Assembly: GCA_963707635.1 (NCBI GenBank)
Contig: OY970173.1
Coordinates: forward strand, 2,048,001 to 2,112,000
Direction: 5' to 3'
Length of the DNA: 64,000 nt
Origin: Candidatus Latescibacterota bacterium
GTDB taxonomy: Bacteria > Krumholzibacteriota > Krumholzibacteriia > WVZY01 > JAKEHA01
Position numbers and translations under genes: made by a program. Shown here in pieces: positions 1 through 64,000 of this stretch (positions are counted from its first letter, which is position 1; each line of letters starts with the position of its first letter). A model generated the notes under the pieces. That model worked only from the letters and a program-made list of their open reading frames with translations. It had not been told where the DNA came from and searched no databases.

Positions 1-749
1 TTCTGGATGGTGGACGCCTGCATCGAGATGATGCTGAATCCCTTCCAGTTGTTGTCGTGGATGAAGTTGTTCTCGATTAGCGCCCCTTCGATGATGCCGT
101 CGCCGCCCTCCCAGCAGTCGCCGTTTACCTGCACGCCGTTCTTGGCGTTGCCGAAGCATTCGTTACCGCGGATGACCGGGTTATCGTTGGGCGTATTGCT
201 GTTGCTGACGTAGATGCCGTGCTCGCCGGTGGATGCCGACACCACGTTGTTTTCGATCACGATCGTCGGGGTCCAGCCGGTGAGGATGCCCGTGAGCCCG
301 CTGCGCCGCACCGTGTTGTTGCGAATCACCACGCCGGTCGCCTGGACGGCGCGGATCCCAACCCGCGGCGCGTCTTCGACCACGAATCCGTCGATGACGA
401 CGTAGTTTGCGCCCTCGAGGTTGATGTTGTCCGGGGTCGACGAGTTCTGCTGGTTGACCAGCGCGCCCGATCCGCTGGCCACGAAGGTGATCGGGCTGGA
501 TGCGTTTCCGTCGGAGGTGATCTGGAAGCCGACGTAGGTGCCGTCGGCCACGTGGACGACGTCGCCGGCCACGGCCGTGTTCGCGGCCTTCTGGAGCGTT
601 CGCCAGGCAGCGGCGGAAGTCCCCGGGTTGGAGTCGTTGCCCGAGGTGGACACGTAGCGGTCCGCGGCGCGAGCGGTCGCCCCAGAGACCCCCACGAGGG
701 CGATCGTGGTCAGGTGGACACAGAGGGTCCGGATGGTGTTGCGCGTCAT
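1..749 (-). CDS. Secreted right-handed parallel beta-helix (pectate-lyase-like/DUF1565) protein, partial (runs off left edge)
   Basis: Not in the ORF track. Read by hand: ATG at 749 after AAGGAG, MTRNTIRTLCVHLTTIALVGVSGATARA|ADRYVSTSGNDSNPGTSAAAWRTLQKAANTAVAGDVVHVADGTY..., then IRNN/IENN/IRGN beta-helix repeats. Confidence 0.85.
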   Translation of the reverse strand, partial: MTRNTIRTLCVHLTTIALVGVSGATARAADRYVSTSGNDSNPGTSAAAWRTLQKAANTAVAGDVVHVADGTYVGFQITSDGNASSPITFVASGSGALVNQQNSSTPDNINLEGANYVVIDGFVVEDAPRVGIRAVQATGVVIRNNTVRRSGLTGILTGWTPTIVIENNVVSASTGEHGIYVSNSNTPNDNPVIRGNECFGNAKNGVQVNGDCWEGGDGIIEGALIENNFIHDNNWKGFSIISMQASTIQ

Positions 750-920
750 CGCATGCTCCTTACGTCGTCGATCGCGACGGGGCCTGGAGGGACGCGCGCG
801 GACAGGGATCGCGCGTGTTCCCCGGAGGCGTTCGTCATCTCCCCGCAGGCCATCGCGGCCATGGGGTCGGCATCGAACGCCGCTATCGGATCAGTCACTG
901 GGTGAATTCCGGGGCGAATC

Positions 921-936
921 TGCAAGCCGTGTACCA
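921..936 (-). promoter_or_regulatory. sigma54 (-24/-12) promoter candidate
   Basis: Minus strand TGGTACACGGCTTGCA = GG-N10-GC with TTGCA, about 170 nt upstream of the beta-helix gene. Confidence 0.65.
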
Positions 937-1063
937 AGTTACACATGACAGCCCGACGGCACGATTCACCGCCATGAGGCGCACGGCAATGCGCAAAAGA
1001 TGACGCGGGGCGGCACGATCTGCAATCTATTTTATTCGACGGTCCCGCGCGCGAGCGGCGGGC

Positions 1064-2059
1064 CTACTGGCGGCGAACGCCCGCCAACCCCTTGCAGAAG
1101 TCCCGCACGTCGCGAAACGCCATCGCACCGCGGCGCAGCGGGTAGAAACTCTCCGGGTTCAAGATCAGGCGCTCGGTGAGAAACTTCGAGCGCGAAATCC
1201 ACCCGAGCGCCCGGATGGGGAGATCGAGCTCGGCCGGCTCGAACGGGGTGTGCAAGCCTTCAAAATCGCCATCGATGTCGATGTGCTCCACCGCGATCTG
1301 CCCCAGCCCGGCCTCGGCTGCCCAGCGGACGTGTCGCGAGGTGTAGGGGTCGATGCCGACCAGGCGCATGGCCACCGAGTCGAGCGCGACCACGTCGGTG
1401 CTCGCCAGCACGACGTCGAAGCGGCGCGCCTTGCCGTTGATGGGGCCGCGGCCCTCCATGGCGACGATCCCGTCCATGACCGCGATGCGCGGCTTCGCCA
1501 CCTGGTTGATCAGCACCAGCACGCGGTCGAGGCGCGGGTGGAGCAGGATGCGATTGTGCTGCGGGTAACACCCGAACTGGTTCTTGAGCGCCCCGGTGAA
1601 CACCGTCGTGGCGTGGGTCTTGAGGACCGGCAGCGTGATGAACACGTCCGCCTCCAGGAGCGTGCGCGCGATCGGCCAGCCCTTGAGCTCCTTCTCCCCC
1701 GTCTCCACCCATTCGTCCTTGGAGAAATTCAGCGCGCGCGCGCCGTGCCTGGCAATGATCGGGTAGTAGCCGCTGACCTCGAACGCGTCTTCGGTGGGAT
1801 AACGCATCCCGTTCGATTCGCCGACGACGATCGAGTCCGTGCGCTCGCGCACGGCGCCGAGGACCGCGTCCAGGAGGAGCGGGTGGGTGTTGGAGGCCTC
1901 GGCGTTTTCCTTGAACGGCGTGCTCAGGTTCACTTTAATGACGACCCTGGCGCCCTCGCGCACGATGTTGCGAAAGCCGACCCCGTCGAGCATCTCGCGC
2001 ACCGCGCGCTCCACCGGCACCTTGGCCACGGACCGAACGAATACCCGGCTGCGCGTCAT
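1064..2059 (-). CDS. DUF362 domain protein
   Basis: Motifs VVIKVNL, THP, VGES, LPVLKTH, TGALKNQFG, DGIVAMEGRGPING, DVVALD. Confidence 0.85.
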   Translation of the reverse strand: MTRSRVFVRSVAKVPVERAVREMLDGVGFRNIVREGARVVIKVNLSTPFKENAEASNTHPLLLDAVLGAVRERTDSIVVGESNGMRYPTEDAFEVSGYYPIIARHGARALNFSKDEWVETGEKELKGWPIARTLLEADVFITLPVLKTHATTVFTGALKNQFGCYPQHNRILLHPRLDRVLVLINQVAKPRIAVMDGIVAMEGRGPINGKARRFDVVLASTDVVALDSVAMRLVGIDPYTSRHVRWAAEAGLGQIAVEHIDIDGDFEGLHTPFEPAELDLPIRALGWISRSKFLTERLILNPESFYPLRRGAMAFRDVRDFCKGLAGVRRQ

Positions 2060-3228
2060 CGTGTTTTCACCTCTGGTTGCGAACGCGCCCGCCGCGCCGA
2101 CAGGGCGTCGTAGAGCGCGAGGTAGCCGCCCACCATCGCGTCGATTCCAAACCGTCCTCGGGCTCGTTCGGCGCCGCGCTCGCCCATGCGCTTCGCGCGC
2201 GAGCGGTCGCCGAGCACTTCGCCGATCGCGGCCGCGAGTGCGGCCGGATCGCGCGGGGGCACCAGTCTCCCGGTCTCGCCGTCGACGACCACCTCGGGGT
2301 TTCCGCCGACCCGGGTGGCCACCACCGGCAGCCCGGCCGCCATCGCTTCGAGCAGAGTCACCGCGAGCCCTTCGGTGGCCGAGGATAGCACGAAGACATC
2401 GAAGGCGGACAGCACGTCGGCGACGTCGTCGCGCCGGCCCGCAAACACCACCGCGCTCGACAGGCCCCGCTCGTGAACCGCCCGCTCCAGATCCGCGCGC
2501 AGCTCGCCGTCTCCGACCACGAGGAGCCAGGCGCCGGCGTGCGCCCCGCGGACGCGCAGGAACGCGTCGAAGAGATTCACGTGATCCTTGGCCGCGGTCA
2601 AACGCGCGATGATCCCCACCACCGGGGCGTCGTCCGGGATGGAAAAGTCCGCGCGCACGCGCCGCCGCGCATCGCCTCCGCGCACATAGCTGCGCGCGTC
2701 GACGCCGTTGACGATAACGTGGACCCGCCGGTCCCGCACCGCGCCCGCCGCGAGGGCGACGCGGCGAGCGTCGTCAGAAACGAACACGACGTCGTCCACC
2801 AGGCGCAGGCGCTGAAACGTCCGGGTCGCGCGCCGGCCCGACGTCTTCGCCCCGTGCGCGGTGTACACCACCCCGGCGACGCGCGCGGCCCGCGCGCAGA
2901 CCGCGCCGTATACCAGCGGCGAGTAATTGTGACAGTGCACGATGTCGACTCGGTCCGCGCGCAGTGCGCGCGTCATACGGGCAAGCAAGCCGTAGTCCAA
3001 ACCCGGCGCCTTCGCGAACGGGCGGACGCGGAACCCTTCCTGCGCCAGCCCGGTTGCGAGCGCGCCGCCTTCCCCGAGCGTGTACAGGATCGAGCGGTAG
3101 CGGGCCGGGTCGGTGGCGCGCATCAGGGTGATCACGACCCGCTCCAGTCCCCCGACGTCGAGGTTCTGGACGACGTGCGCGACCGTGCGTGGCGCCGCGG
3201 GACTCGTGCTCTGCGCGCGCGCGGCCAC
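2056..3228 (-). CDS. GT4 glycosyltransferase
   Basis: HVVQNLDVGGLERVV, VHCHN, NGVD, KDH, EGLAVTLLEAMAAG (E-x7-E). GTG start at 3228, immediately after the upstream stop. Confidence 0.9.
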   Translation of the reverse strand: MAARAQSTSPAAPRTVAHVVQNLDVGGLERVVITLMRATDPARYRSILYTLGEGGALATGLAQEGFRVRPFAKAPGLDYGLLARMTRALRADRVDIVHCHNYSPLVYGAVCARAARVAGVVYTAHGAKTSGRRATRTFQRLRLVDDVVFVSDDARRVALAAGAVRDRRVHVIVNGVDARSYVRGGDARRRVRADFSIPDDAPVVGIIARLTAAKDHVNLFDAFLRVRGAHAGAWLLVVGDGELRADLERAVHERGLSSAVVFAGRRDDVADVLSAFDVFVLSSATEGLAVTLLEAMAAGLPVVATRVGGNPEVVVDGETGRLVPPRDPAALAAAIGEVLGDRSRAKRMGERGAERARGRFGIDAMVGGYLALYDALSARRARSQPEVKTR

Positions 3229-3230
3229 GG

Positions 3231-4244
3231 CTAGGCGCGGGCCTCCCGCTCGCGCCAGTACGCGAACGTCCGGCGCAACCCCTCGTCGGTCGGCACCACC
3301 TGGCGCCACCCGATGCTCTTCAGCCGGGCGTTGGAAAAGCGGTTGCCCTTCCACAGCGAGGCCGTCCGGTAAGGCGTGAACACCGCCGGCAGCTGCCCCC
3401 CGGAGCGGCGCGAGTAGCGTTCTACCGCGTGCGACACCATCTGCATCGCCGGGTACGGCACGGCGACGGTGCGCAGCGCGCGCACCTCCTTGCGGTAGCG
3501 GCGCAGATAGCCGGCGCACGACGGCGGATCGTCGTCGCACACGTTGATAACCGAATGAGCGGACGGATTGCGCGCCGCCACCACCAGCGCTTCCGCACAG
3601 TTGGTGACGTAGGAGACGGGCAGCGGATTCCCTCCGCCCAGGCTCAGGAGCACGCCGAACACGCTCACGCCGACGCGCGCGGAAAGGGGCGCCCCGCCCG
3701 GTCCGATGATCACTCCCGGGCGCAGCGCCACGCCCGGAAACCCGTAGCGCTCCCGGTACTCGTGGAAGAGGGTTTCCTGCCGCCACTTCGAGTACGAATA
3801 GGGGTCACGCTTTTCCGGCGTGGGTTCCAGGGCCGTGGTCTCGTCGACCAGCGCCCCGTGCGGCAGCGACGCCACCTCGTACACGCCGAAGGAGCTCACC
3901 AGCACGACACCGGTGCCGGGCTGGGCCGCGACCGCGTCCAGGAGCCGTTTTGTCCCCACCACGGTGTTGAGAAACATGTCGGCCGCGGAGCCTTTCATGG
4001 CGGCGGCGAGATGAAACACGATGTCGACGCCGCGCACGGCGGCCTCGACGTCGGCGCGCACGGTCACGTTCCCCCGCGCGAACTCGACCCTCGCGCCGGG
4101 GTGCGCCTCCGTCATCTGCGCGAGGTGGGTCACGTCGCTGCCCGGGCGCACGAAACACTTCACGTCGGTGTACCCGTGCGCCAGCAGTCTCGCCACCAGC
4201 TCGCCACCGAGGAATCCCCCCGCCCCCGTGACCAGGCACTTCAC
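3231..4244 (-). CDS. NAD-dependent epimerase/dehydratase (extended SDR)
   Basis: TGAGGFLG, FHLAA, VSSFGVY, YSYSK catalytic motif. Confidence 0.85.
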   Translation of the reverse strand: MKCLVTGAGGFLGGELVARLLAHGYTDVKCFVRPGSDVTHLAQMTEAHPGARVEFARGNVTVRADVEAAVRGVDIVFHLAAAMKGSAADMFLNTVVGTKRLLDAVAAQPGTGVVLVSSFGVYEVASLPHGALVDETTALEPTPEKRDPYSYSKWRQETLFHEYRERYGFPGVALRPGVIIGPGGAPLSARVGVSVFGVLLSLGGGNPLPVSYVTNCAEALVVAARNPSAHSVINVCDDDPPSCAGYLRRYRKEVRALRTVAVPYPAMQMVSHAVERYSRRSGGQLPAVFTPYRTASLWKGNRFSNARLKSIGWRQVVPTDEGLRRTFAYWREREARA

Positions 4245-5329
4245 GAGTCCTCACCCCGGGGGGCGATCTGCATCCAGATCGTGTCCATCACCGCGGCGAG
4301 GCGCCGCATGTCGTCGTAGGCGATCGGCGGCGGGCCGTCGGTGCGGATCGACTCGTAGAAACGCTCGATCAAGTGGTGCATCCCAGCGAAGAAGTGGAAA
4401 TCGGCGCGCGCGAAACGGCGGACGTTGCGCCAGCCCTGGCGTCGATACTCGCCCGCGCGCTTGAACGCCGGGAGCAGCCGGCCGATCTGGCTGGGCAGCG
4501 TGGGGCCGGCTTCGAGCACGACCGTGCGGATCGAATAGTCGGCGTGCAGGATTCCGCGCGACCCGTAGACCCGCAGGAAATGCGACACCGGGTTCACATG
4601 CGACGTGAAGGTGGCGTAGCCGGTGACGCTATTCCCGAGCAGCGTCACGCGCAGTTCGTCGTGCATGCGGTCGCGCACGTCGCCGAAGGCGTGCGGGCGG
4701 CGACGGGTCGCGAACGCGTGGACGGCCGGCTCGGGGTCGGTGACGAACTCGAGGACCTTGTTGAGCATGTGGTCGACGTTGTTGTGGAACAGCCGGCCGG
4801 GGAGGGTGTGCACCCAGTGGCGCGGGTCGCCCAGGATGGCGGCGCCGAACGGGCCCGCGAGGCTGTAGCCAAAGTGACTCTCGACGTGGACCGGCTCCCC
4901 GATGGCGCCGCCCGCGATCAAACGGCGCATCTCGAGCGCCGGTGGATCGAAATGAAAGCTGTGTCCCACCGTGAGCTTCCGGCCCGTCCCCCGGGCCCGG
5001 TTGATGATGGCGTCGACGCCGGCGACATCCAGGGCGAGGGGCTTTTCGACGTAGACGTGCGCGCCGGCGTCCAGCGCGCGGGTGGCGAGCGCCACGTGCG
5101 ACTGGGGAGGGGTCGTGATGTGCACGACATCGGGCGCGCGCGTCGCGAGCAGCTGTTCGAAGTCGTCGGTGAAGTGGGACAGCCCGAAGCGTCGCGCGAG
5201 CTGCTCGGCCATGATCGACTCCAGGTCGCACACGCCGACGATGTCGACGCCGGGCATCTTCTGGAGCTCCCCGACGTGGGCGTCGGCGATCTTTCCGCAC
5301 CCGACCACCGCGACGCGCAGCGTCTTCAT
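4241..5329 (-). CDS. Gfo/Idh/MocA family oxidoreductase
   Basis: MKTLRVAVVGCGKIA, TTPPQSH, VYVEKP. ATG at 5329 overlaps the upstream TGA. Confidence 0.9.
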   Translation of the reverse strand: MKTLRVAVVGCGKIADAHVGELQKMPGVDIVGVCDLESIMAEQLARRFGLSHFTDDFEQLLATRAPDVVHITTPPQSHVALATRALDAGAHVYVEKPLALDVAGVDAIINRARGTGRKLTVGHSFHFDPPALEMRRLIAGGAIGEPVHVESHFGYSLAGPFGAAILGDPRHWVHTLPGRLFHNNVDHMLNKVLEFVTDPEPAVHAFATRRRPHAFGDVRDRMHDELRVTLLGNSVTGYATFTSHVNPVSHFLRVYGSRGILHADYSIRTVVLEAGPTLPSQIGRLLPAFKRAGEYRRQGWRNVRRFARADFHFFAGMHHLIERFYESIRTDGPPPIAYDDMRRLAAVMDTIWMQIAPRGEDS

Positions 5330-6492
5330 GCCACGCCCCCCGCGAGAATCCGATGGAGGTCGTCCGCCACGTCGTGCCACGTGCGCGCGCGCGCGGCGCG
5401 CACGAGGGCGTCGGTGTCCCACGCGCGCGCGAGCACGTCGTCGATGCCGCGCGCCAGCGCCGCCGCGTCCTCCGGCGGGACCACGATGCCGAGTTCGGGC
5501 CCGGTGATGATTTCGGGAACACCGCCCACGCGCGTCGCCACCACCGCGCGCCCGCTGGCCAGCGCCTCGACCAGCACGTTGGGGTGGCCTTCCGTCCGGC
5601 TCGAAAGCACGACCGCGTCCGCCGCCGCCATCCACCGCGGAATCTCGTCGTGGTCGCGGCGGCCGGCGAAGTCGACCCGCCCGGCGAGACCGAGGCGGTC
5701 GCGTTGCGCGACCAGGGCCGCGTATTCCGGTCCGTCGCCCACGACCGTGAGACGCACGCCGCGGTCCCGCACCTGCGCCATCGCGTCGAGCAGCACGTCG
5801 ATCCCCTTCTCGCGGCCGAGCCGGCTCACGCACACCAGCCGGCGGCCGTCGGGGTCCAGATGGAGGGCGCGGCGCGCGGCCGCGCGATCCGCCACGTCGA
5901 AACGCGCGGCGTCGATGCCGTTGGGCACCACGTGGATGCGGGTGGGGTCGACGCCGAGGCGTGCGATCTCGTCCGCGAGCGCCCGGCTCACCGCGATCAC
6001 CGCCTGGCAGCGCCTGAGCGACGCCGCGATGATTCGCCGCTGCAGCACCGGCCGGGCGAGATGGTTGATGTCGCTGCCGCGGCAGCTCACCACCGCGGGC
6101 CGTCCGAGCGTGCGCGCCACCATCACCGCGGCCACGCCGTACGGATACGCGAAGAACGAGAGCACGACGTCGGGACGGTGTGCTCTTGCCGCCTGCAGGT
6201 GCGCGGGGAGCGTGCACGCGAACACGAACCAGCCGTGCAGGAAGCGCAGGACCTTCGGAATCACCACATAGCGCGGGTAGCGGACCTCGACGCCGTCGAT
6301 GGTGTCGCGGCGCGGAACCCGCGCGAACGGGCGGTAGCGCCGCGAGGCAAGCACCCGGGGGATGAACGGCACCGGCGCCACCACCTGCACCGCGGCGCGA
6401 TCGGCCAGCGCGCGCACCTGCGCAAACACGTACACACCGCGCGTCATGTCGGAGCGATTGGGGAATATGCCGGTGGAAACGAGCACCCTCAT
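5326..6492 (-). CDS. GT4 glycosyltransferase (TuaC-like)
   Basis: STGIFPN, RGSDIN, VPNGID, EKGID, EGHPNVLVEALASG. Confidence 0.9.
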   Translation of the reverse strand: MRVLVSTGIFPNRSDMTRGVYVFAQVRALADRAAVQVVAPVPFIPRVLASRRYRPFARVPRRDTIDGVEVRYPRYVVIPKVLRFLHGWFVFACTLPAHLQAARAHRPDVVLSFFAYPYGVAAVMVARTLGRPAVVSCRGSDINHLARPVLQRRIIAASLRRCQAVIAVSRALADEIARLGVDPTRIHVVPNGIDAARFDVADRAAARRALHLDPDGRRLVCVSRLGREKGIDVLLDAMAQVRDRGVRLTVVGDGPEYAALVAQRDRLGLAGRVDFAGRRDHDEIPRWMAAADAVVLSSRTEGHPNVLVEALASGRAVVATRVGGVPEIITGPELGIVVPPEDAAALARGIDDVLARAWDTDALVRAARARTWHDVADDLHRILAGGVA

Positions 6493-6517
6493 GGACGCGC
6501 GCGACCTGCGGGAACGC

Positions 6518-7222
6518 TCACTTCGTGTCCTGCTTGGTGTACCCGTAATACTTGTAGTCGTAGTAGTACGGAAGCACCTGGGCGGCGTTGTTGAGAACCA
6601 CGCCGATGAGGTTGGCGCGCGAATCGTCCAGGACGTTCTTGGTGCGCTGCACCACCTCGCGCGGCGTCACGCCCGCCAGCACGACCAGGATCACCGCCTC
6701 GATCTCCGAGCACAGAAAGAGCGTGTCGCTGACCGCGAGCACCGGCGCCGAATCGACGATGACGATGTCGTAGTAGAACTCGAGCTTGTTGAGCACCTCT
6801 TTGAGGCGCTCGGACTCGAAGAGCTTGCCCGGCTGCGGGGTGCGGTCGCCGGCGGTGATGACGTGGAAGTTCGGGAGCGGCGTCTTCTTGACCACATCCA
6901 TCGGATCCACGTTGTGGGCAAGGCAGTCCTTCAACCCGACCGCGTTGCTGAGCCCGAAGATCGCGTGTCCGCGCGGCCGCCGCAGGTCGGCGTCCACGTG
7001 GAGCACCTTCTTGGTCGGAAACTGCGCGATGGTGAGGGCCAGCCAGCTCGCGATCGTGCTCTTCCCTTCCCCGCGGTTGGAACTCGTGATCAGAAACGAC
7101 TTGTACTGCCTGCCCTCGTCGCTCTTCTTGGCGTTGTGGTAGAGGCGGCGCAGCTCGGTGGCGACGGGAGACTCGCCGTCGTAGCTGTCGAAGATGGTGC
7201 TTTCGCTTTTCGACGTGGCCAT
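6518..7222 (-). CDS. CpsD/CapB-family bacterial tyrosine kinase (stand-alone)
   Basis: Walker A SSNRGEGKST, A' VDADLRRP, Walker B IVIVDSAP, C-terminal Tyr cluster YYYDYKYYGY. Start MATSK at 7222. Confidence 0.92.
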   Translation of the reverse strand: MATSKSESTIFDSYDGESPVATELRRLYHNAKKSDEGRQYKSFLITSSNRGEGKSTIASWLALTIAQFPTKKVLHVDADLRRPRGHAIFGLSNAVGLKDCLAHNVDPMDVVKKTPLPNFHVITAGDRTPQPGKLFESERLKEVLNKLEFYYDIVIVDSAPVLAVSDTLFLCSEIEAVILVVLAGVTPREVVQRTKNVLDDSRANLIGVVLNNAAQVLPYYYDYKYYGYTKQDTK

Positions 7223-7224
7223 GG

Positions 7225-8901
7225 TCAGGGGGCTGGAGTCGTCGTGGTCGACTGCTCGTTGAGGTTGAGGTCGATCATCTGCTCGCGGGCCGTCTTGCCG
7301 TAGAAATAGAATCCGGCCAGGGCGACGCCGAGGAACACGACCGACGTGGCCGTCCACACCACCGCGCGTTTGCGGGCGGAGTCGTGGAACCACTTGGTCT
7401 TCTCGAAGCGTGGGATCGTGCCCAGCACCTTCATGCCCAGCTGCTTCTCGATCTCGTCCACCGAGCGGAACGACGAGTCGGTGAACTCGGTGAGCAGCAG
7501 GCCCGACGCGCCGATGGCGGCGCCGAACAGAAACGCCAGCACCAGGATTTTCATGCGGTCGGGGCGCACCGGGGCCAGCGGGCGGCTCGCCGCTTCGACC
7601 AGGAACACCGACGCGCCCAGTTCGGTGTCCTGCGCGGCCTCGCTGATCTGGGTGCTGGTCTGCGCGCTCTGGAAGGTGTTGAACACCGAGCGATTGTGCT
7701 CGACCTCCTGGCGCAGGCGCGCCAGCTCGCTCTCCATTTCGGGCGCCAGCGCCACCTGGGACCGAAACGCCGCAATGTAGGAGTCCAGCTTGGTGCGCTT
7801 GCCGCGCAGCGCGTTGACTTCCACACGCTGGTAGAAGTACTCGACCACCAGCGGGCGGTAGTCGGCCGGCACGTTCGCAAAGCGCTCCCCGACTAGGCGC
7901 CCGAGGCGGCGCTGCAGGGCCTGCTGCGTCGTCGTGATCGCATCCGCGTTGCTGCCCCCGCCGGGGGCAGCCACGGTAGCGCTCAGTTCCGCGAGCAATT
8001 CGGACTCGCGCCGCATGCCCAGGTCGTTTTCGAGCTTGCGAACTTCGGGGTCGCGGAACACGCGATCCCCGTCCGGAACCTCGCCCAGGATCGCCACCAC
8101 CTGCGCGCGGATCCGCTCCAGGGTATCGTCGGCGCCGCTGATGGTCAGGTCGAGGTCGGCGTGGACGCGTTCTGACAGCGCCACGTTGGTCTGGTTCACG
8201 GGGTTGGTGGCGACACTCGGCGCGGACAGGCGCTCCTGAAAATTCGCCAGCTCGCGCTCGGAGTGGTCCAGGCGCTCCTTGTAGACCGCCAACTGCTCCT
8301 CGCTGAACTGGCTGACTTCTTTCAGCCCCCGCATCGTCTGCCGGTGCTGCATGTCGATGTACAGCCGCGTAATCGCCTCCGCCACCACGTAGCACGCTTC
8401 CGGATTGGCGTCGGCGTACGCGAGGCGATACATGTTGGGGCCTTCGCGGTCGATGCTGATGCGCCGCTTGAGGAAGTTACGCAGCCGCCGCATGACGAGT
8501 TCTTCGCTCGTGATGCCGGGGTAGAGGTGCTCGCGCTCGTAGTCGGCGATCTCGATCAGCTCCGGGTCCTGGTCCATGCCGAGGCGCCGGATCAACTCGT
8601 CGAGGAACGCGCTGCCGAGGATGTCGGCCTCGAGCTGGGCGCCGAATTCCGCCTCGCGGCGGCGGGAATCGGTCTGGACGAAGCGGTTGACCTCGCTCTG
8701 CACCTGCGACGCGTCGCCGAGGCGGATGACCGAGCTGGACTCGTACTCGGGCACCAGAAAGCGCACCCCGATGTTCGAAACCACCACGGAGATGACGAGC
8801 GGGACGACGAGGAAGTACTTCTTGCGCCAGATGACGCGCAGGTACTCGCCCAGGTTGAGCCTGAAACCGACTTCCTGATCTTGCGGGGTGATCTTGCGCA
8901 C
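7225..8901 (-). CDS. Polysaccharide co-polymerase / chain-length determinant (Wzz/GumC-like)
   Basis: N-terminal TM after LRVIWRKK, PEYESSS, long coiled coil, ASRPLAPVRP before TM2, extra C-terminal TM. Confidence 0.88.
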   Translation of the reverse strand: MRKITPQDQEVGFRLNLGEYLRVIWRKKYFLVVPLVISVVVSNIGVRFLVPEYESSSVIRLGDASQVQSEVNRFVQTDSRRREAEFGAQLEADILGSAFLDELIRRLGMDQDPELIEIADYEREHLYPGITSEELVMRRLRNFLKRRISIDREGPNMYRLAYADANPEACYVVAEAITRLYIDMQHRQTMRGLKEVSQFSEEQLAVYKERLDHSERELANFQERLSAPSVATNPVNQTNVALSERVHADLDLTISGADDTLERIRAQVVAILGEVPDGDRVFRDPEVRKLENDLGMRRESELLAELSATVAAPGGGSNADAITTTQQALQRRLGRLVGERFANVPADYRPLVVEYFYQRVEVNALRGKRTKLDSYIAAFRSQVALAPEMESELARLRQEVEHNRSVFNTFQSAQTSTQISEAAQDTELGASVFLVEAASRPLAPVRPDRMKILVLAFLFGAAIGASGLLLTEFTDSSFRSVDEIEKQLGMKVLGTIPRFEKTKWFHDSARKRAVVWTATSVVFLGVALAGFYFYGKTAREQMIDLNLNEQSTTTTPAP

Positions 8902-8921
8902 TTCGGAAACCGCCCGAACGC

Positions 8922-9953
8922 CTACTGCGGGGTCGTGTCGGCCTGGACCTCGTTCTGAATCGTGTAGTACAGGAGCACCATCGTGCCCAGCGCGGTGATG
9001 AAGCCCACGATCAGGCTCGCCTCCTGGGAGGTGAACCCCTTCTTGCCGATGTTCACCGTGTCGCCGGCGAGGATCTTGGGATTCTGCGACTGGTCGCCAT
9101 TCTCGATGAACTTCTTGAGGTCGAGCTTCGTGGTCTGGGCGGTGCCGTCCTTCTCCGGCCGGATGAGGCGGATATCGCCCAGGTTGCCCCGCTCGCTGGG
9201 CCCGCCGGCCGCCAGCAGCGCGCTCATCAGGTCCTGGCGCGACTGGAGGCGGTACACCCCGGGCTTGAGCACGGCGCCCAGCACGTTGACCCCCATCGCG
9301 CCCGTATAGGCTTCCTCCTGGCCGGGGACCAGCACCGTGTCACCCGGTTTGAGGATCGGTAGCGTCTCGACGGAGCCCTTTTCGAGCGCGGCCTGGACGT
9401 CGACCACGAAGGTGGCCCCGCCGCGGGTGCGGTCCTGGATGACGCGGACACCGCTCATGGTGGCGGTGGGCATGGGGCCGCCCGCCTCGCGGATCGCCTC
9501 CCAGACATTGACCGCTTCGGCGAAGCTGTACTTGCCCGGGAGCTTGACGTCGCCGGTGACGAAGATCACGTTGCTGGACGCACGCGTGACGGAGACCTCG
9601 ATCCGGCTCACGCTCGGGTAGTACTCGCGCAGCGCCTGCAGCAGCCGCGACTGGATCTCGCTCGCGGTCAGTCCGCGCACGGCCACGGGCCCCACCAGCG
9701 GCAAGGTGATTTCGCCCTTCGCGTCGATCACCAGCTCACGGTTCAGGTCGGGCCGCTGCGGCACCGCCAGGAACAGCCGGTCACCCGGTCCGACCCGGTA
9801 GTCGGCGGGCATGCCCTGCGTCGACGTCTGCGGCGCCTGCGTCTGCGCGCGCGGCGCGGTGACGCCGAGCGCGGCGGCTGTGTAGCTGAACGCGACCCAC
9901 GCCACGAGGGCGCGGCCCGCGGGCGTCTTCAGAAGCAGCATGACCCGGTTCAC
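8922..9953 (-). CDS. Polysaccharide export protein (Wza/OPX, PES + SLBB domains)
   Basis: DYRVGPGDRL, GEITLPLVGPVAVRGLT, two SLBB repeats (VTGDVKLPGKY, VLGAVLKPGVY). GTG at 9953 after GGAGG; alternative ATG at 9941. Confidence 0.88.
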   Translation of the reverse strand: MNRVMLLLKTPAGRALVAWVAFSYTAAALGVTAPRAQTQAPQTSTQGMPADYRVGPGDRLFLAVPQRPDLNRELVIDAKGEITLPLVGPVAVRGLTASEIQSRLLQALREYYPSVSRIEVSVTRASSNVIFVTGDVKLPGKYSFAEAVNVWEAIREAGGPMPTATMSGVRVIQDRTRGGATFVVDVQAALEKGSVETLPILKPGDTVLVPGQEEAYTGAMGVNVLGAVLKPGVYRLQSRQDLMSALLAAGGPSERGNLGDIRLIRPEKDGTAQTTKLDLKKFIENGDQSQNPKILAGDTVNIGKKGFTSQEASLIVGFITALGTMVLLYYTIQNEVQADTTPQ

Positions 9954-9964
9954 CTCGGCCTCCT

Positions 9965-10915
9965 TCAGCGCAGCGCGCTCGAGCCTGCCTGCTGGTACCA
10001 CTGCACGGTGCGCTCGATGCCTTCCTCGAACGGCACCTCGATTTCGTAGCCCAGCTCCCGCCGGATGCGGTCGATCGACGCCATCGAGTGCTTCACGTCG
10101 CCGGGCCGCGGCGGGCCGTATACCGGTTCGAGCTGCGACCCCACGCGCGCACGCAGCGCCCGGTAGAGCTGGTTGAGGGTGTAGCGCCCGCCGCACGCGA
10201 TGTTGTACACACGCGGCCCCGTCAGGTTCGCCTCGCACGCCTGCAGGTTGGCGTTCACCACATTGCTGATATAGGTGAAGTCGCGCGACTGCTCCCCGTC
10301 GCCGTGGATGGTCGGGGGGTGGCCTTCGAGCAGCGCCTTGACGAACAGCGGGATCACGGCGCTGTACTGCGAGTTCGGGTCCTGGCGCGGCCCGAACACG
10401 TTGAAATAGCGGAGCGACACCGTGGTCATGCCGTGGAGCTCCCCGAAGACCCGGCAGTAGTGCTCCGCTGCGAGCTTCGCCACCGCGTACGGGGACTTGG
10501 GATTCGGCGTCATGCTCTCCACCTTGGGCAGTTCCTCGCTGTCCCCGTACACCGACGACGACGACGCGTAGACGACCCGCTTGACTCCGTGCTGCTGCGC
10601 CGCCACCAGCACGTTGAGCGTGCCCTGGACATTGACCTGGTTGTTCGCCGACGGGTCCGTGATGGAGCGGGGCACGGACGCAAGCGCCGCCTGGTGCAGC
10701 ACGAAGTCGACGCCCCGCACCGCGCGGTCGACGATCTCCGCGTCGCGCACGTCGCCGCGCACGAGCTCGATGCGTTCCAGCGCGTGCTGAAGATTCTCCT
10801 CGCGGCCGGTGGCGAAGTTGTCGAGCACGCGCACCGCGTGGCCGCGACGGAGCAGTTCGTCGACGAGGTTGGAGCCGATGAACCCCGCGCCGCCGGTCAC
10901 CAGATACTTGGCCAT
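9965..10915 (-). CDS. UDP-GlcNAc(A) 4-epimerase-like SDR (WbpP/TviC-like)
   Basis: TGGAGFIGS, HQAALASVPRS, ASSSSVYG, SPYAVAK, LRYFNVFGPRQDP. Confidence 0.9.
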   Translation of the reverse strand: MAKYLVTGGAGFIGSNLVDELLRRGHAVRVLDNFATGREENLQHALERIELVRGDVRDAEIVDRAVRGVDFVLHQAALASVPRSITDPSANNQVNVQGTLNVLVAAQQHGVKRVVYASSSSVYGDSEELPKVESMTPNPKSPYAVAKLAAEHYCRVFGELHGMTTVSLRYFNVFGPRQDPNSQYSAVIPLFVKALLEGHPPTIHGDGEQSRDFTYISNVVNANLQACEANLTGPRVYNIACGGRYTLNQLYRALRARVGSQLEPVYGPPRPGDVKHSMASIDRIRRELGYEIEVPFEEGIERTVQWYQQAGSSALR

Positions 10916-10958
10916 TCCCATCCTCTTCCTCGTGGCGCCGCCCGTGGACCCGCCAGAG

Positions 10959-12260
10959 TTACAGGCGGACGATCTTGTCGGACTGGACACCGTTGTAGAT
11001 GTTACGAGTATCGACCACCACCGGCACGTGCGCGAGCAGTGCCTGATAGTCGACGCCCTCGTGGCCGGTGATCACCACCGCGCAGTCGAACGACGACATG
11101 GTCTTGGGCGTGAGCTCGACGGCCGGAACCTCCGCGTGCACGACCTCGGGGTCGTGCGGATCGGCGAAGCGGTCGTGGTAGGCGACCTCGGCGCCGTGCT
11201 TCTTCAACAGGCGCATCACGTCCAGCGACGGCGACTCGCGCACGTCGTCGATATTCGCCTTGTAGGAGACGCCGACCACCAGCACCCGCGAACCGTTGAG
11301 CGCCTTGCGCTGCCGGTTCAACGCTTCCGTCACCCGGTTCACCACGTACTCGGGCATCGAACCGTTGATCTGCCCCGCCAGCTCGATGAAGCGCGCCTCG
11401 AAACCGGCCAGCTTCGCCTTCCACGACAGATAGAACGGGTCGATGGGGATGCAGTGCCCGCCGAGTCCCGGGCCCGGGTAGAACGGCATGAAGCCGAACG
11501 GCTTGGTGGCCGCGGCGCGAATCACTTCCCACACGTCGATGTCCATCTTGTTGCACATCAGCGCGATCTCGTTGACCAACCCGATGTTGACGCTGCGAAA
11601 CGTGTTCTCGAGCAGTTTCACCGTCTCGGCGACTTTCGCCGAGCTGACCGGCACCACCGTCGAAAGCGCGGAGGCGTACAGCGCGGACGCGACTTCGGTG
11701 CACCGCGGGGTAACCCCGCCCACCACCTTGGGAATGTTCTTGGTGTTGAAGCGCGGATTACCCGGGTCGACGCGTTCGGGCGAGAAGGCCAGGAAGAAGT
11801 GCTCCCCCACCCGGAAGTCGTCCTCCGCGAGCATGGGGAGGATCACTTCCTCGGTCGTGCCCGGGTACGTGGTCGATTCCAGCACCACCAGCAGGTCCCG
11901 GTGCTTGTACTTCCGTATCTCCTCGACGGAGGCGACGATGTAGGAAATATCCGGGTCGCGGGTCTTCCGCAGCGGCGTGGGGACGCAGATGTTGACGGTA
12001 TCGCACTGCTTGATCACGGAGAAATCGGTGGTGGCGGACAGGCGGCCCGCCGTCACCACTTCCTTGAGCAGCGCCGACGGAACGTCCTTGATGTAGCTGT
12101 CGCCCTCGTTCACGCGCCGGACTTTCTCCTCTACCACGTCGATGCCGACGGCGGTGAATCCGGCGCGCGCGAGTTCGACCGCGAGCGGCAGGCCGACGTA
12201 GCCGAGGCCGATCACGGCAACGCGCGCGTCGCGCGAGCGAATTCGATCGATCACAGACAT
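10959..12260 (-). CDS. UDP-N-acetyl-D-hexosamine 6-dehydrogenase (WbpA/TviB/WecC family)
   Basis: GLGYVGLP, ICVPTP, ESTTYPGTT, SPERVDPG, KLLENTFR, GGHCIPIDP, YKANIDDVRESP. Confidence 0.93.
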   Translation of the reverse strand: MSVIDRIRSRDARVAVIGLGYVGLPLAVELARAGFTAVGIDVVEEKVRRVNEGDSYIKDVPSALLKEVVTAGRLSATTDFSVIKQCDTVNICVPTPLRKTRDPDISYIVASVEEIRKYKHRDLLVVLESTTYPGTTEEVILPMLAEDDFRVGEHFFLAFSPERVDPGNPRFNTKNIPKVVGGVTPRCTEVASALYASALSTVVPVSSAKVAETVKLLENTFRSVNIGLVNEIALMCNKMDIDVWEVIRAAATKPFGFMPFYPGPGLGGHCIPIDPFYLSWKAKLAGFEARFIELAGQINGSMPEYVVNRVTEALNRQRKALNGSRVLVVGVSYKANIDDVRESPSLDVMRLLKKHGAEVAYHDRFADPHDPEVVHAEVPAVELTPKTMSSFDCAVVITGHEGVDYQALLAHVPVVVDTRNIYNGVQSDKIVRL

Positions 12261-12346
12261 GCAGGGATTCCTTTCACGACCCGGAGGAGCCTAAACGGAC
12301 CGCCGCGCGCGGACAAGGTCTCATTTGGAGCGGAGCCCAACCCCCG

Positions 12347-13384
12347 TCAGGCCATCTCCTCGATCAGGCTCTCGGTGGTCACGACGCTGTTCTTGCCGCC
12401 GCGCTTGGCCTGATACAGGGCCTTGTCGGCGGCGTCGATGATCTCTTTCGCGGTCTGGCCGTCGCGCGGAAACGAGGATATCCCGGCGCTGCATGTGATC
12501 AGGCCGGCGTGCTGGCCGTCGAACTTGTGGGCCTGCACGCCTTCCACCACGCGCTGGGTCACCTTCTCCGCGCCGGCCAGGCGGGTCTGCGGCAACAGGA
12601 CGCCGAACTCGTCGCCGCCATACTTGCTCACGAAGTCGATTTCGCGGGAGCTGGCGCGGATGATGGCGGCGATGTCCTTGAGCACCTGGCTGCCGCTCAA
12701 GTGGCCATGGCGGTCGTTGTAGGCCTTGAGGTTGTCGACGTCCAGCATCACGAACGAGAACGACTGGCGAAAACGCCGCGCGCGCTTGATCTCGCCCTCG
12801 AGCGACGACATCAGGAAACGATAGTTGTAGACCCCGGTCAACCCGTCGGTGACGGCCTCCATCTCGAGTTTCTGGTACAGCGTGGCGTTCTCCACCGCGA
12901 TCGCCGCCTGGTTCGCCAGCAAGGTGAGCAGCTGCACGTCGTCGGTGGAGTACATGGCGCCGTCGCGGTGGATGGCGATCAACAGGCCGAACATGGACTT
13001 CTTGGCGACGAGCGGGGCGCTGATGATCACGCGGTTGGTGCCTTCGTCGCCGAGCGAGCGTGCGAGCATGGGGACGTCCACCCCGAGCTCGCGGCCACGC
13101 TGCATCGGATCCGCGTCGGTTTCCTTGATCATCCACCCCACCAGACCCGCGCTCTCGTCGACGGTTTCGACCTTGGGCTCGGGTCCGGAGCGGTCGCGGG
13201 TGTAGCGCACGATGTGGCCATCCTCGACCTCGAGCAGATGGATCTTGTCCGCGTCGAGGACGCGAATTGCGCAGTCGAGCACCTTGCGGAAGATCAGGTG
13301 CCGGTCATGGCCGGCGACGATCAGGCTCGTAATCTCGGAGAGGGTCGAGAACAGGACGTCACGATTTCTTATAATCTTCTTCAT
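12347..13384 (-). CDS. GAF-sensor diguanylate cyclase
   Basis: GAF (LANQAAIAVEN), DGLTGVYN, intact GGDEF and RxxD I-site (REIDFVSKYGGDEF). Confidence 0.92.
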   Translation of the reverse strand: MKKIIRNRDVLFSTLSEITSLIVAGHDRHLIFRKVLDCAIRVLDADKIHLLEVEDGHIVRYTRDRSGPEPKVETVDESAGLVGWMIKETDADPMQRGRELGVDVPMLARSLGDEGTNRVIISAPLVAKKSMFGLLIAIHRDGAMYSTDDVQLLTLLANQAAIAVENATLYQKLEMEAVTDGLTGVYNYRFLMSSLEGEIKRARRFRQSFSFVMLDVDNLKAYNDRHGHLSGSQVLKDIAAIIRASSREIDFVSKYGGDEFGVLLPQTRLAGAEKVTQRVVEGVQAHKFDGQHAGLITCSAGISSFPRDGQTAKEIIDAADKALYQAKRGGKNSVVTTESLIEEMA

Positions 13385-13456
13385 GCCAACGTCTTACGAT
13401 TTAGTAGTGACAAGATACATTGGTGGCGGCACCCGGACAACCGTTCTGTTCGAGGC

Positions 13457-13472
13457 AGCAAGTCGCATGCCA
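13457..13472 (-). promoter_or_regulatory. sigma54 (-24/-12) promoter candidate
   Basis: Minus strand TGGCATGCGACTTGCT, near-perfect TGGCAC-N5-TTGCW, about 70 nt upstream of the GGDEF ATG. Confidence 0.75.
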
Positions 13473-13524
13473 CCCGCTCTGCTTAACTTGAAGTAAACGC
13501 GCTCGTTAGGTGAGGGTGGGCGGT

Positions 13525-13857
13525 TCACGCCTGCGGGTCGTCCGCCCGGGGGTCGGCGTCGGGCGGCGCGTGCGACTCCTGGCGGGCGGCGCGAACGCTG
13601 CCGATCCCCAGGCGCAGCGCCGCCGCCGCGGCCGCCAGGAACATCACCGGAAGCGCGAGACGAAGCGACGGCGAAACATTCGGGGCGTAGACGCGGAGCA
13701 GGTTAAAGGTCTCTCCGGCGGCGACGGCCAGGGCGACGGCCAGGGCGATCCTCACCACGGCGGTGGCGTAGTGGGCGATCACACGCTCCCGCCGGAGCGC
13801 CGGCGAGCGGTAGTCGGGTTCGCGGGAGCCGCGGCGGCGTCGGGGCTGGATGAACAC
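13525..13857 (-). CDS. Small hypothetical membrane protein (2 TM)
   Basis: 110-aa ORF with two hydrophobic segments, tightly packed behind the upstream ORF. Confidence 0.5.
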   Translation of the reverse strand: MFIQPRRRRGSREPDYRSPALRRERVIAHYATAVVRIALAVALAVAAGETFNLLRVYAPNVSPSLRLALPVMFLAAAAAALRLGIGSVRAARQESHAPPDADPRADDPQA

Positions 13858-13859
13858 GG

Positions 13860-14066
13860 CTAGCGACCGTTGCCCGGGAGGTCTTCGTACTCGGCGTCCT
13901 CGATCGCGTAGGGGGAGAGGGGGTCCTCCGCGCGCGAATTCGCCCTATCGAGCGGCTCCCGTGGGGGAAATGGCGGGGGTGGAGCGGGGTCGGGCCTCGG
14001 GCTCGCACCGGCCAGACGGCGCGCCGCCCACACCGCGAAGACGATTCCCAAAAGCCAGCGAAGCAC
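13860..14066 (-). CDS. Small hypothetical protein (N-terminal TM, Pro-rich linker, IEDAEYE tail)
   Basis: 68-aa ORF; TM followed by an acidic 'IEDAEYEDL' ending. Confidence 0.55.
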   Translation of the reverse strand: MLRWLLGIVFAVWAARRLAGASPRPDPAPPPPFPPREPLDRANSRAEDPLSPYAIEDAEYEDLPGNGR

Positions 14067-14086
14067 GTTGTGTTCCCGGAAAATGA

Positions 14087-14163
14087 TGGTACGCCCGGCA
14101 GGATTCGAACCTGCGACCCCTAGCTCCGGAGGCTAGTGCTCTATCCAGCTGAGCTACGGGCGC
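14087..14163 (-). tRNA. tRNA-Arg (CCG)
   Basis: GCGCCCG...CTAGC-CT-CCG-GA-GCTAG...GGTTCGAATCC...CGGGCGT-A-CCA, 77 nt. Confidence 0.97.
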
Positions 14164-15881
14164 ACCCGGGTCCCTGATTGACTGGACCTCTGTCCGCCCA
14201 GCATCTCGGAGGCAAGCGCGAGACGGCGCTCGCTTCCCTCTTCGCCGCCGAGCATCCGGGCGATCTCGCGCGTCCGCTCGACGTCGGTGACGGAGCGCAC
14301 GCGCACTCGCGTTCGGTTGCCGTCGGTTTCCTTGAGTACGACGAGGTGGGTCGCGCCGCGCGCGGCGATTTGCGGCATGTGCGTGATACAGACTATTTGA
14401 TGCCGCGAAGCCAGCGCAAGCAGATTCTCGGCGAGCGCGTCGCCGAGGTCCGCGCCGACGCCGGCGTCGATCTCGTCGAGGATGAGCGTGGTGCCGGCCG
14501 GACCGACGCCCGCCGACAACTGCTTGAGGGCGAGTGCCACCCGCGAGAGTTCCCCGGTCGAGGCAATGGTCTCGAGCGCTCCCTCGGACTCCCCCGGGTT
14601 GGTGCGGATGCGCAGGCGAACGAGGTCGATGCCGTTCTCGAACACCGCCACCGGCTGGCCGCCGACGCGGACGTCGCTCGCCGAATCGGGCGCGCGCGCC
14701 ACGTCGACGCGGAGCACGGTTCCGCGCATGCCCAGCTCCTGGAGCGTCGCGCTCACGCGCTCGCCCAGCGTCACGCTCGCGCGACCCCGCGCGTCGGACA
14801 GAGCCGCCCCGTGCTCGGCGACCGCGGTCGCGTGCGCGGCCACGATTTGCTCCCGCTCGCGCCGCGCCGCGCTCGCGTCCTCGAGCCCGTCGAGCGCGCG
14901 CCGCCACGCGTCCTGGTCCGCGACGATGGCATCGATGGTCGACTGGTAGCGTCGTTCCAGCCGCGCGAGGATATCGAGGCGCTCCTGCACCCGCTCCACA
15001 TCGGCGGGCTCGAACTCGAGCGCCTCGAGCATCGACCGCGCTTCGAGCGCCGCCCCGGCCACCAGCGCCGCCGCCTGCGCCACCGCCTCGTCGATCTTCT
15101 CCACCCGCGGATCGAGACGCGCGATCGCCGCCAGGCGCGTGCGGGCGCGGTCGATGAGCGCGGCGGCGGACGCGTCATCGTCGTAGAGCACCGCGCACGC
15201 GTCCGTGAGCGCGGCGTGGAACTTCTCCGCGTTCGCCATCAGTCGCGCGCTCGCCTCCAACTCGTCTTTCTCGCCGCGCCGCGGCGCGATGCGATCGATT
15301 TCCTCGAGACGGTGGAGATAGAGCTCGCGCTTCTCGCGCACCCGGGCCAGCTCCGCGTCGAAGCGGTCCAGTTCGGCGCGCGCGGCGCGCAGGCCGGCGA
15401 GCGCACCGGCGTACGCGTGACGAAGCGGCGCGTGGGCGGCGAAGGCGTCGAGGTACTCGACGTGGCTCTCGGGGTCGCGCAGACGCATCTGCTCGTTCTG
15501 TCCGTGCGGCTCGAGCAGCGATGCACACACGGTGCGCAGGTCCTTCACGGTCACCGCGCGGCCGTCGATGGCGGCGTGGGAGCGCCCGGCGCGCGATATG
15601 CGGCGGGCGAGGGTGACGGAGTCGCCGGTGGCGGCGAGCCCCGGCCACCCGTCCCGGCGCTCACGCGCGACACCGGTGAAGGTCGCTTCGACGAGCGCGT
15701 CGTCGGCTCCCCGGCGGATCAGGTCGGGGGCGGCTCGCTCGCCCATGAGGAGATTGACGGCGCCCAGGATCAGGGATTTCCCCGCGCCGGTCGACCCGGT
15801 GAGCACGTTCAAGCCGGGTGCGAAGTCGAGTACCACGCTCTCGACCACCGCGAGATTGTCGATGCGCAGGCGCGCCAGCAT
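14154..15881 (-). CDS. recN: DNA repair protein RecN
   Basis: LTGSTGAGKS, HGQNEQ, ASTGELSR, ILDEIDAGVG, CITHMPQIAA, EIARMLGG. Confidence 0.95.
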   Translation of the reverse strand: MLARLRIDNLAVVESVVLDFAPGLNVLTGSTGAGKSLILGAVNLLMGERAAPDLIRRGADDALVEATFTGVARERRDGWPGLAATGDSVTLARRISRAGRSHAAIDGRAVTVKDLRTVCASLLEPHGQNEQMRLRDPESHVEYLDAFAAHAPLRHAYAGALAGLRAARAELDRFDAELARVREKRELYLHRLEEIDRIAPRRGEKDELEASARLMANAEKFHAALTDACAVLYDDDASAAALIDRARTRLAAIARLDPRVEKIDEAVAQAAALVAGAALEARSMLEALEFEPADVERVQERLDILARLERRYQSTIDAIVADQDAWRRALDGLEDASAARREREQIVAAHATAVAEHGAALSDARGRASVTLGERVSATLQELGMRGTVLRVDVARAPDSASDVRVGGQPVAVFENGIDLVRLRIRTNPGESEGALETIASTGELSRVALALKQLSAGVGPAGTTLILDEIDAGVGADLGDALAENLLALASRHQIVCITHMPQIAARGATHLVVLKETDGNRTRVRVRSVTDVERTREIARMLGGEEGSERRLALASEMLGGQRSSQSGTRVRP

Positions 15882-15939
15882 GCGCGCATTGTAGTGCGTC
15901 CGCAGGGGCGGCGGTAGCTGGAACTTGGCGCGGGCCGCG

Positions 15940-16803
15940 CTAGAGCTTCTCGCGCAGGAGGGCGAAGAAGTCGTAGTCGCCGGCGACGATCAGGCGCGTG
16001 GCGCGCGGATCCTTGACGACTTCGACGTGCTGGCCGGGCGGGATTTCCATCCCCTCCTGTCCGTCGACCGTGAGCATCACGCCCGACGGCGCGGCAATCA
16101 CCCGCACGGCGACGGTCTCGGCCTCGTCGAGGACCATCGGCCGCATGCTCATCGTGTGCGGGTTGAGCGGGGTCAGGATGATGCCCGCGAGGGTGGGCTC
16201 CACGATGGGTCCGCCGGCGGAGAGCGAGTACGCGGTCGAGCCGGTCGGCGTGGCGACGATCAGCCCATCGGCCGAGAACTCGCGCAGCAGTTTTCCTCCG
16301 ATCTCGACGCGCAGCCCGACCATGCGCGAATACCCGGTGCTGTGGATGACGAGGTCGTTGAGCGCGCTGAAGGAACGCGTCGGCCCCGCCCCGCCCCGCA
16401 CCACGCCCCGCACCCGCATGCGCACCTGCACGTCGAAATCACCCTGGCTCAAGAGCGCCACGACGCGCGCCGGGTCGGACTCGGCCAAGAACCCGAGGCG
16501 GCCCCCCTTGACGCCGACGATGGCAATGTCGCGGTCGGCGTAGCGCCGCGCGTACTTGAGGATGGTGCCGTCGCCGCCGATCGCTACGATGGCGTCGCAG
16601 CGCTCGGGGATGCCGAGACGGGCCGGCGGCAACGCGGACGCCTCGTCCGCGAGGTCGTCGTCGAGGTAGACGTCGAGTCCGCGGGCGGCAAGGGCGGCGA
16701 CCAGGTCGTGGAGGATCGCGCGCACCGGTTCCTTGGCGAGGTTGGCGGCGACGCCGACGCGCGTCACCCTGCGCGAGGTCATCGTCGGGGCGTCCGGCTT
16801 CAC
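15940..16803 (-). CDS. nadK: NAD(+) kinase
   Basis: GGDGTIL, GRLGFL, ALND, DGLIVATPTGSTAYSLSAGGP. Confidence 0.95.
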   Translation of the reverse strand: MKPDAPTMTSRRVTRVGVAANLAKEPVRAILHDLVAALAARGLDVYLDDDLADEASALPPARLGIPERCDAIVAIGGDGTILKYARRYADRDIAIVGVKGGRLGFLAESDPARVVALLSQGDFDVQVRMRVRGVVRGGAGPTRSFSALNDLVIHSTGYSRMVGLRVEIGGKLLREFSADGLIVATPTGSTAYSLSAGGPIVEPTLAGIILTPLNPHTMSMRPMVLDEAETVAVRVIAAPSGVMLTVDGQEGMEIPPGQHVEVVKDPRATRLIVAGDYDFFALLREKL

Positions 16804-16816
16804 GTGCTGCCCCGCG

Positions 16817-18751
16817 TCACGACGCGATCGACCGCGTCGCGCGGCGCCGCTGTGCCACCAGGTCGCCGGCGACGCCGGCGATGGCCTCGGCCGAGAGCCC
16901 CAGCTCGGCGAGCAGCTCGTCGCGCTCGCCGTGTTCGATGAAGCGGTCCGGCAACCCGAGGTTGTGGATTGCGATCGGGTCGAATCCGCCGGCGATCAGG
17001 TGTTCGTTCACGGCGGACCCGAAGCCCCCCGCGAGCACGCCGTCCTCGACGGTGACGATCAAAGCGTCGCTCGCGGCGATGCGGTCCAGCACCTCGGTGT
17101 CGAGCGGCTTGACGAAACGCGCGTTGACGACGCCCGCCGCGATTCCCCTCGCGCGCAGCAGCTCGGCGGCCTGCACGCTGGGGCGGACCATCGCGCCGAG
17201 GGCGACGAAGACGACGTCGCGCCCCTCGGAGAGGACCTCCGCCTTCCCGATCGGGAGGGCGCGCAGTTCCGCGTCCATCGGCACCCCCAATCCCTCGCCG
17301 CGCGGGAAACGCAGCGCGATCGGCCCCTGGTCGTAGTCGACGATCGTCTTCACCATGTGGCGCAGCTCGTTCTCATCCTTCGGCGCCATGACGACGAAGT
17401 TGGGGATCATGCGCAGGTAGCTCAGGTCGAACACGCCGTGGTGGGTCGGGCCGTCTTCGCCGACCAGGCCGCCGCGATCGAGCACGAAGCGCACGGGCAG
17501 GTTCTGGATCGCGACGTCGTGGATCACCTGGTCGAACGCGCGCTGGAGGAACGTCGAGTAGATGGTGACCAGCGGCACCATGCCGCGCGTCGCGAGCCCC
17601 GCCGCGAACGTCACCCCGTGCTGCTCGGCAATGCCGACGTCGAACATGCGCTCCGGCAGCACGCGGGCGAACTCGGTGAGTCCGGTGTTGTCCGGCATGG
17701 CGGCGGTGATGGCGACCACGCGCGGGTCGTTCTTCGCGAGCTCGAGCGCCGTCTTCCCGTAGACGCTGGTGAACGACGGCGCGCCCTTGCGCGCGGGAAC
17801 GTCGCCCGGCACCTTGTCGTAGCGCGAGACGCCGTGCGCGCAGAAGGGGTCGTTCTCGGTGAAGTGGTACCCTTTCCCCTTCTGGGTGATCGCGTGCACC
17901 AGGATGGGGCCGCCCAGCTCCTTAATGTGCTCGAACGTCTGGACCAGGAACTCGACGTTGTGTCCGTCGATCGGGCCGAAGTAGCGGAACCCGAGCTCCT
18001 CGAACACCACGCCGGGGACCACCAGGGTCTTGATGCTCTCCTTGATCTTGCGCGCGATGCGCCGCGCCTTCCCGCCCCCGCGCGGGAGGTGTCCCAGCAG
18101 CTCCCAGACGTCGCTCTGGAAGTGGTTGTAGAGCGTCCCCGAGGTGATCTTGGTCAGGTACTTGTGGAGCGCGCCGACGTTCTTCGAGATCGACATCTTG
18201 TTGTCGTTCAGGACGACGATCAAGTCCTTCTTGAGGACGCCGGCGTTGTTGAGCGCCTCGAAGGCCATCCCGCCGGTGAGCGCGCCGTCGCCCACGATCG
18301 CCACCACCTTGAAGTTCTCGTGTTTCAGGTCGCGCGCGACCGCCATGCCCAGCGCGGCGCTGATCGCCGTGCTCGCGTGCGCCACGCCGAAGGTGTCATA
18401 CTCGCTCTCGTCGCGTTTGGGGAACCCGCTGAGCCCGTGGCGTTGGCGCAGGGTCTCGAAGCGGTCGCGGCGGCCGGTGATGATCTTGTGACCGTAGGCC
18501 TGGTGGCCCACGTCCCAGACCAGCTGGTCGCGCGGCGCGTCGAAGACATAGTGCAGCGCCAGGGTCAATTCGACCGCGCCGAGGCTGGCGCCGAGATGGC
18601 CGCCGGTCCTGGCGACCTTGGCCAGGATCTCGTCGCGCAGTTCCCGCGCGATTTCCGGCAGGTCGCCGGCGGGAAACGACTTGAGGTCGGCGGGCACGCG
18701 GATCCGATCCAGCTTGCGCTCGCCCGCGGAAACTCTGCCGTCGTGGTTCAT
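16817..18751 (-). CDS. dxs: 1-deoxy-D-xylulose-5-phosphate synthase
   Basis: GGHLGASLG, WDVGHQAY, GDGALTGGMAFEALN, GIAEQH, DGPTHHG. ATG at 18751 in an ATGA overlap. Confidence 0.96.
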   Translation of the reverse strand: MNHDGRVSAGERKLDRIRVPADLKSFPAGDLPEIARELRDEILAKVARTGGHLGASLGAVELTLALHYVFDAPRDQLVWDVGHQAYGHKIITGRRDRFETLRQRHGLSGFPKRDESEYDTFGVAHASTAISAALGMAVARDLKHENFKVVAIVGDGALTGGMAFEALNNAGVLKKDLIVVLNDNKMSISKNVGALHKYLTKITSGTLYNHFQSDVWELLGHLPRGGGKARRIARKIKESIKTLVVPGVVFEELGFRYFGPIDGHNVEFLVQTFEHIKELGGPILVHAITQKGKGYHFTENDPFCAHGVSRYDKVPGDVPARKGAPSFTSVYGKTALELAKNDPRVVAITAAMPDNTGLTEFARVLPERMFDVGIAEQHGVTFAAGLATRGMVPLVTIYSTFLQRAFDQVIHDVAIQNLPVRFVLDRGGLVGEDGPTHHGVFDLSYLRMIPNFVVMAPKDENELRHMVKTIVDYDQGPIALRFPRGEGLGVPMDAELRALPIGKAEVLSEGRDVVFVALGAMVRPSVQAAELLRARGIAAGVVNARFVKPLDTEVLDRIAASDALIVTVEDGVLAGGFGSAVNEHLIAGGFDPIAIHNLGLPDRFIEHGERDELLAELGLSAEAIAGVAGDLVAQRRRATRSIAS

Positions 18752-19182
18752 CGGGTCAGTAGCGCGGCGGCGACGCCGAGCACGGTGCCGGTCAGTACAT
18801 CGAGGACGCTGTAAGACAACGGTCGCCTTTCCGCCAGCGGGTGGTGCGGGCGCAACCGGATCAGGATCAAGTCCACCACCTCGGCCTGGTGCGAGGCGGC
18901 CCGCTTCACGTTCCACATGTCGACGGTGACGAGGGCGGTGAAGCAGGTCACGACCGCGAAGTCGATCGACCCGAATCCGGTTTCCTGGCCGATCGCCACC
19001 GACAGTCCCGCGAACGCCGCGGCGTGCATATTGGGCGCGCCGTCGGTCTCCACCAGCCGGCGAAAGTTTATCTGCTTTTCCAGCCAGAAGAAAGAGACGA
19101 GTTTGAGGGCCTGCGCCGTCGCGCCGGCGAGCACCCCCACCCACAGCGGGCGCGTGGCTCCAAGAATCTCCAGGTCGATCAT
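18748..19182 (-). CDS. Divergent PAP2 family protein (DUF212), degenerate
   Basis: AQALK...DGAPNMH...ASHQA...DVLTG layout and conserved position between ispA and dxs. Confidence 0.75.
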   Translation of the reverse strand: MIDLEILGATRPLWVGVLAGATAQALKLVSFFWLEKQINFRRLVETDGAPNMHAAAFAGLSVAIGQETGFGSIDFAVVTCFTALVTVDMWNVKRAASHQAEVVDLILIRLRPHHPLAERRPLSYSVLDVLTGTVLGVAAALLTR

Positions 19183-19195
19183 GCCGCGTCTTCCT

Positions 19196-20119
19196 CTAGG
19201 AAGTCCGGTCGATGACGCGCGTCATCATCGCCGCGAGCGCGCTTCCGCGCGCGTCGGGGAGGTAGCCCAGCGCCTGCTCGACCAGCTCGGCCGCGCGCCG
19301 TCGGGCGCGCTCGGGCCCCACCACCGCCGGGTAGGTGAGCTTGTCCCCGTGTACATCCTTACCCGGCGTCTTGCCAAGAGTTTCCTGATTTCCCTCCAGG
19401 TCGAGCAGGTCGTCGACGATCTGGAACGCGCGGCCGGTCGCATCACCCGCGGCGCGGAACCGCCGGCGAGTCTCGGGCGGAGCGGCGGCGAGCACGGCGC
19501 CGATTTCGAAAGCAGCGGCAATCAGGCGTCCGGTCTTGTGTTCGTGGATGCGCTCGACCAGCGAAACATCGCCGCCGCCGGCGGTTCCCAGGTCCAGCGC
19601 CTGCCCCGTGATGAGGCCGCCGGTTCCCGATGAAAACGACAGTACACGGCCCACCTCCACCACCATGGCGTCCGACACCGCGTGGCGCGTGCCGAGGGTA
19701 AAGACGATCTCGTAGGAGAGGTTCAGCAAGGCGTCGCCCGCCAGCACCGCGGTGGCTTCGCCGAAGCGCCGGTGGGAGCTGGGCCGCCCGCGCCGGAAAT
19801 CGTCGTTGTCCATGCACGGCAGATCGTCGTGAATGAGGGAGTACGTGTGCACGCACTCGACGGCGCAGGCCGCGTCGAGCGCCGCCGCGCGCGGCGCGCT
19901 CCCGCCTGCGGCGCCGAGCACGTCGCCCAGAACATCGAATGCCCAGAGGCACAGGAGCGGGCGCATCCGCTTGCCGCCGCCGAGCAGCGAGTATTCGACG
20001 GCCTCCCGCATGCCCCCGTGCTGGAACGCCAGCGCGGCGACCAGCTCCGCGAGGCGGGACTCGACCGCGGCGCCGTCCCGCCGCGCGGCCTCGGCGAAGG
20101 CATCGGTTCCCATCGTCAT
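19196..20119 (-). CDS. ispA: Farnesyl/geranylgeranyl diphosphate synthase
   Basis: GGKRMRP, SLIHDDLPCMDNDDFRRG, GQALD, FQIVDDLLD, GKTPGKD. Confidence 0.93.
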   Translation of the reverse strand: MTMGTDAFAEAARRDGAAVESRLAELVAALAFQHGGMREAVEYSLLGGGKRMRPLLCLWAFDVLGDVLGAAGGSAPRAAALDAACAVECVHTYSLIHDDLPCMDNDDFRRGRPSSHRRFGEATAVLAGDALLNLSYEIVFTLGTRHAVSDAMVVEVGRVLSFSSGTGGLITGQALDLGTAGGGDVSLVERIHEHKTGRLIAAAFEIGAVLAAAPPETRRRFRAAGDATGRAFQIVDDLLDLEGNQETLGKTPGKDVHGDKLTYPAVVGPERARRRAAELVEQALGYLPDARGSALAAMMTRVIDRTS

Positions 20120-20373
20120 GCGCGCTCGTCCGTCTCGTCGTCATCCACGTCGAAGCGGGCGCCCTCGACCAGTGAGCCGTCGGCAGTCTCCACCAGCGTG
20201 CGCACGCGCGTGTCGGCCCGATCCAAAAACTCCCGGCACCGCTTGCCGAGCGCGATTCCCTCTTCAAACATGCGCAACGCGTCTTCGAGCGAGTGCTTCC
20301 CGGTCTCGAGTTCCGACACGATCTGTTCGAGCCGGCTCATCGCGGCTTCGAAGGTGGTGGGTTCTTCCGTCAC
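20116..20373 (-). CDS. xseB: Exodeoxyribonuclease VII small subunit
   Basis: FEAAMSRLEQIVSELE...LEDALRMFEEG; GTG overlaps the xseA stop. Confidence 0.93.
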   Translation of the reverse strand: MTEEPTTFEAAMSRLEQIVSELETGKHSLEDALRMFEEGIALGKRCREFLDRADTRVRTLVETADGSLVEGARFDVDDDETDERA

Positions 20374-21596
20374 GCCGCGCCTCCCTGCGCTCGAATCGCG
20401 CCTTCGACGGCGGCCGACACCGCGCCGTCGTGAAACGTGATGTGCACGCGGCCGGCGCCGACGGCACCCGCCTCGCTCGCGACCAGCCGCCCGGTCGCGG
20501 GATCCACGCACACCGAGTACCCGCGCCGCAACACCTCACGCGGACTCAGGCCGCCGAGCCGGGCGGACGCGGCGTCGAGGCGGGTGGCGCGATCGCGCAG
20601 CAGCAGACGCGTGCCGCGCCGCAACCGATCGGCGGCGTGGTCGACGCGCTGCATCGACTGCTCGAGGCGGCCGCGCACCTGCCCGAGCGCGTAGCTGCGC
20701 AGAAGCGACGCGACCCGGCGGCCGGCGAGATCGACGCGGGCACGCGCCCCCGCCGCCAGCGAGCGCTCCATGCGCGCGACCCGCGCGAGGACGTCGGCGC
20801 GGACCGGCACCGCGATCTCCGCCGCCATGGTGGGGGTCGCGGCGCGCACGTCGGCAACGAAATCGGCGATGGTCACGTCGCTCTCGTGCCCCACCGCGCT
20901 GATCACCGGGTGGGCGCAGCGCCGGATGGCGCGCGCGACCGCTTCGTCGTTGAAGGCCCACAGGTCCTCGACGCTGCCCCCGCCGCGGCCGACGATGACG
21001 ACGTCGACGTCGTCGCGCGCCGACAGCGCGTCCAGCGCGCGCACGATCTGGCCGGGCGCGGCGTCGCCCTGCACCTGCACCGGCACAAACAGGACCGCGA
21101 CGCACGGAAAGCGCCGGCGGAGCGTGGAGAGGATGTCGCGGATCGCGGCTCCGGTCGGCGAAGTCACCACCGCGACGCCGCGCGGGAAGGCCGGGAGCGG
21201 CCGCTTGCGGGCCTCGTCGAACAACCCCTCTTCCCGGAGCCTGGCCACCAGGAGTCGAAAGGCGCGCTCGAGGTCGCCGCGCCCCGCCGGCTCGAGCGAG
21301 CGCGCGACCAGCTGGTACTGGCCCTGTGCCTCGTAGACGGTGAGACGGCCGCGTGCGACCAGCTGCATACCGTCTTCGAGCTCGAAGTCCACGACGCGGG
21401 CGTCGCCGCGGAAACACACCGCGGACAACTGGGAGCGCGCGTCCTTGAGCTTGAAATAGACGTGGCCCGATGAGTGCACGCGCAGATTCGACACCTCGCC
21501 CAGGATCGCAACCGTGGCGAATTCCCCCTCGATCAGCTCGCGCGCCAGCGTGTTGATCTCGCTGACCGCGTACACGCGCTCATCGTGACTCGACAT
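20370..21596 (-). CDS. xseA: Exodeoxyribonuclease VII large subunit
   Basis: GEVSN, SGHVYFKLKD, TSPTGAAIRD, RGGGSVEDLWAFNDE, GHESD, TPTMAAE. Confidence 0.95.
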   Translation of the reverse strand: MSSHDERVYAVSEINTLARELIEGEFATVAILGEVSNLRVHSSGHVYFKLKDARSQLSAVCFRGDARVVDFELEDGMQLVARGRLTVYEAQGQYQLVARSLEPAGRGDLERAFRLLVARLREEGLFDEARKRPLPAFPRGVAVVTSPTGAAIRDILSTLRRRFPCVAVLFVPVQVQGDAAPGQIVRALDALSARDDVDVVIVGRGGGSVEDLWAFNDEAVARAIRRCAHPVISAVGHESDVTIADFVADVRAATPTMAAEIAVPVRADVLARVARMERSLAAGARARVDLAGRRVASLLRSYALGQVRGRLEQSMQRVDHAADRLRRGTRLLLRDRATRLDAASARLGGLSPREVLRRGYSVCVDPATGRLVASEAGAVGAGRVHITFHDGAVSAAVEGAIRAQGGAA

Positions 21597-22473
21597 GCCC
21601 GCTCTCCCGCCGCATCCGGTGCGCGGCCAGCGTGTTGCTCATCAGCATCGCGACCGTCATCGGTCCGACGCCGCCCGGCACGGGGGTGATCAGCGACGCT
21701 TTCTCCGCCACCGATTCGAAGTCGACGTCGCCGACGATTCGATACCCTTTGGGCGCGCCGGCATCGTCGACGCGGTTGATCCCCACGTCCACCACCACCA
21801 CCCCGGGACGCACCATGTCGGCCTTGAGGAAGCGCGGGATTCCCATCGCGGCCACCACGATGTCGGCGGCGCGGGTGTGCGCGGCCACGTCGCGGGTCCG
21901 GCTGTGGCAGATGGTCACGGTGGCGTCGCCGCCTTCCCCTTTGAGGGCGAACAGGAGCGCCATCGGCTTGCCCACGATGACGCTGCGCCCGAGCACCACC
22001 ACGTCGGCGCCGGCGGTCTTGACCTGGTGCCGGATCAGGAGCTCGCGGATGCCCAGCGGTGTGCACGGCACGAAGCGCGGGTTTCCCGCCGCCAGGCGCC
22101 CCAGGTTCTCGGGGTGGAACCCGTCGACATCCTTGTGCGGGCTGATGGCGGCGATGGCGCGGTCGGAATCGATCTGGCGCGGCAGCGGGAGCTGGAGGAG
22201 AATTCCGTCCACGCCGTCGTCGTCGTTGAATCCGCGCAGGACTTCCAGCACGCGCGCTTCGCTGGCGTCTGCCTCGAGGTGCACGTTGCGCGAACCGATG
22301 CCGCACTCTTCGCACGCCTTCGCTTTGGTGCCGACGTAGACCTGCGACGCCGGGTCTTCACCGACGCGCACCAGCGCGAGTACCGGCGGGCGCGCACCCG
22401 CGAGACCCGCCACCGCCCGCGCCACCTCCTGCTTGATGGCGGCGGCCGCGGTCTTTCCGTCGAGCAACTGCAT
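21580..22473 (-). CDS. folD: Methylene-THF dehydrogenase/cyclohydrolase
   Basis: ASQVYV, QLPLP, KDVDGFHP, PCTP, GRSVIVGKP, TPVPGGVGPMT. Confidence 0.96.
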   Translation of the reverse strand: MQLLDGKTAAAAIKQEVARAVAGLAGARPPVLALVRVGEDPASQVYVGTKAKACEECGIGSRNVHLEADASEARVLEVLRGFNDDDGVDGILLQLPLPRQIDSDRAIAAISPHKDVDGFHPENLGRLAAGNPRFVPCTPLGIRELLIRHQVKTAGADVVVLGRSVIVGKPMALLFALKGEGGDATVTICHSRTRDVAAHTRAADIVVAAMGIPRFLKADMVRPGVVVVDVGINRVDDAGAPKGYRIVGDVDFESVAEKASLITPVPGGVGPMTVAMLMSNTLAAHRMRRESGHVESR

Positions 22474-23253
22474 TCAGTCCTCCAGCACGAGTTGGTGGTG
22501 TTCGAAGCGCCGAACCTTGCCGGTCTCGTCGTCGACATCCGCCACCACGTAGTCGCAGCGCGCGTCGTCGCGCGCCACTTCGAAACGCGTCGGGCGCATG
22601 GTGAGGAAACGCTCGATCACGTCCTCCTTGCGCACGCCGAGGATGGAATCGTTCGACCCGGTCATGCCGACATCGGTGACGTAGCCGGTCCCGCCCGGAA
22701 ACACACGCGCGTCCCGGGTGGGAACGTGCGTGTGCGTGCCGATCACCATCGAAACGCGGCCGTCGAGGTAGTAGCCCATCGCGATCTTCTCACTGGTGGC
22801 CTCGCCGTGGAAATCTACCACGATGATCTTGACCGTGGCGGGCAGCGATTCGATCAGGCGGTCGACGGTCCGGAAGGGGCAGTCGAGCGGCGGCATGAAC
22901 ACGCGCCCCTGCACGTTGAGCACGGCCACCCGCCCGCCGGTGTTGGGGACCACGGCGGCCCCGCGGCCGGGCGACGCCGGATAGTTGGCGGGGCGGATCA
23001 GGTTGTCCTTCGACTCGAGCAGCGGGATCCCTTCCCGTTTGTCCCACACGTGGTTGCCGGTGGTGAAGAACGACACCCCGGCCGCTTCCATCTCGGCGAT
23101 GCCCGTCGGGTTGATGCCGAAGCCGCCCGCGGAGTTTTCCGCGTTGGCGATGATGAGCGCGGCGTGGTGCCGTTCGCGCAGCCGGGGCGCGGCGTAGGCG
23201 ACCGCGCGCCGGCCGGTCTTGCCGACCACGTCCCCGATGAAGGCGATGATCAC
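22474..23253 (-). CDS. ymdB: YmdB/TIGR00282 metallophosphoesterase
   Basis: GDVVG, NAENSAGG, TGNH, DFHGEATSEK, GTHTHV, TDVGMTG; follows rny as usual. Confidence 0.93.
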   Translation of the reverse strand: MIIAFIGDVVGKTGRRAVAYAAPRLRERHHAALIIANAENSAGGFGINPTGIAEMEAAGVSFFTTGNHVWDKREGIPLLESKDNLIRPANYPASPGRGAAVVPNTGGRVAVLNVQGRVFMPPLDCPFRTVDRLIESLPATVKIIVVDFHGEATSEKIAMGYYLDGRVSMVIGTHTHVPTRDARVFPGGTGYVTDVGMTGSNDSILGVRKEDVIERFLTMRPTRFEVARDDARCDYVVADVDDETGKVRRFEHHQLVLED

Positions 23254-23264
23254 ATGGCTCGATT

Positions 23265-23722
23265 CTAGCGCGCGAAGTCGACCGCGCGCGTCTCCCGGAT
23301 GACGACGACCTTGACCTGGCCGGGGTAATCGGTTTCCTTCTCGACCCGCCTGGCCACGTCGAAGGCGAGCTGGCGCGCGCGCTCGTCGTCGATCTTGCGA
23401 TTGCTGACGATGATCCGAATCTCCCGGCCCGCCTGAATGGCGTACGACTTCTCCACGCCCTCGAACGCGTCGGCGATTTCCTCGAGTTTCGTCAGGCGGC
23501 GCACGTACCCCTCGAGCGATTCGCGGCGCGCCCCCGGCCGCGCGCCGACTCGACTTCCCGCCGGCGCTCCTCGGCGAGGCGCGCCGCCTCGGTCAGCGTG
23601 CGCTGGGAGGCTTCGCGCATGCGTGAGGCGCGCGAGCCGGTCGCCCGCCGCGCGCCCACGAGCCCGACGACCCCTCCGACACACGCGGCGGCCGCGGCAA
23701 TGATGAGCAGCAAGAGCGGCAC
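23265..23722 (-). pseudogene. rny: RNase Y with internal deletion (TM anchor joined to C-terminal domain; KH and HD domains absent) and a frame change near 23543
   Basis: N-part [20 protein letters not shown]...EERRRE after GGAGG. C-part [24 protein letters not shown]...[11 protein letters not shown]...[15 protein letters not shown] is in another frame. Syntenic zapA-6S-rny-ymdB. Confidence 0.85.
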
Positions 23723-23803
23723 GGGGTGCCTCCCGTGGTTGCCGGAGCGTCACGCGCCGGGACACGCCAGGACGCCGTCAGGAGGCTGGGAACCGGGGGA
23801 AAT

Positions 23804-23988
23804 GAAAATTCCCCACGCTATGCCGTGTGCAAGGGAACTCATGAACCATTAGGTTCACGTGGACGCCCGCACGAATCGGTTTGTTCACCACGCGAAGTGG
23901 ATAGACAGCACGATCCGAATAAGGCTTCCCTGAATAAGGTGTTGGCTCAAAAATTACCTTATCATCACGAACATGGTAGGGAATTTTC
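23804..23988 (-). ncRNA. ssrS: 6S RNA
   Basis: About 185 nt, lower GC. Terminal stem GAAAATTCCCTAC/GTGGGGAATTTTC, internal TGAGCCAACACC...GGGAAGCC and GGTTCA elements. Canonical position between zapA and rny. Confidence 0.85.
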
Positions 23989-24054
23989 TTAATGTCTATA
24001 GACTGAGCTCCGCTCGTCGTCCTATCACGTCCTTATCCATGCCGCAACGTCGTA

Positions 24055-24387
24055 TCACGCCTCGGCCGACAATCGTTCGTCGAGCAGCGCGATCAAACTC
24101 TGGGTCCGCCGCTCGATGCTCGCCATGTCCTCGCTGGATGCTCGTCGCAACTGCAACAACTCGTCGGCGATATTCATCGCGGCGAGTATCGCAACTCGCT
24201 CCGGCACGGGAGCTGCTGCCCCGCGGGAGACCTCCCGCATCTTCGCGTCGACGTAATCGGCGACTTCCCGGACATACGTGTCGTCCGCGACGCCGCGGAT
24301 CTTGTACTCGCGTCCCAGAATCTCCACCGTGGTGGGTTTGGATTCGCCGCCGCCGATCGGTTTGTCGTCGAGGTTCGTAGTCAACAC
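24055..24387 (-). CDS. zapA: Cell division protein ZapA
   Basis: VEILGREYKI...VADYVDAKMREV...VAILAAMNIADEL. Confidence 0.92.
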   Translation of the reverse strand: MLTTNLDDKPIGGGESKPTTVEILGREYKIRGVADDTYVREVADYVDAKMREVSRGAAAPVPERVAILAAMNIADELLQLRRASSEDMASIERRTQSLIALLDERLSAEA

Positions 24388-24412
24388 CTCAAGTCAGGTC
24401 TGCCCCGCGCGA

Positions 24413-24697
24413 CTACAACTGGAGTTCGCCCAGCTTCTCAAGCACGCGGTCGATTCGCTTCCTGACTTCCTCCTTGTGAAACGATCCGATGATCTTCTCG
24501 TGATTCGATTTGAGATGATTGATTCGCTCGGTCAATTCCCGGTTGCTCGCGCGCAGGCGTTCGATTTCGCGCTCCAGCGACGCCTTCTGGTCCTGCATCG
24601 CCTGGTACTGGTCCTTCAAGCGCGTGAAACGCACGCCGGTCTGGGCGATGCGCTCCTCGAGCACTTCCAGTTTTTCGATCGCCTTGGCGCCGTCCAT
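24413..24697 (-). CDS. ZapB-like coiled-coil protein
   Basis: 94-aa heptad-rich ORF MDGAKAIEKLEVLEERI...VRKRIDRVLEKL between pheT and zapA. Confidence 0.75.
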   Translation of the reverse strand: MDGAKAIEKLEVLEERIAQTGVRFTRLKDQYQAMQDQKASLEREIERLRASNRELTERINHLKSNHEKIIGSFHKEEVRKRIDRVLEKLGELQL

Positions 24698-24714
24698 GGC
24701 CCGATTCCCCTCCG

Positions 24715-27114
24715 TCACGATCGCAGCACGACGCCCAACTCGGCTTCGAGCTTGGAGACGATCTTCGCGACCACAGCCTCCACCTCCGCGTCGGTCAGGG
24801 TGCCCTCCGACGACCGGAACGACAGCCGCACCCCGTAGGCGGTGCGATCGACCCCGAGACTCGCGCCGCGAAACACGTCGAATATTTGCAGGGATTCTAG
24901 CAACCGTCCTCCGACCTTTGCCACATGTTTTTCGATCTGTCCCCAGCCTACGCCGGCGGGTGCGACCAGCGAGAGGTCGCGCCGCGACGCGGGAAACTCC
25001 GAGAAGGGACGGAAGACGGGCCGGTCGGATCGCAGCTCGTAGAGGGCGGTGAGGTCGATGCTCGCATACCAGAGCGGTTGCGCGAGGTCCAGGTCGCGCG
25101 CCGCGCGCGCGGGAGCGACGCCGCCTTCGACCACCGCGTGGCGGCGGTCGGAGTATCGAAAGGTCCCGCTGGTGGGCTCGAAGTCGTAGGTCAGGCTCTC
25201 GTGCGCGCGCGGCCGGTGCGTGGCAAGGAGGGTTTCGATCTCCGCCTTGATTTCGAACAGGTCGACCGGCGCGCTCGCCGTGCGCCAGAACGACGCGCCT
25301 TCCGGCCGCGTGCGCGCGATGACGAGGTGCAAGGGTTCTTCGGGGAGCCCGGTGGTGCCCGCCGCGCGCAGGAACACGCGCCCCACCGCGAACACGTGCA
25401 GCTCCCGCCGCCCGTGGGCGAGGTTGCGCGCCACCACGTCCAGCACCGACGGCAGGAGGTGGGTGCGCAGCAGCGCCTGGTTCGACGACAGCGGGTTGAC
25501 GACGGCGATGGGCTGGCTGCGCGGGTCGCTGTCCGCCCACCCGAACCAGCCCAGCTCGTGCCCGTCGGTGAACGTCGAGGTGAGAACCTCGGTCATGCCG
25601 CGCGCGACCAGGTGGTCCGAGACGCGGTCGACGAAGCGGTCGAACGGGTCGGGCTTCGACGGCACCGTGGCGCGGTAGCGCCAGCCCTTGCCGATGTTCT
25701 CGTATCCGTAGAGTCGCGCCACCTCCTCCACCAGGTCGGTCTCTTCCACCAGGTCCCAGCGAAACGAAGGGATCGTCACCGTGACGACGTCGCGTTCGCT
25801 CCCGGTCCGCCGCAACTCCAGGCGATCGAGCAGCCCGGCGATGGCCTCGGTCGAAAGCGCCTCGCCGAGCAGGCGCTTCACGGTGGTGCGACGGACCGAT
25901 ACCGTGCGCGGCCCGTGGGGCGCAGGAAACGCGTCGACCATGTTGCCGGCCGTGCCCCCGGCGAGCTGCGCGATCAGCGCGCACGCCCGGTCCGATGCGC
26001 GGCGGCACACCTCGCGATCGCTGCCCCGTTCGAAACGGTAGGACGCGTCCGTGTTGACGTTGAGCGAGCGCCGCGTGCGCCGCACCGCTCGCGGGTCGAA
26101 GGCGGCGCTTTCGAGCAGGATGCTGGTAGTCGCGTCGGTGATGCGCGTGGCCATGCCGCCGATCACGCCTGCCACGCCGACGGCTTCGTCTTTCGCCGTG
26201 ATCACGAGGTGCTCGTGGTCGAGCGCGAGGGTGCGTCCGTCGAGCGCTTCGATCCGTTCGCCCCGCCGCGCGCGGCGTACCCCCATCGCGGCCGAGGGCA
26301 GCGCGCCGAGGTCGTAGGCGTGCAACGGTTGCCCGAATTCGAGCATCACGTAGTTGGTGACGTCGACGATGTGGTTGATCGGCTTGACTCCGACCTTCTC
26401 GAGCGCGGCCGCGAGCCACGCCGGCGACGGCCCCACCCGCACCCCGTGGACGACGCGCGCGACGAACCGGAAGCAGTCCTTCGGATCCTCGATCTCCACG
26501 CGTACGTCGGTGTCGTCCGGCGCGGCGGACGCCTCGGGCACGTCCGGGAGCCGCAGCGGCGTGCGGTAGATGGCGGCGATTTCGCGCGCGACGCCGATGT
26601 GCCCGAGCTGGTCCGGACGGTTCGGGGTGATCTCCAGCTCGAGCGTCGCGTCGGTCTGGCCGATCAAGTCGACCAGCGGCGTGCCGATGGAGGCGTCGGG
26701 TGCCAGCACCATGATGCCACCCGACTCGGCGCCGAGCCCGAGCTCCACTTGCGAGCAGATCATCCCGTTGGAGGTCACGCCGCGAATCTTGCTCTTGCGG
26801 ATCTTCAGCCCGTTGGGAAGCCGGGCGCCGACGGTGGCGACGGCGACGCGCTGCCCCGCCGCGACGTTGGGCGCCCCGCACACGATCTCGAGCGGCTCGC
26901 CCTGGCCCACGTCGACCCGGCAGACGCGCAGCCGGTCCGCGTCCGGGTGCGGCCCGGCCGCGAGGACGTGGCCGACGACGACGGCGCGTTCGGTCAGGCC
27001 GGCGGCCATGAGCCGCTCCACCTTGACCCCGTGCATGGTGAGGTCGTTGGCGAGGGTTGCCGCGTCGACGGGAATGTCGACGTACTGGCGCAGCCACGAG
27101 AGCGAAACGATCAC
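24715..27114 (-). CDS. pheT: Phenylalanine--tRNA ligase beta subunit
   Basis: SLSWLRQYV, HPDADRL, IVCGAPN, ITPNRPD, GQPLHAYD, RFERG, FPASRRDLS, TLTDAEV. GTG at 27114. Confidence 0.96.
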   Translation of the reverse strand: MIVSLSWLRQYVDIPVDAATLANDLTMHGVKVERLMAAGLTERAVVVGHVLAAGPHPDADRLRVCRVDVGQGEPLEIVCGAPNVAAGQRVAVATVGARLPNGLKIRKSKIRGVTSNGMICSQVELGLGAESGGIMVLAPDASIGTPLVDLIGQTDATLELEITPNRPDQLGHIGVAREIAAIYRTPLRLPDVPEASAAPDDTDVRVEIEDPKDCFRFVARVVHGVRVGPSPAWLAAALEKVGVKPINHIVDVTNYVMLEFGQPLHAYDLGALPSAAMGVRRARRGERIEALDGRTLALDHEHLVITAKDEAVGVAGVIGGMATRITDATTSILLESAAFDPRAVRRTRRSLNVNTDASYRFERGSDREVCRRASDRACALIAQLAGGTAGNMVDAFPAPHGPRTVSVRRTTVKRLLGEALSTEAIAGLLDRLELRRTGSERDVVTVTIPSFRWDLVEETDLVEEVARLYGYENIGKGWRYRATVPSKPDPFDRFVDRVSDHLVARGMTEVLTSTFTDGHELGWFGWADSDPRSQPIAVVNPLSSNQALLRTHLLPSVLDVVARNLAHGRRELHVFAVGRVFLRAAGTTGLPEEPLHLVIARTRPEGASFWRTASAPVDLFEIKAEIETLLATHRPRAHESLTYDFEPTSGTFRYSDRRHAVVEGGVAPARAARDLDLAQPLWYASIDLTALYELRSDRPVFRPFSEFPASRRDLSLVAPAGVGWGQIEKHVAKVGGRLLESLQIFDVFRGASLGVDRTAYGVRLSFRSSEGTLTDAEVEAVVAKIVSKLEAELGVVLRS

Positions 27115-28136
27115 GAGCCCGGCTCCTGGAACTGCTCGAGGAAGCGGAGGTCGTTCGCCAGGAACATGCGGATATCGGTGATCCCGTGGCGGATCATGGC
27201 GATGCGGTCGACGCCGACGCCGAAGGCGAACCCCGAGTACTGGTCCGGGTCGTAGCCGACGCCGCGCAGCACGTTCGGGTGGACCATGCCCGCCCCGAGG
27301 ATCTCGATCCACCCCGTCTGCCCGCAAATCCCGCACCCGCTACCGTTGCACGCGAAGCACGACATGTCGACGTCCACGCTCGGCTCCGTGAACGGAAAGA
27401 AATGCGGCTTGAAGCGCACCTGGATGGTGGGTCCGAAGAGCTCGCGCAGGAACAACAGGAGGTCGCCGCGCAGGTCCGCCATGGTGACGGCGGTGTCGAT
27501 GAAGAGCCCCTCGACCTGGTGGAACTCGGCCTGGTGGGAGGCGTCGATCGCCTCGTTGCGATACACGCGTCCCGGCGCGTAGATCTTCAGCGGCGGCTTG
27601 TTCTCCTCCATGAAGCGCACCTGAATGGGCGAGGTGTGCGTGCGCAGCAGGATGCTGTCGGACACGTAGAACGTGTCCTGGAGGTCGCGTGACGGGTGCT
27701 CGTCGGGAAAATTGAGCGCCTGAAAATTGTAGTACTCGAGCTCGACTTCGGGGCCGGTCGCGAGGCGGTACCCCATGCCCTCGAGGATGTCGGCGATGCG
27801 CCGGAAGGTCTGGCTGATCACGTGGCGGCGTCCCACCACGCCCGCCGAGGCCGGAAGCGTCCCGTCCAGCGGCGCGCGGTAAAGCGGGTTGGCGTCGCCC
27901 CCGCCCAGTTCCGAGCGCCGCGCGTCGAGGAGCGACTCGCACAGCTGCTTGAGCCGGTTGGCCTCCCCTCCCAGGCGCGGGCGCTCGTCGGCGGACGCGC
28001 TCCCGACGGCGCGCAGGAGGCCGGTGACGACCCCCTTGCGGCCCAGATACCGGACGCGGACGACTTCGAGGTCGTCCAGGCTGGAGCACGCGGCGATGTC
28101 TCGGCGAAGGGAGGATTCGATGGCGCTGGTGTCCAT
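27111..28136 (-). CDS. pheS: Phenylalanine--tRNA ligase alpha subunit
   Basis: HPSRDLQDTFY, LRTHTSPIQ, FHQVEG, FPFTEPS, GAGMVHPNVL. Confidence 0.97.
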   Translation of the reverse strand: MDTSAIESSLRRDIAACSSLDDLEVVRVRYLGRKGVVTGLLRAVGSASADERPRLGGEANRLKQLCESLLDARRSELGGGDANPLYRAPLDGTLPASAGVVGRRHVISQTFRRIADILEGMGYRLATGPEVELEYYNFQALNFPDEHPSRDLQDTFYVSDSILLRTHTSPIQVRFMEENKPPLKIYAPGRVYRNEAIDASHQAEFHQVEGLFIDTAVTMADLRGDLLLFLRELFGPTIQVRFKPHFFPFTEPSVDVDMSCFACNGSGCGICGQTGWIEILGAGMVHPNVLRGVGYDPDQYSGFAFGVGVDRIAMIRHGITDIRMFLANDLRFLEQFQEPGS

Positions 28137-28154
28137 CGGGGCGACGGCCGGCGC

Positions 28155-28520
28155 CTAGCGGGAGGTACCCGACGCCGCCTTCGCGACGTCGGCCAGCTTG
28201 CTGAATCCGGCGGCGTCGTGGACCGCCATCTCCGCCAGCATCTTGCGGTCGACGTCGACCGCGGCCTTCTTGAGGCCGCTGATGAAACGGCTGTACGAGA
28301 GCCCGTTCACGCGCGCCGCGGCGTTGATGCGCGCGATCCAGAGCGCGCGGAAGTGGCGCTTCTTTTGTTTGCGATCCCGGTAGGCGTAGACCCCGGCCCG
28401 TTCCACGGTCTCGCGCGCGGTGCGGTACAGCGTGCGCCGACCGCCGACGTTGCCCTTCGCCTGCTTGAGTACCTTCTTGCGGCGCTCGCGCCCGGCGACC
28501 GTGTTCTTTGTGCGTGGCAT
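28155..28520 (-). CDS. rplT: 50S ribosomal protein L20
   Basis: [33 protein letters not shown]. Confidence 0.97.
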
Positions 28521-28605
28521 GACAAATCCTCCTTGCGGCGCGCTTTTTCGCGGGCGGCGCCGTGCCCGCAGACGTTGCTGCCCGGGTGGTTCGCCCGGGC
28601 GTGAC

Positions 28606-28800
28606 CTACATCACCAGCATGCGCCGAACGCGCTTCATGTCCGACGCGTTCACGAGCGCGCTCTTGCGCAGGCCGCGTTTGCGCTTGGTGGTCTTCTTGG
28701 TCAGGATGTGGTTCTTGAACGCCTTGTTGCGGCGGATCTTGCCGGTCCCCGTCTTACGAAAGCGTTTCTTCGCCGACCGGCTTGTCTTTAACTTCGGCAT
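28606..28800 (-). CDS. rpmI: 50S ribosomal protein L35
   Basis: [21 protein letters not shown]...HILTKK. Confidence 0.97.
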
Positions 28801-29401
28801 GGCTGACTTCCTTTTCTTCCGGCTCGCGCTTCGCTGCGGGCGTCGCGCGCGGCTTGGGCTGCGGACCCGACTTGGCCGGCAGCGGTGCCATGTACATGAT
28901 CATGAGCCGCCCCTCGAACTCGGGGTTGCGCTCGACTTGCCCCACGTGCACCAGATCCTTGGTGAGGCGATCCAGGATGCGGTACCCGAGCTCCTTGTGG
29001 TCGAGCTCGCGGCCGCGAAACATCAAGGTGAACTTCACCTTGAAATGTTTGGAGAGAAACTCTTCCGCGTGGCGCTTCTTGAACTGGTAATCGTGCTCTT
29101 CCGTCTTCGGGCGGAACTTGACTTCCTTGATCTGGAACGTGTGCTGTTTCTTCTTGGACTGCTTCTGCTTCTTGCTCTGCTCGTACTTGAACTTCCCGAA
29201 ATCCATGATCCGGCAGACCGGCGGACGCGAGGTCGGCGAGACTTCCACCAGGTCGAGCCCCTGCTCGCCGGCCAGGCGTATCGCCTGGGCCGTCGGCATC
29301 ACGCCGAGCTGGTTGCCGTCCGCCCCGACGACGCGGACCTCGGGGACACGAATCTGCTCGTTGGCCCGAATGCGCGGTTTTCTTGTTCGATCGAAGCTGA
29401 T
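28754..29401 (-). CDS. infC: Translation initiation factor IF-3 (non-canonical ATC start)
   Basis: GGAGGAGACG-ATC AGC TTC..., in frame with [49 protein letters not shown]. Confidence 0.93.
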
Positions 29402-29421
29402 CGTCTCCTCCTTCGGGACAC

Positions 29422-29530
29422 AAAAAAACGGATGCCAGGCATCCGCTTCCGACTTCGCCCCCGGCGAATCGTCACGAACCTGGCCGGTCGTCTAGACAGC
29501 GGCAGGTGAGGGGCAGGCCCCTGCTTCCCG
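29422..29530 (-). promoter_or_regulatory. L20-leader-like cis-regulatory RNA with intrinsic terminator
   Basis: AAGCAGGGGCCTGCCCCTCACCTG...CAGGT followed by hairpin CGGATGC-CTG-GCATCCG-T7, directly upstream of infC-rpmI-rplT. Confidence 0.7.
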
Positions 29531-29576
29531 ACGGCGGACCCGGCTGGGGTCGACGCCAATGTATAGAGTGCGCAGT

Positions 29577-31499
29577 CTACCCGGCGACCGCGGCCTCGTC
29601 AACCATTTCCGCGACGAAGTCCGCCAGCGGCTTCTGGCCGAGGTCGCCGCGGCCGTGCGCCCGCACCGAGACCTTCCCTTCCGCCGCCTCGCGCGCACCC
29701 ACCACCGCCATGAACGGGACCTTGTGGACCTCGGCCTCACGGATCCGGTAACCGATCTTCTCGTCGCGCGCGTCCGTCTCCACGCGAATCCCGGCGTCAC
29801 GCAGCGCCAACGCGACCGTCTCGGCGTGCCCGCTCGCCTCGGCGCTCACCGGCAGCACGACGCACTGGACTGGTGCCAGCCAGGTCGGAAACGCGCCGGC
29901 GTAGTGCTCGGTGAGGATGCCCATGAAGCGCTCGATGGACCCGAACAGCGCGCGGTGGACCATGAACACCGGCTTGCGCTCCCCGCTGCTGGCCACGTAG
30001 GTGACGTCGAAGCGCCGGGGCAGGTTGAAATCGAACTGAATGGTCGACAGCTGCCAGAAGCGCCCGATCGCGTCGATCACCTTGACATCGATCTTGGGGC
30101 CGTAGAACACCGCCTCGCCCTCCATGCGCTTGTACGCGAGCCCGTGGCGCTTGACCGCGTCTTCGAGCGCGGACTCGGCCATCCGCCACTCGTCGTCGCT
30201 GCCCGCGTACTTGCCCGGGTTGGCGGGGTCGCGCACGCTCAACTCGACGTTGAACCGGTCGAACCCGAAGCGCGTGAGCACGCTCAGCGCGAAGTCGAGG
30301 GTCGCGTCGACTTCGGACGCGATCTGCTCCGGCGTGCAAAAGATGTGGCCGTCGTCCTGGGTGAAGCCGCGAACGCGCAGGAGCCCGTGGAGCGCGCCCG
30401 AGAGCTCGTGGCGGTACACCGTTCCCATCTCCGCCAGACGCACGGGGAGTTCGCGGTAGCTGTGGAGCTTGCGCTTGTAGACCAGGATGTGTCCCGGACA
30501 GTTCATCGGCTTGACCACGTATTCCTGGCCGTCGACGTCCATGGTGAACATGTGCTCGCGGTAATACGTCAAATGCCCGGATGTCTTCCAGAGGTCGGAC
30601 TTCGCGATGTGGGGCGTGTTCACTAGCTGGTAGCCGCGGCGGCGGTACTCGCGCTTGAGGTACTGCTCCATCACCTCGCGCACGACGGCGCCGCGCGGGT
30701 GCCAGAACACCAGGCCGCCGCCCGCTTCGTCCTTCACGTCGAAGAGGTCGAGCGCGCGGCCGAGCTTGCGGTGGTCGCGCTTCTCGGCCTCCGCCAGTTG
30801 GTGGAGGTACGCCTCCAGCTCCGCCTTCTTGAAGAAGGCGGTGGCGTAGATGCGCTGGAGCATCGGCCGGGTCGAGTCTCCGCGCCAGTAGGCTCCTGCG
30901 GTCGAGAGCAGCTTGAAGTGTTTGATGCGTTTCGACGTGTCGAGGTGCGGGCCCGCGCACAGGTCGACGAAACGCCCCACGGTATAGATGGATACCGTGT
31001 TCCCCGGGATGTCGTCGATGAGCTCCAGTTTGTAGCGCTGGCCGAGGCGGGCGAAGTATTCGCGCGCGCGAGCCTTGTCCCACACCTCGCGCTGAATCGG
31101 CATCTCGGAGCGCACCAGTTCGTTCATGCGCGCTTCGATGCGAGCCAGGTCCTCGGGGGTAAACGGGCGCTCGACCTCGAAGTCGTAGTAGAAGCCGGTG
31201 TCGATGGGCGGACCGATCGCGAACTTCGTCCCCGGGAACAATTCCGACACGGCGTGCGCGAGCACGTGCGAGGTCGTGTGCCGCAGCACGTAGAGGCTCT
31301 GCTCGTCGGTCTCGCGCAGGGCCCGGAACGTTCCTTCGCCCGCGATGGCCTGGTGGGTGTCGCGCAACTCGCCGCCGAACAGCACCGCGACGGTGTCACC
31401 GCGCAGTCGCGGGCCGATGCTCGCCAGCACGTCGGCCACCGCGACCTCGCTACCTTCGAATGATTTGACGGCGCCGTCAGGCAGGGTCACTCGGACCAT
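29577..31499 (-). CDS. thrS: Threonine--tRNA ligase
   Basis: TGS domain, RHTTSH, DLCAGPH, AYWRGD, RDHRKLG, KPMNCPGH, FYGPKID, HRALFGSIERF. Confidence 0.97.
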   Translation of the reverse strand: MVRVTLPDGAVKSFEGSEVAVADVLASIGPRLRGDTVAVLFGGELRDTHQAIAGEGTFRALRETDEQSLYVLRHTTSHVLAHAVSELFPGTKFAIGPPIDTGFYYDFEVERPFTPEDLARIEARMNELVRSEMPIQREVWDKARAREYFARLGQRYKLELIDDIPGNTVSIYTVGRFVDLCAGPHLDTSKRIKHFKLLSTAGAYWRGDSTRPMLQRIYATAFFKKAELEAYLHQLAEAEKRDHRKLGRALDLFDVKDEAGGGLVFWHPRGAVVREVMEQYLKREYRRRGYQLVNTPHIAKSDLWKTSGHLTYYREHMFTMDVDGQEYVVKPMNCPGHILVYKRKLHSYRELPVRLAEMGTVYRHELSGALHGLLRVRGFTQDDGHIFCTPEQIASEVDATLDFALSVLTRFGFDRFNVELSVRDPANPGKYAGSDDEWRMAESALEDAVKRHGLAYKRMEGEAVFYGPKIDVKVIDAIGRFWQLSTIQFDFNLPRRFDVTYVASSGERKPVFMVHRALFGSIERFMGILTEHYAGAFPTWLAPVQCVVLPVSAEASGHAETVALALRDAGIRVETDARDEKIGYRIREAEVHKVPFMAVVGAREAAEGKVSVRAHGRGDLGQKPLADFVAEMVDEAAVAG

Positions 31500-31540
31500 G
31501 TCGTTCTCACATCCACACTCGTGGGCCTCTGGGGTGGCGA

Positions 31541-31617
31541 TGGTGGGCGATAGTGGACTTGAACCACTGACCTCCTGCGTGTCGAGCAGGCGCTCTAGCC
31601 AACTGAGCTAATCGCCC
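31541..31617 (-). tRNA. tRNA-Val (GAC)
   Basis: GGGCGAT...CCTGC-TC-GAC-AC-GCAGG...GGTTCAAGTCC...ATCGCCC-A-CCA, 77 nt. Confidence 0.97.
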
Positions 31618-31645
31618 CAACCGGTTGATCTTAGAGAGTCTCCGC

Positions 31646-31674
31646 AGGGTACGTCGCGCGCGTGGTGGGGTCAA
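31646..31674 (-). promoter_or_regulatory. sigma70-type promoter for tRNA-Val/thrS
   Basis: TTGACC-N17-TACCCT. Confidence 0.6.
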
Positions 31675-31677
31675 GTG

Positions 31678-31709
31678 AAAAGGCGGCCGGACCTTGCGAT
31701 CCGGCCGCC
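31678..31709 (-). terminator. Rho-independent terminator after dnaK
   Basis: GGCGGCCGGATC-GCAA-GGTCCGGCCGCC-TTTT. Confidence 0.8.
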
Positions 31710-31727
31710 CCGCCCGGGAAACGAGCG

Positions 31728-33665
31728 TTATGATTTCTTCTTGTCGCCGTCGAGGATCTCGTACTCGGCGTCGGCGACGTCGCCGCCCGGCCCATCGCCC
31801 CGACCGGCTTCCGCGGGACCGGACGCGGATCCCTGGGCAGCGCCCTCCGCCGCGCCCGGCGGGGGTGACGCCTGCTGGTACATCCGCTGCGCGACCTCCT
31901 GCCAGGTGGCGTTGAGCCGCTCGGTCGCCGATTTCATCTCGGAGGCGCGTTCCGACTTGAGGGCGGCCTTCACCGCTTCCACGTCGGACTCCAGTCTGGA
32001 GACGTCGGCGGGATCGACGCGATCCTTGTACTCCTTTAGGTTCTTCTCGGTCTGGTACACGAGCGCGTCGGCCGCGTTGCGCGCGTCGACTTCCTCGCGC
32101 TTGCGATGGTCTTCGTCGTGGAAGCGCTCCGCGTCCTTGACCATCTTCTCGATCTCGGACTCGCTCAGCCCGCTCGAGGCCTTGATGACGATCTTCTGCT
32201 CCTTGCCGGTGGCCTTGTCCTTCGCGGAAACATTGAGAATGCCGTTTGCGTCGATGTCGAAGGTCACCTCGACCTGCGGGACGCCGCGCGGCGCGGGCGG
32301 AATCCCGGCCAGCTGGAAGCGTCCGATGGTCTTGTTGTCGACGGCCATGTCGCGCTCACCCTGGAGCACATGGATGTCGACCGCCGTCTGTCCGTCCGCG
32401 GCGGTCGAGAAGACCTCGCCCTTGCGCGTCGGAATGGTCGTGTTGCGGTCGATCAGGCGAGTCATCACGCCGCCGAGGGTCTCGATGCCCAGCGACAGCG
32501 GAGTCACGTCGAGCAGGAGAACGTCGCGGACGGTCGAGTCCAGAACGCCGGCCTGAATCGCCGCCCCGATCGCGACCACCTCATCCGGGTTGATCCCCTT
32601 GTGGGGTTCCTTGCCGAAGAGCTCCTGCACCTTGCGCTGCACCATGGGCACGCGCGTCGAGCCGCCGACCAGGATGACTTCGTCGATGTCCGCCGGCTTC
32701 AAGCCCGCGTCGGCCATCGCCTGCTTGCACGGGCCAACGGTGCGCTCGACCAGTTCCTCGACGAGCTGTTCGAGCTTCGCGCGCGTGAGCTTCACGTTGA
32801 GGTGTTTCGGCCCCGACGCGTCGGCAGTAATAAAGGGCAGGTTGATCTCGGTCTGCAGCGCGGTGGAGAGCTCGCACTTCGCGCGCTCGCCCGCTTCCTT
32901 CAGGCGCTGGAGCGCGATCGCATCCTTGGACAGGTCGATGCCCTGCTCCTTCTTGAATTCGGCCACGAGCCACTCGATCACGCGCTGGTCGAAGTCGTCT
33001 CCGCCCAGGTGGGTGTCGCCGTTGGTCGCCTTCACCTCGAATACGCCTTCGCCCAGCTCGAGCACCGACACGTCGAAGGTGCCGCCGCCGAGGTCGTAGA
33101 CAACGATGGTCTCGTCCTTGCGCTTGTCGAGGCCGTAGGCGAGCGCGGCGGCGGTGGGCTCGTTGATGATGCGCTTGACGTTGAGCCCCGCGATCTTGCC
33201 GGCGTCCTTGGTAGCCTGGCGCTGGCTGTCATTAAAATATGCCGGCACCGTGATGACGGCATCGGTCACGGGTTCCCCGAGGTACGACTCGGCGGCGCTC
33301 TTGAGGTACTGGAGCACCATGGCGGAGAGCTCGGGCGGCGAGTACTTCTGCCCCGCGATCTCGACGACCACGGAGGCGCCGCTCCCTTGGCTCACGGTGT
33401 ACGGGATCATCCGCGTTTCATTCGTGACCTCGCTGAACTTCCGGCCGATGAAACGCTTGATGGAATACACGGTGTTGTGCGGGTTCGTAATGGCCTGCCG
33501 CTTGGCGATCTGGCCGACCAGACGTTCGCCGTCCTTGGTGATGGCGATGACGGACGGAGTCGTCCGGGCGCCGTCCGGGTTCGGAACGACTTTCGGTTCC
33601 GTTCCCTCGATAATGGCGACGCAGGAATTCGTGGTTCCCAGGTCGATGCCGATGGTCTTTCCCAT
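31728..33665 (-). CDS. dnaK: Chaperone DnaK (Hsp70)
   Basis: [61 protein letters not shown]. Confidence 0.98.
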
Positions 33666-33732
33666 GCGCTATCCGGTTCCTTTCCGAGAATGGAATCAAC
33701 GCGGCTGTACGCAGCCGACGCTATTCCTATAC

Positions 33733-33747
33733 ACAAGAGGCGTGCCA
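33733..33747 (-). promoter_or_regulatory. sigma54-like promoter upstream of dnaK, with upstream AT-rich IHF-like tract
   Basis: TGGCACGCCTCTTGT (-24 perfect, -12 GT instead of GC). AT-rich 33760-33795 contains CAACAATGTATTA. Confidence 0.5.
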
Positions 33748-33852
33748 TTGCGTTCCGCCAGTTTAATACATTGTTGCTATTTAACTTACATGTTACGGGC
33801 TCAAAACGCAGGGTCTGCCACCGGCGCATGGGCAGTAAATCATGACACCGTG

Positions 33853-34170
33853 TCAGCTATTAGGATCCGGCTGGCGATCGAGCAGGCCGATGAGAAGTGT
33901 CAGGCCCACACTGAAATCATTCTCGAGGGGTGGGCGCTCGGCCCTCTTGGGTGGGAGCGCAAAGCGGGGCTGCCCGGCGCGCACGCGGACTTCGAGTTCG
34001 CGCCACCGGGGGTCGGAGATCGAGACGCCCTTGGCGACACAGGCGGACAGGAACCCGGCCCAGGATTCTATCGAGGCCGGGTCGCCCCGGCGCGCCGCCC
34101 TGGCGTCCCAGATCCCGGCAAAGGACCCGGCGACATCGTTCAGGACCTCGACCAGGCGGCGATCGTTCAA
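33853..34170 (-). CDS. Hypothetical protein (about 105 aa)
   Basis: GGAGG-N6-TTG at 34170, open to 33853; no recognisable motif. Confidence 0.45.
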   Translation of the reverse strand: MNDRRLVEVLNDVAGSFAGIWDARAARRGDPASIESWAGFLSACVAKGVSISDPRWRELEVRVRAGQPRFALPPKRAERPPLENDFSVGLTLLIGLLDRQPDPNS

Positions 34171-34212
34171 CAGCGCCCTCCAGAGATACACAACCGACAC
34201 ACAACAAAACAA

Positions 34213-34241
34213 TTGACAGCGGTTCCCGACAGGCGTAAATT
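34213..34241 (+). promoter_or_regulatory. sigma70-type promoter pointing into a non-coding hairpin region
   Basis: TTGACA-N17-TAAATT with A-rich upstream tract. Confidence 0.65.
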
Positions 34242-34248
34242 CACGAAC

Positions 34249-34373
34249 GCAGAAAGCCTGACGCAAGGTTGATCTTGCCCCAGTACCTACTCGACCTTTT
34301 TGTCGGTTAGAGGGCTTGCCCTCAGCACCTACCAAAAAGGATACCCCTGACACCCCTTGCACAGGCTTTCTGC
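34249..34373 (+). ncRNA. Candidate structured small RNA (about 125 nt)
   Basis: Terminal inverted repeat GCAGAAAGCCTG(A)CGCAAGG / CCTTGCACAGGCTTTCTGC, inner stems CCTTTTTG/CAAAAAGG and GAGGG/CCCTC. Begins at the predicted TSS. Confidence 0.5.
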
Positions 34374-34377
34374 ATTT

Positions 34378-35775
34378 CTATTCCACCCGCTCCCCCGTCC
34401 CCGGTTCCTGAACAGGACCTTTTTCCGCCGCAAGAAGCTCCAGCAACACCGGTCGCAGATTGTGTAGCGGCGATTCGATGACGTGTTCGAGCAGCCGCTC
34501 GAGCGCGCGTCCAACGGCGGGGCCCGGCCCGATACCCAGCACGCGCATCACGTCCCCGCCGTCGACCTCGAGGTCGGCGACCCGCAGCGCGGCCCGCTCC
34601 CGCCGCTCGTAGGCCACCCGCTTCCGCAGGGCGTCGAGTTGCCCCAGCTCTCCGGCCATCCCGTCGACGTGCAGGCGAGCGCGGCAGTCGGCTTCGCGCA
34701 GCCGGAAAAGATCGTCCAGCAGGTCGGAACCGACCGTGCGCATGAATCGCCTCACCGTGGCCGCGCGCCATTCCGGCGCGTACCGATACATGTGGTGCCG
34801 CACCAGGCGCCGGCAGCAGGCGACGAACGACGTCGGATAGCGTAACCGCCCCAGGACCGCTTCGGTGATGTCGGCACTCACCAGCTCGTGGCCGTAGAAG
34901 ACGACGCGGGACCCGCGCTCGTCGGTGACCGATTGTCGCGCGTCCACCTTGCCGGTGTCGTGCAGGAGCGCCGCCCACCGCACGAGCAGGTTCTCGCGCG
35001 GCGCCGCGTCGCAGGTCTTTAGCGAGTGCCAGTAGACGTCGTCGGGATGATACTCGTTCTGGGTGACGCCCGCACACCGGGCGAGTTCGGGAAGCATCAC
35101 CGCCAGAGCGCCGGTCTGGTAGAGCAGGTGCCACGCGGCGCCGGGACGGTCGCACTGGGTCATGGTCTTGGTGCACTCGTCGCGAATCCGCTCGGCACTG
35201 ACGGTCGCGACGAGGGCGGCCGATTCTCGCATCCGCGCGCGTGTTTCCGCATCCACCTCGAGGTCGAATCGCGCGGTGAAGCGTGCGCCGCGCAGAATTC
35301 GCAGCGGATCCTCCACGAACGCGCGCTCGAAGATGGTGCGCAGCCGGCGGCGCACGAGATCGCCGGCGCCGCCGAAGGGGTCGACCCGATGTCCGTCCGG
35401 GACGCGCTCCGCGATGGCGTTGATGGTGAAGTCCCGGCGGCGAAGATCGTCTTCCACCGGCAGCCGCCAGTCCCACCGCACGTCGAAGTCACGGTGCCCC
35501 GGTCCCGTCGACGTCTCGGTGCGCGGGAAGACTATATCGTAGGTGACGCCGTCGTCCGCCGCCGTGAACTTGTAGACGCCGAACGCCTTGCCGACCAGCG
35601 CCACGGCACCGTGGCGCGCGAGGATGCCTTCCAGCACCTCAGGCGGCAGCCCGCGCACGAGCAGGTCGGTGTCGGGCAGCCCCGACAACCCGAGCAACCG
35701 GTCGCGCACCGCGCCACCCACCCGGTACAGCTCTCCGCGCGCGAGGATTTCGGACTGCCAGGCCGGGAGGTTCAC
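34378..35775 (-). CDS. cca: Class II tRNA nucleotidyltransferase (CCA-adding family) with HD domain
   Basis: VGGAVRD, DTD, EDDLRRRDFTINA, EDPLRILRGARF, ALLHDTGK, FYGHE. GTG at 35775. Confidence 0.88.
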   Translation of the reverse strand: MNLPAWQSEILARGELYRVGGAVRDRLLGLSGLPDTDLLVRGLPPEVLEGILARHGAVALVGKAFGVYKFTAADDGVTYDIVFPRTETSTGPGHRDFDVRWDWRLPVEDDLRRRDFTINAIAERVPDGHRVDPFGGAGDLVRRRLRTIFERAFVEDPLRILRGARFTARFDLEVDAETRARMRESAALVATVSAERIRDECTKTMTQCDRPGAAWHLLYQTGALAVMLPELARCAGVTQNEYHPDDVYWHSLKTCDAAPRENLLVRWAALLHDTGKVDARQSVTDERGSRVVFYGHELVSADITEAVLGRLRYPTSFVACCRRLVRHHMYRYAPEWRAATVRRFMRTVGSDLLDDLFRLREADCRARLHVDGMAGELGQLDALRKRVAYERRERAALRVADLEVDGGDVMRVLGIGPGPAVGRALERLLEHVIESPLHNLRPVLLELLAAEKGPVQEPGTGERVE

Positions 35776-36746
35776 GGCTGCCCGTCGCGCGGCCAGCGCA
35801 CCGGGTGGCGCACCCAGAGTGCCAGACCCGCCAGCGCGGTCAGGTATGTACCGATCAGCACGTAGACGATCGAAAACCCGACCGCTTCGGCGCTGCCGAC
35901 GCCGACCACGGAGAAGAAGTAGATGACGGTCGCGTCTCGCGTCCCCAGCCCCGAAATCGAGAACGGGATCAATTCGACCAGTGTGACGATGGGCATCATC
36001 AACACGATGTAGGCCGGTGACACCGGGATCGAGAGGAGAAGCGATACGTAGACCGCCAGCGCAAAGATGAGCGCCCAGCACACGAGCGTCATCGCGGCCA
36101 TCACGGCGATGCGGCGGCGCGACGCGCCATAGACGCGGAGTGCGTCGTAGAAGGAATGAAAGCCGGTCGACCACCGGTCGCGATGGCGGGCCGGTACCAG
36201 AACCGAAAAGGCGGGTTTCAAGAGCGCCCGCATCCACCGCCGGTTGGTGGCCATGACCGCGGCGGCGGCGATGGCGGCCGCCCCGAGCGCGAACAGCGGC
36301 GCCGACGGAATCTGGATGTACCGCTGCGAGAATATCAGGGTGGTCGCGACCCCGCCGACCAGGATGAAGCCGAGGTCCCAGAGGCGGTCGACGAAGACCG
36401 TGAGGAGTGTTTCCCCCAGCGGACGACCGGTGTCCGTGCGGAGATAGAGCGCGCGAAGGGCGTCGCCGGCCTTGCCCGGGGTCACCGACGACGCGAAGAA
36501 GCCGATCATCCACACCGACGTGCTGCGCCGCAGCCCGTATTCCATGCCCAGGGAGCGGATGACGTAGCGCCAGCGCGCCCCGCGCGCGACGGAAATGGCG
36601 GCGATGATGAGCGGCGCCCACAGGAGCTGGACCGGCTCGATCCCGCGCAGGATCCCGATGATCCGGGCGGGGCCGGTGCGCGCGACGATGGCGGCGAATA
36701 TCGCCAGGCCGACGAGCGGCATCAGGATCGCAAGCGCGCGCTTCAT
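35772..36746 (-). CDS. UPF0104 / lysylphosphatidylglycerol-synthase TM (flippase-like) protein
   Basis: RWRYVI, TPGKAGDALR, VDRLWD, IPFSISGLGTRD; multi-TM. Confidence 0.85.
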   Translation of the reverse strand: MKRALAILMPLVGLAIFAAIVARTGPARIIGILRGIEPVQLLWAPLIIAAISVARGARWRYVIRSLGMEYGLRRSTSVWMIGFFASSVTPGKAGDALRALYLRTDTGRPLGETLLTVFVDRLWDLGFILVGGVATTLIFSQRYIQIPSAPLFALGAAAIAAAAVMATNRRWMRALLKPAFSVLVPARHRDRWSTGFHSFYDALRVYGASRRRIAVMAAMTLVCWALIFALAVYVSLLLSIPVSPAYIVLMMPIVTLVELIPFSISGLGTRDATVIYFFSVVGVGSAEAVGFSIVYVLIGTYLTALAGLALWVRHPVRWPRDGQP

Positions 36747-36803
36747 GAGGTCGATGGTTCGGATCGGGAATGGGTCCGGGGCCGCGGCGAATGAACCGGC
36801 TGC

Positions 36804-36832
36804 TTGATTTCGCCGCCCAACCCCCCTATAAT
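36804..36832 (+). promoter_or_regulatory. sigma70-type promoter of the sat-cysC-AlkP operon
   Basis: TTGATT-N17-TATAAT, followed by AGGAG SD and GTG at 36864. Confidence 0.75.
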
Positions 36833-36863
36833 ACTCCAATCATAGCCCCTTAGGAGTCCATTT

Positions 36864-37082
36864 GTGAAGCACGACAAGGTCACGATCAAGATCCCCCGGC
36901 CCCTGTACAATCGAGTCCAGCAGCTCATCGACGACTCCGGATTCAATTCTCCGACCGACTTCATTGTATACGTGCTGCGCGACGTGTTGAGCGAGCGAGG
37001 CCTCGACCACGGGGACACGTTCACGCCGGAAGAGCTCGCCGCCATCAAGCAGAAGCTCCGGCGACTCGGATATCTCGACTAG
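36864..37082 (+). CDS. Ribbon-helix-helix (CopG-like) protein with C-terminal KLRRLGYL peptide
   Basis: Beta-strand VTIKIP, helix LYNRVQQLI, turn SGF, helix PTDFIVYVLR; tail EELAAIKQKLRRLGYLD. Confidence 0.8.
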   Translation: MKHDKVTIKIPRPLYNRVQQLIDDSGFNSPTDFIVYVLRDVLSERGLDHGDTFTPEELAAIKQKLRRLGYLD

Positions 37083-37106
37083 ACCCTCGGCGAGGAGGAC
37101 GTTCAC

Positions 37107-38267
37107 ATGATTGCACCACATGGCGGGACGCTGGTCTCGCGGATCGTTCCCGCGCGCGAACGAGACCCGCTGCGCGACCACGCCAGCACCCTGCCCGTCA
37201 TCGACCTCAACGCGCGCGAGTCGTCCGACCTGCTCTTGATCGCGATCGGCGGCATGAGTCCACTCGAGGGTTTCATGGGGCGGGCGGACTACGAGCACGT
37301 GCTCACCGACATGCGCCTCGCCTCCGGAATTCCGTGGTCGCTTCCGGTCACACTCTCGGTCGAGTCCGACACGATGCGCGGGCGCCGCACGCCCTTCGTC
37401 GCGTCCCTGCGCACTCCGGAGGGCAAGATCGTGGGCTTGATGACGGTGGACGAGCTCTTCGCCCCCGACAAGACGCGGGAGGCGGAACGAGCGCTGGGCA
37501 CGGCGGACCCCAGGCATCCCGGCGTGCAGTACCTCGACACGACCGGCGACCTGTACGCCGGCGGGAAGGTGTGGCTGCTCGAGCGCGTCAAGGACGGGCC
37601 GTTTGCCGCTCATGAGAGCGACCCGGCCGAGACACGTGCGCTCTTCGCCGAAAAGAAATGGGAGCGGGTGTGCGCGTTCCAGACCCGCAATCCGATCCAT
37701 CGCGCGCACGAGTATCTGATCAAGTGCGCGCTCGAAACCGTGGACGGGTTTCTGATCCACCCGGCGATGGGTGAAACCAAGTCCGACGACGTTCCGGCGG
37801 TGGTGCGGATGGAATGCTATCTCGCGCTGACGCGGAACTACTTCCCCGGTAGCCACGTCGCCCTGACGGTGTTTCCCTACGCGATGCGCTACGCGGGACC
37901 GCGCGAAGCGATCCTGCACGCGATCATTCGCAAGAACTACGGCTGCACGCATTTCATCGTGGGCCGCGACCACGCCGGCGTAGGCAACTATTACGGCACC
38001 TACGACGCCCAGCGCATCTTCGCGCAGTTCACCCCCGACGAGCTTGCGATCACGCCCGTGTTCTTCGAGCACTCGTTCTTCTGCACGCGTTGCGGCGGCA
38101 TGGCGTCGGAGAAGACGTGCCCGCACGGGGCGGAGAGCCGGGTGGCCTTGAGCGGCACCCGGGTGCGCGAGCTGCTCGCGAGCGGCGCGCCGCTGCCGGA
38201 CGAGTTCACCCGGCGCGAAGTGGCCGAGATCCTGCAGCGCCATTACGCCGGCGCGAAGGCGGGCTAG
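37107..38267 (+). CDS. sat: Sulfate adenylyltransferase (ATP sulfurylase)
   Basis: PHGGTL, SPLEGFM, FQTRNPIHRAHE, MRYAGPREA, NYGCTHFIVGRDHAG, LSGTRVR. Confidence 0.96.
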   Translation: MIAPHGGTLVSRIVPARERDPLRDHASTLPVIDLNARESSDLLLIAIGGMSPLEGFMGRADYEHVLTDMRLASGIPWSLPVTLSVESDTMRGRRTPFVASLRTPEGKIVGLMTVDELFAPDKTREAERALGTADPRHPGVQYLDTTGDLYAGGKVWLLERVKDGPFAAHESDPAETRALFAEKKWERVCAFQTRNPIHRAHEYLIKCALETVDGFLIHPAMGETKSDDVPAVVRMECYLALTRNYFPGSHVALTVFPYAMRYAGPREAILHAIIRKNYGCTHFIVGRDHAGVGNYYGTYDAQRIFAQFTPDELAITPVFFEHSFFCTRCGGMASEKTCPHGAESRVALSGTRVRELLASGAPLPDEFTRREVAEILQRHYAGAKAG

Positions 38268-38270
38268 CCC

Positions 38271-39650
38271 GTGTCGCGACGCCTGCTCGTCATCGGCCTG
38301 GATTGCGTCACACCTGAATTGTTCTTCGGGCCGTGGTTGGAGGAAATGCCGAACCTGCGCCGGCTGATCCAGAACGGAATCCAGGCGCGTTTGGTCTCGA
38401 CGGTCCCGCCCATCACGGTCCCCGCCTGGATGGCCATGATGACCTCCCACGACCCGGGCATGCTGGGCATTTACGGCTTTCGCAATCGCGCGCGACACGA
38501 CTACGAAGACACCTACACCGTCAACGCCACCCACGTGCAGGCCCGCACGGTGTGGAACATCCTTTCCAGAAACCGGCTGCGATCGATCGTCATGGGAGTT
38601 CCGCTGACGTACCCGCCCAAGCCGCTCAACGGCTTGATGGTCGGGTGTTTCCTGACCCCGGACTCCGCCGCCGAGTTCACCTATCCCCCGGAGCTCAAGC
38701 GGCGGCTCAACACGCTGGCGGGCGGCGAGTACATCATCGACGTGAAGGATTTTCGCAACGAGCGCAAGCAGGAGACACTCGAGCAGATCGAACGCATGAC
38801 CGAACGGCGGTTTCGAGCGTTCCGCGGCCTGCTCGCGGGCGAAGAGTGGGATTTCGCGATGATGGTCGAGATGGGACCGGACCGGCTGCACCACGCTTTC
38901 TGGCGCTACTCCGATTCGGGACACCGGCTGTACGAAAAGGGCAACCCGTTCGAGGACGTCATCCACCGGTACTACCTCGAGATGGACGCCGAAATCGGCC
39001 GCACCGTCGACGCGGTGCCCGCGGACACATCGGTGATCGTCGTTTCGGACCACGGCGCCCGGCGCATGGCCGGCGCGATCTGCGTCAACGAGTTCCTGAT
39101 TCGCGAGGGCTACCTGACGCTCAAGTCGTACCCGGACCACCCGACGCGGCTCACCCCGGATCTGGTGGACTGGGATCGTACGTTGGCGTGGGGCGACGGC
39201 GGTTACTACGCGCGCGTGTTTCTCAACGTGGCCGGGCGCGAGCCCCGCGGGCAGGTGGCCCCCGACGACGCCGCGCGCGTCGGCCGCGAACTCGCGGCCA
39301 AGCTGGAGGCGCTCGGCGACGAGAACGGGCGCCCGATCGGGACGCGCGTATTCTTTCCCGGGGAGATCTATCGCGAAACGCGTGGGGTGCCGCCCGACCT
39401 GATCGTGTATCTTGGCGACCTCGAGTGGCGCAGCGCCGGAACCGTCGGACACGGCCGCGTGCACGTCTTCGAGAACGACACCGGGCCGGACGACGCGAAC
39501 CACGCCCAGGAAGGCGTCTTCGTGTGGGCGAACCGGGGCAAGGCGCCCGCGGGTCCGGTCGCGCGGGTGTCGATCTACGACGTGGCGCCCTCGATACTCG
39601 ACTACTTTTCGATACCGGCTCCGCCGGAGATGATCGGGCACGTGATTTAG
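38271..39650 (+). CDS. Alkaline-phosphatase superfamily (NPP/Phosphodiest-like) protein 1, cytoplasmic, Thr nucleophile
   Basis: IGLDC, STVPPITVPAW, DRLHH, SDHG, DDANH; no signal peptide. Confidence 0.88.
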   Translation: MSRRLLVIGLDCVTPELFFGPWLEEMPNLRRLIQNGIQARLVSTVPPITVPAWMAMMTSHDPGMLGIYGFRNRARHDYEDTYTVNATHVQARTVWNILSRNRLRSIVMGVPLTYPPKPLNGLMVGCFLTPDSAAEFTYPPELKRRLNTLAGGEYIIDVKDFRNERKQETLEQIERMTERRFRAFRGLLAGEEWDFAMMVEMGPDRLHHAFWRYSDSGHRLYEKGNPFEDVIHRYYLEMDAEIGRTVDAVPADTSVIVVSDHGARRMAGAICVNEFLIREGYLTLKSYPDHPTRLTPDLVDWDRTLAWGDGGYYARVFLNVAGREPRGQVAPDDAARVGRELAAKLEALGDENGRPIGTRVFFPGEIYRETRGVPPDLIVYLGDLEWRSAGTVGHGRVHVFENDTGPDDANHAQEGVFVWANRGKAPAGPVARVSIYDVAPSILDYFSIPAPPEMIGHVI

Positions 39651-39725
39651 CGCAACGTGCTGCGGGCGAGCCGAACGGCGGCCACCCCGCGTCGTGCCAA
39701 ACCGTAATGCTTCAACGGAGGATCT

Positions 39726-40325
39726 ATGAAAGGCTTCACGCTGTGGTTCACCGGGCTACCCTCGTCGGGCAAGTCGACGCTGGCTCGTCGCGTGGAGGAG
39801 ATCCTCCTCGAGCGCGGGATGAACGTCGAGGTCCTGGACGGGGATGAAGTCCGCGAAAACTTGAGCAAGGGGCTCGGGTTCTCGAAGGAGGACCGCGACA
39901 CCAACATCCGGCGCATTGGCTTCGTCGCCAAGCTGCTCGCGCGCAACGGCGTGGTCGCCATCACGGCGGCGATTTCGCCCTACCGCGACGTGCGCGATGA
40001 AATGCGGCGCGCGATCGGACGCTTCGTCGAGGTGTACGTCGAGTGCCCCATCGACGTGCTCAAGGAACGAGACGTCAAGGGCCTGTACAAGAAGGCGCTG
40101 GCCGGCGAGATCAAGCATTTCACCGGCGTGGACGATCCCTACGAGCCGCCGCTCAAACCCGAAGTGGTCGTGCACAGCGACCGCGAGGGCGTGGACGAGA
40201 GCGTGGCCCGGATCGTGGGAACGCTCGAAGTGCTCGGGTACATCCCGCGGGCGTCCGGGGGCGACTTCTCCGCCGCCGAAGAGGAAACCATCAAACGCCG
40301 GCTTAAGGATCTCGGCTACATCTGA
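39726..40325 (+). CDS. cysC: Adenylyl-sulfate (APS) kinase with C-terminal RLKDLGYI extension
   Basis: [50 protein letters not shown]. Confidence 0.96.
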
Positions 40326-40330
40326 CCCCC

Positions 40331-41657
40331 ATGCTCAAGTGGTTTCAGCAACCGGCGGAGCGGGCCTGCGTCGTCGGACTCGACGGCGTTCCCTGCTCGA
40401 TGATCCGGCGCTTCACGCAATCCGGCGTCATGCCCCGCATGGCGGAAATCGTGGCCCGGGGCGCCCTGCGCGAAACCACCGTGTCGCTGCCCGAGATCTC
40501 TTCCGTCAGCTGGTCGTCGTTCATGACCGGCAAGAACCCGGGTGAGCACGGCATCTTCGGATTCACCGATTTGCACCCGGGGACCTACACGCAGAGCTTC
40601 CCGAGTTTTCGCGACCTCAAGTGCGACACCATCTGGGACCGCCTCGGCGAGCGCAAGATGCGCAGCGTCGTGATCAACCAGCCCGCGACCTATCCGGCGC
40701 GGCCGATCCACGGCGTGCTGGTGTCGGGCTTCGTCGCGGTTCACCTCGACCGCTCCGTGTTTCCCGCGCGCTATCTGCGCCTGCTGCGCGACATCAACTA
40801 CGAGATCGACCTCGACGCAGAGGTCGTGCGCGACAACCCGACGGCCCTGTTCCGCAAGCTGCACGAGTTGCTCATCGCGCGCGAGCGGTTGCTGGACGCG
40901 CTGTGGACGGAAGAGAAATGGAACCTGATGCAGGTGGTGGTCACCGGAACCGACCGCCTGCACCACTTCCTCTTCGACGCATACGACGACGCGGCCCACC
41001 CGGAGCACCAGGGTTTTCTCGACTACTATCGAGCGGTGGACGCGTTCGTCGGGCGCGTTTACGACCGCTTTGCCGCCTCCGGCGACGGGCGAAACTTCTT
41101 CGTCCTTTCCGACCACGGGTTTTGCCGCACGAGCCACGAGGTGAACGTCAACGCCGTCCTGGAGCAGAACGGGCTGCTCGCCTTCGCGACGGCCGACGCG
41201 ACCGGGCTGGACGGAATCTCCGAGCGCGCGGCGGCGTTCGCGCTGGACCCCGCGCGCCTCTATGTCCACCGCCGCGGCCGCTTCCCCCGCGGTGGGGTGG
41301 CCGAGGATCGCGTCGAGGGCGTCCTCGACGAGCTCACGGCCCTGTTCACGTCGCTGCGCGCACGAGGGAGAGCCGGTCGTGCGCCGGATCTTTCGCGGGC
41401 GCGATGTGTACCATGGCAGTGAAGCGGCCCGCGGTCCGGACCTGTTGCTCGTTCCCGTCAACGGGTTCGACCTGAAGGGGCGCGTGCGCGCGCGCGAGGT
41501 GGTGGCTCCCCGCCGTCTCCAGGGCATGCACACCTGGGACGACGCGTTCGTGGCCACGCTGCGCACGGACCTCGTCCCCCAGGGCCGCGAGCTGACGCTG
41601 CTGGACGTGCCGCGGATGATTCTCAAGAGCCTCCATGTCGAACCGATGGATTCGTAG
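40331..41657 (+). CDS. Alkaline-phosphatase superfamily protein 2, cytoplasmic, Ser nucleophile; apparent +1 frameshift near 41360
   Basis: VGLDG, SLPEISSVSW, DRLHH, SDHG in ORF 40331-41422. C-terminus (RRIFRGRDVYHG...GPDL...GMH...LLDVPRMIL) continues in ORF 41262-41657. Confidence 0.82.
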
Positions 41658-43689
41658 CATCGCCGTCGTGACGCTGGCGCTGTGGCCGACCGCGGCGTTC
41701 GCCTACATCGGGCCCGGCGCCGGCTTCGCGCTGGTGTCGTCGTTCGTGACGCTGGTGGTGGCGTTCGGGGCCGCGTTCTTTGCGGTGTTCGCGCTGCCGG
41801 TGCGCGTGCTCGTGCGGCAGTGGAAGCGGCGCCGCTCACTCCGGCACGCGCGCGTGAAGAAGGTGATCGTGCTCGGCCTGGACGGGCTCGACCCCGACAT
41901 CTGCGAGGCACTGTTCGCGCGCGGGGACCTTCCCCACCTGCGCAAACTCCGCGACGAAGGGACCTACCGCCGGCTGGGCACGTCGATGCCCGCCCTCTCG
42001 CCGGTCGCGTGGTCGACCTTCGCCACCGGCGCCGACCCGTCGCGACACGGAATATTCGACTTCGTGGCGCGCGATCCCCGCACCTACGCCCCGCACCTTT
42101 CGTCGAGCGAAGTGTACGGACGCACCCGTTTCATCGGCGTCGGACGGCTCCGGTTCCCGGTTTCGAGCGGCGGCGTGCGCGGATTCCGGCGCAGCCGGAC
42201 GTTCTGGCGGGTGCTTTCCGACCACGGCGTGGCCTCCTCCGTCCTGCGGGTTCCGATCACATTTCCGGTCGAGAAGATCGACGGTGTGATGATCGCCGGC
42301 ATGTGCGTGCCGGATCTGCGCGGCACCCAGGGATCGTTCACGTTCATCACCAGCGACTCCGAGTCGCCCCCGCGCGGCGGGGTCGTGATCGACGTGCCCG
42401 CGTCGGGAGGTGCCGTCGTCATCCCCGGCCCCGCGAGCCCGATCGACGGCAAGCCGATTTCGGTGCGTGTCGAGATCCGTCGCACACGCGACGCCGGCCA
42501 CGAGCTCGTCGTGGGGCGGGAGCGCGTGGCGCTGCGCGAGCGGGAATACACGCCCTGGGTGAGACTCGCCTTTCGCGCCGCGCGCGGGCTGACCGCCAGC
42601 GGCATCGCGCGCTTCTATCCCGTGCGCCTGGCCGACGGCCTCGCCATCTACGTGACGCCGATTCACGTCGACCCGGAGCACCCGGCGATTCCGATCTCGC
42701 ATCCGTCGGTGTTTTCAGTCTACCTGGCGAAGCTCATGGGGCCGTTCGGGACCCTCGGGCTGGCGGAGGACACCAGCGCGCTCAACGACGGAGCCATCGA
42801 CGAGCAGGCCTTTCTCGACCAGGCCTACGACCTGCACGCGGAGCGACGCGCCATGTGGGAGCACGCGCTGGCGCGGCTGCGCGGCGGCCTGGCGGTGTGC
42901 GTGTTCGATATCAGCGATCGCCTCCAGCACATGTTCTTTCGCTATCGCGACCCGGCCCATCCAGCCAACGCGGGCCGCGACGTGACGCGCCACGCGGACG
43001 CGATTCACGAGATGTACCGGCGCATGGACACCCTGGTCGGTGAGACGATCGCGCGGGTGGATCGCCACACGGCGCTGTTCGTGATGTCGGACCACGGCTT
43101 CAAGCAGTTCCGCCGCGGCGTCAACCTCAACGGGTGGCTCGCGCGCGCCGGGCTGCTCGCGGTCAAGGAAGGCGCCGGACCCGGCGAGTACCTGAGCGCA
43201 ATCGACTGGAGCCGGACCCGGGCGTACGCGCTGGGGTTGAGCGGCATCTACCTGAACCTGCGCGGCCGCGAGCGGGACGGCATCGTAGACGCCGCCGACG
43301 CGGACGGCCTGAAGCAAACTATCATTCGCGGGCTCACCGCGCTGCGCGATGGCGACGGTCCCGTCATCCGCCGGGTCGTCGACGTGGCGCGCGACCTCGA
43401 CGGTCCCTATCGCGATGGCGGGCCCGACCTGCTGCCGGGCTACGAGGACGGTTACCGCGTGTCGTGGGACTGCGCCAAGGGATCGGTGCGCGACGAGTTG
43501 TTCGAAGACAACACGAAGTGCTGGAGCGGCGATCATTGCGTGGACTCCGACATCGTCCCCGGCGTCCTGTTCACGAACGTCGCGCTGGACGAGGGGCCGA
43601 TCGGGCTGGAAGACGTCGGCCCGACCATTCTGGATCTCTTCGGCGTGCCGGTTCCTTCCTATATGACCGGACGGAGCCGGGCGAAATGA
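41635..43689 (+). CDS. Alkaline-phosphatase superfamily protein 3, membrane-anchored (signal-YIGPG-TM), Ser nucleophile
   Basis: AFA|YIGPGAG + TM + RQWKRRR; LGLDG, TSMPALSPVAW, DRLQH, SDHG, WSGDH. Confidence 0.88.
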   Translation: MSNRWIRSIAVVTLALWPTAAFAYIGPGAGFALVSSFVTLVVAFGAAFFAVFALPVRVLVRQWKRRRSLRHARVKKVIVLGLDGLDPDICEALFARGDLPHLRKLRDEGTYRRLGTSMPALSPVAWSTFATGADPSRHGIFDFVARDPRTYAPHLSSSEVYGRTRFIGVGRLRFPVSSGGVRGFRRSRTFWRVLSDHGVASSVLRVPITFPVEKIDGVMIAGMCVPDLRGTQGSFTFITSDSESPPRGGVVIDVPASGGAVVIPGPASPIDGKPISVRVEIRRTRDAGHELVVGRERVALREREYTPWVRLAFRAARGLTASGIARFYPVRLADGLAIYVTPIHVDPEHPAIPISHPSVFSVYLAKLMGPFGTLGLAEDTSALNDGAIDEQAFLDQAYDLHAERRAMWEHALARLRGGLAVCVFDISDRLQHMFFRYRDPAHPANAGRDVTRHADAIHEMYRRMDTLVGETIARVDRHTALFVMSDHGFKQFRRGVNLNGWLARAGLLAVKEGAGPGEYLSAIDWSRTRAYALGLSGIYLNLRGRERDGIVDAADADGLKQTIIRGLTALRDGDGPVIRRVVDVARDLDGPYRDGGPDLLPGYEDGYRVSWDCAKGSVRDELFEDNTKCWSGDHCVDSDIVPGVLFTNVALDEGPIGLEDVGPTILDLFGVPVPSYMTGRSRAK

Positions 43690-45626
43690 AGGGTCTCATC
43701 GGCGCGCTGCTGGTCGCGATGCTGGCGACGCCGGCCGCCGCGGCCGGCGAGCATCCCTCGGTGGTCGTGCTCGGCATCGACGGCATGGACCCCGATCTGC
43801 TGACAAGATTCATGTCCGAAGGGCGCATGCCGAATTTTTCCGCGTTGATCGCGGAGGGATCGTTCACGCGACTGGAGACGTCGATTCCCCCGCAGAGCCC
43901 GGTCGCGTGGTCGAACTTCATCACCGGCATGGACCCGGGCGGCCACGGCATCTTCGACTTCATCCACCGCGACCCCGCCACTTATACCCCGGTGTTTTCC
44001 GCCGCCGACATCGAGGAGCCGTCGAAGACTCTCTCACTCGGCGACTGGCTGCTCCCCTTGTCGGGGGGCGGCACGGTGCTGCTGCGCAAGGGCGAGGCGT
44101 TCTGGCAGGTGCTGGACCGCGCGGGAATTCCGTGCACGGTAATCCGCGTGCCGGCCAACTATCCACCTGCGAAGACGTCGGCGCGCACGCTCTCGGGGAT
44201 GGGCACACCGGACCTGCTCGGGAGCTACGGCACCTTTACGCTCTACACCGACGACGACATATGGCGCGGCGCCCACGTGAGCGGCGGGCGCGTGGTGATG
44301 GTCGACCGGGTGGACGACCGGGCGCGAATTCAGATCGAGGGGCCGAAGAACTCGTTGCGCAAGAGCCAGCCGACGCTGGCGCGGGAAGCCGTGGTCGACG
44401 TCGACCCCGAGCACGATGCGGCCCGGATCGCGGTCGGTGGCGAGGAGATCGTGCTCCACGCCGCAGAGTGGAGCGGCTGGGTCCCCATCGACTTCGACGT
44501 GCTCGGGCCGGTGAAGAAGCTCCGCGGCATGTGTCGATTCTATTTGAAGAGCGTGCGCCCGTCACTCCAGCTCTACGTGTCGCCTCTGAACCTAGACCCG
44601 CTGCACCCGGCGCTTCCCATCTCCACACCCGAAGACTATTGCGCCGACCTGGCGCGGCGGGTCGGGCGCTACTACACGCAGGGGATCGCGGAAGACACCA
44701 AGGCGCTCGAAGCGGGCGCGCTGAACGACGCGGAGTTCGTGGAGCTGACCGATACGCTGCTCTCGGAGCGCGAGCGCATGCTCGACGCGGTCCTCTCGGA
44801 TTATCGCGACGGCTTCTTGTTCTTCTACGTGTCGACCATCGACCAGTCGTGCCACGCCCTGTGGCGCAATGCGGACGCGGCGCACCCCGCCCACCCGGCG
44901 GACGGCGCGTTCGCGGACCGCTTCGCGACCCTCTACGCAGAAATGGATCGCGTGCTGGGAACGATTCGCGCGCGTATTCCCCGCGACGCCACCATGATCG
45001 TCATGTCCGACCACGGCTTTGCGCCCTACTACCAGAAGGTGCACTTGAACACCTGGCTGTACCGCAACGGGTACCTCGCCCTCGTGCGTGCGGACGAACC
45101 CGGGGGCCCGCTGTTCGGCAACGTGTTTTGGCGCCGCACGCGGGCCTACGCGGCGGGCCTCAACGGGCTCTACCTGAACGTGGCCGGCCGGGAGGCGCGC
45201 GGGATCGTCGCGCGCGGCGCGGAATACGACGATCTCCTGGCCGAGATCGCGACGAAGCTGCTCGAGTTTCGCGACCCCGAAAACGGCGAACGGGTGGTGA
45301 CGACCGTCTATCGGGCCCGCGACGTCTACCACGGATCGGAGGTGGGTGCGGCTCCCGACCTGATCGTGGGGTACAATCGTGGGTACCGGTCGAGCGACGA
45401 TTCGGCGCTGGGGACGGTCACCTCGGAGCTGCTGACCCCCAACCTCGGCAAATGGACCGGCGACCATTGCATGGACCATCACCTCGTGCCCGGAATCCTG
45501 GTGTGCAACCGGCCGCTGCGCGCGGGCGACCCGCGGCTGATCGACCTGCCCGTCACGATCCTGGCGCTGTTCGGCGTGGACGCGCCGGCCGCGATGACGG
45601 GCCGGGCGCTGATCGACACCCCCTGA
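43686..45626 (+). CDS. Alkaline-phosphatase superfamily protein 4, Sec signal peptide, Ser nucleophile
   Basis: MKGLIGALLVAMLATPAAAA|; LGIDG, TSIPPQSPVAW, DQSCH, SDHG, WTGDH. ATGA overlap with protein 3, and clearly paralogous to it. Confidence 0.88.
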   Translation: MKGLIGALLVAMLATPAAAAGEHPSVVVLGIDGMDPDLLTRFMSEGRMPNFSALIAEGSFTRLETSIPPQSPVAWSNFITGMDPGGHGIFDFIHRDPATYTPVFSAADIEEPSKTLSLGDWLLPLSGGGTVLLRKGEAFWQVLDRAGIPCTVIRVPANYPPAKTSARTLSGMGTPDLLGSYGTFTLYTDDDIWRGAHVSGGRVVMVDRVDDRARIQIEGPKNSLRKSQPTLAREAVVDVDPEHDAARIAVGGEEIVLHAAEWSGWVPIDFDVLGPVKKLRGMCRFYLKSVRPSLQLYVSPLNLDPLHPALPISTPEDYCADLARRVGRYYTQGIAEDTKALEAGALNDAEFVELTDTLLSERERMLDAVLSDYRDGFLFFYVSTIDQSCHALWRNADAAHPAHPADGAFADRFATLYAEMDRVLGTIRARIPRDATMIVMSDHGFAPYYQKVHLNTWLYRNGYLALVRADEPGGPLFGNVFWRRTRAYAAGLNGLYLNVAGREARGIVARGAEYDDLLAEIATKLLEFRDPENGERVVTTVYRARDVYHGSEVGAAPDLIVGYNRGYRSSDDSALGTVTSELLTPNLGKWTGDHCMDHHLVPGILVCNRPLRAGDPRLIDLPVTILALFGVDAPAAMTGRALIDTP

Positions 45627-45646
45627 CGGAATCAAAGGAGACACCC

Positions 45647-45838
45647 ATGTTCGGAAAGAATCGAGTTACCCTCGAAAAGGATCTGTTCGAGCGCGTGCGC
45701 GCGGCCTCGGAGAAGGCAGGGTACGCGTCGGCCGACGAGTTCGTCGCCCACGTGCTCGAACGCGAGCTCGCGAAAACGGAAGCGGGGTCGAGCGGCGACG
45801 TGAAGAAGCAGCTCGAGGGCCTCGGCTACATTTCCTGA
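45647..45838 (+). CDS. Second small RHH-like protein with C-terminal QLEGLGYI peptide
   Basis: AAGGAG SD; MFGKNRVTLEKDLFERVRAASEKAGYASADEFVAHVLERELAKTEAGSSGDVKKQLEGLGYIS. Not called separately in the ORF track. Confidence 0.78.
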   Translation: MFGKNRVTLEKDLFERVRAASEKAGYASADEFVAHVLERELAKTEAGSSGDVKKQLEGLGYIS

Positions 45839-45839
45839 C

Positions 45840-46661
45840 GTGTTCCTGCTCGCGCGCATCGTGACCCTCGTCTTCGACGCGCTGGTGGCGCCGTTCGGCT
45901 CCCATCGGCTCGCCGCGCTGCTGGCGGTTTCCCTGCTGGGCGGGGCAATGCTCGCGCTGGTTTTTCGCGCGACCTCGAAGCAGGCCGCCATCGGCCGTTC
46001 GCGCGAGCGGTTCAAGGCGCGGATACTCGAGATGCGTCTCTACCCGGACGACATCGTCCTGATCACGCGCGCGTTCGGGGGCGCACTCGCCGCGCAGGGT
46101 GCGTATCTCAAGTACGCCGCGCCCGGGATCCTGGCAGCGGTCGTGCTCGCCGCCCCGCTGTTCGTACAACTCGAGCAGCGCTTCGCCTCCCGCGCGCTCC
46201 CGCCCGGGAGCCGCACGCTGGTCACGGCGACGCTGGCGGAGGGCACCGACCCGCGCGCGGTCGTCACCTCGCTTTCCGGACCCGCCGGGACCGAGGTGGA
46301 CGCACGCTCGCTGCGCGCGAGGGCATCGCGCGACGTCGTGTGGGTCGTGGATGTCCGGGAGCGCGGCCGCCACGAGATGGAGCTCACGCTGGGAGCGCAG
46401 GCGTATCGATTCCCCATCGAGGCGAAGGAATCGTGCCGCGCGATCGGTCGACGACGAAGCGCGGGTTCCTGGGTCGACGCGGGGACGCAGGTCGGGCTGC
46501 CCGGGATCGCGGCGGGGGGCCCCATAGCAGGGGTTCGCATCCATTACCCGGCCGCGCACTATCGACTGCTGGGGATCGGGATGAACTGGCTGGCTGTATT
46601 CCTGATCGGGACTCTGGTGGGCGCGGTCCTGCCGGCGCGGCTGTTGAGAATCCACCTCTAG
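45840..46661 (+). CDS. Membrane protein, possibly DUF106/EMC3/TMCO1-like, with an inserted beta-rich domain
   Basis: Amphipathic N-helix (FDALVAPF), TM1, basic coiled region, TM2, about 120-aa soluble segment, C-terminal TM WLAVFLIGTLVG...RLLRI. Confidence 0.6.
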   Translation: MFLLARIVTLVFDALVAPFGSHRLAALLAVSLLGGAMLALVFRATSKQAAIGRSRERFKARILEMRLYPDDIVLITRAFGGALAAQGAYLKYAAPGILAAVVLAAPLFVQLEQRFASRALPPGSRTLVTATLAEGTDPRAVVTSLSGPAGTEVDARSLRARASRDVVWVVDVRERGRHEMELTLGAQAYRFPIEAKESCRAIGRRRSAGSWVDAGTQVGLPGIAAGGPIAGVRIHYPAAHYRLLGIGMNWLAVFLIGTLVGAVLPARLLRIHL

Positions 46662-46678
46662 GCGCGACTGGCGGCAAG

Positions 46679-46771
46679 TGGTGCCGGAGGCCGGAGTCGA
46701 ACCGGCACGGGGCTTTCAAAGGCCCCAGCGGATTTTAAGTCCGCTGCGTCTACCAATTCCGCCACTCCGGC
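46679..46771 (-). tRNA. tRNA-Leu (TAA)
   Basis: GCCGGAG...GCGGA-CT-TAA-AA-TCCGC, long variable arm, GGTTCGACTCC, CTCCGGC-A-CCA. Confidence 0.96.
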
Positions 46772-46819
46772 GTCGGGCGGTCGCCTACTCTCTTAACCCA
46801 AATCGACCGCCCGATCCAG

Positions 46820-47272
46820 TTAGTCCTGCGGCACCCGCTTGCCCGTCGGGGCTTCGGCCGGGGTGGTGGCGATATTCTGTTCGTCGCGCAGGGCGGGACC
46901 TCCGTACCGCTGGCGCAGCATGCTCCAGCTGTCCAGAACCCCTCCCTTGAACGACAACGCATACTCGATGGCATCTCCCGAGTTCTCGTCGGTGTCGATG
47001 TACACCCATCGCTCGGCGGCGTCCTCGTTGCGGGCGCGGCGCTCGGGGCTACCCCACGAGGCCAGCACGCCGAACGGATCCATGCCCTTGACGACCTCAC
47101 CGCGCTCCACGTTTCCGCGGAACGGCGTGTCCGGATTCATGGCGAAATACTCCGCGCGCAGATCGGCGAGACGGTCGGGACGAGGGTCACGCGTGAGCTG
47201 CAATGACGACGCGCATCCGACGACGAGAACCAGCAGAGAAACCGACAAGAGCCTGTGTGGGGCTCGGCGCAT
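46820..47272 (-). CDS. Lipoprotein (SmpA/BamE-like fold possible)
   Basis: Lipobox LVVG-C; KGMD...V..SWGSP...ERWVY...F..GVL pattern. Confidence 0.65.
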   Translation of the reverse strand: MRRAPHRLLSVSLLVLVVGCASSLQLTRDPRPDRLADLRAEYFAMNPDTPFRGNVERGEVVKGMDPFGVLASWGSPERRARNEDAAERWVYIDTDENSGDAIEYALSFKGGVLDSWSMLRQRYGGPALRDEQNIATTPAEAPTGKRVPQD

Positions 47273-47550
47273 GACGGCCTCCTTCCTGCAAAGGAAGCCA
47301 GCGACGAGTAGCGAGCCCGCCGCCGGCGGACTTCGCAGTAGTTAAAACGCGGCCTACTACCCCACCAGTGTGGCACCACTCGCGGCGGCTGTCAATGCGC
47401 TACGTCTGTGTGGGTGGCACCGATTCCACCAACTCGCTGTCGTGACGTGACTTCGCGTCACGACCCCGCCCGCCCTGACACCTTGCTCACCCGCCGCCTT
47501 GCTCAGCCTCGCCATTGTGGTGCGGCGGAACGTCTGTCTATAATGCCCGG

Positions 47551-49320
47551 ATGTACGGTGCTGCATTCGCCTTGGCGATCGCCCTCGGGGGTTACGATCG
47601 CGCAGGTTTCTCCACCGAGTTCGACCGGTCCGGAGGGACGCGAACCTCCAGCTACGCCCAGACCGTCGACGTGCTCGCGGAGCTGGACCGCGCATCGAAA
47701 TGGATCAAGGTGGAGACGTTTGGAACCAGCGGCGAGGGGCGCGCGCTGCCGCTGGCGATCGTGGATCACCGGGGCCACTTCACGCCGGAAGTCGTCCGGC
47801 GTGACGGCAATGCGGTGGTGCTGATTCAGGCCGGGATCCACGCCGGTGAAATCGACGGCAAGGACGCCGGCCTGCGGCTCCTCAAGGAAATCGCTGTCGA
47901 CGGCTCGCTGGCCCACCTGCTCGACCACGTGACACTGCTCTTCATTCCCATCCTGAACGTCGACGGCCATGAGAATACGAGTCCGTTCAATCGCGCCAAC
48001 CAGGCGGGTCCGGAGAACCCCGGGTTTCGGGCCAACGCGACCAACCTGAACCTCAACCGTGATTACATGAAACTGGATGCGCCGGAAACGCGCGCGTGGC
48101 TCGCCCTCTTCAACCAGTGGCGCCCCGACCTCTTCATCGATTGCCACGTCACCGACGGAGCCGACTACCAGTACGTGATGACGTATATCGTCGAGGTGTG
48201 GCAGTACACCGATCCCGGGGTCGCGGCGTGGTCTCGCGACCGGCTACTCAAGCCGCTCCAGGACCGGATGCGCAAGAGCGGATATCCCCTCTCCCCGTAC
48301 TGCGAGTTTCGGGTGGACAACGACCCGACCAGCGGGATAAAGAGCCACGCGTCGACCCCGCGCTTCTCGACCGGCTACGCCACCATCCGCAACCGTCCCG
48401 CGCTGTTGCTCGAAGCCCACATGTTCAAGGACTACGCGACGCGGGTGGACGCCACCCACTCGATGCTGGTGCACGCGCTCGGAGTCGCCAACGCCGATGC
48501 GCGCGGGCTGCGGGCCGTCGTCGCGCAGGCGGACGCGCGCACCGCGTCGCCCGCCTTTCGCGGCACCCCGTTCCCGCTCGTGCTCGACGTGACCTACGCC
48601 GACAGCGTGATGATCGATTTCGCAGGGGTCGACTTCGAAAAGGTGAAGAGCGACATCACCGGCGGGGTGTGGTATCGCTTCGGCGCCAGCTCGACCACGT
48701 TTCGAATCCCGTACTTCAATTCCCAGCAGGTGGTAAAGGAAGCCGCGCTCCCCGAGGCCTACATCATCCCCCGCCAGTGGGCCGATGTGATCACGCGCCT
48801 GGAATGGCACGGGGTGCGCGTGTGCCGGACCGGGGCGGCGGTAACGCTCCCGGTGGAGTCGATCCGCCTGCGCGACGTCGCCTGGAGTGCCAAGCCGTTC
48901 GAAGGGCGCCACGCCGTGACCTACACGGGCGAGCGGTTCGAAGAGACGCGCACGTTCCCCGCCGGGTCCGCGGTCGTCGACATGGCCCAGGCGAACGCGC
49001 GAGTGATCGCCCACCTGCTCGAACCGGACGCGCCCGACGCGTTCGTGCAGTGGGGGTTCTTCGACGCGATCTTCGAGGAGAAGGAATATATCGAGTCGTA
49101 CGTGCTGGAGGCGAAGATCCGCGAAATGCTCGCCTCCGACCTCGCGCTTGCCACCGCGTTCGAGGAGGCGAAGCTCGACAGCAGTTTCGCCGGAGATCCG
49201 GAGCGCATTCGCCGTTGGTTCTACGAGCGCAGTCCGTACGTCGAGCATCGCACCGGAGTGTATCCGGTCGGGCTGATCCGCGACCGCGCCGTGGTCGAGG
49301 CGCTCTGCCCCGCGCGCTAG
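47551..49320 (+). CDS. M14 family zinc carboxypeptidase, secreted
   Basis: AGIHAGE, NVDGHE, NLNRD, IDCH; hydrophobic N-terminus. ATG 6 nt after TATAAT. Confidence 0.88.
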   Translation: MYGAAFALAIALGGYDRAGFSTEFDRSGGTRTSSYAQTVDVLAELDRASKWIKVETFGTSGEGRALPLAIVDHRGHFTPEVVRRDGNAVVLIQAGIHAGEIDGKDAGLRLLKEIAVDGSLAHLLDHVTLLFIPILNVDGHENTSPFNRANQAGPENPGFRANATNLNLNRDYMKLDAPETRAWLALFNQWRPDLFIDCHVTDGADYQYVMTYIVEVWQYTDPGVAAWSRDRLLKPLQDRMRKSGYPLSPYCEFRVDNDPTSGIKSHASTPRFSTGYATIRNRPALLLEAHMFKDYATRVDATHSMLVHALGVANADARGLRAVVAQADARTASPAFRGTPFPLVLDVTYADSVMIDFAGVDFEKVKSDITGGVWYRFGASSTTFRIPYFNSQQVVKEAALPEAYIIPRQWADVITRLEWHGVRVCRTGAAVTLPVESIRLRDVAWSAKPFEGRHAVTYTGERFEETRTFPAGSAVVDMAQANARVIAHLLEPDAPDAFVQWGFFDAIFEEKEYIESYVLEAKIREMLASDLALATAFEEAKLDSSFAGDPERIRRWFYERSPYVEHRTGVYPVGLIRDRAVVEALCPAR

Positions 49321-50996
49321 TCCCGCGCTTCCCAGACGATCGCGCCGCGCACCACCGTGAAGGCCGCGTGCGCCTGCAAGAGTACTCGCGGTTCATGTTG
49401 CACCCGTCCGATGACATCGCGATCCAGGATGGTGAGGTCGGCGCGCCTGCCCACGGCAATCGTCCCCGCGTCTCCCTCGTCGAACGAGGCGTACGCGGCC
49501 CCTTCGGTAAAGGCCGCCACGGCCTCCGGGAACGTCAATCGCTCTTCCGGACGCCAGCCGCCGGGCGGGTTGCCATCCGCGTCCTGCCGCGTGACCGCCG
49601 CGTAGAGACCGAGCAGAGGGTCGACCGCTTCGATCGGGAAGTCGGAACCGAACGCGACCACCGCCCCGCTGTCGAGGAGGGTGCGCCAGACGTAGGCGCC
49701 GCGGAGTCGTTCCACGCCGATCCGCGCCTGCGCCCACGGCATGTCGGAGGTCGCGTGAGTGGGTTGCATGGAGGCGACCACGCCCAGCGACTTGAACCGG
49801 GGAATGTCGTCGAGAGCGAGAATCTGGCAGTGCTCGATCCGCAAACGCGCGTCACGCGCGCCGGTCTCCCGCAGCACCTGTTCATAGATATCGAGGGTCA
49901 AGCGATTGCCGCGATCGCCGATGGCGTGGGTGCCCACCTGGAACCCGTGCCGCACCGCTTCCCGCGTCCAGTACAGGATCGAGTCGGGCGGATCCACGTT
50001 GGTGCCCCGGTTGCCGGGGTCGTCGGTGTACGGCTCGAGCAATGCAGCCCCGCGTGAGCCCAGCGCCCCGTCGGCGCGCAGCTTGATTGCGCGCACTACG
50101 ATGCGGCCGTCGAACTCCCGCGCGGGGCCGGCCGCGAGCTGCTCCCGCAGCAGGGGCGGTTCGTCCGAGTCGAGCAGGCAGTACACGTTGAGCGTCAATT
50201 CGCCCCGCGCGGCCACCCGGCGCAGGGCGCGAAGCACGGCGCGGCTGGTGCCGGCGTCGTGCACGCCGACCAGCCCGACGCGATTGCATTCGCGAATCGC
50301 CAGCTCGATCCGGGCTTCGACCTCGTTCGCGTCCGGTCGCGGAACGCGCGCGGTTACGAGATCTGCTGCGTCGTCGACCAGAATTCCTGTCGGCTCGCCG
50401 CGCGCGTCGTGGAGAATCCGCCCGCCCGGTGGGTCCGGGGTGTCGCGGGTGATGCCGCACGCGTCCAGCGCGGTGCGATTGACCCACAGTGCGTGGCCGT
50501 CGATGCGCTCGAGGTAAACCGGATTGCGCTCCGTGCCCGCCAGGTCCCGCCAGGTGGGAAACGCGGTATCGGCCCAGTCGTTCTGATCCCAGCCCCGGCC
50601 GTAGATCCACACCCCCTTTTCCACCGGCTTCTGCGCGGACACGACCAGAGCGACCGCTTCCTGCGCCGATTCCGTTCCGACCAGCGAGACCGTGCGCAGA
50701 AATTCCCCGAGGTTGGCGAGGTGCGCGTGCGCGTCGACCAGGCCGGGCAGCACCGTCTTGCCGGCGAGGTCCACCCAGCGCGTCTGCTCGCCTCGAAGCG
50801 GTGCCGCACCGTCGGCGTCCCCGACGTAGACGATCCGGTCGCCGCGGATGGCCACCGTGGTCGCCGGAGGCGTCCGTTCGGCAGTCGTGGAATAGACCTG
50901 GCCATTGGCGAATACGAGCGTGGCCTTCTCCTGCGCCCGCGCCGGCGCGGCAATGAGAAGCGCTGCTGCAACCCAGTGCGAGGAACGTGCGTGCAT
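49317..50996 (-). CDS. Secreted amidohydrolase (YtcJ-like, Amidohydro_3)
   Basis: PGLVDAHAH, DGHALWVN, DGALGSRGA, HAIGDRGN, RIEHCQ, SMQPTH, GSDFP, GRRAD. Confidence 0.92.
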   Translation of the reverse strand: MHARSSHWVAAALLIAAPARAQEKATLVFANGQVYSTTAERTPPATTVAIRGDRIVYVGDADGAAPLRGEQTRWVDLAGKTVLPGLVDAHAHLANLGEFLRTVSLVGTESAQEAVALVVSAQKPVEKGVWIYGRGWDQNDWADTAFPTWRDLAGTERNPVYLERIDGHALWVNRTALDACGITRDTPDPPGGRILHDARGEPTGILVDDAADLVTARVPRPDANEVEARIELAIRECNRVGLVGVHDAGTSRAVLRALRRVAARGELTLNVYCLLDSDEPPLLREQLAAGPAREFDGRIVVRAIKLRADGALGSRGAALLEPYTDDPGNRGTNVDPPDSILYWTREAVRHGFQVGTHAIGDRGNRLTLDIYEQVLRETGARDARLRIEHCQILALDDIPRFKSLGVVASMQPTHATSDMPWAQARIGVERLRGAYVWRTLLDSGAVVAFGSDFPIEAVDPLLGLYAAVTRQDADGNPPGGWRPEERLTFPEAVAAFTEGAAYASFDEGDAGTIAVGRRADLTILDRDVIGRVQHEPRVLLQAHAAFTVVRGAIVWEARD

Positions 50997-51003
50997 CGTG
51001 GTG

Positions 51004-53883
51004 CTACATCGAGGGCCGCTGCTGGAGCCGGTCCCGGGCGGAACGCACGTCGCGCTTCAGCGGCAGGTCCGCGTCGGCGTGTTTCCACATCGACAGGACG
51101 CGGTCGTAACAATCGAGCGCATTGGCGGTCCGACCGCTCGCCTCGTAGGCGCGGCCCAGGTCGTACCAGGCCGTCGCGTACAGCGACGCCAGGCCGACGC
51201 TCAGGAGCGGGCGGTCGAGCACGGGGCGGAGCTGGTCGATCGCGGCGGCGTTCTGTCCGGATTCCACGAGACAATGGCCGACCACCATGCCGATGAGGTC
51301 GGCCGAGTCGGGGCCGCGCAGCGATTCGGCGGTCAGGCGCGCGCGCGCGTCCAGCGCGCCGGCGCAATCGCCGGCCACGGCGAGCGCGAGCACCCGGTGC
51401 AAGTCGCGCGTCGGGGCCGGAATCACGTCACGGTGGGCGTTGGACAGCTGCCGGACGCGGGTCGTGTCACCTTTCATTATTGCGAAACCGATGAGCGTCT
51501 CCCAGTACTCCCGGGTTCGATAACGGGGCGAAAGCTGTTCGAACGTCACCAGCGCCTCGCGCGCCGTCTTCTCATCCCCGAACCCGTAGTAGAGCAGCCG
51601 CGATTTCCCCGCCAGCACCCGGAGGACGAGGGACGAGTCCTCGTAGACGTGCAGGGCGTTCCCCAGGCCCTCGTCGAGGATCCGAACCGCGTCGTGGTAG
51701 CGGCCGAGGTAGGGATACAAGACACCCGCGCGCATCGAGGCCACCTCGACCAGCACGAGCGGCTCGCCGCGGCCCGCCCCCACCTCGGCTTCGTCGAGGA
51801 GACGGAGCGCATGGTCGGGCTCGCCCATCGAAAAGCGCACCGCGGAGAGGCGCATCGCGATCTTGGGGTCGCCGGGGTCGCGTTCCTTGGCCCGCGCGAG
51901 CGACTCCAGCGCCGCCGGCGCATCGCCGAGCAGCAACTGAACCGACGCCTGGTTCTCCAGCGCCTCCGCCGATCCGGTCGTGCCAACCCAGCGCCGCGCC
52001 ATGGCCAGCGCTTCCTCGTATCGGTTCAAGCGCATCAGCGTCCACGTCAAGTGTTGTAGCGCGCGTTCCATCTGCGGGTCGATGACGAGCGCCTCGTTGA
52101 GATGAACAGCCGCGGAATCGAAGTTCGCGGAGTGAAACTCGGCGTCGCCCAGTCCGAAGAGCATCTCCTTGTCGTCCGGATACAGCGCGCGCATCTCGGT
52201 CAGGACCGGCAGCTGGGCCTCGAAGCCGTCGTCGAGCGCGGCTTTCAGCGCGCGCACGAGGAACCGTTCCTTCATCGGGAGGCGGTCCAGATTGTCGACC
52301 GCGTACATGATGTGTTTCCTGGCGTCGTCCGCCCGCCCGCGCGCCCACCACTCCGTGTAGGCGAGCCGGTAGTAGGCGAGCGCGAATGTCGAATCCTTCT
52401 CGATCGCCTGCTGGAAGGACGCGCGCGCGCCGTTGAAGTCGAGACGGTTGAGCATCTCTTCGCCCTCGAAGTAGGCCTGGTAGGCGGCCAGGTCGGGCGT
52501 GGTCACGTCCGCCACCGACGCGGTGCGCGCGACGGCGTCGAGCGCCTCGCGCAGGTCGATGCGGATGTCGCGCGCGATCTCGTCGATCATGTGCGGGATG
52601 CTCTCCTGCCCGCGCCCCTCTTCCTTGGTGGTGAACACGTAGCGGTGCGCGCGCGTGTCGAGCACCTTGAGGTCGATCGTGTACAGGTCGCCGAAGCGAC
52701 GGATGGTGGGAATGACAAGCACGTCTACGCCCGCGGCGTCGCAGATGCGTTGTCCCAGCGATTCATCGATGCGTTCCACGCCTCCCCGGCCGATGGTCTT
52801 CAGCAGGTCGAACATGCGGGAGCGCGTCATGACGGAGAGCCGGCGCGACTGCTCGAGGGCCGTGATCAACATGCCCGAAAGTCCGTCGAGCGAGGCGTCG
52901 TCGGTTTCGTTGTTGAAATCGATCACCGCGATCGGAACGCGCTCCTGCCCTCCCGCCTGCCGCCCGTGGAGGAAGTCGTAGACGACGAAGGCGGCCACCA
53001 GGGTCAGCACCGTCGCCGCCGCCAGCGTCATCGCGCGGGCCCGGCTGGGGGCGTCGCGGCGCCACGCCGCGGCGGGGTTGATGGCTCTCCGCAGCGCCAG
53101 GATCAGTTCGTCGAGGGTCTGGAAGCGCTCGTCCGGATTTTTCTTCAGACAGCGCTCCACGATTTTCAGGACGCGCGACGGCACCGCCGGCCTCAGCTCG
53201 GCGAGCGGCCTTGGCGCCTCGTTCAGAATCGAATAGAGAACCGCTTGCTCGTAATCGCCGCGGAATGGCAGCTGCCCGGCGAGCATCTCGTAGAGGACCA
53301 CCCCGAGCGACCAGATGTCGGTGCGCTGGTCGACGGTCTCGCCCCGCGCCTGTTCCGGAGACATGTACGCGGACGTGCCGCGCGACGAGAAACGGTCGTC
53401 GATGCGGCCGGCTTCCACCGGGCGCGCCAGCCCGAAGTCCATGATCACGGCCTGACCCGACGGGGTGATCATGATATTGGAGCTCTTCATGTCGCGGTGG
53501 ACGATCCCTTTGGTGTGCGCCTGCTTGAGTCCGTCCGCGATCTCGATCAGAAAACGCAGCGCCTCGTCGGTCTCGATGTGACCGGAGAGGACGCGGTCGC
53601 GCAGCGTCGACCCCTCGATGAACTGCATCGCGATGAAGACGCGCCCGTCGATCTCGTTGATCTCGTAGATGGTACAGATGTTGGGATGGGTGAGTCCTGC
53701 CGCCGCGCGGGCTTCGTGCACGAGGCGCTGTTGCTCGTCGGCGCTGGAGACAATGAGCGGGTGGAGGAACTTCAGCGCGACGGTTCGTTGCAGACGGGTG
53801 TCCTCCGCCTTGTAGACGAGGCCCATCCCGCCTTCGCCGAGCTTCTCGGTGATCTGATACTGGTGTACACGCTGCCCGATCAT
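51004..53883 (-). CDS. Hanks-type Ser/Thr kinase with TM, TolB-N-like and TPR regions
   Basis: LGEGGMG, VALK, HRDMKSSN, DFG, YMSPEQ, DIWSLG; TM near aa 285; TPR helices. Confidence 0.93.
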   Translation of the reverse strand: MIGQRVHQYQITEKLGEGGMGLVYKAEDTRLQRTVALKFLHPLIVSSADEQQRLVHEARAAAGLTHPNICTIYEINEIDGRVFIAMQFIEGSTLRDRVLSGHIETDEALRFLIEIADGLKQAHTKGIVHRDMKSSNIMITPSGQAVIMDFGLARPVEAGRIDDRFSSRGTSAYMSPEQARGETVDQRTDIWSLGVVLYEMLAGQLPFRGDYEQAVLYSILNEAPRPLAELRPAVPSRVLKIVERCLKKNPDERFQTLDELILALRRAINPAAAWRRDAPSRARAMTLAAATVLTLVAAFVVYDFLHGRQAGGQERVPIAVIDFNNETDDASLDGLSGMLITALEQSRRLSVMTRSRMFDLLKTIGRGGVERIDESLGQRICDAAGVDVLVIPTIRRFGDLYTIDLKVLDTRAHRYVFTTKEEGRGQESIPHMIDEIARDIRIDLREALDAVARTASVADVTTPDLAAYQAYFEGEEMLNRLDFNGARASFQQAIEKDSTFALAYYRLAYTEWWARGRADDARKHIMYAVDNLDRLPMKERFLVRALKAALDDGFEAQLPVLTEMRALYPDDKEMLFGLGDAEFHSANFDSAAVHLNEALVIDPQMERALQHLTWTLMRLNRYEEALAMARRWVGTTGSAEALENQASVQLLLGDAPAALESLARAKERDPGDPKIAMRLSAVRFSMGEPDHALRLLDEAEVGAGRGEPLVLVEVASMRAGVLYPYLGRYHDAVRILDEGLGNALHVYEDSSLVLRVLAGKSRLLYYGFGDEKTAREALVTFEQLSPRYRTREYWETLIGFAIMKGDTTRVRQLSNAHRDVIPAPTRDLHRVLALAVAGDCAGALDARARLTAESLRGPDSADLIGMVVGHCLVESGQNAAAIDQLRPVLDRPLLSVGLASLYATAWYDLGRAYEASGRTANALDCYDRVLSMWKHADADLPLKRDVRSARDRLQQRPSM

Positions 53884-53969
53884 AATCCGCTTCTATTCCG
53901 GGGGCTCACGCCATGCCGTAGGGTGTACTACTGCATACGCCGCGGCCGACGTTGGGTTGCACGGGTGGG

Positions 53970-55304
53970 TCAGGAGACCCGCTTCAGCACGATGATCGTG
54001 AGGTCGTCGATGCGCTCCGCGCCCTGTTCGTGCTTGAGGACCGCCTCGATGACCTTCTGCATGAGGTCGCCCGCCCCCGCGGAAGCGTTCGCTTCCACCG
54101 TGCGCATCAGACGCTCCTCGCCGAAGGGGCTTTCGAACTCGTTGACGGCGTCGGGGATCCCGTCCGAATAGATGACGAGCGTGTCACCGGGGTCGAGGGT
54201 GGCGGAGCCCTCCTGGTACGGAAAATCGTCGAGGACGCCGAGCGCCATGCCCCCGGTGGCAAGCCGCGCCGGCGGAGCCCCGGTCTTGAAGACCATCGGG
54301 TGCTCGTGGCCGGCGTTGCAGAACGACAACGTGTGCCGCTGCGCGTCGAGCACCGCCATGAACAGAGTCGCGAACTTCTCCGGATCGGTGCTCTCGTAGA
54401 GGAGGCGGTTCGAACGAACGATGGTCGCCCCCACGGGCGTGTCCAGCGCGGTCTGGCCGCGGAGCGTGGCCTGGAGGTTCGCCATCAGGAGCGACGCCGG
54501 CAATCCCTTTCCCGATACGTCGCCCAGACAGATGGCCCAGCGGGGGCCGTTGATGTGGATGAAGTCGTAGTAGTCCCCGCCGACCATTTGCGCCGCGATG
54601 CTGCACGCCGCGATGTCATATCCCGGCAGCGTGGGCGGCGCCTTCGGCAGCAGGTCCTGTTGAATCTGGGCCGCCAGCTTGACCTGCTCCTTCATCCCCA
54701 CCAGCGCTTTTTCCTCCTCGTAGAGGCGCGCGTTCTCGATGATCTGCGCGGACTGCCCGGCGATGATGGCGAGCAGGCGCTGGTCTTCGTCGGTGAACCC
54801 GACTTCGTCCTTCTTGTTGTAGCTGGTGACGACGCCGATCAACTCCGACTTCACCATCAGCGGGACGCAGAGAATAGAGTGGATGCTCTGGTCCCACTTG
54901 AGCCCGCGGAAGCGATCGTCGTTGGTAGGGTCGTTGGTGAGCAGCGGCTTCTTGTAGAGGTGCATCCACCCGAGCAGGTTCTCGTTCACGTGGTAGTGCG
55001 TATGTTCGGAGGAGCTGGTCATGGCACGGACCAGCGTCTTCATCGGCTGGTCGGCGTTGCGATCGACCAGCGTCACGACCGTCTGCTCGGCCAGCACCGC
55101 CCGCATCGAACGGTCCACGATCTTGCGGATGATATCCTGGGAATCGACCGACGCGCCGATCGCGCGGGCCAGGTCGTTCAGGATGGACAACTCCTCGACC
55201 GCCCGCTTGAGCTGCCGGTTTTCCTCCCGGAGCAGGTCGGCATCGTCGCCGGCCTCCTCCTCGCCGGCGCGGCCGAACGGCAGCCGAAAACCCTTTTTGG
55301 TCAT
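53970..55304 (-). CDS. GAF + PP2C/SpoIIE (RsbU-like) phosphatase
   Basis: GAF; AQIQQDLLP, VGGDYYD, GDVSGKG, NAGH, YSDGI, DDLT. ATG at 55304. Confidence 0.92.
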   Translation of the reverse strand: MTKKGFRLPFGRAGEEEAGDDADLLREENRQLKRAVEELSILNDLARAIGASVDSQDIIRKIVDRSMRAVLAEQTVVTLVDRNADQPMKTLVRAMTSSSEHTHYHVNENLLGWMHLYKKPLLTNDPTNDDRFRGLKWDQSIHSILCVPLMVKSELIGVVTSYNKKDEVGFTDEDQRLLAIIAGQSAQIIENARLYEEEKALVGMKEQVKLAAQIQQDLLPKAPPTLPGYDIAACSIAAQMVGGDYYDFIHINGPRWAICLGDVSGKGLPASLLMANLQATLRGQTALDTPVGATIVRSNRLLYESTDPEKFATLFMAVLDAQRHTLSFCNAGHEHPMVFKTGAPPARLATGGMALGVLDDFPYQEGSATLDPGDTLVIYSDGIPDAVNEFESPFGEERLMRTVEANASAGAGDLMQKVIEAVLKHEQGAERIDDLTIIVLKRVS

Positions 55305-55439
55305 GGGGGCCTCTCTGCTAGAGTCAGCGGACCGAACCGCGTAACGGTCCACGAACTTGCCCAGTATCCGACGGCGGCAGGGCGAATGCAACACGGTTTC
55401 GTCAACGGCGCGCGCAGCACGCGCGTGGAGTCTTGACCG

Positions 55440-55883
55440 GTGAGAATCGCCACCACGCGCCTGGAAATCGTTACCGACGTCGGGGTTTCGCTGGCGGACA
55501 TCACCAGCGACGTCAACGCGTTCATTGCCGCAAGGGGCGTCGCCCGCGGGCTGTGCATCGTGACGGTCGGGCCGGAGGATTCCGGCCTCTCGCTGGCTGC
55601 CAGCCTCGACGACGACGTGGAGGATCTGCTCCGTCTCGGGCGGCGCCACCTCCCGGCGGCAGCCGAAACGGGCTCCCGGCCCGCGCGAGCAGTCACCCGG
55701 GCGGTGGTGGATCGGGCGGACGTCGAAGAGCCGGGCTACAGTCCGGCAGGGATCATGGCGTACTGTCTTTCGCTTGCGATCCGTCAGGGAGGTCTCCACC
55801 TGGGCAACTGGGACGCCGTGGTGCTGATCGACGCCGCCGGGCCGAGGCGGCTTCCGGTGGACATCATTCTGATGGGATCCTGA
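55440..55883 (+). CDS. Divergent YjbQ/UPF0047-like protein
   Basis: DITSDV...GLCIV...LHLGNWDAVVLIDAAGPR matches the YjbQ layout, but the His motifs are missing. Confidence 0.65.
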   Translation: MRIATTRLEIVTDVGVSLADITSDVNAFIAARGVARGLCIVTVGPEDSGLSLAASLDDDVEDLLRLGRRHLPAAAETGSRPARAVTRAVVDRADVEEPGYSPAGIMAYCLSLAIRQGGLHLGNWDAVVLIDAAGPRRLPVDIILMGS

Positions 55884-56028
55884 CTTCTGAAGCTGCTTGA
55901 ATTAGCATGCCTATCTCATTTAAAATAAGACAGGTTACCGTTTCGCTCCCAGGGCGGTTCCCGCCCGGCGCGTGGTCGCGGGATCTCGCTCTCTGCGCCC
56001 GAGTTCCATCTGCGAAGTGTTGACGCCC

Positions 56029-58111
56029 GTGTCGTTGCTTGAACGCCCCAGGGTCCATGGCGCACTCGCGCCGGCCGTGATCATTGTCCTCGCCGGGATC
56101 GCCCTGGCCAGTCCGCCAGCGTCCGCTCCGCTGGCCACCCTCGTCCGGTTGTCCTCCTGGATGCTGGTCATGGTGATTCCCGGGATCGCTGTCCACCGTC
56201 TGGTCACGCGCCGCCCGGGTGGTCTGGGTGAGGCGGTGCTGGCGGGCTTCATCGTCTCCCCGGTTGTGCTCGCGGTGTTCGGCGTGCTGGCGCTCACGCT
56301 GGGTGCCTCCCCCGCTGCCGCCGCGCACGCGTGCGTCGTGCTCGCGGCCGGGGTCGCACTCGCCGCCACCGCGGTGCAACGGGTCCCCTTCACGCGCCCC
56401 CCCCGCCGGGAGACGCTGGTGTTCGTCGCGTTCGTCGCCGCACTGGTTCTTCTCACCGCCTTCCTTCCATTTACACGGGAATGGTGGCGGGTGCGCTCCG
56501 ACGCGTGGTTCCACGCCGCCGTGGTCGCGCAGATCGAGCACACCGGCGTGCCGCCCGAAGATCCCTACTTCGCCGGCGTTCAGCTCCAGTACATGTGGTT
56601 TTACCACGTGCTCGTCCTCCTGCTGGCGCGCACCCTCGATCTCGACTCCTTCTGGTGCATGGCGATGGTGAACGTCCACGCCCTGGTGGGACTCTCGCTG
56701 GCGGTTTTCTGCCTCGCCGGCGTGTTTCGCGACCGCTTCGCGGATCGTCTGGCGGCGACGGCGACGGTGCTGCTCGCTTTCAATGCCGCGTTCTGGGTGT
56801 TCTTTCCGGTCAAGGCGCTCAAGGCATTCATCGGCGACGTTCGCGGCAGCCGAGGAAATCGCGCGCACCTTTGCGCTTACGCCGCTCCACTACCAGACTG
56901 CCTTTCGTTTTCTCGAGACGTACTACAACCCCGTGTTCTTCCTGGACAAGTTCATGGTGGGGACGGCATTCGGACTCGCGCTCGCATGGATGACCGCCGC
57001 GTGGGCATCGGCGTGCCGCTACACGGCAACGCGTCGGCCCGAAGCTCTCTGCGTGTTCGCGGCCGCGTTGGTCGGAATGCTCGGGTTTCATAGCGTGGTC
57101 GGCGTCGTGACCATCGTCGGCATCTGGGGAGGTCTGGCGCTGACGCACCTGCGCCGCGCGCACGTGGCCGGTTACCAACCACGCTCCGCGACCGTGCTGC
57201 TCGTGGTCTCGGCGGCGGCGCTCGTCGTGATGGCGCCCTACCTGCACCAGGTGACGCACCTGCGGGACACGCGCGGCGCGTGGCCAGTCGGCTTCGGGTT
57301 CCGGAAACTCGCGGCCATGGTGGTTCCCTGTGCGTTTGTGTTCGTGGTTGCCTGGCGGGAGACGCGCATGCGCCGGGACACCGGCTGGCCGGCCCGCTTC
57401 TTCGTGTTTGGCAGCCTCGCGGCTGCTTTGTTCGCGCTAGTGCTCCGGCTTCCCGGGCCCAACGACAATCACAAGCCCGGCTTCTTCGCGTTCGTCCCGC
57501 TCGCCGTCGTCGCGGGGTTCGGGCTGGTGGAGTCGGTCACCGCCCGGACGGGGGTTCGCCGTGTGGTGACCGCGCTGGCGTGGTCACTGCTGTTTTTCGT
57601 CCCCGTCAACGCAATCGCGCTGATCCATTATTACGGGACGCCCGTGAGCGCAACCGTCACGAAGGACGAGGAAGCCATGGCACGCTGGGTGCGCGCCAAC
57701 ACGTCGCGCGACGCCGTCTTCGTCGACGACGAGGACCGCGTGTTCCTCCTGGTGACGGGGCCGCGCCGCTATCTATTCGGCTCGTGGGACTACGCGCAAC
57801 AATGGAGCTACTCGAGGGCGGAGATGGCCCGCCGGTTCCACGCGTGCCGCGCGCTGTACGGGGCCCGGCCCTTCGACGCGACCACGCTCGACGTGCTCGC
57901 GAGCGTCGACGCGCCCCTGTTCGTCGTGGTGCGCGGGCGGCATCGGTTCGCGGGTGCGGCCGTCACGGCCCACCCCGAGTTGTTTGCGACCGTGCACACG
58001 GAGGGCGACCTGTCGCTCGTGCGGGTGGACGCCGACGCCTGCCGGCGGGCGATCGACGCCGCTCCCGCCGCCATCGCGGCCGAGGATCTGATTCGCGAAT
58101 CCGGACTGTGA
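56029..58111 (+). CDS. Polytopic membrane protein (GT-C-like), apparent frameshift near 56848; start uncertain
   Basis: SDAWFH...GVPPEDPYFAG...YMWFYH in ORF 55972-57093. Hydrophobic run continues in 56783-58111, ending WVRANTSRDAVF. Confidence 0.7.
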
Positions 58112-58127
58112 CTTCGTTGGGAGCGAT

Positions 58128-59063
58128 ATGTATCGAGACAAACAGATTGGAGTCGTGATTCCCGCCTACAACGTGGCCGACCACATTCGCCACGTGGTCG
58201 ACGGACTGCCGGCGCTGGTCGATCGCATTGTGGTGGTCAACGATGCGTCGAAAGACAGGACGTCCGAGGTGCTCGGGTCCCTGTCGGAACCGCGCGTGCA
58301 GGTGCTCGCGTTGCCCTCCAACACCGGCGTAGGGGGTGCGATGGTGGCGGGATTTCGAGCCGCTCTCGCCGGCGGTGTCGACATCGTCGTCAAGATGGAC
58401 GGCGACGGCCAGATGGACCCGCAGCAGCTCCCGCGTCTGCTCGACGCGATCATCGTCGATGGATTCGACTACGCGAAGGGCAACCGCTTTCTGGACAGCG
58501 ACGAGCTGGCGCAGATGCCCAAGCTGCGCCTCTTCGGGAACTTCATCCTGAGCTTTCTCACCAAGCTTTCGTCCGGGTACTGGAGTGTGTTCGATCCGCA
58601 GAACGGGTTCGTGGCGATCGACGCCGCCGTGCTCCGGAGGATCCCGCTCGACCGCCTGTCACGGCGCTACTTCTTCGAGAACGACATGCTCGTGCATCTC
58701 AACATCGTCCAGGCGCGCGTCAAGGACGTCGCCATTCCCGCGCGCTACGGTGACGAGCGCTCGTCGCTGCGGGTGTCGCAGGTGCTGGCCACGTTTCCGG
58801 CCTACCTGTGCCGCCGCTTCTGGTACCGCGTCTATCAACGCCACGTTCTGCGGGATTTCTCCGTCGTCGCCGTGTTCTGGGTCGTGGGCGCGGCGCTGGT
58901 CGTGTGGGGAGTCGGGTTCGGAGCGACCATGTGGGTGATTTCGGCCGTTTCCGGCCGCGTCGCGTCCACCGGCACGGTCATGCTGGCGGCGCTGCCATTG
59001 ATCCTCGGCTTCCAGCTCGTTCTGCAGGCGATCCTGATCGAAATCCAGGAGTCGTCGCGATGA
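58128..59063 (+). CDS. GT2 glycosyltransferase (DPM1-like) with two C-terminal TMs
   Basis: VIPAYN, VNDASKD, GVGGA, MDGDGQMDP, GNRF, DPQNGF, YFFEND. Confidence 0.92.
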   Translation: MYRDKQIGVVIPAYNVADHIRHVVDGLPALVDRIVVVNDASKDRTSEVLGSLSEPRVQVLALPSNTGVGGAMVAGFRAALAGGVDIVVKMDGDGQMDPQQLPRLLDAIIVDGFDYAKGNRFLDSDELAQMPKLRLFGNFILSFLTKLSSGYWSVFDPQNGFVAIDAAVLRRIPLDRLSRRYFFENDMLVHLNIVQARVKDVAIPARYGDERSSLRVSQVLATFPAYLCRRFWYRVYQRHVLRDFSVVAVFWVVGAALVVWGVGFGATMWVISAVSGRVASTGTVMLAALPLILGFQLVLQAILIEIQESSR

Positions 59064-59094
59064 CCTCCTCCCCCGCCTTCGCCCGGAGCGCTCC

Positions 59095-60069
59095 GTGAAA
59101 CGCAAGTTCGCGTTCGGGATCGCGATGAGCGGCGCATTCCTCTACCTGGCCACGCGCGGCATCGACTGGAACGCCTTCGCCGCCGCGGTGCAGCGGACAC
59201 GCGTCTGGCTGCTGGTCCCCGGCATCGTGTTCACGATGCTCGGACACTTCAGCCGCTCGGTGCGCTGGAAGTTCATGATGTCGCCGATCAAGGAATGCGC
59301 GGTGGGCCGGCTCTGGCCGGCCACGGCGATCGCGTTCATGGTCAACAATCTGCTCCCCGCGCGCCTGGGCGAGTTCGTCCGCGCGTACGTGATCGGACGC
59401 ACGGAGGAGGTCAGCAAGTCAGCCGCGTTCGCCACCATCGTCTACGAGCGCGTCGTCGACGTGTTCGTCCTGATCCTCCTGCTCTGGTACTGCATGATGC
59501 GGGTCGCGGGGCCCCCGTGGCTGCAGCGAAGCGCCACCCTGCTCCTGGTCTGCAACCTGGTCCTGTTCGGGCTGCTGGTGGCGATGGTGCGCTGGCGGGG
59601 CCATTTTCGGGCGCTGGTGGACCGCGGGGTGAGACCGCTACCCACCGAGACCCGGCGGAGAATCCACGGGTCCGCGAACGCGTTCGTCGACGGCCTGGGC
59701 GTGCTCACCCGCCCCGCCTCCAGCATCCCCATCGCGCTGCTGTCGGTGGCGGTGTGGGGGTTTGCAGCGCTCGGTATCTACTGCAGCGTGCTCGCGTGCC
59801 GGCTGGAGCTGCCCGCGATGGCGAGCGTCGTCCTGCTCGTGCTGATGTCGCTCGGGTCGATGATCCCATCGGCGCCAGCGTTCGTCGGCACCCTCCAATA
59901 CGCGTGCGTGGTGGGGCTCGGACTCTACGGCGTGGATCGCGGCGAAGCCCTCGCCTTCTCGGCCGTGTACCACGCGACTCAGTTCTTCCCGATCACCCTG
60001 GTCGGGCTATACTATGCGTGGCGTTCGCACCTGCGCCTGTCCGAGCTTTCCAACGGCCGGGCCGCGTGA
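59095..60069 (+). CDS. UPF0104 / lysylphosphatidylglycerol-synthase TM (flippase-like) protein
   Basis: RSVRWK, NNLLPARLGEFVRA, ERVVD, IPSAPAFVG. Confidence 0.88.
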   Translation: MKRKFAFGIAMSGAFLYLATRGIDWNAFAAAVQRTRVWLLVPGIVFTMLGHFSRSVRWKFMMSPIKECAVGRLWPATAIAFMVNNLLPARLGEFVRAYVIGRTEEVSKSAAFATIVYERVVDVFVLILLLWYCMMRVAGPPWLQRSATLLLVCNLVLFGLLVAMVRWRGHFRALVDRGVRPLPTETRRRIHGSANAFVDGLGVLTRPASSIPIALLSVAVWGFAALGIYCSVLACRLELPAMASVVLLVLMSLGSMIPSAPAFVGTLQYACVVGLGLYGVDRGEALAFSAVYHATQFFPITLVGLYYAWRSHLRLSELSNGRAA

Positions 60070-60131
60070 TGCGCCGCGCGGCTGGCCGGCATGTCGGTGC
60101 GTCAGACCATTCACATCACGGAGTCACACCC

Positions 60132-61118
60132 ATGGGTATTCGCCATTCGCTGATCACAGCCTCCCTCCTGTGCATCTTCCCCTCCTTCGCCGCGGCGGAT
60201 ACGGTGGTCATCGGTCCGCTCAAGGACACGACCGTGTACGCGGAAGACTCGACGCTCAGCAACGGGTCGGGGGAATATTTCTTCGCGGGGGACAACGGCA
60301 GCGGCAGTCCGCGGCGAGGGTTGATTGCCTTCGACATCGCAGCGTTCGTCCCGGCGGGTGCGACCGTGGACAGCGTCGAACTCACGCTCTCGATGTCGCA
60401 CACGTCGGTCGGCTCCGGGGCGCGTTCGATTGCCCTCCACCGTCTGCTGGCCGACTGGGGCGAAGGGCTTTCCGACGCCGAGGGCAACGAAGGCGGGGGT
60501 GCTCCCGCCACATCCGGCGATGCCACCTGGACGTTCCGATTCTTCAACACCGACGACTGGGCGGTGGAGGGCGGCGAATTCGTGCCGGCGGAGAGCGCGA
60601 CCCGCGTGGTCGAAGCCATCGGCGTCTACGTCTGGCGCTCGACCGGAATGCGGGACGACGTCCAGGGGTGGCTGGATTCGCCGTCGTCGAATTTCGGGTG
60701 GATTCTCGTCGGAGAAGAAACCGGGCCGCAAACCGCGAAGCGATTTGATTCCCGGCAGCGCGCCACCCCCGCCTCGCGTCCCACCCTCACCGTCTACTAC
60801 CGGCCCGCGCCCACCGGCGTCGGCGGGGCGCCGTCGATCGGCGCGCGACTGCTCGCGGTGTTTCCCAACCCGTTCAACCCGACGACCACGATTCGTTTCG
60901 AGCTCGACCGCCCGGCGAGCGTGCGCCTGTCGATCTGCGATGTCGGGGGGCGAGAGGTGCGCACACTCGTCGAGGGCGCGGTGGATGCGGGCGACCACGC
61001 GGTCGCGTGGAACGGAGCCGACGCCGACGGCGGCCGCGTCGCGTCCGGGGTGTACTTCGTGCGCATGAGCGTCGACGGAGTTGCCCCCCAGGTCCGCAAG
61101 CTCGTGCTCCTGAAATAG
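60132..61118 (+). CDS. Secreted DNRLRE-like domain protein with C-terminal FlgD-Ig (T9SS-like sorting) domain
   Basis: Signal peptide; KDTT...RRGLIAFD...DWGEG...ATW...VQGWLDSPSSNFGW...RPTLTV; FPNPFNPTTTIRF...WNG...VASGVYF. Confidence 0.85.
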   Translation: MGIRHSLITASLLCIFPSFAAADTVVIGPLKDTTVYAEDSTLSNGSGEYFFAGDNGSGSPRRGLIAFDIAAFVPAGATVDSVELTLSMSHTSVGSGARSIALHRLLADWGEGLSDAEGNEGGGAPATSGDATWTFRFFNTDDWAVEGGEFVPAESATRVVEAIGVYVWRSTGMRDDVQGWLDSPSSNFGWILVGEETGPQTAKRFDSRQRATPASRPTLTVYYRPAPTGVGGAPSIGARLLAVFPNPFNPTTTIRFELDRPASVRLSICDVGGREVRTLVEGAVDAGDHAVAWNGADADGGRVASGVYFVRMSVDGVAPQVRKLVLLK

Positions 61119-61121
61119 GCG

Positions 61122-61889
61122 CTAGCGGCCGGCCCCGATCGCCTCGAGCACTTCCGTGGCCACCATTTCCCCCAGCCGCTCGATCATCTCCACGCCGTGC
61201 GCCGCGCTAGCGCGCGCGGGGGCGCCGGCGTACGCGCGGTCGAGCCCCATGGCGCGAAAGGTGACGATTCCCGCGGCGAGCCGCTCGGACAGGCTGACGT
61301 CGACGTCGGGGAGCGCGGCGCGGATGTCCTCGCGCACCGTCTCCGGGCTAGCGGCCTGCACAATCGATGTTTCGTACTCGCCGGCGTGGCACGCTCCGCG
61401 CTTGAACTCGTCGGAGAGGGTGCGGCCCCAGCGACGCGCGAGCGGGGATGCGACACTCACCCGCGCCGGCTGGAACTCCGCGACCGCCGCGCGAACCGCG
61501 GCGTCGTGCGCCGGTTCCAGGTGATTATTGACCACGCTCACGTGGGAGGCGCCCGTGCCCAGCCAGCCCGCCACGACCCCGCGTAGATAGGCCGAGAACA
61601 CGGCCGCTCCCACGCCGGCTGCGCCGGCGAACTCCCGGGCGCAGTCGGTGACCCCGTACGCGACGTCGGGAGCGACGAGTCCGCGCACGCCACGTGCGTC
61701 GAGCAGACCGACGGCGCGCGCGCAGGCGGCGCGCGAAATGATCAGGTCCGTGTCCAGCGGCAGGTGCGGTCCGTGCGGTTCGATCGCGCCCACCGGCACG
61801 AGCACCGCCACCGGTTTCGCCCCGTCCAGGACCTCCGCGAACTCCTCGGTGGTCATGCGCGCGATGAAGATCGCCGGCGCTAGCGCCAT
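61122..61889 (-). CDS. Creatininase-family amidohydrolase
   Basis: PVGAIEPHGPHLPLDTD, NNH, HAGEYETS. Confidence 0.88.
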   Translation of the reverse strand: MALAPAIFIARMTTEEFAEVLDGAKPVAVLVPVGAIEPHGPHLPLDTDLIISRAACARAVGLLDARGVRGLVAPDVAYGVTDCAREFAGAAGVGAAVFSAYLRGVVAGWLGTGASHVSVVNNHLEPAHDAAVRAAVAEFQPARVSVASPLARRWGRTLSDEFKRGACHAGEYETSIVQAASPETVREDIRAALPDVDVSLSERLAAGIVTFRAMGLDRAYAGAPARASAAHGVEMIERLGEMVATEVLEAIGAGR

Positions 61890-63565
61890 GGGTTCGCCCC
61901 CTGGCGTTCACGCTCCAGCAGAGACTTCTTGTCGACCTTGCCGCGGTCGTTCCTGGGAAGGTCGTCGACGAACACCACCCAGCGCGGATACTTGTGTTTC
62001 GAGAGACGACCCTTGACGTGTTCCTGCAACTCCGCACGCAGACCGTCGAGGTCGGCGCGGCCGACCCCCTCGCGCAGCACGACGAATGCCTTCGGCTTGG
62101 TGAGCGATTCCTCCTCGGCGGGAATTACCGCGGCGAGCCCCACCGCTGGATGCTCGAGGAGGCACTCCTCGATCTCGAGCGGGGCCACGAATACGCCGCC
62201 GACCTTGAAGAGGCTGTCCGCGCGCCCGCAGAACCACAGGTATCCGGCTGCGTCCATTCGGAACAGATCGCCGGTGCGGCACCAGTGCCCATGGAAGGTC
62301 TCCCAGCTCTTTTCGCGGTCCTGGTGATACGCCAGCGCCACGCTGTCGCCGCGCACCCACATCACGCCGACCTCGCCGCGGGCGGCTTCCGGCGCGCCGG
62401 GCGTGTTCGCGTCGGTGGGAAGGATGCGGATCTCGTAGCCCTCGACCGCGCGGCCCAGCGAGCCGGGCTTGATGTCGCCGGGCCGGTTCGACGCGTAGAT
62501 ATGAAACATCTCCGCCGACCCGATGCCGTCGTAGACGTCGTTTCCAAATCGCTGGACGAAGCGCTCGAGCAGGGGCGGCGGCAGCGCTTCGCCCGCCGAG
62601 AGGTGGAAGCGGATGCAACCGAGATCGAGCGGCGTCGCACCCCGCGCGCGCAGAGCGTCGTCGTGGTCGAGCAGCTTGGCCATCATGGTCGGGACATTGG
62701 TGACGATGGTCGGACGATACATCGCGATCGCGGCCGCGAGCGATTCCGCCGTGGGACGCTCCGAGAAGAGACAGGTGGTGGCGCCGACCGCGAACGGAAA
62801 CATCAGGTTCGTGCCCGTCGCATAGCCGAAGAACAGCCCGGGGACGCTGACGGTGAGGTCGTCGCGCCGGTAACCCACCGTGCGCTTCGCGTAGACCTCG
62901 GTGTTGTAGGCAAAGTCGCGGTGGGTATGAATCGCCGCCTTGGGCGCCCCGGTCGATCCCGACGTGAACAACCACACCGCCACGTCGTCGCGACGCGTGC
63001 CGGCGTCGCGAAACTCGATGCGCTCGCCCGCGCGGATGGCGTCGGTCAGCGAATGCACCGGGAACGCAGCTCCCTGGCACGCCGGCGGCACCGGACAGAC
63101 TCCCTCCGGGTCGTCGCCCGTCGCCACGTCCGGGACGAGAAACACCGCCTTGAGGAAGGAAAGCGCGCGCAGCTTCTCCGCCAGCGCGGCGGCCACGGCC
63201 GGCACGGTGATCAACGCGGCGGCGCGCGTGTACTCCATTACATACGCGAGGTCGGCGGTCGGGGCGACGGGGTTGCCCATCGCCACCACGGCGCCGGCCG
63301 CGAGTGTCCCCATGAAACTCCACGCGAAGGGCGGCGTGTCGGGTAGAACGATGTAGACCCTCGCTTCGGGCGTCACCCCGGCCGCGCGCAAACTGCTCGC
63401 GAGCGCCCGCGCGCGCGCCGCGCACTGCGCGTAGGTGTACCCGCGATCGCCGTAGCGCACGGCGACCCGGTTGCCGTCGCCCTCGCGCACCCGGTCGAAG
63501 AGAAAATAGTCGGCCAGGTTGAACGCGTCGGGAAAGACGGGGCGGGTCGGGCTGGCCGCGGACAC
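61880..63565 (-). CDS. Benzoate/2-aminobenzoate-CoA ligase family protein
   Basis: FTSGSTGAPK, LFFGYATG, SAGEALP, DGIGSAEMFHIY, TGD, KYPRW, GKV. Confidence 0.9.
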   Translation of the reverse strand: MSAASPTRPVFPDAFNLADYFLFDRVREGDGNRVAVRYGDRGYTYAQCAARARALASSLRAAGVTPEARVYIVLPDTPPFAWSFMGTLAAGAVVAMGNPVAPTADLAYVMEYTRAAALITVPAVAAALAEKLRALSFLKAVFLVPDVATGDDPEGVCPVPPACQGAAFPVHSLTDAIRAGERIEFRDAGTRRDDVAVWLFTSGSTGAPKAAIHTHRDFAYNTEVYAKRTVGYRRDDLTVSVPGLFFGYATGTNLMFPFAVGATTCLFSERPTAESLAAAIAMYRPTIVTNVPTMMAKLLDHDDALRARGATPLDLGCIRFHLSAGEALPPPLLERFVQRFGNDVYDGIGSAEMFHIYASNRPGDIKPGSLGRAVEGYEIRILPTDANTPGAPEAARGEVGVMWVRGDSVALAYHQDREKSWETFHGHWCRTGDLFRMDAAGYLWFCGRADSLFKVGGVFVAPLEIEECLLEHPAVGLAAVIPAEEESLTKPKAFVVLREGVGRADLDGLRAELQEHVKGRLSKHKYPRWVVFVDDLPRNDRGKVDKKSLLERERQGANPWR

Positions 63566-63569
63566 GGCG

Positions 63570-63974
63570 CTACTCCCCGCCGTCCGGGATCACCGCGGTG
63601 GCTTCGATTTCGACGCGCGCGTTCGATTCCACCAATCCCGCCACACCGACCAGCGTCATGGCGGGAAAGTGCGCGCCCATGACCGAGCGGTACGCGTCCC
63701 CGATGGGGCCGAGCGCTCGCCGGTACTCGTCCACGTCCACCACGTACCAGGTCATCCGCACGACGTGGCGCGGAGAGGCTCCCGCGCACGCGAGCACCGC
63801 GACCACGTTGCGGAGCGCTTGCGCGGTCTGCGTCGGCAAATCGTTTCCCACCAGAACCCCGTCCACGCCGAACGCCACCTGCCCCGCCACGAACACCATG
63901 CGGCCGCGCGCCTCCATCCCGTGGCTGTACCCGCTCGGGCGCTTCCATCCGTCCGGCTGCAGCGTGCGACTCAC
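63570..63974 (-). CDS. RidA/YjgF family protein
   Basis: LQPDGWKRPSGYSHG, VAGQV, FPAMTLV, VEIEATA. Confidence 0.9.
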   Translation of the reverse strand: MSRTLQPDGWKRPSGYSHGMEARGRMVFVAGQVAFGVDGVLVGNDLPTQTAQALRNVVAVLACAGASPRHVVRMTWYVVDVDEYRRALGPIGDAYRSVMGAHFPAMTLVGVAGLVESNARVEIEATAVIPDGGE

Positions 63975-64000
63975 GACCTCGCCCCTTCGATCAGTGTGCG
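63971..64000 (-). CDS. 3' end of an upstream gene (partial)
   Basis: Reads RTLIEGARS* with TGA overlapping the RidA GTG; too short to identify. Confidence 0.4.
   Translation of the reverse strand, partial: RTLIEGARS

Follow-up and report, generated by a model that had tools for sequence, protein, structure and literature searches.

Organization of the operon

The window analysed here, a 64,000-nucleotide stretch of a Candidatus Latescibacterota genome that is a single contig and 96% complete, contains an operon that is genuine and conserved throughout its order. Its features, in window coordinates, are as follows.

35772..36746, minus strand: UPF0104 / PF03706 flippase-like membrane protein, divergent (PF03706, E 2e-44; TIGR00374)
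36804..36832, plus strand: sigma70-like promoter, TTGATT-17-TATAAT (10 of 12 positions)
36864..37082, plus strand: RHH1, 72 aa, probable ribbon-helix-helix protein (putative fold), ending in an acidic-helix LxxLGY tail
37107..38267, plus strand: sat, ATP sulfurylase (family matches; sole copy found in the genome)
38271..39650, plus strand: AlkP1, soluble enzyme of modelled NPP fold, COG3379-type, Thr49, without a tail of its own (PF01663, structure model)
39726..40325, plus strand: cysC, APS kinase with an appended C-terminal tail (family matches; sole copy found in the genome)
40331..41657, plus strand: AlkP2, soluble paralogue, Ser57, frameshifted in the assembly (open reading frames, motifs, relatives' loci)
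41635..43689, plus strand: AlkP3, signal peptide, YIGPGAG, one TM helix and polybasic stop, Ser122 (alignment, sequence patterns)
43686..45626, plus strand: AlkP4, AlkP3 paralogue with export leader, predicted periplasmic, Ser71, without a tail (sequence patterns)
45647..45838, plus strand: RHH2, 63 aa, NikR/CopG-like, ending in an LxxLGY tail
45840..46661, plus strand: membrane protein resembling Oxa1/DUF106 (Ylp1/TMCO1-like), with an inserted Ig-like external domain (profile and structure comparison)
46679..46771, minus strand: tRNA-Leu(TAA), convergent, marking the operon end

The open reading frames reproduce the gene order and tight packing described in an earlier sequence-only reading of this DNA, and family matches bear out Sat and CysC as its makers of PAPS. 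The divergent UPF0104 gene, also recognized there, is a PF03706 member whose likely start is the ATG at 36746 (gene caller), and it is divergent from the operon in 12/12 relatives' loci. The proposed sigma70 promoter stands as a sigma70-like site by consensus match only, three such sites having been found against 0.1 expected. Both ribbon-helix-helix labels are weak: RHH2 matches NikR at E = 0.005, and RHH1, which occurs with its tail in 10/12 relatives' loci, had no RHH family match in profile searches.

Reduction offers PAPS no outlet in this genome, neither PF01507 nor PF01077 being found in the 96%-complete single contig; PF01077 stands in for CysI and DsrAB. By these families, the absence of cysH, cysIJ and dsr noted for the operon extends to the whole genome. 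The accompanying claim that there is no sulfotransferase stands within the operon, where PF00685 and PF13469 have no match, and fails for the genome, where that possibility is ruled out by one PF13469 gene at C1:1,882,027, about 200 kb from the operon. A canonical sulfotransferase elsewhere had been named as an argument against sulfate transfer by the operon's enzymes, and this argument applies in part, PF13469 occurring here and in 26/31 genomes of the order. The absence of a PF09037 match here carries no weight, since the control genomes gave none either.

Properties of the four AlkP enzymes

As the sequence-only reading had proposed, the operon encodes four AlkP-superfamily paralogues: AlkP1-4 all match PF01663 (110-152 bits, cut-off 23) and fall below the cut-off for PF00884, the sulfatase branch. 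Each retains the metal ligands and nucleophile motif it described (GxD, P-x-x-[ST]-x-x-x-W, DxxxH, SDHG and a late His), with T49, S57, S122 and S71 at the nucleophile position of AlkP1 to AlkP4, respectively, and the formylglycine-sulfatase motif [CS]xPxR is indeed absent from all four. Threonine or serine occupies the nucleophile position in 114/124, 13/13 and 42/42 aligned rows. A +1 frameshift near 41356 divides AlkP2 and leaves its late His in the second frame. Among 12 loci of relatives there are 11 untruncated AlkP2 copies, with open frames of 440-497 aa, and the extra base is absent from one near-relative contig (179 bases, depth 2.3; the sole informative record); the one-base frameshift is probably an assembly error.

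The structure model of AlkP1 (pLDDT 96.5) is best matched by Xac NPP (E 2e-17, TM about 0.58), and the modelled fold is nucleotide pyrophosphatase-like. The operon enzymes share with Xac NPP and ENPP this fold, the two-metal ligand set and the Thr/Ser nucleophile, but they are only 11-16% identical to them, possess PxxT/SxxxW and GI[FY]xF motifs, and differ in their APS kinase dependence, tail and membrane partners. Phosphodiesterases of the NPP fold attack phosphorus.

Sequence patterns, from which the topology of AlkP3 and AlkP4 was read, place the two enzymes differently. In AlkP3, the N-terminal Y-I-G-P-G-A-G (41704-41724) follows a signal peptide and precedes the TM helix, and Y24 and G26-F31 are invariant in 13/13 aligned sequences; the catalytic domain is predicted to be cytoplasmic and the invariant tyrosine external. 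The leader ahead of YIGPG is almost lacking in several AlkP3 homologues, and an Atlas search with the N-terminus of AlkP3 was uninformative. For AlkP4, export is predicted: among 52 homologues, leaders classed by pattern and by eye were twin-arginine-like in 29, lipobox-like in 13 and otherwise hydrophobic in 10.

Co-occurrence with APS kinase

The co-occurrence test suggested in the earlier reading was carried out, with counts in which kin are not independent: cysC was found in 25/25 Chloroflexota genomes with the AlkP1 family versus 46/114 without it (139 genomes), and in 33/33 Acidobacteriota genomes with a close AlkP4 versus 45/85 others (118 genomes). As a positive control, 22/23 genomes with PF13469 in the same 139 Chloroflexota contained cysC. 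By these counts, the AlkP family goes with APS kinase no less tightly than canonical sulfotransferases, and the link to PAPS survives. Distant AlkP4 relatives in Acidobacteriota were accompanied by cysC in 18/31 genomes, near the 22/45 of genomes without a match, and cysC lay within about 5 kb in 11/33 genomes with a close AlkP4. Fusions among 150 representatives comprised CysC-AlkP1-tail, Sat-AlkP1, AlkP1-PK-Sat and AlkP1-GT2. In a locus scan based on 22 rows, the 124-row alignment being too diverse, Sat-AlkP1 fusions occurred in 5/80 loci, and sat or cysC lay in the flanks of only 34/80 (15/42 long ones).

Canonical consumers of PAPS are frequent in carriers, PF13469 being present in 23/33 module-bearing Acidobacteriota. 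A subset of Chloroflexota counted as consumer-less (cysC in 10/10 versus 10/70) was discarded as clean evidence, because 6/10 of these genomes carry a PF00685 gene and the contrast is overstated. Among 22 genomes pre-selected as lacking PF13469, 11 also lacked PF00685, and 8 of those, all that were checked, also lacked cysH.

These counts fit a transferase and a helper hydrolase alike. As helpers, the AlkP proteins would clear PPi, PAP or excess APS/PAPS, allowing Sat, CysC and canonical sulfotransferases encoded elsewhere to run. We consider this unlikely. The NPP fold of AlkP1 is of phosphodiesterase type, fusions to Sat suit a PPi sink, canonical sulfotransferases are common in carriers, and PPi degradation has been speculated for the Pyrococcus homologue PYCH_17550 (PMC8268124). 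The family I pyrophosphatase PF00719 was not found in this genome, so that PPi removal could be a task open to these enzymes, although an H+-PPase is present. Helper hydrolysis leaves unexplained the four paralogues, the exported member, the invariant external tyrosine, the dedicated membrane protein, the glycosyltransferase fusions and the cysC genomes with none of the searched consumers.

The same data bear on attack at phosphorus, giving (phospho)adenylyl transfer, and on a reverse flow in which an exported pair strips sulfate esters outside the cell and feeds sulfate inward. The full NPP-type two-metal ligand set with Thr/Ser is consistent with the former, and AlkP4, predicted to be exported, would resemble a scavenging enzyme. 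Both are very unlikely in our view: the dependence on APS kinase is strict, this genome has no sulfate reduction to use scavenged sulfate, and cysH is absent from 29/33 module-bearing Acidobacteriota.

Distribution of the LxxLGY tail

None of AlkP1-4 bears the LxxLGY tail, whereas three of their operon neighbours, RHH1, CysC and RHH2, do; the tail is also found on exported AlkP proteins elsewhere in this genome. In Chloroflexota, the appended CysC tail occurs only in genomes with the AlkP enzyme (12/25 AlkP-positive versus 0/46 AlkP-negative), an association not previously noted. A lone regex "tail" in AlkP-negative genomes (L175) is the kinase's own last helix and was discounted. In two loci, AlkP1 is accompanied by no more than the C-terminal remnant of a CysC-like protein with its tail. 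In 11 long loci AlkP1 is tail-less with no tail in the flanks, and the unlinked CysC lacked a tail in 12/12 genomes checked of that kind, which rules out that CysC always supplies it. Helices often end in LxxLGY, with 42 internal occurrences, and so do one CysD and the CysC core helix. A profile search with the tail found no relative of solved structure.

A conserved module with an Oxa1-like membrane protein

AlkP3, AlkP4, RHH2 and the membrane protein gene constitute a conserved module not recognized earlier. It is intact in 28/35 metagenome loci long enough to judge, AlkP4 being absent from 5/35, and a close-match module is present in 33/118 sampled Acidobacteriota genomes. A glycosyltransferase, epimerase or flippase occurs in 41/80 cross-phylum loci, and UPF0104 in only 2/80 module loci. 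A weak search of 80+80 loci for a sulfotransferase, using a single protein as query, gave 0 matches. The count of YIGPGAGF in the 80 metagenome loci was discounted as evidence because the loci had been retrieved with this motif as one of two patterns.

In its structure model, the membrane protein consists of TM1, a coiled coil, TM2, an external loop and a C-terminal TM3. A profile match to MJ0480 (E 4.3e-5) spans TM1-coil-TM2, with a weak second stretch at TM3. The top full-length structural match is 7tut_8, presumably TMCO1 (Z 10.7, rmsd 3.9, 135 aligned, a Z below the recommended 13 for bundles of helices), and YidC matches at Z 7.2. PF01956 (DUF106) matched 0/41 family members at E 0.1, Foldseek gave no match under E 0.001, and the Atlas neighbour cluster (score 0.84) has PF01956 in 17% of its members. 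On this modelled and profile evidence, the protein resembles the Oxa1/DUF106 family. It shares the TM1-coil-TM2-external loop-TM3 layout of the DUF106 branch (Ylp1/MJ0480, TMCO1, EMC3), but is bacterial, carries an inserted Ig-like domain and, unlike proteins of general membrane protein insertion, is tied to one enzyme module. The sequence-only reading mentions neither the LxxLGY tails nor the AlkP3 and AlkP4 leaders, nor does it relate this protein to DUF106/Oxa1.

Discussion

We propose that the four NPP-fold enzymes transfer sulfate, with AlkP3, AlkP4, RHH2 and the Oxa1-like protein relaying it across the inner membrane to envelope molecules outside, and we give this proposal an even chance. 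It draws on computed gene content, folds, conservation, co-occurrence and fusions and on a predicted topology; the chemical steps are our reconstruction. Sulfate transfer from PAPS by AlkP proteins was already suggested by the earlier reading. The PAPS link is upheld by co-occurrence, Sat/CysC fusions and AlkP precedents, but canonical sulfotransferases exist elsewhere, and the predicted export of AlkP4, which would part it from the PAPS in the cytoplasm, does not suit a single-compartment picture. PAPS is not expected outside the cytoplasm; the module suggests a way in which diderm cells might sulfate molecules there, and would make an Oxa1-type protein a participant in group transfer.

AlkP-fold sulfotransferases are already published. 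The AlkP-superfamily proteins Agl30 and Agl31 of Halobacterium salinarum (VNG1056C, VNG1057C), one membrane-bound and one soluble, are needed for glycan sulfation on genetic evidence and are sufficient in a foreign host, and their cloning primers encode C-terminal LEDLGYL and LEELGYT, that is, LxxLGY (PMC11980604). Compared by description, Agl30/31 resemble the sulfatase branch and have the tail in cis, whereas the operon enzymes belong to the NPP branch (PF01663) and are tail-less; the operon also adds sat and cysC, a member predicted to be exported and an Oxa1-like protein. Another haloarchaeal protein, Agl7, is annotated as sulfatase-like. In Haloferax volcanii, its deletion abolishes sulfation (PMC3892788). 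The closest gene arrangement is the Pyrococcus yayanosii cluster copG-sat-pApase-type I phosphodiesterase-cysC, which shares the CopG-type regulator, Sat, CysC and type I phosphodiesterase and has no identified sulfotransferase or reductase (PMC8268124); it has one AlkP gene and a DHH pApase, whereas the operon has four paralogues, no pApase and a membrane-spanning module.

In the proposed relay, a metal-activated Thr/Ser of a cytoplasmic AlkP would attack the sulfur of PAPS to form a sulfo-enzyme. The LxxLGY helix, in cis in relatives, may be supplied in trans by CysC to AlkP1 and by RHH2 to AlkP3, and once docked would tie the kinase to the consumer enzyme. AlkP3 would load sulfate onto a membrane-near carrier, most simply a tyrosine, either that of the tail or its own external N-terminal Tyr; the Oxa1-type groove could provide passage for sulfate, and exported AlkP4 would take the aryl sulfate to a periplasmic glycan, a lipid-linked glycan or a tailed AlkP client. 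This resembles the MBOAT-SGNH tyrosine acyl shuttles DltB-DltX-DltD and PatA-PatB, which combine a cytoplasmic donor, a short terminal motif with an invariant Tyr, located either in cis or on a separate microprotein, and an outside enzyme with a Ser intermediate (PMC12148441). The likeness to DltX and PatA is one of logic, by analogy only, without homology; folds, transferred group and membrane component differ.

Alternatively, the enzymes may be sulfotransferases without a tyrosine relay, which we judge unlikely: AlkP1-3 would sulfate an inner-face lipid or lipid-linked glycan, as Agl30/31 do, with the Oxa1-like protein serving AlkP3 insertion or lipid scrambling, UPF0104 flipping, AlkP4 acting on the flipped lipid and the tail as a nucleotide lid. 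The Agl30/31 substrate is a dolichol-linked glycan (PMC11980604), and Oxa1-family proteins are insertases (PMC5868721) and reportedly scramblases (PMC11047089). The divergent UPF0104 gene in all 12 relatives' loci, the near-leaderless AlkP3 homologues and the LxxLGY ends of CysD and the CysC core helix also suit this arrangement. It leaves the invariance of the external AlkP3 tyrosine unexplained, a PAPS lid would be useless on the exported tailed AlkP proteins, and UPF0104 is rare in module loci.

In its most specific form, our relay would be a widespread bacterial system exporting activated sulfate as tyrosine-O-sulfate, passing from cytoplasmic AlkP through the Oxa1-type groove to the AlkP3 N-terminal Tyr, AlkP4 and finally the LxxLGY Tyr of exported "sulfatase-like" proteins. 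We find this form rather doubtful. If true, a large family of those exported proteins would be periplasmic sulfotransferases under a wrong annotation. A literature search lying mostly outside subscription papers returned no description of the AlkP family, tail or module.

PAPS is made by many prokaryotes in which its consumer is unclear, and to our knowledge no function has been tested for COG3379 proteins, which form 2,653 clusters at 50% identity (E up to 1e-30). Should these proteins prove to transfer sulfate, the annotation of a large family is wrong and bacterial surface sulfation is commoner than sulfotransferase counts imply.

Gene organization and conservation of the operon

The sequence-only reading had described a packed operon behind a sigma70-like promoter and divergent from a UPF0104 gene, and gene and family calls bear out this layout. 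The plus-strand operon (36864-46661) encodes RHH1, Sat, AlkP1, CysC, AlkP2, AlkP3, AlkP4, RHH2 and a membrane protein, is preceded by a sigma70-like site, and lies in a housekeeping region that shows no GC shift. The metal-ligand and nucleophile motifs that had been ascribed to the AlkP proteins are present. On the far side of the UPF0104 gene lies:

34378-35775, minus strand: HD-family gene of the CCA/poly(A)-polymerase type that overlaps the UPF0104 gene at its end and is followed by dnaK and thrS

The AlkP2 reading frame is broken by one extra base near 41356. Since AlkP2 is open in all 11 untruncated copies from 12 relatives' loci, and the extra base is missing from one low-depth contig, the split is likely an error in the assembly or a mutation that arose recently. 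The nearest named loci belong to Krumholzibacteriia/Latescibacterota, and 30 of the 31 genomes of the order have an AlkP1 match. AlkP1-cysC-AlkP2 is retained in 12/12 relatives' loci, sat in 9/12 and RHH1 in 10/12; the block from AlkP3 to the membrane gene is present in all nine whose contigs extend that far.

PAPS supply and consumers in the genome

The genome, a single contig that is 96% complete, has one sat and one cysC. A genome search found no gene for reduction of PAPS or of sulfite and no PF00685 or PF05935 gene. The noted absence of a sulfotransferase holds for the operon only; the genome has one PF13469 sulfotransferase approximately 200 kb away amid methyltransferases; 26 of the 31 genomes of the order have such a gene. 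PAPS in this genome most likely serves sulfation, with at least one conventional consumer. The search for a family I pyrophosphatase in the genome found none; an H+-PPase is present.

G000:C1:1879401-1882839: cluster of methyltransferase, GNAT, methyltransferase and PF13469 sulfotransferase (L001), the conventional PAPS consumer
G000:C1:982887-984428: fifth COG3379-like gene (L002), lacking the C-terminal LxxLGY helix (the tail), directly upstream of apparent glycosyltransferase/sugar-nucleotide genes (neighbours named by eye)

Association of AlkP1 with APS kinase

Among the best 80 AlkP1 loci of a scan over many phyla, sat or cysC occurs in the fetched flanks of 34 (15/42 among long loci), a Sat-AlkP1 fusion in five and a glycan gene in 41, and cysC is found in 46 of the 50 genomes examined from among these 80. 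Fusions among AlkP1 representatives comprise CysC-AlkP1, Sat-AlkP1, AlkP1-PK-Sat and AlkP1-GT2. In two representatives (P0203 and P0262) AlkP1 is joined to a pyruvate-kinase barrel; one of these proteins also contains Sat, and the other has the tail. The barrel possibly supplies ATP for PAPS synthesis.

Co-occurrence had been proposed as a check, and the AlkP1 family does track cysC. The phylum of G055 (Chloroflexota by record title) was sampled evenly, excluding the centre genome and one unpublished genome; cysC is present in 25/25 carriers versus 46/114 non-carriers, comparable to the positive control PF13469 (22/23). Related genomes do not count independently, so Fisher P values for this association are too strong. 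In the subset without cysH and PF13469, cysC is present in 10/10 carriers versus 10/70 non-carriers; six of these ten carriers have a PF00685 gene, leaving only four without all three consumer families. The AlkP family is firmly linked to APS kinase; we infer that its enzymes consume PAPS productively.

Fold and precedents

The AlkP1 model (pLDDT 96.5) best matches nucleotide pyrophosphatases. Such pyrophosphatases act through a covalent Thr intermediate and have some activity as aryl sulfatases, attack at phosphorus being the norm; by analogy, attack at sulfur is plausible for AlkP1. Published work (PMC11980604) shows that glycan sulfation requires Agl30 and Agl31, two proteins annotated with an alkaline phosphatase domain, and that another host acquires it when given them; Agl7 likewise contributes to sulfation (PMC3892788). 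Sulfate transfer by at least some of the paralogues is, in our judgement, probable. AlkP-fold sulfotransferases are a barely known kind, of which the operon would represent a further form. A similar gene set, copG-sat-phosphodiesterase-cysC, occurs in Pyrococcus, for which PPi hydrolysis has been guessed (PMC8268124). One main rival explanation would make the AlkP proteins helper hydrolases; we regard this as unlikely and place it below the membrane-crossing relay proposed in the next section.

A membrane module and a putative sulfate relay

A literature search found no description of the AlkP3-AlkP4-RHH2-membrane gene module. At its N-terminus AlkP3 carries, in order, a signal peptide, YIGPGAG, a single TM helix and a polybasic stop. 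From this order the catalytic domain is predicted to lie in the cytoplasm and the N-terminal Tyr to be external; this Tyr is invariant in 13 aligned copies, all reached via AlkP1 and excluding frameshifted ones. All 52 AlkP4 homologues inspected bear an export-type leader, which fits a loose twin-arginine pattern in 29, a lipobox in 13 and is hydrophobic in some other way in 10. That the homologues differ in export route is good support for an outside location. The membrane protein aligns to MJ0480/Ylp1 (E 4.3e-5), and the top full-length match of its model is a multipass translocon chain (Z 10.7), with YidC among the matches; Pfam and Foldseek did not detect the Oxa1/DUF106 likeness. Oxa1-family proteins possess a lipid-exposed hydrophilic groove (PMC5868721).

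Among 35 sufficiently long metagenome loci with AlkP3, 33 also hold the membrane gene, 31 a tailed RHH and 30 AlkP4; the complete set of three partners is present in 28. The module is often separate from sat/cysC (cysC in 12/80 loci, mostly short). In the phylum of G032 (Acidobacteriota by record title), 33/33 close module carriers have cysC versus 45/85 others, the threshold for "close" having been chosen after a gap in scores was seen; distant relatives (18/31) and an intermediate class (5/9) show no such dependence. The distant AlkP4-like class occurs in 31/118 genomes of this phylum (E 1e-118 to 1e-144; the match runs from about position 100). Of the 33 close carriers, 29 lack cysH, 23 have PF13469 and four lack all three consumer families. 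In four loci (L232, L258, L262 and L284) a short sulfatase-like protein (~280-310 aa) that contains a WTAPSH motif lies upstream of AlkP3, in AlkP2's usual place.

The whole set comprises an enzyme predicted inside and its paralogue predicted outside, a putatively grooved membrane protein and a pair of invariant tyrosines at chain ends, every part dependent on APS kinase. Our best reading of it is an inner-membrane relay that would carry sulfate from PAPS across that membrane. DltX and PatA, which shuttle acyl groups on a tyrosine, follow a parallel logic without homology (PMC12148441). We put a model including some such relay at an even chance; the other main rival, in which sulfate transfer would use a lipid carrier, ranks below it and seems rather improbable. 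If shown, the added membrane module would be new in kind.

Distribution of the LxxLGY tail

Among 35,274 stop-to-stop frames, seven terminate in LxxLGY. They comprise RHH1, CysC, RHH2, three leader-bearing AlkP proteins from elsewhere in the genome and a single frame unrelated to these. AlkP1-4 all lack this terminus. A tail-profile search gave one additional match, the small membrane protein listed first below, a possible further tail donor.

G000:C1:569926-570201, plus strand: 91-aa membrane protein with operon-like tail (LDEIRARLRAMGYLE)
G000:C1:640955-642232, 645039-646445, 3084047-3085492, 2930597-2935050: five leader-bearing AlkP-superfamily proteins with the LxxLGY helix

The helix is terminal in three of these five; in a near-duplicate pair it is followed by further domains, TPRs in the one member scanned. 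All five are candidate periplasmic clients of the membrane module, and a full tyrosine-to-tyrosine route into such tailed clients, with the tail Tyr as putative sulfate carrier, appears doubtful.

The tail is in cis on 17/150 distant AlkP1 representatives and, judging from the cloning primers in PMC11980604, on Agl30/31, unlike the operon's own AlkP proteins. Where a stand-alone CysC adjoins AlkP1, 24 of 25 copies carry it; counted by genome, CysC has an appended tail in 12/25 carriers versus 0/46 others, six fusion frames extending past the fetched stretch with their ends out of view. Nine loci with self-tailed AlkP1 have tailed CysC in 0/9, and unlinked kinases of such loci are tailed in 0/8. 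In two loci CysC is reduced to a CysC-like remnant bearing the tail, and in one an untailed RHH1 adjoins a tailed AlkP1. Because 11 long loci have no tail and 0/12 unlinked kinases of tail-less carriers bear one, tail sharing is not a strict rule. Because the APS kinase core's own last helix often reads LxxLGY (window 40215-40322; loci L127-L225), duplication of that helix may have given rise to the appended tail. A CysD-like protein in locus L275 ends KLRSLGYM.
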